DNA of 64,000 nt, from NCBI GenBank assembly GCA_028826165.1, contig JAPDFW010000120.1:1-64000 (forward strand). Reading direction: 5' to 3'. The translations under genes and the position numbers were made by a program. Numbering within the stretch: the stretch's first letter is position 1; the number at the start of each line of letters is the position of its first letter. The DNA comes from Anaeramoeba ignava BMAN (Eukaryota > Protista > Anaeramoebae). Below are positions 1 through 64,000 of the stretch, in pieces. A model generated the notes under the pieces. The model was not told the DNA's origin and did no database searches. It saw nothing but the letters and a program-made list of their open reading frames with translations.

Positions 1-671
1 CATCAAAAACAAAATTACGTTCACCAAAAAGCAATAGCATCAACATAATCAACAGAAGAATCATTACAAACTTTTTCAAAGCAGAAATACCATGATCAAT
101 AGTATCAAACTTAGAATAACGAATTTTAACATAAGGATAATAATCAACCAACTCAAGTTTAACAAGAGTTAAAATAGCAAAAGAACCATGACTTCCAGAA
201 ATAGAATAAAATAAATCTGAATTATTATAAGGAGAAGTAATATTAACACAATCTCCATTTCCTAAAACACATTCCATTTCAATAACACTCCTATCAAATA
301 ACCCATATTTAAATGAAGAACTTTCTATTCCACTTCCTTGAATTATGTTCCTCCTACTGTGATTCCTTTAAATTCAGGAATCACTTTTGGAATCAAATTA
401 TAATATTTAGTGAATCTCACTATTTTTTCCATCGTCACTCTTGGTTCAACAATAATCGTTTTTTCTTTAATATCAATACTAATTATCTTGTCTAATTTGG
501 ATATATCAATTTTATTATGCTCTTCCCTTATATTTATCTTCTCTAGTAATGTGTGATTTTCCTTTTGATCTTCCAAGTACAATTTTTGAATTTGTTTTTT
601 CTTTTGTTTTTCTTCTTATTTTTTTTTGTATTTCTTTTATTTCTTTTTCATGTTTTTTTCGTTTTCATCAT
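1..671 (-). CDS. Delta(24)-sterol reductase (DHCR24)-like FAD-binding oxidoreductase, 5' part, several indels; runs off window start
   Basis: Joining frames gives HEKEIKEIQKKIR...IDISKLDKIISIDIKEKTIIVEPRVTMEKIV...PEFKGITVGGT/IQGSGIESSSFKYGYFD...DLFYSISGSHGSFAILT, the FAD_binding_4 signature of DHCR24-type enzymes. At least 5 small indels (near 650, 505, 345, 65, 30). Confidence 0.8.
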
Positions 672-1032
672 AAAAATCTTTATAAAAATTCATTTGGGTA
701 TAATTCGATTTATTAAGAATAATAAAATATCTTTAAAAATATTAATAAAACAATAAAAAAATAAATAAAAATAATTCTTTTAAAATCATTTATTAAAAAA
801 AAAGAAAAATGAATTTTTAACAATTTTTAAATTTTAAAAATTTGTTTTGTGAAAGAAAGAGGAGAAAAAAATTTAAAAGGAAAAAAAACAATAATTTGTT
901 TCCATTTTCTTATTTTCTTATTTAAAAAGAAATTTCCTCTATTTTGTTATTTTTGTTTTTTTTTAAAGTAATAAATCAGAATTCTAAATAAAAAAATAAA
1001 TAAAAATTAATTTAAATTTTTAATTTAAATAT

Positions 1033-4000
1033 TTAATTTGAATATTTTTTAAATACTTTAGTTTTATTTGAATTATTAAAATAGTTAGAAGAATTAACCA
1101 TATTGTTTCCAAATGAATTATTTCCAAACGCAATATCATCAAAAGCAGAAGTATTATTTGAAGTAAAATTTGAATTATTGTTTGCAAAAGAGGTATTATA
1201 ACCAGAATTGAAACCAGAATTAAAACCAGAATTACCACCAAAATTACCACCAAAGTTATTAGATTGATTCCCAAAGAGTTGTTGAATCCAAAACCTGAAT
1301 TGAAACCTTGATTTGAGTTTCCAAACCTGAATTAAAGCCCTCGAATTTTGAAAAACCAATATTTCCATTTCCAAATCCAATTCCTTGATTTAAGTTTTTT
1401 TCGTTTTTGTCTTTGATTTTTGACTGGTTTTTTTCTTGCTTCTTGTTACTCGATTTGCACTTTGTTGATTCATTATAGGTTGTGTTGTTGGGAACTTATT
1501 CGGTGAATCAAACATTGAGAGAATTAAATTTTTCTTTTGATTATTTTGTTGATTTACTCCAAAAGTTGGTTGTGTAGGTTCTAATAGAATTAATGAATCT
1601 GCATTGTTTTGCATTGAATTTTGTTGTGATTTAAGTTGTGATATATTTGGTTCTGATCTTCTTTGTGCTAATAAATACAATTTAAAATGAATTTTTTTAA
1701 TTTTCAAAATTTTAATTTCAAAATGAATTTTAATTTTAATTTTAATTTTAATTTTAATTTTAATTTTAATTTTAATTTTAATTTTAATTTTATAAATGAA
1801 TTTTAATTTTAATTTCAAACCATGATTCATTGATAAATCAGTAAATTCATTCTATTTTGTTTTTTTTTAAAAATTTAATTTTAAAATTAATTTTAATTTT
1901 CTTTTAAATTATATTTTTTTTACCATTAAATTAAATGTATTATTTGGTTGAGTACTATTTGATCTTTCTTGAGAATTATCTTTAAAATTTACCCTTTTAA
2001 ATTAATAAATATTTTTCAAAAATAAATTTAAAAAAAAAATAAATATAAACATAAATATAAAACAATATTAAAAATTTAATATTAAATCAAATTTTAAATA
2101 TAAATATAAATATAAATATAAATATAAAAATTACAAAGTTTCTTTTTGATTTTGAATTTTATCATTAGTTTCTTGATTTGAAACAGGTTTTTTAAGAACA
2201 ATTTTCTTTTTTGGTTTTTGAGATTTTTTTGAGTCTGAAACTTTAGAAGGAGATTTTCTTGTATGAATTTTCTTTTTAGGTCTATTTTTCTTTTTTTTTT
2301 GAATATAAAGTTTTCTTTCATATTTATCTCTAATAAATTTTTCCAAACTAAACATATCAGAAGAATTAGGTCTTTTAAACCCTGAAGGCAACTTTGCTTC
2401 CCAGTATTCATTTGCTTTCTCATTTCCTATGCTCTTTGCTGTATCGTATTGTTCACGTGTCCATGTATCTAATGTTACTGATCTTACTTGTGATATGTGT
2501 ACTCCCATCGCTCTATGTATTCCACTACAATTTATACATACAAATATCCCTAAATTAACACTCGCCCATCTTGGTCCTTTTATTTTTTTATTTCAATTTT
2601 AATTTTCATTTTAATTTTAATTTTATAAATGAATTTTAATTTTAATTTTATAAATGAATTTTTATTTTAATTTTAATTTTAATTTTAATTTTAATTTTAA
2701 TTTTAATTTTAATTTTAATTTTAATTTAAATTTTAATTTTAATTTTAATTTTAATTTTAATTTTAATTTTAATTTTAATTTTAATTTTAATTTTCATTTT
2801 TAATTTTAATTTTTAATTTTAATTTTGATTTTTAATTTTAATTTAAATTTTAATTTTATAAATGAATTTTGAATTTTAATAATTTTCATTTTAATTTTAA
2901 TTTTAATTTTAATTTTTAATTTTAATTTTAATTTTAATTTTAATTTTAATTTTAATTTTAATTTTAATTTTTAATTTTAATTTTTAATTTTAATTTTAAT
3001 TTTAATTTTAATTTTAATTTTAATTTTAATTTTAATTTTGTGTTAAATTAAATTGATTTATTTCATGTTTTGAATTAATTTTAATTTTAATTTAAACTTG
3101 ATTTTAATTTTAATTTTAATTTTAATTTAAATTTTAATTTTAATATTTTAATTTTAATTTTTAATTTTTAATTTTAATTTTAATTTAAATTTTAATTTTA
3201 AATTTTAATTTTAAATTTTAATTTTAATTTTAATTTTAATTTTAATTTTAATTTTTAATTTTAATTTTAATTTTAATTTTAATTTTTAATTTTAATTTTT
3301 AATTTTAATTTTAATTTTAATTTTTAATTTTAATTTTAATTTTAATTTTTAATTTTAATTTTAATTTTTAATTTTAATTTTAATTTTAATTTTAATTTTT
3401 AATTTTAATTTTAATTTTTAATTTTAATTTTAATTTTAATTTTAATTTTTAATTTTAATTTTAATTTTTAATTTTAATTTTAATTTTAATTTTAATTTTA
3501 ATTTTAATTTTAATTTTAATTTTAATTTTAATTTTAATTTTAATTTTAATTTTAATTTTTAATTTTAATTTTAATTTTTAATTTTTAATTTTAAATTTTA
3601 ATTTTAATTTTAATTTTAAATTTTAATTTTAATTTTAATTTTAAATTTTAATTTTAATATTAATTTAAATTTTAATATTAATTTTAATTTTAATTTTAAT
3701 TTTAATTTTAATTTTAATTTTAATTTTCAAAATGAATTTTTGTGTTGTTAAATTAAATTGATTTATTTCATGTTTTTGAATTAATTTTAAATTTAATTTT
3801 AAATAAATTAAACTTTTGATCAATTTATAAATTTAAATTTAAAATTTTTTAATTTTTTTTTGGTTTTTTATTGATTTGATGAAAAAAAAAATATTTATTA
3901 TTATTTCAAATTATTTTTTAATTTTGAAAATAAATTAAAAAACGTTTTATTTATTCAATTTAATTTCAATTTAATTTAATTACCAGGTGTTTTACAATCT

Positions 4001-4065
4001 GCACAATATCTGTTTTCAGGAAGTTTAAGAAGTGCTTCAAGTTCTTTACTATCTGGTTTACTCAT
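1033..4065 (-). CDS. ArfGAP (SMAP/AGD5-like) with low-complexity G/N/F C-terminus; at least 5 exons
   Basis: Exon 1 (4065-3984) MSKPDSKELEALLKLPENRYCADCKTP joins across intron 3983-2577 to GPRWASVNLGIFVCINCSGIHRAMGVHISQVRSVTLDTW (CxxC...CxxC zinc finger plus catalytic Arg). Further donors at 2134, 1923 and ~1820. The 3' end has indels, so the stop position is uncertain. Confidence 0.9.
2590..3730. repeat. (AAAATT)n microsatellite filling ArfGAP intron 1
   Basis: More than 1.1 kb of TTTTAA on the + strand inside the 1407-nt intron 2577-3983. Confidence 0.95.
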
Positions 4066-4175
4066 TATAAAAATTATTTTTAAAAAAAAAAATGAAAAAA
4101 AAAAATGAAAAAAATTTTAATTTAATTTTTTCTCATTTTAAAAATTAAAAAATTAAAAAAGAAATAATTTATTTT

Positions 4176-5274
4176 TTAATCTTTTTTAATCCAAAGTTTT
4201 TTAATTTCTAAATCTTTTTCTTCTTCTCTTTTCTTTAATAATTCATCAATTTTAATTTGAATTTCTTTAAAAGTAGATTCAACATTATTATTATTAGAAT
4301 CAATAACCTAAAAAAATAAATTAAAACAAATCAAAATTAAATTAAAAAAAAAGATGAAAAAAAAAGTGTCAAAAAAATTACTTTCCATAAATCATCTTTT
4401 AATTTATCAAATTGTTTTGAAACTTGAGATTGAAATGTTAATTTTTCATATCTTTCTTCTCCATAAGAACTTCTATTTTGTGCTTCTTTTGGATCTAAAT
4501 CTAAATAAATAACAACATCTGGTGAAATTAATCCAGAATCTGTTGATTTACACCATTCTAAATCTAATCCTTTTGCTGAAGAATATGCTACTCCAGAAAA
4601 TGCATATCTATCACAAACAATATTAATTCCACTTTCTAATTTATTTTGAAGAAGTTTACTAAATTTTGAAAAAACAAAATAATTTTAATTTTATATTTAT
4701 ATTTATATTTATATTTATATTTATATTTATATTTATAATTATATTTATATTTATATTTATATTTATATTTATATTTATATTTATATTTATATTTATATTT
4801 ATATTTATATTTATATTTATATTTATATTTATATTTATATTTATATTTATATTTATATTTATATTTATATTTATATTTATATTTATATTTATATTTATAT
4901 TTATATTTATATTTATATTTATATTTATATTTATTTTTATATTTATATTTATATTTATATTTATATTTATATTTATATTTATATTTATATTTATATTTAT
5001 AATTTGTGTATTTGATATTGAAATTAACTTTTTCCCATCTATCTGCTGAGAATAATAAATGAATTGCTTGATCACTTTTTTCACTTTGATTTTTTAAATA
5101 ATTATCAATTAATTTTCCAATATCTCCATTTCTATCTGGATATTTCCATTGTTCAATTTTTTCATTTTTTTTAATTAAATATTCATAAATTTTTTGGCAT
5201 TGTGTTGATTTTCCTGATCTATCAATTCCTTCAATAACAATAAATAATCCTCTTTTTTTCAATTTAATTTCCAT
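4176..5274 (-). CDS. DTYMK: Thymidylate (dTMP) kinase, 3 exons
   Basis: P-loop FIVIEGIDRSGKSTQ, YPDR, HLLFSADRWE, IVCDRYAFSGVAYSSAKG, YGEERYE. Introns 5028-4659 (ATAAAT repeat; phases differ by 2 nt, probable indel) and 4381-4308. Confidence 0.92.
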
Positions 5275-5376
5275 TTATTTTATTTTATTGAAAAATGAAA
5301 AAAATGAAAAAAATGAAAAAAAATTTAATTTTGTTTTTAATTTAAAAATCAATTTACAAATCTAAAATTAAAAAAT

Positions 5377-7023
5377 TTAAAAATTATCTTCTTTTAATTC
5401 TCTTTCTAAAATTAATTTGCATTTTTCTAATAATCTTCTTGATTTTCTTTTCATTTCATTTGCTAAATTAATAATTTTATCATTAGGATTATGAATAGAA
5501 TTATGAATAGAATTATGAATAGGATTTAAAGAAGATTTAGAAACTTGATTATAAGGATAAAGATTAGAAGAAAAAGGATCATAATATTGATTTATATTTT
5601 GATTTATATTTTGATTTTGATTTATATTTTGATTTATATTTTGATTTTGATTTTGATATTGATTTTGATTTTGATTTTGATTTTGATTTTGATTTTGATT
5701 TTGATTTTGATTTATATTTTGATTTTGATTTTATGATTTTGATTTTGATTTTGATTTTGATTTTGATTTTGATTTTGATTTTGATTTTGATTTTGATTTT
5801 GATTTTGATTTTGATTTTGATTTTTGATTTTGATTTTGATTTTGATTTTGATTTTGATTCATATTTTGATTTTGATTTATATTTTCATTTTGATTTATAT
5901 TTTCATTTTGATTTTGATTTTGATTTTGATTTATATTTTGATTTTGATTTTGATTTTTGATTTTGATTTTGATTTTGATTTTGATTTTGATTTTGATTTT
6001 GATTTTGATTTTGATTTTGATTTTGATTTTGATTTATATTTTGATTTTGATTTTGATTTATATTTTGATTTTGATTTTGATTTTGATTTTGATTTTGATT
6101 TTGATTTTGATTTTGATTTTGATTTTGATTTTGATTTTGATTTTGATTTTGATTTTGATTTTGATTTATATTTTGATTTATATTTTGATTTATATTTTGA
6201 TTTTGATTTTGATTTTGATTTTGATTTTTATATTGATTTATATTTTGATTTATATTTTGATATTGATTTTCATATCGATTTTCATATTGATTTTCATATC
6301 GATTTTGATATTGATTCATATTTTCATATCGATTTTCATATTGATTTGGTTTTTGAAATAGGTTTTGATACAAAGAATCAACTGATAAAGAAGATTGAGA
6401 CTTCAAAGAACCATCTTCAAGTGCAAACAAATAATCTCTATAAATTGTATCTGTAAAATTCATACTATCAGTTCTTGTAACTTCCATTGTTGACATACTT
6501 TTAATTGTATTTTCATTTTCATTCAAACTTTTCTTATAAAACGGATAAACTTCATAAAAAAAAGTTAAAGATCCAAATTCATTGTTTGGTTGATTCAAAT
6601 GAAAAATAGGGACTCTCATTCTTTTTGCTTTTTGGTTTTGAAAGCCTCTTATTATTAAATAAGAAATCCAACAAATTTCCTCCTCTCCAATATCCTATTT
6701 CTTCATCTTGCAAAGAACTTTTTTTAACTTCAATTTTTGCTTCTTTTATTAAGTTAATTTTCCTTATTAATTTTAATTCAAATGCTGATGTTTCTAACGC
6801 TTTCTTTTATTTTTTTGAATCCCAATTTGCGGGAAAATCAAGTTGAAAAATAACTTCATCATTTAAAAAATCAACTTCTTTTGATTCTTGTTTTGAACAT
6901 GTTTTTGCTGATGTTTGTCCAACATTTACTTCAAATTGTAATAAAGATGGAATTTTTGTTTTGAATGATTTTATATTTAATTGGAAAAATAAAATACTTA
7001 AAACAAACACAAGGATTATTCAT
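5377..7023 (-). CDS. Hypothetical protein: beta-rich, possibly C2-like N-terminal domain, long Q/N tract, short helical C-terminus; indels present
   Basis: ORFs 6807-7010 and 5903-6619 and the open frame between them (KKALETSAFELKLIRK...EEIGYWRGGNLLDFL...MRVPIFH...FGSLTFFYEVYP) join via homopolymer slips. Ends ...LANEMKRKSRRLLEKCKLILERELKEDNF* at 5377. Confidence 0.55.
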
Positions 7024-7112
7024 TATAATTTTATATTTTTTAAAAAATTTTAAAAAAAAATGAAAAATTTTAATTTCATTTTTTTTTTACTTTTTTATTC
7101 AAAAAATTTATA

Positions 7113-7529
7113 ATGGAAACTAAAAAAGATGAATTTAAAAAATATCTTGATAGAACTGGAGTAATTGATGCCTTAACAAAAGGTTTATAAAAATAATCAA
7201 AAATGAAATAAGAATTTAAACTGAAAATTTCTTTTAAATTTATTAATATTTTTTTAGCTTTGGTTTCACTTTATGAACAACCAGAAAAACCAGAAGAAGC
7301 AATTGAGTTTGTTTTATTCTTTTTAATTTAAAAACAAATTTTTGATTTAAGTTTATTTAAAATTCATTTCATTTTAAAAATAATTAGATATATTCAAAAA
7401 TATATGGGTGGATCAAATATAGAAAATATTCAAAAAGAAAAAACAGAATTATTAAAAAGAAATGAAGCACTTGAAAAAGAAGTTAAACAATTAAGAGAAA
7501 AATTAAAAAAATATGAATCAAAAAATTGA
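7113..7529 (+). CDS. MYCBP: c-Myc-binding protein (MYCBP/AMY-1) homologue, 3 exons; missed by ORF track
   Basis: Spliced product METKKDEFKKYLDRTGVIDALTKALVSLYEQPEKPEEAIEYIQKYMGG... plus coiled coil. Two short GT-AG introns. Confidence 0.9.
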
Positions 7530-7612
7530 AGAAAAAAAAAGAAATAAAATTTTAATTTCCTTTTTATTTTTCTTTCTTTTTTAAAATTAAAATCCAAATA
7601 AAAAAAATTTTT

Positions 7613-9595
7613 TTAATCTTTTTTATACCAAAATTTTTGATTAATTCTTTTAAATGTAATTAAATGATATTCTAATAAATTATTTGGACTTAATTCGAAA
7701 TGATCAATTAATTCTTCCAAATCATAAAAAATTTCAGAAAGATTTGAAAAATCAATTTTATCAGTATAAATAAATTTAATAAGATTTTCAATAGTTTTAT
7801 GATTTGATTTATCAAGTTTAATTTGAATTTCTTCTTTTTGATTAAATGAGGAAATGATTTCTCGAAATGATTTTGAACGAGCAAATAAAATTTCTTTATG
7901 AACTTTAATCTCTTCATTTTTTTCTGTTAAAATAACACAATTTGTTTCTTGATTTGAATATAATTTTTTTAAATCATGAACAATTCCTTTTCTATAACAT
8001 TTCTGATAAAAACATTTTTTATTTGGAATTCCTTCAATTAATTTTGATGCATTTCCAAATAAAATATCTGAATTATTAACATTTCCTGAATAAATCCATT
8101 CCAAAAAATCTTGAATATCTTCCGTTTCATTTTCTTTGAAAAAATTTTCAAATTGTTGAAATATAACATTTCTACTTCTTAAAATTGATTTATGAAGATG
8201 ATATTCATTTCCATTTTTATCCTTAATAAAAAAATCACTGATTATTTTTCCTTCATTTAATAAAAAATGGAGATCTTGATTAATTTGATTAAATCTTGGA
8301 ATTAACATTTTCATTTCTAAATTATCAATTTTGATTTGATCTAAAACTTTCTATAAAATTATAATTATAAAATTTAAATAAATTCAAATTAAAAATAAAA
8401 ATTTTTACTTGAATAAATTGATAATTGCAAAAATTAAGAAATAATTTTAAACGATCCAAATCATTTGAATTGAAAACAAGTGGAAAACAATCTAAAGTAA
8501 CATTAGCTCCATAAATTAATAATAATTTCAGAATTTCATTAATAGGATAATAATAAGAAGTGTATTTTAAACAATAAACTAAAGGAATTTCCGTTTTCTT
8601 TATAAAATATAAAAAATTTAATTTTGATATTATTATTATTTTGTTTAAAAATCAAATATTTTTTAATCTACATTTGGTAAATTAGGATCAGCTCCTTTTT
8701 CTAATAAAAATTCAATTAAATTAGGTTGAGGTTGATAAGATAATGATGTTAATAAAGCTGTATTCCCCTTAAAATTTTTGAAAATAATTTTTAAATTTAA
8801 TTTTCTTTTATTTTAATTTAATTTTTTACATTCTAAATTTTTGAAATTATTATTTAATAATAAAAATAATTAATTTTGATTTTTCTTTTACATCATCTTT
8901 TTCATTAATATCTACTCCTAATTTTAAGAAAATATCAATAACATTTTTAATATCAAAATTATAATCATAATAAATATTATAAATAAGAGGTGTTTTTCCC
9001 TAATAAAAAATTTAATAAAAAACTTTTCCAATTCCTTTTTTTTTTTAAATTTAAAAATTTTTTACAGATTGTTTCTTTTTTAAAATTTAAATTAAATTAA
9101 ATTAAATAAGTATTTTGTTTTTAGATATTTTTTTGAATATATTTCTAAAATGTACTTCTGATAAAGAATGTCCATTTTCAAGTAATAATTTTATTCCTTG
9201 AGTTGATACATTAAAAAATAAAGAAAAATTATCAAAAACAACTTGTGATTCTTCTTCAGAAATTGTTAAATTTCTATTATTCCATGTTCCAGTTGTTTCC
9301 CAATTAAAATTTCCATTTGCTTTTTTAATAACATATTTATATTGAATTTTAATTGAAGAAGGAAGAAAAACTTTAACTTTCCAAATTGGAAATCTTTTTT
9401 AAATTTTTTTTAATTTTAAATTTAAATTTTTTCTTAATTAAAAAAAAATATTTACAATTTTGAATTTGTTTTTAATTCCATTCCTTTTTCAGGTTTCCAA
9501 AAACCAAATTCTAAAATATTTCCTGTTATTAGAATTGAATCACCTGGATTTGTATATTTATAATGATAATAAAAAGTAACTTCAGTAAAATTCAT
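7613..9595 (-). CDS. CBM20 starch/glycogen-binding domain + ankyrin repeats + tandem BTB protein; 8 exons including 9-nt and 3-nt microexons
   Basis: CBM20: TNPGDSILITGNILEFGFWKPEKGMEL...LFPIWKVKVFLP...IQYKYVIK...NWE...NNR. Ankyrins: GKTPLIY, GVDINEKDDNGNTALL, LLEKGADPN. BTBs: YHLHKSILRSR...FLEWIYSG and IKVHKEILFARS...LIKFIYTD. Confidence 0.85.
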
Positions 9596-9671
9596 TTTTT
9601 AAAAAAAAGAAAAAAAATAAATTCAAAAAATATTTTTTTCATTTTTTTCATTTTTAAATTTTAAATTTTAA

Positions 9672-9938
9672 ATGAATTCTGAAAAAGAAAAATCACAAAA
9701 TCAAAATTTAATTGAAAAAGCTAAAACATTTTTAGGTAAATCAATTATGATTTCTTTAAAAGATCAAAGAAGAATTGCTGGAACTTTTGAATGTTTTGAT
9801 AAACAAGGAAATATTGTTGTTTCAAATGCAGCTGAAGAATCTAAAATGAAAAGTGGTGATTTTCTTCGTAGAAAAATTGGAAATGTTATTATTCCTTATG
9901 ATTTTATTGAAAATTGTTTTGCTCAAAAAAATTTATAA
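9672..9938 (+). CDS. NAA38: Sm/LSm-fold protein, probably NatC auxiliary subunit NAA38/Mak31
   Basis: Sm1 and Sm2 motifs ISLKDQRRIAGTFECFDKQGNIVV...RKIGNVIIP. The FxCxDKQGNI motif resembles Mak31-type proteins. Confidence 0.7.
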   Translation: MNSEKEKSQNQNLIEKAKTFLGKSIMISLKDQRRIAGTFECFDKQGNIVVSNAAEESKMKSGDFLRRKIGNVIIPYDFIENCFAQKNL

Positions 9939-9964
9939 ATCAATAAAACAATAAAACCATAAAA

Positions 9965-11281
9965 TGATTTTAATTTTTATATTTTGATTTTGATTTTAAT
10001 TTTGATTTTGATTTTGATTTTGATTTTGATTTTGATTTTGATTTTGATTTTGATTTTGATTTTGATTTATATTTTGATTTTAATTTTGATTTTGATTTTG
10101 ATTTATATTTTGATTTTGATTTTGATTTTAATTTTCAATTTGATTTTGATTTTGATTTTGATTTTGATTTTGATTTTGATTTTGATTTTGATTTTGATTT
10201 TGATTTTTGATTTTGATTTTGATTTTGATTTTGATTTTGATTTTGATTTTTATTTTGATTTTGATTTTTATTTTGATTTTGATTTTGATTTTGATTTTGA
10301 TTTTGATTTTGATTTTAATTTTAATTTTGATTTTATTTTTGATTTTGATTTTGATTTTGATTTTGATTTTGATTTTGATTTTGATTTTGATTTTGATTTT
10401 GATTTTGATTTTGATTTTGATTTTGATTTTGATTTTGATTTTGATTTTGATTTTTATTTTGATTTTGATTTTGATTTTGATTTTGATTTTGATTTTGAAT
10501 TTGATTTTGATTTTAAATTTGATTTTAATTTTATATTTTGATTTTGATTTTGATTTTGATTTTGATTTTGATTTTGATTTTGATATTGATATTGATTTTG
10601 ATTTAAATTTTGATTTTAATTTTTATTTTGATTTTGATTTTGATTTTGATTTTAATTTTTATATTTTGATTTTGATTTTGATTTTGATTTTGATTTTGAT
10701 TTTGATTTTGATTTATATTTTGATTTTGATTTTGATTTTGATTTTGATTTTGATTTTGATTTTTATATTTTGATTTTGATTTTGATTTAGATTTTAATTT
10801 TAATTTTGATTTTGATTTTGATTTTGATTTTGATTTTGATTTATATTTTGATTTTGATTTTGATTTTAATTTTGATTTTGATTTTGATTTTGATTTATAT
10901 TTTGATTTTAATTTTGATTTTGATTTTGATTTTGATTTTGATTTTGAATTTGATTTTGATTTTGATTTTGATTTTGATTTTGATTTTGATTTTGATTTTA
11001 ATTTTGATTTTGATTTTGATTTTAATTTTGATTTTAATTTTGATTTTGATTTTAATTTTAATTTTGATTTATATTTTGATTTTGATTTTGATTTTGATTT
11101 ATATTTTGATTTTAATTTTGAATTTGATTTTGATTTTGATTTTGATTTTAATTTTGATTTTGATTTTGATTTTGATATTGATTTTGATTTTGATATTGAT
11201 TTAAATTTTGATTTTGATTTTGATTTTGATTTTGATTTTGATTTTAATTTTAATTTTGATTTTGATTTTGATTTTGATTTG
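9965..11281. repeat. Intergenic (TTTTGA)n / (CAAAAT)n microsatellite between convergent genes
   Basis: About 1.3 kb of hexamer repeat with TTTTAA and TTTATA variants. Confidence 0.95.
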
Positions 11282-11298
11282 AAAAAAAAAGATTAAAA

Positions 11299-13984
11299 TT
11301 AAATCAATTCAATTCCTCCTGATTTTTCAAGTTCTTTTTCTCTTTGTTTGATAATTCTTTTGATACTGTTTTTCTGTTTCTTAATCAAAATGATGAAAAA
11401 AATAACTGCTGCAATAACAAAAACAGGAAGAATTACTCCTAAAGCTATTGCTGCATTTTTGGATTTATTATCAGTTTCTTGATTTTGAATTAATGTTGTA
11501 ACTAAAACTATTGATTCAATTCCTGAATTTGTATCATAATAACAAGTATCATTAGCTGATGAATAAACTGCAATTTGATAATTTGCTCCTCCAGGTAATC
11601 CTGAAACTGAATAAGAAGTTCTTAAATCTTGTAAGCAAATTATAGATAAATTGAATCTAAATGAATATGCTTCTAATCCTTCTGTTAATTGTAATGGATC
11701 CCAATTACAAACAAATCCATAATCAATTCCATAACAACTTAATGAATGAATATTTCCTAATTTGGCTTTTCTTGATTCTATTAAACTTGGTTCTCCAAAA
11801 TATGGTGTTTCACAATTTAAATCTGAACATCCTCGAATTGAAATATTATATTCAACATTTCCTGGTATTCCACTTAATATTCCGATTATATTATCTACAA
11901 TTACATAAAGAGATGTGAAATTCTGCCAATTTGTTCCATTATCAAGTGAAATTGAATAATTATTAGCATATGTTAATTTTGTGAAATTAAATTCAATTTC
12001 TTCAATTTTTGGAATTATTTCATTGATTATTGGAGCAGATGGTAAATAACCAGTTGTAATTGAAATTGTTGAAACAACTCCACAATTATTTTCTGAATCA
12101 CATCCTGAAACACCAATTTGATATTCTTGATTTGGAAATTGAGCTGTGAATTTTTGATTTGTTAATGTTGGTTGATAATTTCCTGAATCATTTTGTGAAA
12201 TTGATTGATAAGAAAAATGATAATAAGATGGAATTGAACAAATATTAATTTGATCCCAAGTGCAATTAATATCTAATGAATATGAAACTGAACAGGATAT
12301 ATTGTGAACATCTTCGAAAATTATTGAAATTGATGATTCAGAAACTTTTCCTTTATCTTCTCCTTCACATTCTTGTGTTCTACATCCCCAAATTGAAATA
12401 TTATAATCTTTTCCACATTCAATATCATTTAAAATATAAGAAGTTGAAGAATTATCAACTGAAATGAAAAATATTGATTCAGGTTCTGATTGATTAAAGT
12501 AAGAAATATTATAATGATCAAGATGTGGAATTCCTTCATCGATCTTGAACATTTGGAGGATTCCAAGAAACATTAATTGAATATCCTGTTACATTTGAAA
12601 ATTGGAAATCTTTTACAGAATCAATTCTTGTTGTTAAATTAACGAAAGAAACAGATTTACCACAAATCATTGTTTCAATATCACAAGCATGAATTTGAAT
12701 TGGATAATTTTCATTTGAGATTAAATTATCATAAATTGAAGAATTAAATTGTTGATAATAAACATTTCCATCTTCAAGAATTGGAGAATCAATATCAATC
12801 CAATCAAAACCATAATTAATTTGATATTTCAAAGGCTTAAAAAATTCAACTTCATCCCAATAACAATCAAATGATGAAAACAAAGATGAACAATTAAGAA
12901 TATTAACTTGAGGAATTTCAAAAGCTTCATAAATAAATACTTGTGTTATATTATAGGTTCCAAGTATAGTAAAATTCCCATAAATTGAAATTGGATTCCT
13001 ATTATTCGTAGATTGTACATTGAAAGTTTGTTTCAAATTCCAAGTTGTTTGATTGTATTCATACATCATAAATTGATTTGTTGTCCTAATGCCAAGAACA
13101 TCCATATATTGTGACATAAAAATTAAGAGACCTGAATCTGCAGTTCCATTCAAAATTTCTTCAAGATTCCAAATCGATCCATTATATCTGTAAATAGATA
13201 CTTGAGGTTCACTAAAAGAATTACTTCCAAAAGCAATCACATTTTCATAAATTGAAATATCTCCATAGCCATATCCCAGAGTTCCATTTAAAATTTGTTC
13301 AAGATCCCAATTAGATACATTATATCTGTAAACATATACTGAGGCATCAAACGTAGCACCAATCGCAATCACTTCATCATAAATTGAAGCACAAATTCCG
13401 AAACCTGAACCTGCAGTTCCATCCAAACTTTGTTCAGGATTCCAATTAGTTCCATTATATCTGTAAATATATGCTTTTTCATCTCCTAAACATCCAATAA
13501 CAATAACTTGATCATAAATTGCAACAGTAGTTCCGAAACCTGAATCTGCAGTTCCATTCAAAATTTCTTCAAGATTCCAAATCGTTCCATTATATCTGTA
13601 AATAAATACTTCGTAAGTTAAACTAGCTCCAACAATAATAACATCTTGATAAATTGCAACACCATATCCAAAATTTGAACTTGCAGTTCCATTCAAAATT
13701 TGTTCAAGATCCCAATTAGATCCATTTTTTCTATAAACATATGCTTCACAGGTATAAGTAGCTCCAACAACAAAAACATCTTGATAAATTGCAACACCAT
13801 ATCCAAACCTTGAACTTGCTTCTCCTATCAAAGTTTCAGTTAAATTCCAAACATAACCTTCATGTGAAGAAGACAAATATTCTGATGAAATTTTTGATTC
13901 TGAAATTAATGAAATTTCTTCGTTTTGAATTGATTGACTTAAAATGAGATTTATTAATAATAAAAGAAGAAGAATTTTTTGCAT
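11299..13984 (-). CDS. Type I membrane protein: signal peptide, FG-GAP beta-propeller, FN3-like domains, TM, short basic tail; one frameshift near 12545
   Basis: Repeats FGYGVAIYQDVFVVGA...AYVYR.NG..W.LEQ.L (about 6-7 copies). FN3-like SINVSWNPP...YNISIWGC. TM AAIALGVILPVFVIAAVIFFIILI followed by KKQK. ORFs 12536-13984 and 11299-12573 overlap. Confidence 0.85.
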
Positions 13985-14362
13985 TTTTATTTTGTTTTGT
14001 TTTGTTTTGTTTTTCTATTTTTTATTTAAATAAATTAAGAAAATAAATTAAGAAATTTTATTTTTTATTTGCTATTTGCTTATTTGATCGTTTTTCCAAT
14101 TAAATTATTAACAATAATTATTTTTAAAATATTTTTAGGAATTTAAAATTGAAAATAGTAAACAACAATTTATTTTTTTGCTTCATTACTTTTTTCAAAA
14201 TGTTGTAATTTTGATTTAAAAAAAAAATTTTTTTCTTGTGATTTAAAATTGAAAATAAATCCAACAAAAAAAATGAAAAATGAAATTATAAAATAAAACA
14301 AAACAAAACAAAAATTTTTCCTAATTTTTTTTCTTTTCATTTCTTCAATTCTTTTATTAATT

Positions 14363-16158
14363 TTAATTTTTAATTTTAATTTTAATTTTAATTTTAATTT
14401 TAAATTTATTAAATTTAATTAATAAATCAAATAAATTTGGATTTGTTTGATTTAATTGAAAATAATCAATTCCTCTTTCTAATTCTTCAATAATTTCTTG
14501 TGTAATTTGAATTTCATTTTTAATTTGATTTGAATAAATCCAATATTCAAATATTTGGAATGATTTATTACTTAATTCACTATAATCTGTAACTTTATTA
14601 GATTTATCTTCTGTTACAGATAAAAACATTCCTCGATATAATTCACTTCTCATTATTAATATTAATTTGGGGAATTTATATTGTTTTTCTTTTCTTTCAA
14701 TTATAAAATCTTTTTCATTTTCATTTTCATTTAAATAAATTCTTTTCATTGTTTCTTCAATTTTTTCATTTGAATTTATAATTTCTTTAATTTCAGAATA
14801 TAATTTTGGATTTATTTTGGAACTGTTTGAATAAATCATTTCAAATATTTGATTTGATTCTTTAATTGATCTATTTGAAATAATTTCTTGAAGTTTTTCA
14901 ATTTCATTTTGATTTAATCTATATTTCAATATTAATTTATGAGCTTCAATTATTTCTCCATTTTCTGTTTTAAATGAAATATTACAAAATTCTTTTCTTT
15001 CAAATAATTTTATCAAATCTTCTTCAAGATTAGAAAAAGAAGGAGGAGAATAATAAAGAAATGTTTTGAAAGCACCACAAGAAATATGATAACTGCAAAT
15101 ATCTTCATTAAATCTTAATTCAGGAAGTTCAATTTGAATTGGAGAATATTGATCTTTTGTATCTTCAGTTCCTAATTGACCATAAAAATTATCTCCAAAT
15201 CCAATTAATTTTGAATTGTAAGTTAAAATCAAATTATGAAAATTTCCAACAGAAAAATCAAGAATATTATCATTTTCAAATAAAGATGATTTAATTTCAG
15301 TAAATTCGTAAGTATTTTCAAATTTTCCAAGTCCATTAAAACGAGAAGATCCACATGAATAAAGTTTTCTTCTTTTATTTTCATCTTCATTTTCAATTTC
15401 AATCAACATTATTGAATGTGAATATCCACATTGAATATCAATTATTTTGCCTTTTGGAATATTTTGGATTTTGGTTAATTTTTCGATTTTTCTTTCTTTT
15501 CTTAATTCTCCTAATCCAAGTTGATGATATTCATTATATCCACATCCAAATAATTCTTGATTTGAATTTAAAAGAAAAACATGATTTGAAGTATTTCCTG
15601 AAAATATTTTAGAAACATTTTTCATCATTAAAATTGGTTTTTGTGTTACTTTAAATGTTTTAGAATCAAAACCAAGTTGACTAAAATCATTATCACCAAT
15701 TCCATAAGCATTTTGATTTGAAGTTAATAAGTAAATTGAATGAGCTCCAGAACCAATATCTTGAATTATTCTATCATTTGTATCTTCAATTAATGATGAA
15801 ATATTGATAAATTCATGTGGATTATTTGGATTAATATATTTTCCTTTGGCAAATACATTTCCTTCTATTGTTAAAATAGCTTCATTTTGTTCACCAACAG
15901 TTACTTTTTGAATATTTTCAATTTGGATTTTTTCAAGATTTTGATTTGAATCATTTTCTTTTAAATATTCTATTGCTTTCCCATTTTCAAAAAGGAAATT
16001 GTTGAATAATTTCCTGTTGAAATTTGTTTAATTTGTTTTTCATTTTCATTTTCATTTTCATTTTCAAATTTAAATTGAATTGGTTTTTTTATTTCATTTG
16101 GTTCATTTTCGATAAATTTTGGATTTTCATTGAAACCAAAAAATAAACAATCATTCAT
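14363..16158 (-). CDS. RCC1-repeat + tandem BTB protein (copy 1); 1-nt deletion near 15990
   Basis: RCC1 motifs (LFGCGYNEYHQLG, IQCGYSHS, GFGDNFYGQLG) and BTBs (IEAHKLILKYR, LIMRSELYRGMFLSV...FEYWIY). The paralogue has the extra T. Confidence 0.88.
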
Positions 16159-16240
16159 TTTTAAAAAGAAAAAAAATGAAAAAATGGATTTTGGATTTTG
16201 GATTTTGATTTTAATTTTAATTTTAATTTAAATTTTAATT

Positions 16241-18042
16241 TTAATTTTGATTTTGATTTTGATTATTAAATTTGTTAATTAATAAATCAAATAAACTTGG
16301 ATTTGTTTGATTTAATTGAAAATAATCAATTCCAATTTTAATTTCATTAATTATTTCTTGTGTAATTTCAATTTCTTCTTTAATTTGATTTGAATAAATC
16401 CAATATTCAAATATTTGAAATGATTTATTACTTAATTCACTATAATCTGTAACTTTATTAGATTTATCTTCTGTAACAGATAAAAACATTCCTCGATATA
16501 ATTCACTTCTCATTATTAATATTAATTTTGGAAATTTATATTGTTTTTCTTTTCTTTCAATTATAAAATCATTTTCATTTTCATTTAAATAAATTCTTTT
16601 CATTGTTTCTTCAATTTTTTCATTTGAATTTATAATTTCTTTAATTTCAGAATATAATTTTGGATTTATTATTCTGTTTGAATAAATCATTTCAAATATT
16701 TGATTTGAATCTTTAATTGATCTATTTGAAATAATTTCTTGAAGTTTTTCAATTTGATTTTCATCTTTTAATCTATATTTCAATATTAATTTATGAGCTT
16801 CAATTATTTCTCCATTTTTGGTTTTAAATGAAATATCACAAAATTCTTTTCTTCTAAATAGTTTTATCAAATCTTCTTCAAGATTGGAAAAAGAAGGAGG
16901 AGAATAATAAAGAAATGATCTAGAAAATCCACAAGAAATATGATAATTGGAAACATCATCCATTAATTTAGGAAGTTCATCTTTAATTGGAATTGATTGG
17001 GCTTGATGATCATATCCTTGTTGTCCATGGACAAAACTTCCAAAACCCAACATTTCCCCATTTGTTGTTAATATCAAAGCATGACCATTTCCAACAGAAA
17101 ATTCACGAATATTATCCTTTGTTTCTATTAATTTAATTCCTGGTATTTGTGGATTTTTTCCTACTGAACTTGTTGAACCTCCACATAAATACAATTTCCT
17201 TTTTGGATCTTCATCTTCATTTTCAATCAACATTATTGAATAAGCCCATCCAGATTGAATATCAATTATTTTGCCTTTTGGAATATTTTGGATTTTGGTT
17301 AATTTTTCAATTTTGTAGCTGTATGTTCTTTTGATTCCAAGTTGGAACGATTTATTATATCCACATCCAAATAATTCTTGATTTGAATTTAAAAGAAAAA
17401 CATGATGTGAAGAATTTCCTGAAAATATTTTAGAAATATTTTTCATCATTAAAATTGGTTTTTCTGTTTTTGAAAGTGTTTTAGAATATAAACCAAGTTG
17501 GCCATCCACATTTGAACCAATTCCATAAACATTTTGATTTGAAGTTAATAAGTAAATTGAACGAGCTCCAGAAATAATATCTTCAATTATTCTATCATTT
17601 GTATCTTCAATTAATGATGAAATATTAATAAATTTATTTGGATTATTTGGATCAATATTTATTCCTTTGGCAAATACATTTCCTTCTATTGTTAAAATAG
17701 CTTCATTTTGTTCACCAACAGTTACTTTTTGAATATTTTCAATTTGGATTTTTCAGGATTTCGATTTGAATCATTTTCTTTTAAATATTCTATTGCTTTT
17801 CCATTTTTAAAAAGGAAAATTGTTGAATAATTTCCTGATGAAATTTGTTTAATTTGTTTTTCATTTTCATTTTCATTTTCAAATTTAAATTGAATTGGAT
17901 TTTTTATTCTTTCTGTTTCATTTTTGATAATAATTGGTTTATTATTCCAACCAAAAAACCAACACCCTTTCTTTCCAGAAGTAATTGAATAAATTGTTCT
18001 TATTTGTTTCAGTTTTGATCCTGTTTGTTTTCTTAATCTCAT
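16241..18042 (-). CDS. RCC1-repeat + tandem BTB protein (copy 2); 1-nt deletion near 17750
   Basis: Tandem paralogue of 14363-16158. BTB half nearly identical, RCC1 blades diverged. Confidence 0.88.
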
Positions 18043-18371
18043 TGAATAATCCAAAAATAAAAAAATGAAAAAAGAAAATGAAGAAAAATTTTATTTTTAA
18101 TTTTTTTCTTCTTTTTCTCTTTTTTAAAAAAACAATAAAAAAAAATTTAATAACTAAAAAAAAAGATAAAAACAACAAATTATTTTATTTTTTAATTAAA
18201 AAGTTCACTTTTATTTTATTTTTTTTTCTTTTTTCTTTTTTTCATTTTTTCTTTTTTTTTTTAATTTTTTTCCTTTTTATAAAACTTTTCTAATAAAGGA
18301 AACTTATTTTATTTTAATTGTTTTATTTTGTTTTTAAACAAAAAAAAAAAACCAAAAAGAAAAGGATTTAA

Positions 18372-20095
18372 ATGGACTTATTAAAATCCTCAAATGAATC
18401 CAATCCACAAAGAGAAACAAAGAAAAACCCAAGTATTTTTGAAAAAAACAAAAATGATCCATATTTTGATTTTTTCAATGATTTCGATAATGAAATTTCT
18501 TCACCTTCTTCATTTGGTAAAATTCAACATTAAAATCAAAATCAAAATCAAAATCAAAATCAAGATATAAATTAAAATTCAAAATTAAAATCAAAATCTA
18601 AATCAAAATTAAAATCAAAATCAAATTTAAAATTAAAATTCAACATTAAAATCAAAATCAAAATCAAAATCAAAATCAAAATCAAATTCAAAATATAAAT
18701 CAAAATCAAAATCAAAATCAAAATATAAATTAAAATCAAAATCAAAATCAAAATCAAAATCAAAATCAAAATCTAAATCAAATTTAAATTTAAAATTAAA
18801 ATTCAAATTTAAAATTAAAATTAAAATTAAAATTTAAAAATTTATTTTTCTTAGACAATTTCGATGATACAGATGATCCAAATTCTCCTTTTTTTCAAAA
18901 TTCTCCAAATTCTTTTTTTGATATTGATCCAAATCCTTTCAATTTTCTCAATGACTGGAAATCTCCATTTGATTCAAATGATACTAATTTTTCATTTCGT
19001 TTAGATTATCCAGACGAAACATTTGATTCAAATTTTAACATTTTTGAAGAAGATTTAAACAATTCAAACAATTTAAATGATTTAAACAATTCAAACAATT
19101 TAAATGATTCAAACAATTTAAATGATTCAAACAATTCAAAAGATTCAAATGATTTAGAAATGCTTCCTTTTAATAATTCTCAACATTTTTCCAATATCAA
19201 TTTCAATTCCAATTATCAATATTCACAAAAACAAAACGACCTACCCCCTAATATTAATTCGAATGATTCAAATCATTTTTTTTCGAAATCTCCAATTGCT
19301 CCTATTGGTTTGATTAAGAAAGGAAATGATTTGAATCATTCAATAACATTAGATAATTGTAATAATGATATCGATAATAATGTTGGAAATATTAAAGGAA
19401 TAACTTCTAAATCATTTCAAATTAATTCAAATCCAATTAATTCAAAATCAATTAATTCAAATCCAATTGATTCAAATTCAATTAATCCAAATTCAATCAA
19501 TTCAAATTCAATTGATTCAAATTCAATTGATTCAAAATCAATCAATCCAAATTCAATTGATTCAAAATCAATCAATCCAAAATCAATCAATCCAAAATCA
19601 ATCAATCTAAAAACAAAAAAAACAAGAAAAAAAAGAAGCAAAAAAAAGAAGCAAAAAGATCAATTAATTCAATCTCCAAAAAAAAGAAGAAACAGAAAAC
19701 CCAAAATTCCAAAATTACAAATCAATTCAGAAATCAAAAAACACTTTAAATCACATCAACCTTATGGAGAACGTTTAGATATTATTGCAAGAATTAGACC
19801 TGAATTAATTAAAGGATGGAAACCTTCAACTTTTCAAGATTTTCAAGAAAAAGGAATTGTTCCTGAAAAAGTTGAGATTATTCCAAATTTGATTGATTTT
19901 ATGACTCAATGTTTGAATAAAACAAATTTTGATGAATCATTAGAAATCACAGAAAATTTAAAGAAAACTTACCAAAGATCAAGAAAAAATATCAGGAAAT
20001 GTTTAATCAGATTTTTTAAAGATACAATCCAAATGAAAAAATCACCTGAAAGTGTTTATAATCATTCAAGCATGACTTTTTTAAGAAAGCATTAA
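18372..20095 (+). CDS. Array gene 1: acidic D/F-rich N-terminus, basic linker, conserved C-terminal domain (putative DNA-binding)
   Basis: Exon 1 18372-18516, phase-1 intron 18517-18854, exon 2 in frame with ORF 19160-20095. Domain GERLDIIARIRPELIKGWKPSTF...GIVPEKVEI. Confidence 0.8.
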
Positions 20096-20703
20096 GAATC
20101 TTCTTTTTTTCAATTTACTTCTTTTTTTTTTTTATCGTTTCGATTTTATTCGTTTTTTACTTTTTTTTTTTTAATTTCAATTTCATCTTTCTTTGTTTTG
20201 TTTATAAGGAAGAATTTTGGAATATCACAAATAAAATAAGAAATCTTCAAATCATTTTTTCTAATTAATTTTTTTCGCATTTTCCCTTTTTTTTTCTATT
20301 TAAATTTTTAATTAAATTTTGATTTGATCTTTTTAAATTAAATTTTCCTTTTTTTTTTTATTTAAATTTTAATTAAATTTGATTTGATCTTTTTAAATTA
20401 AAAAGTGGTTTTTTTTTTATTCCAATTTTTCCTTTTTTTTTTATTCCAATTTTCCTTTTTTTTTTAATTAAAAAAAAATGTGGTTTTTTTTTGCCCTCAT
20501 AAATAAAAATTTTTAATTAAATTTTTACATTTCTTTTTTTCCTTTTTTTAATTAAATTTTAAAAGCGGATATTTTTAAAATTTTTAAATAAACTTTTTTT
20601 TTTTTTTCAAATTCATTTTTCCTTTTCTTTTTCTTTTTAAAAATTCATTTTTTTTCTATTAAATAAAACAAAACAAAACAAAACAAAACAAAACAAACTT
20701 AAA

Positions 20704-22653
20704 ATGAAACATTCTTTTGATAATAATAACAACTTAAATTCCTTTCAAAACAACTCTATTGATGATTTTAATGAGGAAAACAACCAATTTTTTGATTATG
20801 ATCCTTTTGATTCTTTTTATGGTAAATAAATCAATTCAAATCAATTATTTTTACATTTTTGGATTATTTTAATTACATTTTAATTTAATTTAATTTAATT
20901 TAATTTAATTTAATTTAATTTAATTTAATTTAGATAATCCAAATGATTCACAATTTCAACAACAAAGAGTTGATGATTCCCATTCCTTTTTTAATCCTTT
21001 TGATTCTTTTTATGGTAAATTAAACAAATAATCAATTATTTTTACATTTTTGGGTTATTTTAATTTAATTTAATTTAATTTAATTTAATTTAGATAATTC
21101 AAATGATTTAGATAATTCAAATGATTCACAATTTCAACAACAACAAAAAAACGATTCTTTTGATCCAAATTCTGATCCTTTTGATTCTTTTTATGGTAAA
21201 TAAATCAATTCAAATCAAATAAAATAAAATCAATTATTTTTACATTTTTGGATTATTTTAATTTAATTTTATTTTAATTTAATTTAATTTAATTTAATTT
21301 AATTTTAATTTAATTTAATTTAATTTAATTTAGATAATCCAAATGATTCACAATTTCAACAACAAAGAGTTGATGATTCCCATTCCTTTTTTAATTCTTA
21401 TGATTCTTCTGATGGTAAATAAAAGAAAATCAAAAATTAATTCAATTTAATTGATTTAATTTATTTGATTTTAATTTAGATAATCTGAATTATTCACATT
21501 TTCAACAACAAGATGATGATCGTTTTGATTTTTTTGATTTTTTAGATGGTAAATAATTCAAACAAAAACTTAAATATATTTTTTTAACTTATTTTAAATA
21601 TAATTTGATTTAGATAATCCAAATATTCAAGACAATGATCCAATTTTTGATTTTTCATTTGATTCAAATTCTCCTTTTGATTCAGATAATTCAAAAACAC
21701 AAAATCAAATTCAATCACAAAATCAAATTCAATTACAAAATCAAATTCAAAATCAATATCAAAATCAATATCAATATTCTTCTAATTCGACTTCGAATAA
21801 TAAATTTAATTCATTAAATTCTAAAAACGATCTATCATCTAAAACGAATAATTCAGATTACTCAAATCATTTTCTTTCTAAATCATCAACTGCTCCTGTT
21901 GATTTGAATAAGAAAGAAAATGATAGTGGTAATCAAACACAAATTAATAATTCTATCGATAATAAAAAACAGAATATTGATATTGGTATTGATATTAAAG
22001 AAACAAAACAAATTAATTCACAACCCAAATCTAAATCCAAATCTAAATCCAAATCCAAATCTAAATTCAAATCCAATTCACAACCCAATTCCAAATCCAA
22101 ATCCAAATCCAAATATAAATCCAATTCACAACCCAATTCACAACCCAAATCCAAATCCAAATTAAATCCAAAAACAAAAAGAAAAACAAACAAAAAAAGA
22201 AAAAAGAATCAAAAAGAGAATTTGAATCAAGTGAAAAAATCAAAAAAAAGAAATCATCAGGTTTATATTCCAAATTTAAACATTAATTCAAAAGAACAAG
22301 AACTTTTTAACTCAAATCAAAGCATTGGAAAACGTTTGGATATTCTTGCAGAAATTAAACCCGATTTAATTAAAGGATGGGAATCTTCAACTTTTAAAAA
22401 TTTCCAAAAAAAAGGAATTATTCCAGAAAAAGTAATTATTCTTGGAGATGCTGTTCATTTTATGACTCAATGTTTGAAAATCACAAATTTTGATGAATTG
22501 AATAATCCAACACAAGAAATGAAAACAAATTATCAAAAATGGATCAAATATTTTGCAAGATCATTAAAAAGATTTTTAGAAAACACAATGAAGATGGAAA
22601 GAGACCAAGAAAACAAACACAAACATGGATTGATTATCTTTATCAAAAAATAA
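20704..22653 (+). CDS. Array gene 2: six exons, repeated acidic-aromatic exon modules plus conserved C-terminal domain
   Basis: Exons 20704-20821, 20934-21014, 21094-21195, 21334-21414, 21480-21548, 21614-22653. All junctions are G|GTAAAT...TTTAG|ATAAT and the frame is intact into ORF 21904-22653. Confidence 0.85.
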
Positions 22654-23261
22654 GACACCTTTTTATTCCGTTTTTTTAATTCCGTTATTTACGTTTGATT
22701 TACGTTTTATTTACGTTTTATTATCGACTTTATTATCGACTTTATTATCGACTTTATTTACTTTTTTATTTCGTTTCATTTTTTTGACTTTTTTTTGACT
22801 TTTTTTGACTTTTTTTTGAAATCAAATTTGATACAATTTGGTTAATATTTTTATTTATCATTTTGAATCAAATTCTTTTTTTTTACTTTTGTAAGGAAGA
22901 ATGTTGGAATCACACTAATAAAATTGGAAATCTTCAAACCTTTTTATTAAAACAAAACATTTTTAATTTTTAATTTTTAATTTTAATTTTTTAAATTAAA
23001 AAAAGTGGAATTTAATTTGTTTATTTTTTAAATAAAAAATTAAAAAAAATTTTGAAATAAAAAACCAAACAAAAAGAAGACTGTGATATTTTAATTTTTT
23101 TCCTTTTTTTTTTCTTTTTTCGATCATTTTTATATCATTTCTCAATTTTTTTTAAAAGTAGACAATTTAATATTTTTAAAAAAATTTTTTAATTATTCTT
23201 TTTTTCATTTTTTTTTTTAATAATTTTTTTTTAAATTGAACACACAAACCAAAATATAAAT

Positions 23262-26064
23262 ATGAAACAAAATATTAAACCAAATTTACATAAAAATCAA
23301 ATTCAAAATCAAATTCAATATCAATATCAATTTCAATATCACAATCAAATTTTAAATATGAATCAAAATCAAATTCTATATAGAATTATTTTTGAAATTA
23401 AATCCCCAATTCAAAATCAAAATCAATATCAAAATCAGAATATAAATCAAATTGAAAATCAAATTATAAATCAAATTGAAAATGAAATTATAAATCAAAA
23501 TCAAAATGAAATTATAAATCTAAATCAAAATCAAAATATAAATCAAAATGAAAATCAAAATCAAAATCAAAATGAAAATGAAAATATAAATCAAAATCAA
23601 AATCAAAATCAAATTCAAATTGATAATATAAATCAAAATCTAAATCAAAATGAAAATCAAAATATAAATCAAAATCAAAATCTAAATCTAAATCAAAATC
23701 AAAATGAAAATATAAATCAAAATCAAAATCAAAATCAATATCAAATTGAAAATATAAATCAATATCAAAATCAAATTCAAAATCAAATTGAATATCTAAA
23801 TCAAAATCTAAATCAAAATCAAAATCAAAATCAAAATCAAAATAATCAAAATCAAAATCAAAATCAAAATCAAAATCAAAATCTAAATGAAAATCAAAAT
23901 CAAAATGAAAATCAAAATCAAAATCAAAATCAAAATCAAAATCAATATCAAAATCAAATTCAAAATCAAAATGAATATCAAAATCAAAATCAAAATCAAA
24001 ATCAAAATATAAATCAAAATGAAAATCAAATTCAAATTGATAATATAAATCAAAATCTAAATCAAAATGAAATTGAATATCTAAATCAAAATCAAAATCA
24101 AAATCAAAATCAATATCAAATTGAAAATATAAATCAATATCAAAATCAAATTCAAAATCAAAATGAATATCAAAATCAAATTCAAAATCAAAATCAAAAT
24201 ATAAATCAATATCCAAATCAAAATCAAAATCAAAATCAAAATCAAATTCAAAATCAAATTCAAAATATAAATCAAAATCAAAATCAAAATATAAATCAAA
24301 ATCAAAATCAAAATCAAAATCAAAATCAAAATCAAAATCAAAATCAAAATCAAAATCAAAATCAAAATCAAAATGAAAATCAAAATCAAAATGAAAATCA
24401 AAATCATAATCAAAATCATAATCAAAATCAAAATCAAAATGAAATTGAATATCCAAATCAAAATCAAAATGAATATCCAAATCAAAATATAAATCAAAAT
24501 CAAAATATAAATCAAAATCCAAATCTAAATCAAAATCAAAATCAAAATCAAAATCAAAATCAAAATGAAAATCAAAATCAAATTGAAAATGAAATTGAAA
24601 TTGAAAATCTAAATCAAAATCAAAATCAAAATCAAAATCAAAATGAAATTGAATATCTAAATCAAAATCAAAATCAAAATCAAAATCAAAATCAAAATCA
24701 AAATCAAAATCAAAATCAAAATCAAAATCAAAATCAAAATCAAAATCAAAATCAAAATCAAAATCAAAATGAAATTGAATATCTAAATCAAAATCAAAAT
24801 CAAAATCTAAATCAAAATCTAAATCAAAATCAAAATCAAAATCAAAATCAAAATCAAAATCAAAATCAAAATCAAAATCAAAATCAATATCAATATCATA
24901 ATCAAAATCAAAATCAAAATGAAATTGAAAATCTAAATCAAAATCAAAATCAAAATCAAAATCAAAATCAAAATCAAAATCAAAATCAAAATCAAAATCA
25001 AAATCAAAATCAAAATCAAAATTGAATATCTAAATCAAAATAATCAAATAAATCAAAATCAAAATCAAAATCAAAATCAAAATATAAATCAAAACCAAAA
25101 TGAAATTGAATATCTAAATCAAAATAATCAAAATCAAAATAATCTAAATCAAAAAAATCTAAATCAAAATCAAAATCAAAATCAAAATCAAAATCAAAAT
25201 CAAAATCAAAATCAAAATCAAAATCAAAATGAATATCAATATCCTTTTCAATATTCTTCTATTTGGACATTATATACTAAATTAAATGAAAATTCATTAA
25301 ATTCTAAAAACGATCTATCATCTAAAACGAATAATTCAGATTACTCAAATCATTTTCTTTCTAAACCATCAACTACTTATGTTGATTTGAATAAGAAAGA
25401 AAGTGATATTGGTAATCAAACAAAATTTAATAATTCTATCAATAATATAAAAAAGAATATTGATAATGATACAGATATTCATATTGATATTGGTAATGAT
25501 ATTAAAGATAAAAAACAAATAAATTCAAAATCAAAACTCAAATCAAAAATCCAAATCAAAAATCAAATCAAATTAAATCCAAAAACAAAAAGAAAAACAA
25601 ACAACAAAAGAAAAAAGAATCAAAAAGAGAATTTGAATCAATTGAAAAAATCAAAATCAAGAAATAGAAAAATTTATATTCCAAATTTAAACATTAATTC
25701 AGAAGAAAAAGAACTTTTTAACTCAAATCAACTTATTGGAAAACGTTTAGATATTCTTGCAAAAATTAGACCTGATTTAATTAAAGGATGGAAATCTTCA
25801 ACTTTTAAATGTTTTAAAGAAAAAGGAATTATTCCAGAAAAAGTAATTATTCATGATGATGGATTTCATTTTATGGCTCAATGTTTGGAAATTACAAATT
25901 TTGAAGAATTAAATAATCCAACACAAGAAATGAAATTAAAATATCAAAAATTTCAAAAAAATTACAAAAGATCATTACAGAAATTTTTACAAAACACAAT
26001 GAAAATGAAAAGAATTAAAACTAATGGAAAACAACACCAACCAATTATCTTTATCAAAAAATAA
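23262..26064 (+). CDS. Array gene 3: ~600-aa Q/N tract plus conserved C-terminal domain; slip near 25020
   Basis: ORF 23262-25025 continues after an indel into the frame of ORF 25387-26064 (GKRLDILAKIRPDLIKGWKSSTF). Confidence 0.7.
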
Positions 26065-26598
26065 GACACATTTTTATTCCGTTATTTAATTCCATTATTT
26101 ATCATTTTATTTCAAATTTTCCACTTTTTTTTTACTTTTGTTTATAAGGAAGAATTTTGGAATATCACAAATAAAATAAGAAATCTTCAATCATTTTATT
26201 TAAAACAAAACATTTTTCCCTTTTTATTATTTAAATTTTTTTATTCGCATTTTTCCTTTTTTTCTTATTTAAATTTTCCTTTTTTTTTTATTCCAATTTT
26301 CCTTTTTTCCTTTTTTTTTTAATTAAATTTTGATTTGATCTTTTTAATTAAAAAAAAATGTGGTTTTTTTTGCCCTCATAAATAAAAATTTTAAATAAAT
26401 TTTTACATTTCTTTTTTTCCTTTTTTTAATTAAATTTTAAAAGGAGATATGTTTGCCCTCAAATAAAATTTTTAAATAAACTTTTTTTTTTTTTTCAAAT
26501 TCATTTTTCCTTTTCTTTTTCTTTTTAAAAATTATTTTTTTTCTATAAAACAAAACAAAACAAAACAAAACAAAAAAACAAAACAAAACAAACTTAAA

Positions 26599-28472
26599 AT
26601 GAAACATTCTTTTGATAATAACAACTTAAATCCCTTTCAAAACAATTCCATTGATGATTTTAATGAGGAAAACAACCAATTTTTTGATGTTCCTTTTGAT
26701 TCTTTTTTTGGTAAATTAAACAATTCAAATCAATTATTTTTACATTTTTGGATTATTTTAATTACATTTTAATTACATTTTAATTTGATTTAATTTAATT
26801 TAATTTAATTTAATTTAATTTAATTTAGATAATCCAAATGATTCTTTTTCTGATTCTTTTTATGGTAAATAAATTTCAACAACAAAGAGTTGATGGTTCC
26901 CATTCCTTTTTTAATTCTTTTGATTCTTTTTATGGTAAATAAATCAATTCAAATCAATTATTTTTACATTTTTGGATTATTTTAATTTATTTTAATTACA
27001 TTTTAATTTGATTTAATTTAATTTAATTTAATTTAATTTAATTTAGATAATCCAAATGATTCACAATTTCAACAACAAAGAGTTGATGATTCCCATTCCT
27101 TTTTTAATTATTCTGATTCTTCTGATGGTAAATAAAAGAAAATCAAAAGTTAATTCAATTTAATTGATTTAATTTAATTGATTTTAATTTAGATAATCTG
27201 AATTATTCACATTTTCAACAACAAGATGATGATCGTTCTGATTTTTTAGATTTTTTAGATGGTAAATAATTCAAACAAAAACTTAAATATATTTTTTTAA
27301 TTTATTTTAAAATTAATTTGATTTAGATAATCCAAATATTCAAGACAATGATCCAATTTTTGATTTTTCATTTGATTCAAATTCTCCTTTTGATTCAGAT
27401 AATTCAAAAACACAAAATTGAAATTCAAAATCAAATTCAAAATTTTCAAAAATCAAATCTTCAATATACAAAATCAAAATCAAAATTGAAAAAGAAAATC
27501 AAAATCAAAATCAAATCAAAATCAAAATCAAAATCAAAATCAAAATCAAATTCAGAAATTTCAAAATCAAAATCAAAAAATCAAAATCAAAATCAAAATC
27601 AAAAATCAAAATCAATATTCTTCTAAAATCAAAATCTTCGAAAAATCAAAATGAAAATCAAATCAAAATCAAAATCAAAATAATCAAAAATCAAAATTTT
27701 AAAAACGATCTATCATCTAAAACGAATAATAAATTCAAATCATTAAATTTTTTTTCTTTTCTAAATCATCATCAAAATCATTTTGCTCCTGTTGATTTGA
27801 TTGAGAAAGAAAATGATTTTGGTAATCAAACACAAATTAATAATTCTATCGATAATAAAAAAAAGAATATTGATAATGATATTGATTTTGGTTTTGATCT
27901 TGATTTTGATAATGATATTGGTAATGATATTAAAGATACAAAACAAATTAATTCGCAACCCAAATCTAAATCCAAATCCAAATTAAATCCAAAAACAAAA
28001 AGAAAAACAAACAAAAAGAAAAAAGAATCAAAAAGAGAATTTGAATCAATTGAAAAAATCAAAATCAAGAAATAGAAAAATTTATATTCCAAATTTAAAC
28101 ATTAAACCAGAAGAAAAAGAACTTTTTAACTCAAATCAACTTATTGGAAAACGTTTAGATATTCTTGCAAAAATTAGACCTGATTTAATTAAAGGATGGA
28201 AATCTTCAACTTTTAAATGTTTTAAAAAAAAAGGAATTATTCCAGAAAAAGTAATTATTCATGATGATGGATTTCATTTTATGGCTCAATGTTTGGAAAT
28301 TACAAATTTTGAAGAATTAAATAATCCAACACAAGAAATGAAATTAAAATATCAAAAATTTATAAAAAATTACAAAAGATCTTTACAAAAATTTTTACAA
28401 AACACAATGAAAATGAAAAGAATTAAAACTAATGGAAAACAACACCAACCAATTATCTTTATCAAAAAATAA
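26599..28472 (+). CDS. Array gene 4: exon-module N-terminus like gene 2, C-terminal domain nearly identical to gene 3; garbled middle (assembly noise or decaying gene)
   Basis: Exons 26599-26710, 26829-26864, 27047-27127, 27193-27261, 27327-28472. Frameshifts in 27420-27790 and near 28020. Confidence 0.65.
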
Positions 28473-28949
28473 GACACCTCCGTTATTTAATTCCGTTATT
28501 TAATCCCGTTATTTAATTCCGTTATTTACGTTTTATTATCGACTTTATTATCGACTTTATTTACTTTTTATTTCGTTTCCATTTTTTTGACTTTTTTTTG
28601 ACTTTTTTTTGACTTCAAATTTGATACAATTTGGTTAATATTTTTATTTATCAAATTGAATCAAATTCTTTTTTTTTACTTTTGTAAGGAAGAATGTTGG
28701 AATCACACTAATAAAATTGGAAATCTTCAAACTTTTTATTAAAACAAAACATTTTTAATTTTTAATTTTATTAAAAAAAAGATTAGGAAAAAAAAATTTT
28801 GAAATAAATAAATCGGACAATTTCTTTTTTTTCCTTTTTTTTCCTTTTTTTAATTTAAAATTAGATAAAATGGATAATTTATCATTTTTAAATTTAAATT
28901 TTTTCCTTTTTCTTTTTCACTTTTTTTTATTCACTTTTTATTTATTATT

Positions 28950-30706
28950 ATGGATCTTCCATTTCATTCATTTCAAAACAAACAACAAAATAATTTTATC
29001 GATCCAATTACTTCATTTATTGATAGTGTTTTCAATTCTTTTTTTATTCAAAACGAAAACCAAATTCAAAATCAAAATCAAAATCAAAATCAAAATCAAA
29101 ATCAAAATCAAAATCAAAATGAAAATATAAATCAAAATCAAAATCAAATTCAAAATCAAAATCAAAATGAAAATATAAATCAAAATCTAAATCAAAATCA
29201 AAATCAAAATCAAAATCAAAATCAAAATCAAAATCAAATTCAAAATCAAAATCAAAATCAAAATCAAAATCAAAATGAAAATATAAATCAAAATCAAAAT
29301 CAAAATCAAAATCAAAATCAAAATCAAAATCAAAATCTAAATGAAAATCAAAATCAAATTCAAAATCAAAATCAAAATCAAAATCAAAACCAAAATCAAA
29401 ATCAAAATAAAAATATAAATCAAAATCAAAATCAAAATCAAAATCAAAATCAAAATCAAAATCAAAATCTAAATGAAAATCAAAATCAAATTCAAAATCA
29501 AAATCAAAATCAAAATCTAAATCAAAATCAAAATCAAAATCAAAATCAAAATCAAAATCAAAATCAAAATCAAAACCAAAATCAAAACCAAAATCAAAAT
29601 CAAAATCAAAATCAAAATCAAAATCAAAATCAAAATCAAAATCAAAATCAAAATCAAATTCAAAATCAAAATCAAAATCAAAATCAAAATCAAAATCAAA
29701 ATCAAAATCAAAATCAAAATCAAAATCAAAATCAATATCAAAATCAAATTCAAAATCAAAATCAAAATCAAAATCAAAATCAAAATCAAAATCAAAATCA
29801 AAATCAAAATCAAAATCAAAATATAAATATAAATCAAAATCAAAATCAAAATCAAAATATAAATATAAATCAAATTCAAAATCAAAATCAAAATCAAAAT
29901 CAAAATAAAAATATAAATCAAAATCAAAATCAATATCAAAATCAAAACCAAAACCAAAATCAAAATCAAAATGAAAATATAAATCAAAATCAAATTCAAA
30001 ATCAAAATCAAAATCAAAATCAAAATCAAAATCAATATCAAAATCAAATTCAAAATCAAAATCAAAATCAATCTGAAGCTTTTCCACTTTTAAAAATTTA
30101 TACACCTCTATTATATCATCCTTTTTACTTGATTAAAAAAGATATGCCAAAAATTGAAGTTTTCTCTGATCATTCTCAAAAATTCCAAATTCCCAAAAAT
30201 AAAAAAGATTTCTTTGATCAAATTTTTAAAAAAAAGAATGAAAATTATTATTCCAATCATTTAAATCAAACAAATTCAAGAAAAAAAAAGCGAATTTCAA
30301 TTTCAAATTCAAATATTAAAAAATCAAAATTTAAAAAATCAAATATCAAAAATCCAAATTATTTTTCACACATCAATCTATTGGAGAACGTCTTGATATT
30401 ATTGCTAAAATTCATCCTGAATTGATTAGAGGTTGGACTCCTTCTACTTATCATGATTTCAAACAATCAAATATTATTCCTTCAAAAGTGGAAATTGATT
30501 TAAAAATTATCGATTTTATTGATAAAAATATTCAAAGAAAAGAAAACAAAAATCCTTTATTAAAAGAAAAGAAAACAAAAAATAAACCAAAATATGATCT
30601 TCGCAAAACAATTCCAAGATTTTTTGATTCAACTTTGAAAATGATTCCACATCAAAAAAATAAAGGTAATAGAGAAAGATTAATATTCACAAAACAAAAG
30701 GAATGA
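28950..30706 (+). CDS. Array gene 5 (most divergent): short F/D leader, Q/N tract, conserved C-terminal domain; one slip before 30370
   Basis: The alternate frame at 30371 reads HQSIGERLDIIAKIHPELIRGWTPSTYHDFKQSNIIPSKVEI, continuous with ORF 30422-30706. Confidence 0.75.
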
Positions 30707-31086
30707 TCAAGGAAAAAATTTATATAAACTTTTTTTTTTTAAAAATAAAAATTTAATTAAAAAAATACCTTTATATTTTTTTAAAAAATACCTTTATATT
30801 CAATTTTTCATTTAAATTTTTTTTTTTAATTTGTTTTTACTTTAAGTTTAACATTTAACTTAAGAATCGAAAAAAAAAATCAAAAAACCCCAATAAATTT
30901 TCTATAAAGATAATTAGGATCAAAAACAAACGTCATTCACTTTTTCTTTTTAATTTATTTTTGACAATACAAAGATCAAAATAAAAGCTTTTTTTTCATT
31001 TTTTCTTTCATTTTTTTAATTTTTTTTTCAACTCTAATTAATTTTTTTTGCTTTTAATTTGTTTTATTTTCTTTGTTTTGGAATTG

Positions 31087-31374
31087 ATGGCGCAAAATTT
31101 TCCGTCTGATACTGGGTTTCCAAATGACCATCATCCTAATGTTATTCCTTGGAGCAACCAAAGAATCAACATCTTTATTCAAGTTAATCAAACAACAAAA
31201 GTAACTTTTCAATCCATAAATGATGAAGAAAGTACTCTTTTTTATTCTTTTGATGACTCAAATATGAACATTGACAATGAAGATATGAATGAGGATGAGA
31301 TGAATCTAGATTTGATTGAAGATGAACCAAATGAAGATTTTTTTATTTCAGATGATATTGATTTCAACAACTAA
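31087..31374 (+). CDS. Small orphan protein (95 aa) with highly acidic C-terminus
   Basis: ATG at 31087, coding-like GC content, upstream TCATTT motifs at ~30995-31015. Confidence 0.55.
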   Translation: MAQNFPSDTGFPNDHHPNVIPWSNQRINIFIQVNQTTKVTFQSINDEESTLFYSFDDSNMNIDNEDMNEDEMNLDLIEDEPNEDFFISDDIDFNN

Positions 31375-31539
31375 AAAAACAAAGCTTTTTCTTTCCAATT
31401 TATCATTTTCAAATTCAAATCCAAAAGTTCAAAATTCAAAATTCGAGAAAATCAAAATTTTTTTTTTCTTCTTTGAATTTGGGAAATAAAAAAAAAAAAT
31501 CAAAAAGAAAATTTTTTCATTTTTTTTTTCATTTTTCTT

Positions 31540-32885
31540 ATGATGGATTTAGATGAAGATTCACCATTTTTTGCAACAAGAAGAATCCGTTCAATTTCTA
31601 AAGAAGTTCCACAAGCAAGACTTCCACTTAATTCGATTCCATTACAAATAAAACGAACAAAACCAAAAAATCATTCAAAACATCAACAAAAGCAATCAAA
31701 TAAAAATAAAGACAAAGAAACGCAAATAACGAATTCTTCAGAATTTGAAACACTGGGCAATTCAAGTTTCAGTGAATCAGAAAATCAAGTTCAAATGCAA
31801 CAAGAACAAGATCCCCAATTGTTATTTCAGCCAAATTTAACGCCATTTCGAAATCAAAATCAGGGAAAAAAACAGAAAACAATCAATGAAGATATTTTAC
31901 AGAAAAAACGTAAATCTCTTCATATAATTTACTCAATTTATGAGAGTTTTTTTTGATTAATATTAATTGATGTTTTTTAAATTTTCAAGTTGAAATGTTC
32001 ACAAAACAATTTGAAAAAAAAGAGCAAATCAATTTGGCAAAAAAGGAGTTCAGAACAAAAAAAGCGCAAGAAGAATCTGAGATTAAAAGAGCCACTTTCC
32101 AAAAAGAAGTGTTTAGTTTTGGGCCACAAAAGTTTATTGAAAGAGAAACAAATATAATTGTAATTTTTTAAATGAATTTTTTAAATGAATTTTTTAAATG
32201 AATTTTTTTAATTGAAATTTTTTAATAGAAAGAAGAGGTTTTTGATTCACATGAACAAGAAATTGAAATGTTTGGCAATATTTTTGAAGAACCTTGTAAA
32301 CTTCCTTTATTAGAAACTAAACAAAATGAAGTTCAAAATGAAAAGGATTTAGAAGAAGATTTTGAAGAGAAAATTGCAAATGATTTATTTTTGGATTCTG
32401 ATGGGAATTTATTAGAAAAAGAGATGTTTTGGATGCAATTTCCAGCAAGAATGCCATTTTTATTTAGTACATCAAATACTTTAGAACAAAATCAAAATCA
32501 AAATGAAAATCAAAATGAAAATTTAAATGAAAATCAAAACAATGAAAATCAAAATCAAAATCAAAATAATCAAAATCAAAATCAAACTATCAATTTTAAT
32601 GAGATTAGAAAACTAAAAAAAGATAAAATTGTTAACAATAAAGAATCTGGAAGAATTGGATCTTTATATATTCATAAATCTGGAAAAGTTAGAATCAAAT
32701 TGGGAGAAAATATTTTATTTTCAGTAAATCAAGGAATTTCTCCTCATAATTATCAAACTGGAGTATTGATAGATAAAAATGGAAATTGTTGTCAAGTTGG
32801 AGATAAGTTTAAGAAAATAGTTTGTTATCCAAATTTGAATTCTATGATTGAAGCAATTTCAAGTGATATGGAATTTGAAAAATAA
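31540..32885 (+). CDS. POLR3D: RNA polymerase III subunit RPC4 (C53), 3 exons
   Basis: FWMQFPARMP...ESGRIGSLYIHKSGKVRIKLG...VGDKFKKIVCYPN matches the RPC4 C-terminal domain. Introns 31910-31989 and 32160-32228 keep frame. Confidence 0.88.
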
Positions 32886-32999
32886 AAATAAAATTAAAAC
32901 GGAAATTTATTAATTTTGGAAAATTTAAAATGAAAAATTTAAAAGAAATTAAAATGAAAAATTTAAAAGAAAAGGAGAATGTAAATGGAAAATCAAAAT

Positions 33000-35900
33000 C
33001 TAATAAGCTCTTGCAACATAAGCCCAACAAACAGCATCTTTCTGAGTCATAATGCATTTAGTACCATTTGCAGGAGGAGCTTCTTTTGGGTCAAAACCGC
33101 GAATTTCTGCACCAGTTTGTTCCTTCAAAACGGCTTCTGCTTCTTTTCCATCAGGACCATTAGAATGGAAAGGAATTTTAGCAAAACCTCCAAAGGCAAG
33201 AGCCTCTTTAACTTCTTCTATTGAGTTGCAAACTTTGATTCTTGCTTCATGAAATTCTTTTGCTTTTTTAGATAATATTTCTTGAGTCATGTCACATCCT
33301 GATTTGATTTCTGAAATGATTTCTTCTTCTTTTACTTCTTTTTTCTCTCCATTTATTCTGTAAACAAATACTACTTGTTGTTTTTGAATGTCTTTTGGTC
33401 CTACTTCTATTCTAATTGGAATTCCTTTCATTTCCCAGAAATAGTATTTGTTTCCTGGTGATTGTTGTGAATCATCTACTTTTACTCTATATCCTGCTTT
33501 TTTTATCATTTTTGCATGTTCTTGTGCTTTTTCGATAATCATTTTTTGTTTTGCTTTGTTTCCAAAAAGGATTGGAATAATCACGACATGATAACTTTTA
33601 AGAATTAAATTAAAATTCATTTAAGAATTAAATTAAAATTCATTTTGAAATTTAAATTAAAATTAAAATTAAAATTCATTTATAAATTAAAATTCATTTT
33701 GAAATTAAAATTGAAATTAAAATTTAAATTATTATTAAAATTCATTTTGAAATTAAAATTAAAATTAAAATTAAAATTAAAATTAAAATTCATTTATAAA
33801 TTAAAATTATTTAAATTAAAATTAAAATTAAAATTAAATTAAAATTAAAATTCATTTATAAATTAAAATTCATTTTAAAATTCATTTTAAAATTAAAATT
33901 GAAATTAAAATTATTAATATTAAAATTCATTTTGAATATTTAAATATTTACTAAGAAATAAGAGGAGGCATAATCAAACCCTTATTATCACCATGAATAG
34001 AAACAACAGCAGCAAGAATTCTTGAAGAAACACCATAACAAGTCATATAAGCGAATTGAGATTTTTGTTTTCTATCATTAAATTGAATTTGAAAAGGTTT
34101 TGCGAATTTTTGACCCAAATAATGAGCACCAACAGTTTGCATAACTTTACCATCAGGCATTATAATATCCAAAACATCAGTAAATTCAGCACCAGCAAAT
34201 TTATCCCAATCAGGTCTTCTTATTCTAAGACCATAAATACCAAGCTTGTCTTCAATTACGTTGCGATATCCGACCCACGCTTGCTCTAAGTTCTCAAGCG
34301 CATCTTTTTCTGTTTCGTGAACTGTGTGTGCTTCGTTAAATGGTATCTCACGAACTCGAATCAATGGATGTGTGTTCTTTGTTTCGTATCGGAATACTGT
34401 GCATGTTTGATATACTTTTAATGGTAAATCTCGGAAAGACCGAATCCATAATGCAAACATGCTATACATCGCCGTTTCGCTTGTTGGTCGTAATGCAAAT
34501 GGTACTTCTAATTCACTTTCTCCCCCTTTTAATACCCAGAAACATTCCTTCATAAATCTTATTTTTTGGTTTTAATTTCAAAATGAATTTTCAATATTAA
34601 TATTAATTTTAATTTTAATTTCAAAATGAATTTTAATTTTAATATTAATATTAATTTTGATTTTAATTTTAATTTTAATTTATAATTGAATTTTAATTTT
34701 AATATTAATTTTAATTTATAAATGAATTTTAATTTATAAATGAATTTTAATTTATAAATGAATTTTAATTTATAAATGAATTTTAATTTATAAATGAATT
34801 TTAATTTTAATTTTAATTTTGATTTTAATTTTAATTTTAATATTAATTTTGATTTTAATATTAATTTATAAATGAATTTTAATTTATAAATAAATTTTAA
34901 TTTTGATTTTAATATTAATTTTAATATTAATTTTAATTTTAATTTATAAATGAATTTTCAATATTAATAATTTTAATTTTGATTTTAATTTTAATTTTAA
35001 TTTTAATTTTAATTTATAAATGAATTTTAATTTATAAATGAATTTTAATTTATAAATGAATTTTAATTTATAAATGAATTTTAATTTAAAGCTACCCAGC
35101 AATATGCTCTTTTTCTTTTTCAAGAAAATCTTTTGGAATACATGTTGGAAACATAACTCTTTGAATATCTTGTGAATCCCATTCATATTCAATAAGTTTC
35201 ATAATTTCTGTTTCTAAAAAGCATCCAAAAGGACGGAAAACTGGCATTCCTTTAATTGGATATCTTTTATCAACAAGTTCTATTATAAAAAATAGAAAAT
35301 AATTTATATTTATATTTATATTTTAATTTATATTTATATTTATAATTATATTTATATTTATATTTATATTTATATTTATATTTATATTTATATTTATATT
35401 TATATTTATATTTATATTTATATTTATATTTATATTTATATTTATATTTATATTTATATTTATATTTATATTTATATTTATATTTATATTTATATTTATA
35501 TTTATATTTATATTTATATTTATATTTATATTTATATTTATATTGATATATTTATATTTTATATTATAATTATATTTATATTTATATTTATATTTATATT
35601 TATATTTATATTTATTTTTTATATTTTTATATTTATAATTATTTATATTTTATATTTATATTTAGATTTTATATTTATTTTATATTTATATTTATATTTA
35701 TATTTATATTTATATTTATATTTATATTTATATTTATATTTATATTTATATTTATATTTATATTTATATTTATATTTTATTTATATTTATTTTATATTTA
35801 GATTTATTTATATTTTTATATTTATATTTATATTTATATTTATATTTATATTTATATTTATAATTTATATTTATATTTATATTTATAATTATATTTATAT

Positions 35901-36331
35901 TTATATTTATATTTATATTTATATTTATATTTATATTTATATTTATATTTATATTTATATTTATATTTATATTTATATTTATATTTATATTTATATTTAT
36001 ATTTATATTTATATTTAGATTTAGATTTATATTTAGATTTTTTACCTGAAATTTCCAGAATTCCTTCATACCAAACTGGAAATTCTTTTATTTTATCAGC
36101 TGAAAATGTTACTTTTTCTTGGTCTTTTGCTCCTTGGAAAGTCGCTTTTTTCTTTTTTTGTTTCTTTTTCCTTTCTTGTTCTTTATTATCTTTTTTAATT
36201 TCTTGTTTAATTTCTTGTTTAATTTCTTGTTTAATTTCTTTATTATCTTTGTCTTGATTATCTTTATTGTCTTGATTATCTTTATTTTCTTGTTCTTTAT
36301 TTTCTTGTTCTTGTTGTTGTCTACTACTCAT
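33000..36331 (-). CDS. proS: Prolyl-tRNA synthetase, archaeal-type, 4 exons
   Basis: [62 protein letters not shown]-terminal ARAY. Introns 36045-35280, 35095-34558 and 33951-33595 all keep frame. Confidence 0.95.
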
Positions 36332-36623
36332 TTCAAAATAAGAAAATGAAAAAAATAGAAAAATGAAAAATGAAAAAATTGGAAAAAAAATTTTTATTTA
36401 AATTTTTATTTAATTAAAACGTCATATGACATATTACATATTTTTAATTATATATATAAATAAATATGATGAAAAAAAATAATTTTTCTCCTTTATTATT
36501 TTTTCTCCTTTTTTTATTTATTTTTTTTTATTTTTGATCTTGTTTATTTTAATCATTTTTTCTTTTATTTTTCTTTTATTTTTCTTTTTCTTTTTTTCTT
36601 TTTGTTTGGGTTATTAAAAAATT

Positions 36624-39600
36624 ATGCAAAAATTAATAAAAATAATAATTTTGATCTTTGTTTTTCTTCCAATTTTTGTGACTTCAATACCATGTAATTT
36701 CTATGTTGATAGACATGGAGAAGATAATTCAAAATGTTCAGAATCAAGTCCATGTCAACATATTGAAGCAGCAATAAGTCTTTTAAAAGCTGATGGACAA
36801 GGAATTTGTATTAATGAAGGAATTTATTATATTAGTAAAACTTTGGAACATTCTGAATACGCTTTTCATTTAATTGGACTTGATGGTTCTGATGTTACTG
36901 AAATTAATGGTGGAAATGTTTTGCAATGTTTGTATTATAAATTAAAAGTTACTCAACCAGAAATTTTTGTTATTGGTATTACTTTTCAAGATTGTCTTTC
37001 GGAAAAGAATGGTAAATTTATCCCTCCAAAAAACAAATAAAACAAAAGAAATTTTTATTTGAAAAAAATTTTTTTTGTTTTGTTGATTTCAAATAAACAA
37101 TTTTTTTTTTGTTCTCAATTCCCATTTCAAATCAAAATCAATATAAATATAAATCTAAATATCAATTTAAATATAAATATAAATATAAATATAAAATTAA
37201 AAATAAATATAAATATAAATATAAATATAAATATAAATATAAATATAAATATAAAATTAAAATTAAAATAAATATAAATATAAATATAAATATAAATATC
37301 AATTTAAATATAAATATAAATATAAAATCAAATTTAAAATTAAATATAAATATAAATATAAAATCAAAATCAAAATTAAAATCAAAATTAAAATTAAAAT
37401 TAAAATAAATATAAATATAAATATAAATATAAATATAAATATAAATATAAATATAAATATAAATATAAATATAAATTAAAATTAAAATTAAAATTAAAAT
37501 TAAAATCAAAATTAAAATTAAAATTAAAATTAAAATTAAAATAATATTCATAATTAAAATCATTTGAAATTAGGAGGAGCAATTGAAATGCAATGCGAAC
37601 AACCACTACAAACTAATGTTATTAGAAATTGTTATTTCTATAAAAATAATGCACGAAATTCAGGAGGAGCAATTTATGCAGATAATTGCCATTTAAGTTT
37701 ACAAAATTTAAGAATTGAAGGGAATCAAGCAGATAACACAGGAGGAGGATTTGCTTGTTATTCAGAAGTAGATCACCCAGATATTGAATTTAATAATGTG
37801 ACAATTGTTGATAATGAAGGAGGAGAACCATTGAATATTGATGATATTCTTCCTGGAAGTGGATCTTTTATTTCCCCAAAAGCACCACTTCATTCTTGCA
37901 CTTATAATAATAGCGCAGAAATTTTAAAAGATTGTAATTTATGTTTTAATGGTGGAAATTGTCAACCTAATGGTGAATGTGTTTGTCAACCTGGTTCAGG
38001 CCAACCTTCTCCTCAGTGTGAATTTTGTGAACTTGGTTATTATTCTGATTTAGGGCAAGACTGTATGGAATGTGAAAATGATAAATATGCTCCACAAAAA
38101 GGAACTATTCAATGTTTGGATTGTCCAGAAGGATCAACAACTGATGGACCAGGTAAATTGATATAAAAATTAAAATCAAATTTAAAATTAAAATCAAAAT
38201 TAAAATTAAAATTCATTTATAAAATCAAAATTAAAATTTAAATAGGACAATATGAATGCACTCCTCAACAAGTTACAAATGTTCATCTTATAACTGCAAC
38301 ATCAACTTCTCTTAAAATTGGTTGGACAAATCCAACACTTTTTTCAATTGATGGTTATGCAATCTATTATAAATTAGAAGGTAACCCAGAAATAAAGATT
38401 CCAATTAGTGGATCGAGAACATGGATAGAAATCACAAATCTTGAATCAGGAAATTATACTATCGAAATTGCTGCACATAATTCACAAGGATATGGAGAGA
38501 AAACACCACCATATCCATTCCAAACACTTCCTCCTTCATCACCAAGTGAAGTAACAAATCTTCAAGAATCAACTCAAGAAAAAACTTCAACAAGTTGGAA
38601 AATTGTATGGTCTCATCCACTTAATGATGGTGGATCTCCAATAACAACTTATGAAATTGGTTATTGTGAAATTGGAAAAGATGATTGGGTTTATCATAAT
38701 GTATCAACAAGTATAACATCTTATGTTGCAAATGGTTTATTATCAGGTGAATATAATGTAACTGTTAGAGCTGCAAATAATTATCATTTTGGAAATATTT
38801 CAAATATCACAATTTGGACACTTCCAGCAATATCTCCTTCAATTATGGATCCTGTTTCTTTACATTCTAAAACTTCAGTTTCACTTGAATTAACTTGGAT
38901 TCCTCCAACAAGTAATGGAGGTAAATTAATTTATGGATATGAAATTATTGGTTATGGGCCACAATCTATTCAAATTGAAGTTGAAAATATCACAACTTAT
39001 AATATTACTGGATTATTATCAGGAGAATATTCAATTAAAATTAGAGCATTAAATGGAATACCTGGAAATTTTTCAATTAGTGTTAATTTCTCAACAGATG
39101 ATCCTAAACCTCCTTCAAAAATTGAAAATATTCAATTTATTTCAAACACACAATCATCAATAAACTTTAATTGGACAATTCCTGAAAATGGAGGAAGTTC
39201 ATTAATTGGATATAGATTAAGTTATAGAATATCAGGAAGCAATGATAGTTGGACATATGTTACAATTTCACCTCCAATAAATATTTATGAAATTGATTCA
39301 CTTTTGAATGGAAGTTATGATATTATAATTCAAGCTAAAAATGAAAAAGGACTTGGAATAGAAAGTGATATTGTTACTTTTAATACAGCTTCACCAACCG
39401 AACCATCACAAATTATAACTGCTAATAAAATTGAAGGTGAATCAACATCAATATCCCTTGAATGGGAAGAACCTTTTAATGGAGGATTACTTATTGATAA
39501 TTATCAAATTGATTATAAAGTTTCAACAGATCTTGAATTTAATGAATCAGCATTTACAAATTCAACAAACACATCAATCACAATTAATGGATTACAATCT

Positions 39601-42033
39601 GGAAAAAATTATTCTTTTATAATAAGAGCAAGTAATCAAATTGGATGGGGAAATTTTTCAATAATATTTACTTTTTCAACAGGAAATTCAAGTACACCTT
39701 CTGCTGTTCAACATCTTCAATCAATTTCATCAACTTCAACATCAATTACACTTCAATGGGAAGAACCTTCTAATACTGGAGGAGAAGAAATTATCAAATA
39801 TACAATTTATTATAAAAGATTAGATTATCCAGGTTGGTTATATAATAATTATTTTGTTGAACCATCACAAAGTATATTCAATTATACAATAACTGGATTA
39901 TTATCATCAAATTATACAATCAATGTAACAGCATCTAATTTAAATGGAGAAGGTGATATTTCATCAATTAATACTCAAACTCAATTACCAACAACACCAG
40001 ATCAACCAAGAAACATAAGTTTAATTTCTTCAACAAAAGGAAGTGTTTATATTACATGGCAACAACCATTATCAAATGGAGGAGCACAAATCACGAATTA
40101 TAGTATTTCATGGGAAAGTATTGATGAAGGAACAACAACAGGAAATATTATGATTCCATCAACTCCATTAAGTCGTAATTTAAGTGTAAATTATTCAGGA
40201 AATTATACAATTTATATTTCAGCAATCAATATAGCTGGAAATGGAACAAATCAAACATCTTCTGTTGAAACACTTTCAGCAACTGTTCCAGAACAAATCA
40301 ATGAATTAACTCACAATGGTTCAACAACAACATCATTTAGTATTGGATGGAAAAGACCTTATCATGGAGGAAAAGAAATATTATATTTTGATATTAATTG
40401 TACTGATGGAGAAAGTATTTTTGAATATACATTACAAACATCAAATCAATCAATTATTTATGAAGTAACAAATCTTTTTTATGCAACATATTCTTGCCAA
40501 GTTTCTTCAAACAATTCTATTGGAAGAAGTCTTATATCAAATCCTTGTGATTTTTATACATTATATCCTTCTGCACCTTCAAGTGTTAGAAACATTTCAC
40601 TTATCAACAGAACTTCAAGTTCATTATTTTTGAATTGGATTGAACCATTATCAACTGGAGGAAAACCTATATATACATATGAAATTACACATAATCACAG
40701 TTTTAATGCTATTGAAACAAATTCAACTGAAACTTATTTCAATTTAACTGAACTTGAATCAGGAAATTATTCAATTCAAATATGGGCAAAAAATTCAAGA
40801 GGAGCATCACCAGATTGTGATCCATTTAATACTGAAACTCTTGAAGCACAAATACCATTTAGTGTTGATACATTTAGAGCTGATGATGTTAATAGATATT
40901 CAATTAAATACAAATGGAATCAACCACCAAGTAGTGGAAAACCAATTTTATCTTATATTTTTACAGTTAATCAAACAATAGATTCAACAATAGTTACAAA
41001 TCAAACATTAAGTAATACAACATTTGAATATTTAGTTAATGGATTAAATCATTCAAGTAATTATACAGCTCAAATATTTGCAATTAATGTACTTGGAGCA
41101 GGAACACCAATCACAATAATTAATGAAACAAGAGGATTTATTCCTGAACAAATAAGTGAAGTTAATTCAACTTCATATTATTATCAAGTTTTATTTGAAT
41201 GGATATATGATGATCCAGATTTAACAGGATATACAATCAATATTACAAGTAACGATAATACAACCAACAAAACTATCAAAGTTTTAAATCCAACAGCAAG
41301 CTCTTCAATTATCACAAATTTAATACCAGCAACTGATTATGAAATTATAATTCGAGCTGAAATTTATCAAAATTACAGTGAATGGAGTTTACCATATTCA
41401 GTTCGTACTTTAGATTATCATCCAGAAAAAATTCAAAACATTTCAATGATAAGAAAAACTGATACAAGTTTAACATTAGAATGGAATGAACCACGCAATA
41501 ATGGACAACCAATAACAAAATATAATTTAGATATTAGTGATGAAACAGGAATAATAGAATTTATAATTGAAGCAGCAACAAATTCAGTAGTTATTGGAGA
41601 TTTAAATTCAACAACAACTTATTTAATTCAAATATCAGCAGTAAATGATATTGGAGAAGGAGAATGGAGTGATATTATGAATTTCACAACAGATTCAAAA
41701 CAAGAAACATCAAGTTCAAATTCCAAAGCACCAGTATATATTGGAGTTGGAGTTAGTGCAGGAGTTGTTGTTGTTGGACTTGGACTTTTCATTTTCTTTT
41801 ATCGAAGGAAGAAAGCAGTTAAAGTTACAGCATCTGTTAATGTTTATTCTGTTAATGATGATGATGATGATTTAGGAAGAGATTTGGATGAGAGAAACAA
41901 TGGTCTTGATAAGAAAGGAGATGAAGATGATGTTTCAAGTATAGTAATGCAAACAATCAAAGCTGAAGAAGATTTATATTTGGAAAGCGTTAAACATGAA
42001 AGTTCCGTTTTTAGTACAACAAAATTAAACTAA
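36624..42033 (+). CDS. Large type I surface receptor copy 1 (~1584 aa): signal peptide, Pmp/pectin-lyase-like beta-helix head, EGF/Cys-rich region, ~12 FN3, TM, acidic tail
   Basis: Exons 36624-37011, 37574-38152, 38246-42033. GGAI/FxxN motifs (NCYFYKNNARNSGGAIY), [20 protein letters not shown]3 WxxPxxxGG repeats, [25 protein letters not shown] followed by RRKK. Confidence 0.9.
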
Positions 42034-42267
42034 ATCATCATAATTCCAATTTTCTAATTTTAATTTTGAAAAAAAAATGTTGATTTTCAAGAACACAAAT
42101 TAATTTCAATTTGAATTTCTTTTTTCTTTTTTCTTATTTCTTTTTTCTTATTCCAAAATCAACATTAATTTCTTTCTTTCTTTCTTTTTTCTTTTCAAAA
42201 AAAAACAAAATTCAAAATTAAAATTTTCAAAACAAAAAAAAAAAGATTTAGATTTTTATTTAAATTT

Positions 42268-42545
42268 TTCTTTTCCAATTCTACAATTAATCATTTCAGA
42301 ATGAATAGATAATATTTCTTTGTTTAAAAATTCAATTTTTAAATCAGATTGAGATTTTTTCTGATAAAGTGATTTAAAATTTTCAGAAAAACTATCATAT
42401 TTATGAAAAATTTTTATTCTTTCTTTAGCATCTTTATGAAGTAATAAATAATCTATTGTTGTAATTAAATCTTGATTTAAAGGATCTATATTATCTTTTT
42501 TTTTAATTGAAAAAATTGAATTAATTTAAATAAAAAAAAGGATTT
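42268..42545 (-). pseudogene. Orphan fragment of the neighbouring CUE-ankyrin-BTB gene, captured in a tandem duplication
   Basis: Near-identical to 49889-50165 (part of last exon plus acceptor region). The ~600 bp corresponding to 49295-49888 is missing. Confidence 0.9.
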
Positions 42546-42766
42546 TTCTCCTTTTTTTTTTGATTTTTTTATTTTTCACCTTTTAATTTAATTTTATTTT
42601 ATTTTAAATAAAAGAGAAATAAATAAAATCCGGCAAAATGTTTTATTTAATTTTTTTTATTGTTTTTTCTTTTTTATTCCCTTTTTTTATTTTAGATAAT
42701 TTGTTTTTTTCAATTTCATTTTTTTCTTTTCAATTTCAATTTTTTCTTCAATTTTTTTTTGGATTA

Positions 42767-45700
42767 ATGAAACAAATTTTATTATCTTTTTTAATTTTTG
42801 TTTTTCTTGCAATTTTTGTGTTTTCAATACCGTGTGATTTTTATGTTGATGTGAATGGAGAAGATAACGGAGAATGTACAGAATCACGACCTTGTCAAAA
42901 AATTAAATTTGTTCTTGATTTACTTCAAAGCTCAGGAAAAACAATTTGTATTAATGAAGGAACTTATCAAATTGAAAGAACTTTGCAACATCCTGAATTC
43001 GCTTTTAATTTAATTGGACTTGATGGTCCTGATGTTACTGAAATTAATGGCGGAAATGCTTTTCGATGTTTGTTTTATAATTTGAGATTAGATCAACCAG
43101 AAGTTATTATTCATGGAATTACCTTTCGTCATTGTTTCTCTATTCAAGGAGATGGTAAATAAAAAATAAACAACTTTTTTTTCTTTTAAATAAATAAAAA
43201 ACACTTCTTTTATTCTCAAAATCAAAATCAAAACCAATATCAATATCAATATCAATATCAATATCAATATCAATATCAATATCAATATAAACATCAATAT
43301 CAATATAAATATCAATATCGATATCAATATCAATATCAATATCAATATCAATATAAATATAAATATCAATATAAATAATATAAATATCAATATAAATATA
43401 AATCTAATTATAAATATAAATATAAATATAAATATAAATATAAATATAAATATCAATATCAATATCAATATAAATATCAATATCAATATAAATATAAAAT
43501 ATCAATATCAATATCAATATAAATATAAATATAAATATCAATATAAATATAAATATAAATATCAATATAAATATCAATATCGATATCAATATCAATATCA
43601 ATATCAATATCAATATCAATATAAATATAAATATAAATATCAATATCAATATAAATATCAATATCAAAACCAATATCAATATCAATATAAATATCAATAT
43701 CAATATCAATATAAATATCAAAATCAAAACCAATATCAATATCAATATAAATATAAATATCAATATAAATATCAATATAAGTATAAATATCAAAATCAAA
43801 AACCAATATCAATATCAATATCAATATCAATATCAATATCAATATAAATATCAATATCAATATCAATATCAATATCAATACCAATATCAAAAAATCAAAA
43901 TCAAAAATCAATATAAATATAAATATCAATATCAATATAAATATCAATATAAATATAAATATAAATATAAATATAAATATAAATATAAATATATCAATAT
44001 AAATATAAATATAAATATAAATATAAAAAATAAATATTAAATATCAATATAAAATATAAAAATAAATATCAATTTAAATATAAATATAAAAATAAATATA
44101 AATATAAATATAATAAATATAAATATAAATATATAAATATAAATATAAAAATAAAAAATTAAATATAAATATAAAATTAAATATAAATATAAATATAAAT
44201 ATAAATATCAATATAAATATAAATATAAATATAAATATAAATATAAATATAAATATAAATATAAATATAAATATAAATATAAATATAAATATAAATATAA
44301 ATATAAATATAAATATAAAAATTAAATATAAATATAAATATAAATATAAATATAAATATAAATATAATTATAAATATAAATATAAATATAAATATAAAAT
44401 CAAAATTAAAATAATATTCATAATTAAAATCATTTGAAATTAGGAGGAGCAATCAAAATAGAATGTGAACAACCACTACAAACTAATATTATTAGCAATT
44501 GTTATTTCTATGAAAATAATGCACAAAAATCAGGAGGAGCAATTTATGCAGATAATTGCCATTTAAGTTTACAAAATTTAAGAATTGAAGGGAATCAAGC
44601 AGATAACACAGGAGGAGGATTTGCTTGTTATTCAGCGACAGATCACCCAGATATTGAATTTAATAATGTGACAATTGTTGATAATGCAGGAGGAGAACCA
44701 TTGAATATTGATGATATTTCTCTTACAAGAGGATCTTTTATTTCCCCAAAAGCACCACTTAGTTCTTGCACTTATAATACTGGATTACCTTTAAAAGATT
44801 GTAATTTATGTTTTAATGGTGGAAATTGTCAACCTAATGGTGAATGTGTTTGTCAACCTGGTTCAGGCCAACCTTCTCCTCAGTGTGAATTTTGTCAACT
44901 TGGTTATTATTCTGATTTAGGGCAAGACTGTATGGAATGTGAAAATGATAAATATGCTCCACAAAAAGGAACTATTCAATGTTTGGATTGTCCAGGACTT
45001 ACAAAAACTTATGGAACAGGTAAATTGATATAAAAATTAAAATTAAAATTAAAATTTAAATTAAAATTAAAATTAAAATTAAAATTAAAATCAAAATTAA
45101 AATTAAAATCAAAATTAAAATTAAAATTAAAATCAAAATTAAAATTAAAATTAAAATTAAAATTAAAATTAAAATTAAAATTAAAATTTATAAAATTAAA
45201 ATTAAAATTAAAATTAAAATTCATTTATAAAATCAAAATTAAAATTTAAATAGGACAATATGAATGCACTCCTCAACAAGTTACAAATGTTCATCTTATA
45301 ACTGCAACATCAACTTCTCTTGAAATTGGTTGGACAAATCCAACACTTTTTTCAATTGATGGTTATACAATCTATTATAAATTAGAAGGTGGATCAGAAC
45401 AGTCAACTCAAATTGTTGGAGAAATCACACAAACAGAAATCACAAATCTTGAATCAGGAAATTATACTATCAGAATTATAGCATATAATCCACGAGGAGA
45501 TGGAGAAGAAACACCACCATATTTATTCCAAACACTTAATATATCATCACCAAGTGAAGTAACAAATCTTCAAGAATCAACTCAAGAAAAAACTTCAACA
45601 AGTTGGAAAATTGTATGGTCTCATCCACTTAATGATGGTGGATCTCCAATAACAACTTATGAAATTGGTTATTGTGAAATTGGAAAAGATGATTGGGTTT

Positions 45701-48700
45701 ATCATAATGTATCAACAAGTGTAACATCTTATGTTGCAAATGGTTTATTATCAGGTGAATATAATGTAACTGTTAGAGCTGCAAATAATTATCATTTTGG
45801 AAACATTTCAAATATCACAATTTGGACACTTCCAGCAATATCTCCTTCAATTATGGATCCTGTTTCTTTACATTCTAAAACTTCAGTTTCACTTGAATTA
45901 ACTTGGATTCCTCCAACAAGTAATGGAGGTAAATCAATTTATGGATATGAAATTGTTGGTTATGGGCCACAATCTATTCAAATTGAAGTTGAAAATATCA
46001 CAACTTATAATATTACTGGATTATTATCAGGAGAATATTCAATTAAAATTAGAGCATTAAATGGAATACCTGGAAATTTTTCAAATAGTGTTAATTTCTC
46101 AACAAATGATCCTAAACCTCCTTCAAAAATTGAAAATATTCAATTTATTTCAAACACACAATCATCAATAAACTTTAATTGGACAATTCCTGAAAATGGA
46201 GGAAGTTCATTAATTGGATATAGATTAAGTTATAGAATATCAGGAAGCAATGATAGTTGGACATATGTTACAATTTCACCTCCAATAAATATTTATGAAA
46301 TTGATTCACTTTTGAATGGAAGTTATGATATTATAATTCAAGCTAAAAATGAAAAAGGACTTGGAATAGAAAGTGATATTGTTACTTTTAATACAGCTTC
46401 ACCAACTGAACCATCACAAATTATAACTGCTAATAAAATTGAAGGTGAAACAACATCAATATCCCTTAGATGGGAAGAACCTTTTAATGGAGGATTACTT
46501 ATTGATAATTATCAAATTGATTATAAAGTTTCAACAGATCCTGAATTTAATGAATCAGCATTTACAAATTCAACAAACACATCAATCACAATTGAAGGAT
46601 TACAATCTGGAAAAAATTATTCTTTTATAATAAGAGCAAGTAATCAAATTGGATGGGGAAATTTTTCAATAATATTTACTTTTTCAACAGGAAATTCAAG
46701 TACACCTTCTACTGTTCAAAATCTTCAATCAATTTCATCAACTTCAACATCAATTACACTTCAATGGGAAGAACCTTCTAATACTGGAGGAGAAGAAATT
46801 ATCAAATACACAATTTATTATAAAAGATTAGATTATCCAGGTTGGTTATATAATAATTATTTTGTTGAACCATCACAAAGTATATTCAATTATACAATAA
46901 CTGGATTATTATCATCAAATTATACAATTAATGTAACAGCATCTAATTTAAATGGAGAAGGTGATATTTCATCAATTAATACTCAAACTCAATTACCAAC
47001 AACACCAGATCAACCAAGAAATATAAGTTTAATTTCTTCAACAAAAGGAAGTGTTTATATTACATGGCAACAACCATTATCAAATGGAGGAGCACAAATC
47101 ACAAATTATAGCATTTCATGGGAAAGTATTGATGAAGGAACAACAACAGGAAATATTATGATTCCATCAACTCCATTGAGTCGTAATTTAAGTGTAAATT
47201 ATTCAGGAAATTATACAATTTATATTTCAGCAATCAATATAGCTGGAAATGGAACAAATCAAACATCTTCTGTTGAAACACTTTCAGCAACTGTTCCAGA
47301 ACAAATCAATGAATTAACTCACAATGGTTCAACAACAACATCATTTAGTATTGGATGGAAAAGACCTTATCATGGAGGAAAAGAAATATTATATTTTGAT
47401 ATTAATTGTACTGATGGAGAAAGCATTTTTGAATATACATTACAAACATCAAATCAATCAATTATTTACGAAGTAACAAATCTTTTTTATGCAACATATT
47501 CTTGCCAAGTTTCTTCAAACAATTCTATTGGAAGAAGTCTTATATCAAATACTTGTGATTTTTATACATTATATCCTTCTGCACCTTCAAGTGTTAGAAA
47601 CATTTCACTTATCAACAGAACTTCAAGTTCATTATTTTTGAATTGGATTGAACCATTATCAACTGGAGGAAAACCTATATATACATATGAAATTACACAT
47701 AATCACAGTTTTAATGCTATTGAAACAAATTCAACTGAAACTTATTTCAATTTAACTGAACTTGAATCAGGAAATTATTCAATTCAAATATGGGCAAAAA
47801 ATTCAAGAGGAGCATCACCAGATTGTGATCCATTTAATACTGAAACTCTTGAAGCACAAATACCATTTAGTGTTGATACATTCCGAGCTGATGATGTTAA
47901 TAGATATTCAATTAAATACAAATGGAATCAACCACCAAGTAGTGGAAAACCGATTTTATCTTATATTTTTACAGTTAATCAAACAATAGATTCAACAATA
48001 GTTACAAATCAAACATTAAGTAATACAACATTTGAATATTTAGTTAATGGATTAAATCATTCAAGTAATTATACAGCTCAAATATTTGCAATTAATGTAC
48101 TTGGAGCAGGAACATCAATCACAATAATTAATGAAACAAGAGGATTTATTCCTGAACAAATAAGTGAAGTTAATTCAACTTCATATTATTATCAAGTTTT
48201 ATTTGAATGGATATATGATGATCCAGATTTAACAGGATATACAATCAATATTACAAGTAACGATAATACAACCAACAAAACTATCAAAGTTTTAAATCCA
48301 ACAGCAAGTTCTTCAATTATTACAAATTTAATACCAGCAACTGATTATGAAATTATAATTCGAGCTGAAATTTATCAAAATTACAGTGAATGGAGTTTAC
48401 CATATTCAGTTCGTACTTTAGATTATCATCCAGAAAAAATTCAAAACATTTCAATGATAAGAAAAACTGATACAAGTTTAACATTAGAATGGAATGAACC
48501 ACGCAATAATGGACAACCAATAACAAAATACAATTTAGATATTAGTGATGAAACTGGAATAATAGAATTTATAATTGAAGCAGCAACAAATTCAGTAGTT
48601 ATTGGAGATTTAAATTCAACAACAACTTATTTAATTCAAATATCAGCAGTAAATGATATTGGAGAAGGAGAATGGAGTGATATTATGAATTTCACAACAG

Positions 48701-49041
48701 ATTCAAAACAAGAAACATCAAGTTCAAATTCCAAAGCACCAGTATATATTGGAGTTGGAGTTAGTGCAGGAGTTGTTGTTGTTGGACTTGGACTTTTCAT
48801 TTTCTTTTATCGAAGGAAAAAAGCAGTTAAAGTTACAGCATCTGTTAATGTTTATTCTGTTAATGATGATGATGATGATTTAGGAAGAGATTTGGATGAT
48901 CCTCAAAATGATATTCCTAAAAAAGGAGATGAAGATGATGTTTCAGGTATAGTAATGCAAACAATCAAAGCTGAAGAAGATTTATATTTACAAAGCGTCA
49001 AAAATGAAAGTTCCGTTTTTAGTACAACAAAATTAAACTAA
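42767..49041 (+). CDS. Large type I surface receptor copy 2 (~1583 aa)
   Basis: Exons 42767-43154, 44444-45019, 45254-49041. Same intron positions as copy 1. Confidence 0.9.
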
Positions 49042-49298
49042 ATCATCATAATTCCAATTTTCCAATTTTCTAATTTTCTAATTTTAATTTTGAAAAAAAA
49101 AATGTTGATTTTCAAGAACACAAATTAATTTCAATTTGAATTTGAATTTCTTTTTTCTTTTTTCTTTTTTCTTTTTTCTTATTCCAAAATCAACATTAAT
49201 TTCTTTCTTTCTTTTTTCTTTTCAAAAAAAAACAAAATTCAAAATTAAAATTTTCAAAACAAAAAAAAAAAGATTTAGATTTTTATTTAAATTTAAAT

Positions 49299-52293
49299 TT
49301 AAATTTTTAAAAGCTTTTTCAATTTAAAAGAATCAAAAATTTGATAAAATTCAGATAATTGAATTAAATCATTTGTTATTGATGAATTTAAATTAATTGA
49401 TTCATTTAATTCATCAAAATAAAGAAAATGAAAATATTCTTTAACTGAATTAAAATTAATTCCTGAATAATCTTTAACACAATTTGATGAATCTTGAACT
49501 GATTCAAACATTGAATAAAATAAATTTGATCTTGAAATTAAAATAAATTTATGAAGATAAATATTATTTCCTTTTTCACAATTTAAACAAAAATCTGAAT
49601 TATTTTGATTATTAAAAAGTAATTTGATATCATTTTTTAATCCTTTTTGATTTGATTTTTGTAAAATTTGTTGAATATTTTGGAATATATTTGATGATTT
49701 TGAAATTTCAAAAATTTGATTAAGTTTTTCCATTCTTAATTTTGATTTTTGTTCAAAATTTTGATTTGAATTATTTTTTAAAGAAGTTTCATCAATTTTA
49801 AATAATTTAGCTGAATAAATCCATTCAAAAAAGCATTCAATATTTTCTTTTTTTTGGGTTTTACAAAAATCAATTAATGATTTTAATTTTTCTTTTCCAA
49901 TTCTACAATTAATCATTCCAGAATGAATAGATAATATTTCTTTGTTTAAAAATTCAATTTTTAAATCAGATTGAGATTTTTTTTGATAAAGTGATTTAAA
50001 ATTTTCAGAAAAACTATCATATTTATGAAAAATTTTTATTCTTTCTTTAGCATCTTTATGAAGTAATAAATAATCTATTGTTGTAATTAAATCTTGATTT
50101 AAAGGATCTATATTATCTTTTTTTTTAATTGAAAAAATTGAATTAATTTAAATAAAAAAAAAGTGATTTTGTTTTTGTTTTTTTTTAGAAATACAAACCA
50201 CAACAAACCATAAAGGAATCAAATGCAGAATTTGAGATATTATTATCGCAAGCAATTTTGCTGATTAAATACATCTTAGTTTCTGAAAAATACATATCGA
50301 GATTTAACCCAAATTTAACCATATCTTTGATCATTAAATCACAATCACGAATATCTTTATTTCTAAGAAGATAAATTAAAGGAATCTCCGAATTTTTATC
50401 GATTGCAGAAACATTTGCTCCTTTTTCAAGAAACATCCTCAATAGTTTCGGTGTAATTGATGGATTTTCACAAACATAATGAAGTGCATTTTTTTGGGAA
50501 TTATCAACTTGATTAATTTTATCACCAAAAGTATGAAGAAAAAAATCAACAACATCTTGTTCCATTAAGTTTTTTGTTTTCAAAATTTTCCAATCAAGAT
50601 TTTCGATGATACCGTTCTGTTCGATAAAGTTTTCGTAAATGGTTTTGGCTTTATCAAATCCAAATAGAAAGGATTTCCAAACTAACTTTGATGAAATTTT
50701 TGCTCCATATTTGATCAACAAATTCAAAACAGATGAAGAATCTGAAAATTGCAAAGCACACATCAAAGGATTCTTCTTTGGATTAAGTACTTCTTTGTTA
50801 TTCAAAATAGGGTTTGCTTGACATCCAGATTCCAATAGAAATTGAATCAATTGCAAATTTGATTTTTTAATTGAATGAAAAAAGGGTGATTGAGATTTGG
50901 AATCTGACTTTGTTGTTGAAAATCCATGAGAAACTAAGGATTGAATAACCTCTAAATTACGATCTGAGAGTATTGCATTTATGATCATTGGGAGTTTTGT
51001 TTTTTGTTCCAAAACCTGGATTTCTTGTGCAGAAATGGATGCAAAAAGAAGATGACAAACATGCCAATCATGATTATTTTTGATTGCCAAATGTAAGGGA
51101 GAGAGACCTTTAGAATAAGATTGAAACGGATCAGCACCAGCTTCGAGAAGAGCTTGTGCAATATCTGCGGAGCTCTCTTTACGTAGAAACAAAAAGTGAA
51201 GAGAATTATATCCCTTTGATGTGAGATGATTAGGATCGTTTCCTTTCTCAATAAGAAAATTAATAATTGGAGCATCGCAGCCATGAGCCACAGCCTGTTC
51301 CAATAGAGAGGATCCTTGGAACTCAGCTGTTGGATCTGCTCCTCCTTCAATAAGTGTTTTGAGAAGATCAATTGATGGTCTTTTTCTGATTGCAACAAAT
51401 AAAACTGATCCTTTTTTGGGATGCTATTCAATTTAAATTTCAAATTAAATTTAAAAAAGAATTTAAAAAAGAATTTAAAAAAGAATTTAAAAAAGAATTT
51501 AAAAAAGAATTTTCGTTTTTTCAATAAAAAGTTCTCAATTTTTTTTCCTGTCAAAAATTTTTCAAAAAGAAATTTTTTCAAAAATAAAAAAATAGGGAAA
51601 AACATTTTCCAAAGAAATTTCAAAAAGGAATATTTTTATTGGAATTTCTCACAAGGCAAAAAAAAAAAGAAAAGATCTTGAAAAGAAAGAAAAACTTACT
51701 TGAATATTAGGATCAGCTCCATGAGAAAGCAAAACTGATATAACATCTAAAGCTTGATTTTCTGCGGCAAACATGAGGCAAGTGTTTCCGTTATTGTCTT
51801 TTAAATTAACCTGAGGATTATAAGACAAAAGAAGAGAAATAATAGTTTGTGAGTCATAGGTCATGCAGGCCAGATGAAGAGCATTCTGACCGTCTGAGTT
51901 AGTATCGTTAACAGAGGCGCCAGATTGGATAATTATTTCAATCATTTCTTCGGACGCTTTATGAAGACAAGCGTAATGAAGAGGAGGATTCTGTGTATGT
52001 TTTTCTCGGATATCACATCCGTATATTTCCAATCCTTGTTCCACTTTTAGTTTTTCTTCATATGTTATTGAAAGAAAAATTTCGTCAATTTTATCAGGAT
52101 TATCAATCATTAAAAAATCAGTTTCTGTTTCTGTTTTGATTTCTGTTTCTTCTAATATTTCTTTGATAAATTTTATATTTTCTTCTTCAAATAAATATTC
52201 TGTTGCTTTTTCTAAATTGTTGTCATTTAATTCTAATGCTGTTTCAAGAATTTTTTCTGAAAGATTTTCAAAAATTTGTTTTAAAGTTTCCAT
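49299..52293 (-). CDS. CUE/UBA-like domain + many ankyrin repeats + tandem BTB protein, 3 exons
   Basis: N-terminus METLKQIFENLSEKILETALELNDNNLEKATEYLF is CUE-like. Ankyrins GQNALHLAC, GNTCLMFAA, GLSPLHLAI. BTB IYLHKFILISRSNLFYSMF. Introns 51699-51424 and 50198-50117. Confidence 0.85.
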
Positions 52294-52412
52294 TTAAAAA
52301 AAATTAAAAAAAATTAAAAAAAATAAAAAAAATAAATAAATTTTTTTCATTTTTTTTCAATTTAAAAAAAAAAAGAAAAAGAAAAAAAAAATTTTTAAAA
52401 AAAAAAATAATA

Positions 52413-54169
52413 ATGAATAAAGAAAATCAAGAAAATCAAGAAAATCAAGAAAATCAAACAAACGAAAATAACTTTCTAGCAGAAAATTCACAATTTCTTG
52501 ATATTCATTTAATATTTCCTTTATTAGAGTTTATTTTAAAAGAAAAATTACGACCAGAAAATGAAATATTTCAAACAATGCTTGAATTAGCTCAACAAAC
52601 AAACTTATTTGATATTGAATTCAGAGCTTTTAGGAAATTAAATAATACTAATGATATTCCTAAAGAAATGTTAGATAGAAAAGATCAAGTTGAACAAAAA
52701 GAAAAGTTACTTTTCCAAAAAATTAAAGTTTTTATTGATCTTATAAATGGAAGTTTAGAAGATAAAATTCCTGATCTTTTATCACAAAATAGTTTAACAA
52801 TGGAATTTTTAAAAGAAAAATACAAAGTAATTTATTTAAAATCAAAATTAAAATTAAAATTAATTTATAATATTAAAATTAAAATTAATTTATAATATTA
52901 AAATTAAAATTAAATTTAAATTAAAAATTAAAATTAAAATTAAAATTAAAATTAAAATTAAAATTAAAATTTATTTATAAAATTAAAATTAAAATTAAAA
53001 TCAAAATCAAAATTAAAAATCAAAATTAAAATTAAAATTAAAATTAAAATTAAAATTAAAATTAAAATTAAAATTAAAATTAAAATTCAAGATTAAAATT
53101 AAAATTAAAATTAAAATTAAAAATTAAAATTCATTTATAAAATTAAAATTAAAATTTATTTATAATATAAAAATTAAAATTAATATTAAAATTAATATTA
53201 AAATTCATTTATAAAATTAATATTAAAATTAAGATCGAAAATCAAACACTTAACCTCCTCTTTGAATACTCAAGACTAATTTATGATAAAGGTGAATATG
53301 AAAAAGCAATAAAAACATTAGAATTATACATTATATTAGAAAATAAAAGTGATAAACAATTAGAAGGACTTTGGGGAAAATTAGTATGTGAAATCAGCAC
53401 ACAAAAAATGGAAGAAGGAGAAAAAACAATTCAAAGTATTCGGGAAATAATAGAAAAAACACTTCCCAAATCCAATCAAAGATACCAATTAAAATGTGCA
53501 GGATTTTTAATGCATTGGAGTTTATTTGTTTTTTTCAACTCTCCAAATGGTTTAAATCAATTAATCGATCTTTTCTTCAATGATCTATACAATTCAGTAA
53601 TCCAAACATTTGCGCCTCATTTACTTCGCTATTTATGTGTTGCTGTATTTCTTGATCAACAAAGAAGATCATCAATGAGAAATTTATTAAGACTTATTGA
53701 TCAGGAAAAATATCGTTATTCAGATCCAATTACAGAATTAATATATTCCACTTTTTCCAAAAAAAACCTCAACAATATTGAATCCCAAATTGAAAAATGC
53801 GAGAAATTTTGTACACAAGACTTTTTCTTATTCGGAATCAAAGACCAATTTATTTCTTCAATTCGAGTTTCCATTTTCGAAATTTTTTGCAAAATTTATC
53901 ATGAATTAAGCTTTGATGTTTTTGTCAAACAACTTAGAATAAATCCAGATGATGTTGAAAATTGGATTGTTAATGTTATTCGCAATTCTAATATCAATGC
54001 AAAAGTTGATTCAGAAAATCGAAAAATTATTATTCAACAACATTTTATGAACGTTTTACAGAATATTAATTATAAAATCAAAAATGTTCCTCAAAAACTA
54101 TCAAATATTAACCTTGCAATTCAAGAAATAGAAGCAAAACAAAATCCAGTTATTCCTCAAGAAAAATAA
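52413..54169 (+). CDS. EIF3E: Translation initiation factor eIF3 subunit E (Int6), 2 exons
   Basis: FLDIHLIFPLLEF, LMHWSLFVFFN, IQTFAPHLLRY, YSDPITE and a PCI domain. Intron 52827-53233. Confidence 0.93.
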
Positions 54170-54352
54170 ACTTTTTTTTCTTTTAAATTTTTTTAAAAAA
54201 AAATAAGAAAAATCAATTCAAATTCAAATTCAAATTCAAATTCAAATTAAATTCAAATTTAAAATTTTTTTTTTCAAAATAAAATTCAAATTCAAATTAA
54301 TTTTTTTTTGTTCCACATTTTTTCTTTTAAAAAAAAATAATTTTTCCAAAAA

Positions 54353-56142
54353 TTAAAAGCAAGAACTTTTTTGATAAAATAAAATATAAGCTTTTTGTGA
54401 TAAAACCTCTTGTAAACTAACTTTTGATACATTTGAATCATTAAAAAGATACCAACAATCATCTTCTTTTTTTACATAAGCAATATAATGACCAAAATCA
54501 CAAGTTCCTAAATGAACAGAAATTGATTGAAGTTGATATTCTAAATCATTTTTTAATTGATTTTGATTTTCATTTTTTAATTGATTTTGATTTTGATTTT
54601 GATTTTGATTTTGATTTTGATTTTGAAACTCAAAAATTTCTCTGAAATTCAAATATTCAGGAAAAGAAACAAATTTGGATATTTTTTTAGTTCCAGTTGA
54701 TTTATGATCAAAACGTTTCAAGACAATAACTAAAATTGATGGTAATTTTTCAACCTTAATTTGCTTTGTTGCAAAAGAAGAATTGAATTTCTGACTTTCC
54801 ACTTTTTTTTTTGCTGCACATGCAGAACATTTATATCTGTTTTCTCCATATAACAGTTCTTTTCTTGTGAATAATTTGAGATATGAAACCAAATCATTGC
54901 TTTTTGATAGTTTTTGAAATTGTTTTAAATTGAAATCCAATTCTTCAGTTAAATTAGAAGGAATATTTACATCATCAATTTTATTGTGTTTTGAGACATG
55001 ATTTCTTTTTGGTTTTTTCCAATTAATAATAGGAATTTCTTCCCAATCAATTTCATTTGAAATATTTCTAGAGATTGAATTTTGATCAAAAGAGAATTTT
55101 TGGAGAAAGTTATTGGAACTGTTTTGAATTAAGGAATTGGATAAATTGGTTGAATTTATTGGGTGTGTTGATAAATTTGATTTGGTATGACTAAATGAAT
55201 TATTTATTTTTTCTTGATTTTCTTGTTGATTTTCTTGTTGATTTTCTTGTTGATTTTCTTGTTGATTTTCTTGTTGATTTTCTTGTTGATTTTGTATTGT
55301 ACTGTAATTAATCCATCCTGAATTAGGAATTGATTTCTTTTTTTTATTTGGATATGATTCCCTTTCAAGAACTGGATTACGAGGTTTTTGGGAAGTATTC
55401 TTTTTGTTTGTGATTGTGAGATTTTTGTGATTTTGATTGAATTTTTTGGAGTTTTTGGAGTTTTTGAATTTTTTGTTTCAAAAAAAGATTTCTTGATTTT
55501 CAATTCTTTTTTCAATTCTTTGGAAGGAAAATCAATCGGCAAAATGATATCGAAAAAGGATTCATAAATAACAGATTCCTTGAAGCATTCTGAGCAAACA
55601 AGATAATTAGAAATAACGCCTCTAAAGGCTTCTTCAATAAAAGTGTTATTATTTCTCTCTAGAATTTCTTTTTTAGTATTTTCCGTTTTTGGATTTGCTT
55701 TGATTAAATCAAGTCTTTTTAATTCTTCCTCATTCAATAAGTTGACAATTGTTGACAAACATTCATGAGCATCTTGATGTTGATAACCAAGAAATTTAGG
55801 ATTTTTTTCTGAAATTCTGTGAAATATTTTTATTGGTTTGAAGTCAAAATTGCCAGGATATTTCCACATATATTGATAAAAACTTCGCATAATTTCTATT
55901 GTATTTCCTTCGTTTTCTTGCTTTTTTGTTGTTAAGAAATAATCTCTTATTATATAAACTTGATTTAAGCATTGCATAACTGAATTTAAAAAACATGTAT
56001 TCCCTAAATTTAGAAATCCATGCGCTCCAAGTGTTAGTTTATTACTTGTTATAAATTCTGGTTCTTTTTTTGCTGGTTTTTTTCTTTGAAATGGTAAAAA
56101 TGGTGTTTCAATGGTAATTGGAATCCAATCATCAGGATTCAT
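54353..56142 (-). CDS. Ubiquitin-specific protease (peptidase C19); slip near 55385
   Basis: Cys box GFLNLGNTCFLNSVMQCL, QHQDAHE, LVIVLKRF, His box VHLGTCDFGHYIAYVK, WYLFNDSNV. The insert contains (QQEN)n once the frame is corrected. Confidence 0.9.
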
Positions 56143-56149
56143 TGCAATT

Positions 56150-56212
56150 AAAAAAAAAATGAAAAAATGAAAAATGAAAAAATGAAAAATGAAAAAATGG
56201 AAAAATGAAAAA
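56150..56212 (-). promoter_or_regulatory. Tandem TTTTTCATTTT initiator-like array upstream of the USP gene
   Basis: Five or more AAAATGAAAA units directly before the start codon. The same motif precedes most ATGs in the window. Confidence 0.6.
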
Positions 56213-56249
56213 ATTATTTTTTTAGGAATTTTTTCTTATTTTTTTTTTG

Positions 56250-58143
56250 AAATTAAATATTAAATATTAAATATTAAATCCAATTAAATATTCAATATTA
56301 AATATTAAATCCAAATTAAATATTAAATATTAAATAATAAATATTAAATATTAAATCCAAATTAAATATTAAATCCAATTAAATATTCAATCCAATTAAA
56401 TATTCAATCCAAATTAAATAATAAATATTCAATCCAAATCAAATATTAAATAATAAATATTAAATCCTATTAAATATTAAATATTAAATATTAAATCCAA
56501 ATTAAATATTAAATAATAAATATTAAATCCAAATTAAATATTAAATATTAAATATTAAATATTAAATATTAAATATTAAATAATAAATATTAAATCCAAA
56601 TTAAATATTAAATCCAAATTAAATATTAAATATTAAATATTAAATATTAAAAATAAATAAAATTAAATAAATAAATCCAAATTAAATATTAAATCCAAAT
56701 TAAATATTAAATATTAAATATTAAATATTAAATATTAAATATTAAATATTAAATATTAAATCCAAATTAAATATTAAATCCAAATTAAATATTAAATCCA
56801 AATTAAATATTAAATATTAAATATTAAATCCAAATTAAATAATAAATATTAAATATTAAATCCAAATTAAATATTAAATCAAATAATAAATATTAAATAT
56901 TAAATATTAAATAATAAATAATAAATATTCAATCCAAATTAAATATTAAATATTAAATATTAAATAATAATTAAATATTAAATATTAAATATTAAATATT
57001 AAATATTAAATATTAAATATTAAATATTAAATATTAAATATTAAATATTAAATATTAATTAAATATTAAACTAAATTAAATATTAAATCCAAATTAAAAT
57101 AATAAATATTAAATCCAAATTAAATATTAAATATTAAATCCAAATTAAATATTAAATATTAAATCCAAATTAAATATTAAAATTAAATATTAAATATTAA
57201 ATAATAAATTAAATATTAAATCCCAATTAAATATTAAATTAAAATTAAATATTCAAAAATTAAATATTAAACCAAATAAAATTAAATAATCCAAATATTA
57301 AAATTAAAATTAAAATTAAATATTAAATCCAAATTAAAATTAAAAAATAAAAAAAAATTAAATATTAAAAAATTAAATATTAAAATTAAATTAAAATTAA
57401 ACTTAAAATTAAAAATTAAAATTAAATATTAAATATTAAAAATATTAATTATTAAATATTAAATATTAAATATTAAATATTAAATATTAAATATTAAATC
57501 CAAATTAAATATTAAATCCAAATTAAATATTAAATATTAAATCCAAATTAAATATTAAATAATAAATATTAAACCAAATTAAATATTAAATATTAAATCC
57601 AAATTAAATATTAAATCCAAATTAAATATTGGAATTAAATAATAAATATTAAATCCAAATCAAATATCAAAATATTAAATAAATATTTATTAAATATTAA
57701 ATATTAAATATTAAATATTAAATATTAAATATTGAATATTAAATATTAAATATTAAATCCAAATTAAATAATAAATATTAAATCCATATTAAATAATAAA
57801 TATTAAATATTAAATATTAAATCCAAATTAAATATTAAATATTAAATAATAAATCCAAAAAATAAATATTAAATCCAAATTAAATATTAAATATTAAATA
57901 TTAAATATTAAATATTAAATCCAAATTAAATATTAAATATTAAATCCAAATTAAATATTAAATATTAAATATTAAATCCAAATTAAATATTAAATCAAAT
58001 AATAAATATTAAATCCAAATTAAATATTAAATAATAAATCCAAATTAAATATTAAATATTAAATATTAAATATTAAATCCAAATTAAATATTAAATATTA
58101 AATCCAAATTAAATATTAAATCCAAATTAAATATTAAATATTA
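56250..58143. repeat. Heptamer-based satellite (AAATATT)n with AAATCCAAATT variant units
   Basis: About 1.9 kb, almost no G on the + strand, no ORFs in the track, between divergent USP and RasGEF genes. Confidence 0.95.
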
Positions 58144-58170
58144 ATTATTAATTATTCTTGTTTTTGGAAA

Positions 58171-58246
58171 TTTTCATTTTTCATTTTTCATTTTTCAATT
58201 TTTTATTTTTCATTTTTCAATTTTTATTTTTTTATTTTTCATTTTA
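58171..58246 (+). promoter_or_regulatory. Tandem TTTTCATTTT initiator-like array upstream of the RasGEF gene
   Basis: Several TCATTT/TCAATT units within 75 nt of the ATG. Confidence 0.6.
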
Positions 58247-61200
58247 ATGGCTACTCCACAAAAATATAAATTACCACCATTACCTTCTACTTTACCTAAA
58301 CCACCACCATTACCATCTACTTTACCTAAACCACCAAGATTACAGAAATCACAATCAACACAAATACCAACACAAACTCAAAATATAAATCAAAATCAAA
58401 ATCAAATAACAAATTCAATAGAAAAACCAATAGAAAAACCAAAAAAAGAAACTGAATTACCAAAAAAAAAAGAAATTGATTTTGAAAAACATCCAAGAAA
58501 AAGTAAAGAAACAAAAAAGCAAAAAATTATAATTAAAATTAAAATTAAAATTCAAAATTAAAATTTAAAATTAAAATTAAAATTATAATTAAAATTGAAA
58601 TTAAAATTAAAATTAAAATTAAAATTAAAATTAAAACTTAAAATCAAAATTATAATTAAAATAAAAATTAAAATTAAACTTAAAATTAAAATTCAAAATT
58701 AAAATTATAATTAAAATTATAATTAAAATTCAAAATTAAAATTAAAAATTAAAATTAAAATTAAAATTAAAAATTAAAATTAAAATTAAAATTAAAATTA
58801 AAATTAAAATTAAAATTAAAATTAAAATTAAAATTAAAATTAAAATTAAAATTATAATTAAAATTCAAAATTAAAATTAAAAATTAAAATTAAAATTATA
58901 ATTAAAATTAAAATTAAAATCAAAATTAAAATTAAAATTATAATTAAAATTGAAATTAAAATTAAATTCAAAATTAAAATTTAAATTCAAAATTAAAATT
59001 AAAATTAAAATTAAAATTATAATTAAAATTATAATTAAAATTAAAATTAAAATTATAATCAAAATTTAAATTTAAACTTCAATCCTTTATAAAGTTTTAT
59101 ATCAAGATCCTTCAATAGATAGAAGTAAATGGCATTTAAAATTAATTGAAAAACATCCCGAAATTCAAGATTTACGAGAAAGATTAATTCCAATAGAAAG
59201 AACTCAATCGTAAAAATTTAATATTAAAAAAAATATTCAAAATTTATTTAAAAAAAAAATTTAATTGTTTATTTATAATTAGTTTTGGTGAAATTTATAA
59301 CTTTGGAACTCATGATGTTAAAGAGAATCTTTCTGATGATATGATTCTTCAAGTTATTATGCAACATTTAGGGTGTTTAGGTTATAAAAAAACAAGATCA
59401 ATTTTGGAAGAAGAAAGCAAAATTAAATGTAATTTTTTTAATAAAAAAAATCAATTTAATTATTTAAAACTTTTCTTCCAAATTTAAAACTTTTTAGATC
59501 AAGAAAATCATTTTAAAGAAAGCAGACTAAGAGGTTTATTAAGAATTAGTTTGAAAGAAATTGAAAAAATTTATGATATTGTAATGGAATCTTCAGATTC
59601 AAAAGAAGAAGATCCTCGAAATGAATTACTTGAACAATTAATTAAATTAGGGTAAAAAATATTAAAATTCATTTATAAAATTAAAATTCATTTATAAAAT
59701 TAAAATTAAAATTCATTTATAAAATTAAAATTAAAATTCATTTATAAAATTAAAATTAAAATTCATTTATAAAATTAAAATTATAAATTAAAATTAAAAT
59801 TAAAATTAAAAATTTAAATTCATTTATAAAAATATAAATTAAAATTAAAATTCATTTATAAATTAAAAATTAAGTTATGAAGATGAAGATGAAAATGAAA
59901 TTGTAAATGATGTTTTTATTTGGGATGAACCTCCAGATTCAGAAAGTAATATAATTTATGCTGATGAATCTGATAAATCTTTAGGAGAAAAAGGTAAATT
60001 TCAAGAAAAATCAACAAAATAACAAAATTTTCAAAAAGAAAAACAAATTAAAAATTTATATTATATTTATTAAAATTGATTTTTTTATCAGAAATCAAAG
60101 CTGCAACTTTAAATAAATTAATAGAAAAATTAACTCATGATGGATCAGGAATTAAAATTGATAGTTTTTTAATGACATTTCAATCATTTACAACAAAAGA
60201 AAAATTACTTCAAAAACTTATTCATCGGTATTTATTATTTTATAAATTAAAATTAAAATATAAATCAAAATTAAAATTAAAATTAAAATCAAAATTAAAA
60301 TTAAAATTAAAATCAAAATTAAAATCAAAATCAAAATTAAAATTAAAATTAAAATTAAAATCAAAATTAAAATCAAAATTAAAATTAAAATTAAAATTAA
60401 AATCAAAATCAAAATTAAAATCAAAATTAAAATCAAAATCAAAATTCAAAATTAAAATCAAAATTAAAATCAAAATTAAAATTAAAATTAAAATTAAAAT
60501 TAAAATTAAAATTAAAATTAATTAAAAAATTAAAATCAAAATTTAAAATCAAAATCAAAATTAAAATTAAAATCAAAATTAAAATATAAATTAAAATCAA
60601 AATTAAAATCAAAATTAAAATTAAAATCAAAATTAAAATCAAAATTTATAAATTTAAAAGTTATCATGTTCCAAAATCAAAAGAACTTAGTGAAGAAGAA
60701 TATCAAAAAAAGAAAAAATCAATTCAACTTAAAGTTATAAATGTTCTTCTTAAATGGGTTGATAATTATTTTTCCGAATTTTCAAAGCAATTAATACAAC
60801 AATTTCAAGAATTTATTGAAAATACATTAATTGAAGATAATAAAACTCTTGCAGATAAATTAAAAAATGCTATTTATAAGAAACAAAAAGGATTAGACGC
60901 AAAGAAAACCGTTTTTGAATCTCCAAATATTCCTGATCCAATTGTTCCTAAAAATATTTTTAGTCCAAATCTTTCTATATTTCATGTTCATGAAGAGGAA
61001 ATTGCTCGTCAAATGACTTTAATTGAATTTAAACTTTATTCAAAAATTCAGGTTTAAATTAAAATTCATTTTGAAAATTAAAATTCATTTTGAAAATTAA
61101 AATTCATTTTGAAAATTAAAATTCATTTTGAAATTAAAATTAAAATTAAAATTAAATTTAAAATTGAAATTTTAAATTAAAAAATTAAAATTAAAATCAA

Positions 61201-62636
61201 AATTAAAATTAAAATTAAAATTAAAATTAAATTTAAAATTCATTTTGAAAATTAAAATCTTCAAAATTAAAATTCATTTTGAAAATTAAAATTCATTTTG
61301 AAATTAAAATTTAAATTAAAATTAAAATTAAATTTAAAATTCATTTTGAAAATTAAAATTAAAATTAAAATTAAAATTAAAATTAAAATTAAAATTCATT
61401 TTAAAATTAAAATTAAAATTAAAATTAAATTTAAAATTAAAATTCATTTTGAAAATTGAAATTCATTTTGAAATTAAAATTAAAATTATAATTAAAATTA
61501 AAATTAAAATTAAAATTCATTTTGAAAATTAAATCAAAATCAAAATTAAAATTAAAATTAAAATTCATTTTGAAAATTGAAATTCATTTTGAAAATTGAA
61601 ATTCATTTTGAAAATTAAAATTAAAATTAAAATTAAAATTAAAATTAAAATTAAAATTAAAATTAAAATTAAAATTCAAAAATTAAATTTAAAATGAAAA
61701 TTAAAATTAAAATTAAAATTAAAATTAAAATTAAAAATTAAAATTAAAATTAAAATTAAAATTAAAATTAAAATTAAAATTAAAATTAAAATTAAAATTA
61801 AAATTAAAATTAAAATTCATTTTTAAAATTAAAATTAAAATTAAAATTAAAATTCAAATTAAAATTCATTTTGAAAATTAAAATTAAAACCAAAATTAAA
61901 ATTCATTTTTAAAATTAAAATTAAAATTAAAATTAAAATTAAAATTCATTTTGAAAATTCATTTTGAATATTAAAAAAGCCAACAGAACTCTTAAACCAA
62001 GCATGGAGTAAAGCAAAATACAAACATCGAGCACCAAATGTGTTATCATTCATTCAACGATTCAACGACACATCTGGATGGGTAGCAACAACAATTACCA
62101 AAAGCGATCGATTACAACATCGAGTTCACACAATCGAAAAATTTATAAAAATAGCAGAACATTTAAGAGCATTAAATAACTTCAACGGATTGACATCAGT
62201 ATTAGCAGGTTTAAATAACGCAGCAGTTTATCGATTAAAGCATTCATGGAGTTCAATAAAATTAAATTATCAACAAACACTTGAATCACTTAAAAATCAA
62301 ATGGATTCAAGTGGAGCTTATAAAACATACAGAGAATTACTTAAAAATGTTAATCCGCCTTGTATTCCTTATCTCGGCATTTATTTGACTGATCTTACAT
62401 TCATAGAAGATGGCGTTCCTGATTTTATCGGGAATCTAATTAATTATACTAAAAGATCCCAAATTAGCAAAGTTATCTTAAATATTCAACAATATCAACA
62501 AAAATCTTATGAATTTCAATATGTTCATCAAATCTCCCAATTGCTCTTGAAAATTCGCAATTTGGATGATTCAGAATTATATAATAAATCTTTGGAAATT
62601 GAACCTCGTAATCGTGATATTTCTGAAATTAAATAA
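58247..62636 (+). CDS. RasGEF with Pro-rich N-terminus, LisH, REM and CDC25 domains; 8 exons
   Basis: LisH DMILQVIMQHLGCLGYKKTRSILEEES, REM IKAATLNKLIEKLT...FLMTFQSF, CDC25 EEIARQMTL...LNNFNG...PPCIPYLGIYLTDLTFIEDG. Seven GT-AG introns keep frame. Confidence 0.93.
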
Positions 62637-62801
62637 TTTCATTTCTTTTTATTTCTTCTTATTTCTTTTTTCTTTTTTCTTTTTGATCTCAGAAAAAATT
62701 TTTTTCAATTAATTCAAATAAAATCCTCAAAAAAAAAATTTAATTTTTTTCTCAATTTAAATTTTTCATTTTTTTCATTTTTCTTTTTTAAATTAATTTA
62801 A

Positions 62802-64000
62802 ATGATTGCTAGGTAAAAAAAAAAACAACAAAATTTAAAAGGAAAATAAACATAAAATAATTTAAAAAGCAAAAATAAATTTTTTTATATAAAAAAACAT
62901 CAATTTAATTCAAAAAAAAAAAATTATACAAAAATAATAGAAGAGCAAAAAAAAAAATTTCTAAAAAAAGTAAATTTAAAAAAAAATTTTAAATTCAAAT
63001 TATAATTATAATTATAATTATTTTATTTTCAAAAAGGTTCTGTTTGGTTAAATTTAGATTTAAAATGGATTAGAAAAAAACTTCGGTAAAAAATTTACAA
63101 AATAAAATTTAAATTAAAAAATTTATAAAATAAAATTTCAAATAAAAAAAGAATAAGTTCTGGAATATTAAGTTATCAATATGCAAAGAAAACTCAAAAA
63201 ATCAAAATTGATCCATTAACAATATTAACAACATTTTCAAGTGAAGCTTCTAAATATTGTTGTAGAGTAATATTTGGATTACAAAATGAAAAAATTGAAT
63301 TTGGATCTGAAACACAAAAAGATTTGGATGAATGGATTCAAGCTATTCAAGAGTCTCAAATTATTGAAATAGAAAAATTATTTCCTAAAAAGAAAAATTT
63401 AAGTCGTTCACTTTCATTAGATTCTTCACAAATTGGTTCTTCTTTAGTTTTAATTAAAAATGAAACAGAAGTAATTAATTAAAAAGGAAATTATTTTGAA
63501 TTTACATGAAATTTGAAATTAATTGAAATTTATTTTGAATTTACATGAAATTTGAATTTAATTGAAAATTATTTTGAATTTACATGAAATTTGAATTTAA
63601 TTGAAATTTATTTTGAATTTACATGAAATTTGAAATTAATTGAAAATTATTTTGAATTTACATGAAATTTGAAATTTATTTTGAAATTTATTTTTGAATT
63701 AAAATTTTAAATAATTTAGCAAGATAAAATCACTTTTGAACCAAAATATATCAAATTTTCAACAACAGAACTTTTTATTTATCAAGAATTTGAAGGACAA
63801 CCTGAAGAAATTGTAAATTTAATTCGAGAAGACACAGTTATTACAAGACATCCTGATCATAATTTAGCTTTTGAAATTTCAAACGAAGATCAAAATTATT
63901 ATATTATTACTTCATCTCATGCAGAAAAAATGAAATGGGTTCAAAATTTAAATATGATAATTGAAAGATTTAAAAAAATTGAAAAAGAAAATGATGAATC
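62802..64000 (+). CDS. Tandem PH-domain protein, 5' part, with small first exons; runs off window end
   Basis: Spliced frame gives ...SVWLNLDLKWIRKKLRISSGILSY...IEFGSETQKDLDEWIQAIQ and, after intron 63471-63719, ...FEISNEDQNYYIITSSHAEKMKWVQNLN. Both end in the PH C-terminal W helix. Confidence 0.75.
63488..63680. repeat. ~39-40 bp intronic minisatellite, about 5 copies
   Basis: Unit TTATTTTGAATTTACATGAAATTTGAA(A/T)TTAATTGAAA(A/T). Confidence 0.9.

Follow-up and report, generated by a model that had tools for sequence, protein, structure and literature searches.

In the first 64,000 nt of contig JAPDFW010000120.1 of Anaeramoeba ignava BMAN (assembly GCA_028826165.1, positions 1-64,000, forward strand), hereafter the window, five neighbouring + strand genes between 18372 and 30706 each carry the same C-terminal domain of about 115 aa. 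The locus raises the question of what this domain is and whether the proteins that bear it might regulate genes. A sequence-only reading had proposed a new winged-helix transcription factor family with interchangeable activation domains. The analyses reported here led us to an answer that we regard as rather likely, namely that the array arose by tandem duplication within a family restricted to Anaeramoeba, whose winged-helix proteins probably act in the nucleus as sequence-specific DNA binders. Anaeramoebae are the free-living sister group of trichomonads and gene regulation in these organisms is almost uncharted; the term "transcription factor" is absent from the main text of the A. ignava genome paper (PMC11550330).

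Five domain copies in a tandem array

All five copies of the domain were recovered on the + strand by a six-frame search, with E values from 5.8e-65 to 4.0e-47 against a profile built from these same five copies (7e-60 for gene 1 and 2.1e-62 for gene 2), and the motif G[KE]RLDI..A.I.P[DE]LI.GW..ST[FY] ... F..K reads as it had originally been written. A K/R-rich linker, also described beforehand, was observed upstream of the domain in each of the five genes, with a K+R content of 28-44%. The coordinates of the array are collected in Table 1.

The two exons of gene 1 joined in a single ORF of 461 aa. Gene 2 contains four repeated phase-1 cassette exons coding for acidic/aromatic repeats, each with an F/Y-rich acidic motif at its end (for instance ..DPFDSFY), and all its junctions have the form G/gtaaat...atttag/AT. 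Exons of these two genes were joined for the frame check only, and the sequence searches were run without spliced models. The expectation of five genes held for the domains, which are intact throughout, but clean ORFs were found only for genes 1 and 2.

Table 1. Features of the five-gene array (positions in the window; a slash marks an exon/intron boundary)
Feature	Position	Strand	Domain	Description
Gene 1, exon 1	18372-18516	+		ATG; acidic/aromatic N-terminus; ORF stops at donor G/GTAAAA
Gene 1, intron	18517-18854	+		GT..AG; donor gtaaaa, acceptor ttcttag; filled with (AAAATC)n
Gene 1, exon 2	18855-20095	+	19715-20095	Acidic/aromatic and N/S-rich region; K/R linker ~19607-19714
Gene 2	20704-22653	+	22276-22653	Six exons; joined ORF of 496 aa
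Gene 2, exons	20704-20821, 20934-21014, 21094-21195, 21334-21414, 21480-21548, 21614-22653	+		
Q/N-rich ORF upstream of gene 3	23262-25025	+		(CAAAAT)n-like repeats; frame differs from that of the domain
Gene 3, open frame	24937-26064	+	25687-26064	Linker and domain
Gene 4	26599-28472	+	28095-28472	Duplicates the entire gene 2 unit; domain intact
Gene 5, N-terminal ORF	28950-30425	+		Short aromatic start, Q/N hexamer repeat of ~380 aa, K-rich linker
Gene 5, domain	30332-30706	+	30332-30706	Frame other than that of the N-terminal ORF; E 4e-47

Size and distribution of the family

The array is present as proposed but does not constitute a family of five genes. In six-frame translation, the domain profile matches the A. 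ignava genome at about 50 places, among which the array is the only five-gene cluster. When the profile was run against 1.84 billion proteins with HMMER, 35 matches were returned and 29 of the 30 that were traced are proteins of A. ignava or A. flamelloides, annotated as hypothetical or with unrelated names (m7GpppN-mRNA hydrolase, LAGLIDADG endonuclease, ribosomal protein S3 or S7). An ENA metagenome repeat protein (P0016), matching profile positions 39-86 only, five times over, was judged spurious. A word-indexed search with full-length alignment returned Anaeramoeba proteins only.

Pfam scans covering the five proteins, ten full-length paralogues and two sets of domain sequences (27 and 51) revealed no family matched by more than one member, and the domain itself had no Pfam match in the 51 members. 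Sequence-profile searches of the PDB gave nothing below E 0.1. Together with the restriction of the traced homologues to Anaeramoeba, these data support the existence of an undescribed, apparently Anaeramoeba-only family of about 50 genes, in agreement with the novelty originally suggested.

The domain lies at the extreme C-terminus of nearly every family ORF, and an acidic/aromatic or Q-rich N-terminus followed by a K/R linker also occurs in the unlinked paralogues P0001, P0002, P0004 and P0005. Complete ORFs were found in transcriptome-derived EukProt sets for P0002, P0004, P0010, P0013 and P0014, which speaks for expression of the family. A transposon or viral origin was considered and set aside, given an identity of 20-45% between the copies and the reference sequences, the different N-termini, the lack of a transposase or any other Pfam domain and the conservation between two species. 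The tree displays species-specific expansions of the domain family; it omits gene 4, which is almost the same as gene 3, the broken copies L013 and L011/L027, and also L020, which is the same protein as P0001. Expansion of this kind is usual for transcription factor families.

Predicted fold of the domain

The domain of gene 1 (model 1, mf989f38b2171) and a domain from a different subfamily (model 2) were modelled with AlphaFold, yielding pLDDT values of 89.5 and 95.5 and pTM values of 0.83 and 0.87 respectively. Both models show the same topology, a1-b1-(a)-b2-a2-a3-b3-b4, with DSSP elements at H21-31, E36-37, (H43-50), E56-60, H62-71, H78-100, E102-104 and E112-117. The predicted order is thus helix, GW-strand, strand, helix, long basic helix and beta-wing, with a3 packed on a2, which is the succession of elements that had been proposed from the sequence.

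Both models were then used in unbiased structure searches of 48,161 PDB chains. The best rows for model 1 were the initiator-binding domain (IBD) of Trichomonas vaginalis IBP39 (1pp8, Z 5.5, 84 residues aligned) and IRF7/3 (Z 5.5), followed by ETV4, ELF2, ETV1 and ELF1 at Z 5.0-5.1, and the top 14 rows were all IBD, IRF or ETS domains. Model 2 also retrieved 1pp8 first (Z 5.2, 87 of 111 residues aligned), with ETV4 at 5.1, ETV1 at 4.9 and IRF at 4.5; this class filled 14 of its 16 top rows, the other two being NuoE-type chains. The Z score at rank 50 was about 3, and HSF domains ranked lower with both models (Z 3.2-3.7). Foldseek returned 1pp7 (IBP39) as best match of model 2 (E 0.47) and IRF7 as best match of model 1 (E 0.55).

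The relatives named in the sequence-only reading, ETS, HSF, IRF and IBD, were therefore the ones retrieved, with HSF in a lower position. Z scores of 5.2-5.5 and Foldseek E values of about 0.5 are below the levels that the tools call safe. No single score carries the fold assignment; its support is the consistency of the retrieved structures as a set. On this basis, the models support the assignment of the domain to the winged helix-turn-helix fold, within the ETS/IRF/IBD structural class.

Comparison with known winged-helix domains

The closest structural neighbour of both models is the IBP39 IBD (1pp7/1pp8, PF10416), which ranked first in three of the four structure searches. Like the Anaeramoeba domain, it is a winged helix on an ETS-like scaffold, and its family has expanded in one particular lineage, the sister group of Anaeramoebae. 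The IBD family underwent a large lineage-specific expansion in T. vaginalis, and in IBP39 the IBD sits at the N-terminus. A shared ancestry could explain this resemblance: the domain might be no new family but a strongly diverged counterpart by descent of the parabasalid IBD, already present when Parabasalia and Anaeramoebae shared an ancestor and later relocated to the C-terminus with its DNA binding retained. The IBD alignment extends over the entire domain (model residues 1-119) and takes in its additional N-terminal helix, where ETS alignments begin at 12-18, and large lineage-specific expansions in both families fit a common origin.

The profile comparisons point the other way, and we consider such homology rather unlikely. 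The PF10416 HMM (cut-off 25 bits) gave no match at E<=10 in the 51 members or in the six-frame A. ignava genome, the latter a null result that, like the corresponding one for HSF, does not prove absence. Conversely, the family profile run against PDB sequences retrieved neither 1pp7 nor 1pp8 at E<=10, and no parabasalid protein occurred among the 30 traced matches. The Z scores of IBD, IRF and ETS are tied within 1 unit, identity to the IBD in the structural alignment is 10-13% with no detectable sequence or profile similarity, and the domain is C-terminal in the Anaeramoeba family, unlike the IBD of IBP39. The Anaeramoeba domain also has a longer helix 3, and a short additional helix connects its b1 and b2. 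Its partner regions are acidic/aromatic or Q/N-rich, whereas the IBD of IBP39 is accompanied by a C domain, which has no equivalent here because the Anaeramoeba winged helix itself occupies the C-terminus.

ETS domains (PF00178; ETV4 4co8, ETV1 4avp, ELF1/2) share the order a1-b1-b2-a2-a3-b3-b4 (Z 4.9-5.1) and a Trp that is invariant in the first strand. In both, helix 3 bears Arg and leads into a G/aromatic strand and then a wing. The ETS DNA-binding domain is often C-terminal with activation regions on its N-terminal side, a layout similar to that of the Anaeramoeba proteins. However, the LSRALRYYY-type signature of ETS helix 3 is absent from the Anaeramoeba domain, which has in addition an extra N-terminal helix and an extra helix in the b1-b2 connection. 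The Ets profile had no match in the members scanned and no ETS chain emerged from the PDB profile searches; ETS domains are known from metazoans.

IRF domains (PF00605; IRF3/7 2o61, IRF4, vIRF-1) belong to the same winged helix-turn-helix class (Z 4.2-5.5) but possess a conserved tryptophan pentad, while the Anaeramoeba domain has a single invariant Trp (W39). The IRF Pfam profile gave no match among the 51 members, and IRF domains are known from metazoans and viruses. HSF (PF00447) has the same topology with a weaker match, including an ESM Atlas shape-search row at TM 0.43; taken as a whole, the shape and feature searches of that atlas were uninformative. Its recognition helix is followed by G-aromatic-x-K/N, resembling the RG..F[LF]...G[YL].N motif of the family. 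PF00447 had no match in the 51 members or in the six-frame genome, and no HSF-like coiled-coil trimerisation region was seen beside the Anaeramoeba domain.

Charge, conservation and putative function

Across the 51 members the domain is strongly basic, with a net charge of +7 to +25 (median +14). The conserved positions are R24 (88%), G38-W39 (94-98%), P54, Y108, R/H110 and F115; in helix 3, R90 is conserved in 86% of the members and is K or R in 96%, while K/R reaches at least 60% at positions 83, 86, 89, 98, 110 and 117. Helix 3 and the wing, the DNA-contact elements of the ETS/IRF/IBD class, carry the most conserved basic residues.

RNA-binding and chromatin proteins typically carry a high positive charge as well, and many winged-helix modules bind RNA, chromatin/histones or proteins. 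The shape might then serve one of these partners without reading a DNA sequence, and the proteins would not be transcription factors; the modest Z values and the winged helices of non-specific or protein-binding type (kleisin-SMC, Stn1, ORC/Cdt1 and PCI domains) among the lower search rows of both models are in line with such a role. We consider it improbable, as the sequence-specific DNA-binding class fills the top 14 rows of model 1 and 14 of 16 in model 2, the conserved basic residues map to helix 3 and the wing, and an activation-domain-like N-terminus with an NLS-like linker fits a transcription factor.

Returning to the DNA-binding interpretation, the family proteins would consist of three parts: a disordered N-terminus with acidic/aromatic repeats or rich in Q/N or Q/P, a K/R-rich NLS-like linker, and a C-terminal winged helix-turn-helix of about 115 aa. 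The long basic helix 3, with its near-invariant (K/R)-N/S-x-(R/Q)-R-G motif, would enter the major groove. Backbone contacts might come from Arg24 in helix 1 and from the b3-b4 wing with its conserved Y-x-R/H, and the N-terminal region could recruit the transcription machinery. The analysis itself shows paralogy, the extent of the family in number and species, a predicted fold and a pattern of charge and conservation; from there we infer DNA binding, nuclear location and activation, and the proteins are probably lineage-specific gene regulators. The suggestion that a variable recognition helix directs the members to different targets is speculative.

With their confident winged-helix prediction, transcription factor-like layout and species-specific expansions, these roughly 50 genes are a tangible candidate for the principal regulator family peculiar to Anaeramoebae. 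The small, well-folding domains of the family are suited to DNA-binding assays. IBP39 is reported to bind the initiator element and, through its partner domain, the RNA polymerase II CTD (PMC5366954). As the closest structural neighbour is the Trichomonas IBD, the origin of that unusual core-promoter factor becomes testable by comparison. Should the family be a true IBD homologue, which we hold to be doubtful, IBD-type factors would date from the ancestor of Parabasalia and Anaeramoebae and would have expanded independently into the main specific transcription factor family of each lineage. One Anaeramoeba member might then read the core promoter (initiator), and the IBD would be an ancient metamonad invention and no longer a Trichomonas oddity.

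Reading frames of genes 3 to 5

Finally, we considered genes 3-5, in which frame breaks or a stop occur in this assembly upstream of an intact domain. Positions 27281-27320 were masked or skipped in the frame check and in the comparison of the gene units. In gene 3 no ATG precedes the domain in the frame of the domain, homology to the gene 2 unit is limited to 25160-26112 (78% at nucleotide level), and no cassette exons were found between 22654 and 23262; its public model has 157 aa (P0070). In gene 5 both flanks of the repeat share one frame, and the change to the frame of the domain falls between ~30326 and ~30350, within A-rich runs; its public model is a fragment of 67 aa (P0034).

The N-termini were observed in both of the types that had been announced, acidic/aromatic in genes 1, 2 and 4 and with long Q/N tracts in genes 3 and 5. 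However, these tracts and the filling of the gene 1 intron are one and the same hexamer repeat, (AAAATC)n, which is open in all three + frames, and the coding status of the tracts is therefore unproven. An intron at the gene 5 tract was equally unsupported, as no GT..AG signals flank the repeat. The idea of interchangeable activation domains loses strength, since the hexamer of the Q/N tracts is a microsatellite that occurs throughout the genome and only two of the five genes are intact as assembled.

The array might be mostly decaying, with genes 3, 4 and 5 as young pseudogenes produced by tandem duplication and microsatellite expansion and only genes 1 and 2 functional, a reading that we find plausible although somewhat short of likely. 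The frame breaks, the in-frame stop and the missing start codon agree with it, as do the fragments of 157, 141 and 67 aa to which the public annotation of genes 3-5 is confined and the broken family copies located elsewhere (C100:158233-158588 and C60:1379786-1380124). The dN/dS ratios between array copies are high (0.53-1.05), which fits decay and counts against the main interpretation of the array, but they are hard to interpret because the extreme AT bias depresses dS. On the other hand, the domains of genes 3-5 stay open for about 120 codons in DNA of 80% A+T, where we estimate from base composition a chance stop at about one codon in 10. The breaks are located in A-rich or hexamer-repeat DNA, and indel errors are plausible since the A. 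ignava assembly was obtained from Nanopore R9.4 reads with two Pilon polishing rounds only (PMC11550330).

Gene 4 is interrupted by a stop in frame at 27419-27421 and by a 2-nt break of the frame near 28010-28040, and a search for contigs encoding its public model returned no match. Its unit (26072-28693) is 76-80% identical to that of gene 2 (20144-22900). Probably, gene 4 either became a pseudogene recently or reflects an error of assembly. Its domain differs from that of gene 3 at only 5 of 126 residues.

Predicted fold of the C-terminal domain

Structural models of the domain were calculated with AlphaFold2 for two members of the family, namely the domain of gene 1 together with 27 paralogues (model 1; pLDDT 89.5, pTM 0.83) and residues 322-445 of the unlinked public protein P0001 with 51 sequences (model 2; pLDDT 95.5, pTM 0.87). 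In both models a short helix at the N-terminus precedes a1, and a short strand that coincides with the invariant G-W is followed by an extra helix, b2 and a2; a basic loop then leads into the long a3, which is followed by a b3-b4 hairpin. The models were compared by VIA-align with all 48,161 representative PDB chains. Model 1 matched the initiator-binding domain (IBD) of Trichomonas vaginalis IBP39 (1pp8) and IRF7/3 at Z 5.5, ETV4, ELF2, ETV1 and ELF1 at Z 5.0-5.1, further ETS and IRF domains, and HSF at Z 3.3-3.7; model 2 matched 1pp8 at Z 5.2 (87 of 111 residues aligned), ETV4 at 5.1, ETV1 at 4.9 and IRFs at 4.5, the Z at rank 50 being about 3 in both searches, and as values below 8 can reflect a common arrangement, no single score was strong. 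The best Foldseek matches were IRF7 for model 1 (E 0.55) and IBP39 (1pp7) for model 2 (E 0.47). Twice, and starting from members of two subfamilies, an unbiased list is headed by a single structural class of domains that bind DNA sequence-specifically, in agreement with the ETS/IRF/IBD-like winged helix proposed by the sequence-only reading.

Among solved structures the closest neighbour is the IBD, and Parabasalia are the sister lineage of Anaeramoebae (PMC11267458), in favour of the family being a strongly diverged relative of the parabasalid IBDs. This origin is possible but rather doubtful, as the IBD, IRF and ETS scores are tied and the IBD profile matched neither the genome nor the family members. 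A six-frame genome search with the HSF_DNA-bind profile (PF00447) returned zero candidates, in a first look that may miss some; should the absence be real, A. ignava would have no canonical heat-shock factor.

Among 51 members the net charge of the domain ranges from +7 to +25 (median +14), and the best conserved positions are R24 (helix a1), G38-W39 (first strand), P54, Y108-x-R/H110 (wing) and F115. Helix a3 bears the likewise well conserved motif (K/R)-N/S-x-(R/Q)-R-G, with R90 86% conserved (K/R 96%). On the predicted models, this pattern is as expected if a3 were a recognition helix and the wing contacted the DNA backbone; a winged-helix fold serving a non-DNA role is an unlikely explanation. 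Helix 3 had been described as variable among the array genes, and indeed the residues aligned with R89-R90 are RK, AR, KR, KR and RK; an effect of this variation on target choice, as proposed from the sequence, is speculative. The family is probably a lineage-specific group of predicted nuclear DNA-binding regulators, in which an activation-like disordered N-terminus and an NLS-like linker would precede the C-terminal winged helix.

Organization and origin of the array

With about 20% G+C, the window is very rich in A+T. Accessions of A. ignava belong to proteins that match genomic paralogues of the array genes identically, which places the window in that species. The five genes, all terminated by the common domain of about 115 aa, are summarized in the table. 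When the 42.8-Mb assembly was searched in six frames with a five-copy profile, the array domains scored E 5.8e-65 to 4.0e-47, and a K/R-rich stretch was found ahead of the domain in every gene; the shared C-terminal domain and its basic linker are both confirmed. The other domains are 32-47% identical to that of gene 1, and the gene 3 and gene 4 domains have 5 differences in 126 residues.

Features of the array and related copies (window positions unless a contig is named)
Feature	Positions	Strand	Remarks
RCC1-repeat plus BTB protein gene	16241-17509	-	Pfam RCC1-like 2e-18, BTB 3.4e-10
Array, genes 1-5	18372-30706	+	
Gene 1, exons	18372-18516, 18855-20095	+	461 aa; domain ends at 20095
Gene 1, intronic hexamer repeat	18530-18840		
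Gene 2, six exons		+	496 aa; domain ends at 22653
Gene 2, duplicated unit	20144-22900		
Gene 2, N-terminal cassettes	20704-21613		
Gene 3, upstream Q/N ORF	23262-25025	+	ATG-started, within repeat
Gene 3, partial unit copy	25160-26112		domain ends at 26064 (+)
Gene 4, unit copy	26072-28693		domain ends at 28472 (+)
Gene 4, N-terminal cassettes	26599 to about 27280		
Gene 4, in-frame stop	27419-27421	+	
Gene 4, A-rich linker	near 28010-28040		2 nt fewer than gene 3
Gene 5, ATG	28950	+	domain ends at 30706
Gene 5, Q/N tract	29060-30070		
Gene 5, frame change	between about 30326 and 30350		
Broken copy L011/L027	G000:C100:158233-158588		2 TGA, 1 TAG
Broken copy L013	G000:C60:1379786-1380124		1 TAG

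Exon joining was limited to frame checks, and the searches used no joined gene models. Between the gene 1 exons lies a GT..AG intron occupied by (AAAATC)n. Exons 2-5 of gene 2 are phase-1 cassettes of 69-102 nt coding for acidic/aromatic motif repeats that end in ..DPFDSFY, with individual introns of ~65-140 nt. The N-terminal regions of genes 2 and 4 consist of tandemly duplicated exon-plus-intron cassettes, whose exons are phase-1 symmetric and whose junctions all read G|gtaaat...atttag|AT. The 40 positions 27281-27320, in the cassette region of gene 4, were excluded from the subsequent analysis. The RCC1-BTB gene immediately precedes the array, on the opposite strand.

Gene 3 is preceded by (CAAAAT)n-like repeat over about 1.8 kb; the Q/N ORF within it differs in frame from the domain, and the domain frame has no ATG ahead of the domain. 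In gene 4 the shorter linker shifts the frame, and in gene 5 the N-terminal ORF comprises a Q/N repeat of about 380 aa and then a K-rich linker. Public annotation of genes 3-5 holds fragments only (157, 141 and 67 aa). Since the assembly derives from Nanopore R9.4 reads polished by two Pilon rounds (PMC11550330), these frame breaks may be either real or assembly errors.

One hexamer, (AAAATC)n / (CAAAAT)n, fills the gene 1 intron and makes up the Q/N tracts in both gene 3 and gene 5. As this repeat leaves all three + frames open and also yields long F/D and L/I ORFs on the - strand, an open frame is weak coding evidence here and ORF length is uninformative. The Q/N-rich N-termini had been interpreted as activation domains; the tracts are present, but they consist of the microsatellite that also fills introns of this genome.

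The gene 2 unit is repeated in gene 4 at 76-80% nucleotide identity, gene 3 is a copy of its 3' part only, and gene 1 is 70% identical to it across the last exon. Serial tandem duplication therefore gave rise to the array. Pairwise dN/dS between array copies is 0.53-1.05 and, because 80% A+T compresses the synonymous rate, would indicate at most relaxed or diversifying evolution.

Distribution and subfamilies

A broader profile built from 51 sequences gave 50 six-frame matches in the genome (E<=0.001) on about 35 contigs, mostly in single open exons and with a few broken, and nearly every family ORF ends with the domain at the very C-terminus. Among the broken copies, L011/L027 is a decayed near-copy of an intact gene on contig C9 (L006), and L013 lies 1.5 kb from an intact paralogue, forming a second small tandem pair.

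Exhaustive HMMER searching of 1.84 billion representative proteins returned 35 matches in all. Of 30 traced, 29 were A. ignava or A. flamelloides proteins with 'hypothetical' or unrelated automatic names; the other, a metagenomic repeat protein, was regarded as spurious. A word-indexed search of 5.8 billion proteins gave Anaeramoeba matches only. No Pfam family was matched by the members scanned, nor did profile searches of PDB sequences match any member. The sequence family is real and so far undescribed, and its fold class is known. Several members have complete ORFs in transcriptome-derived sets, and the family is therefore expressed.

Unrelated automatic names are carried by P0001, P0020, P0018, P0024, P0028, P0032 and P0037 (m7GpppN-mRNA hydrolase, LAGLIDADG homing endonuclease, metallophosphoesterase, ribosomal protein S3 or S7); SH3 domain-binding glutamic acid-rich-like protein is a further such name among these proteins. 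Pfam gave them no backing in full-length P0001 and P0020 or in the domain parts of P0018, P0024, P0028 and P0032.

By maximum likelihood, the 18 A. flamelloides representatives all fell into a single clade (support 98/92), and the array genes grouped in another (98/92) with genes from contigs C9 and C128 that are unlinked to them; expansion was thus species-specific, and copies from the array have dispersed. Members from A. flamelloides, like their relatives in A. ignava, are short proteins of 157-263 aa that have a conserved helix at the N-terminus in common, possibly a partner-binding motif. These short forms (P0009-P0035 of A. flamelloides; P0010, P0012, P0013, P0015 and P0024 of A. ignava) are arranged as the helix (consensus roughly E..x.LL.LK), a low-complexity spacer and the domain. 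The helix is absent from all five array genes, and in the long A. ignava members the N-termini are acidic/aromatic or Q/P-rich.
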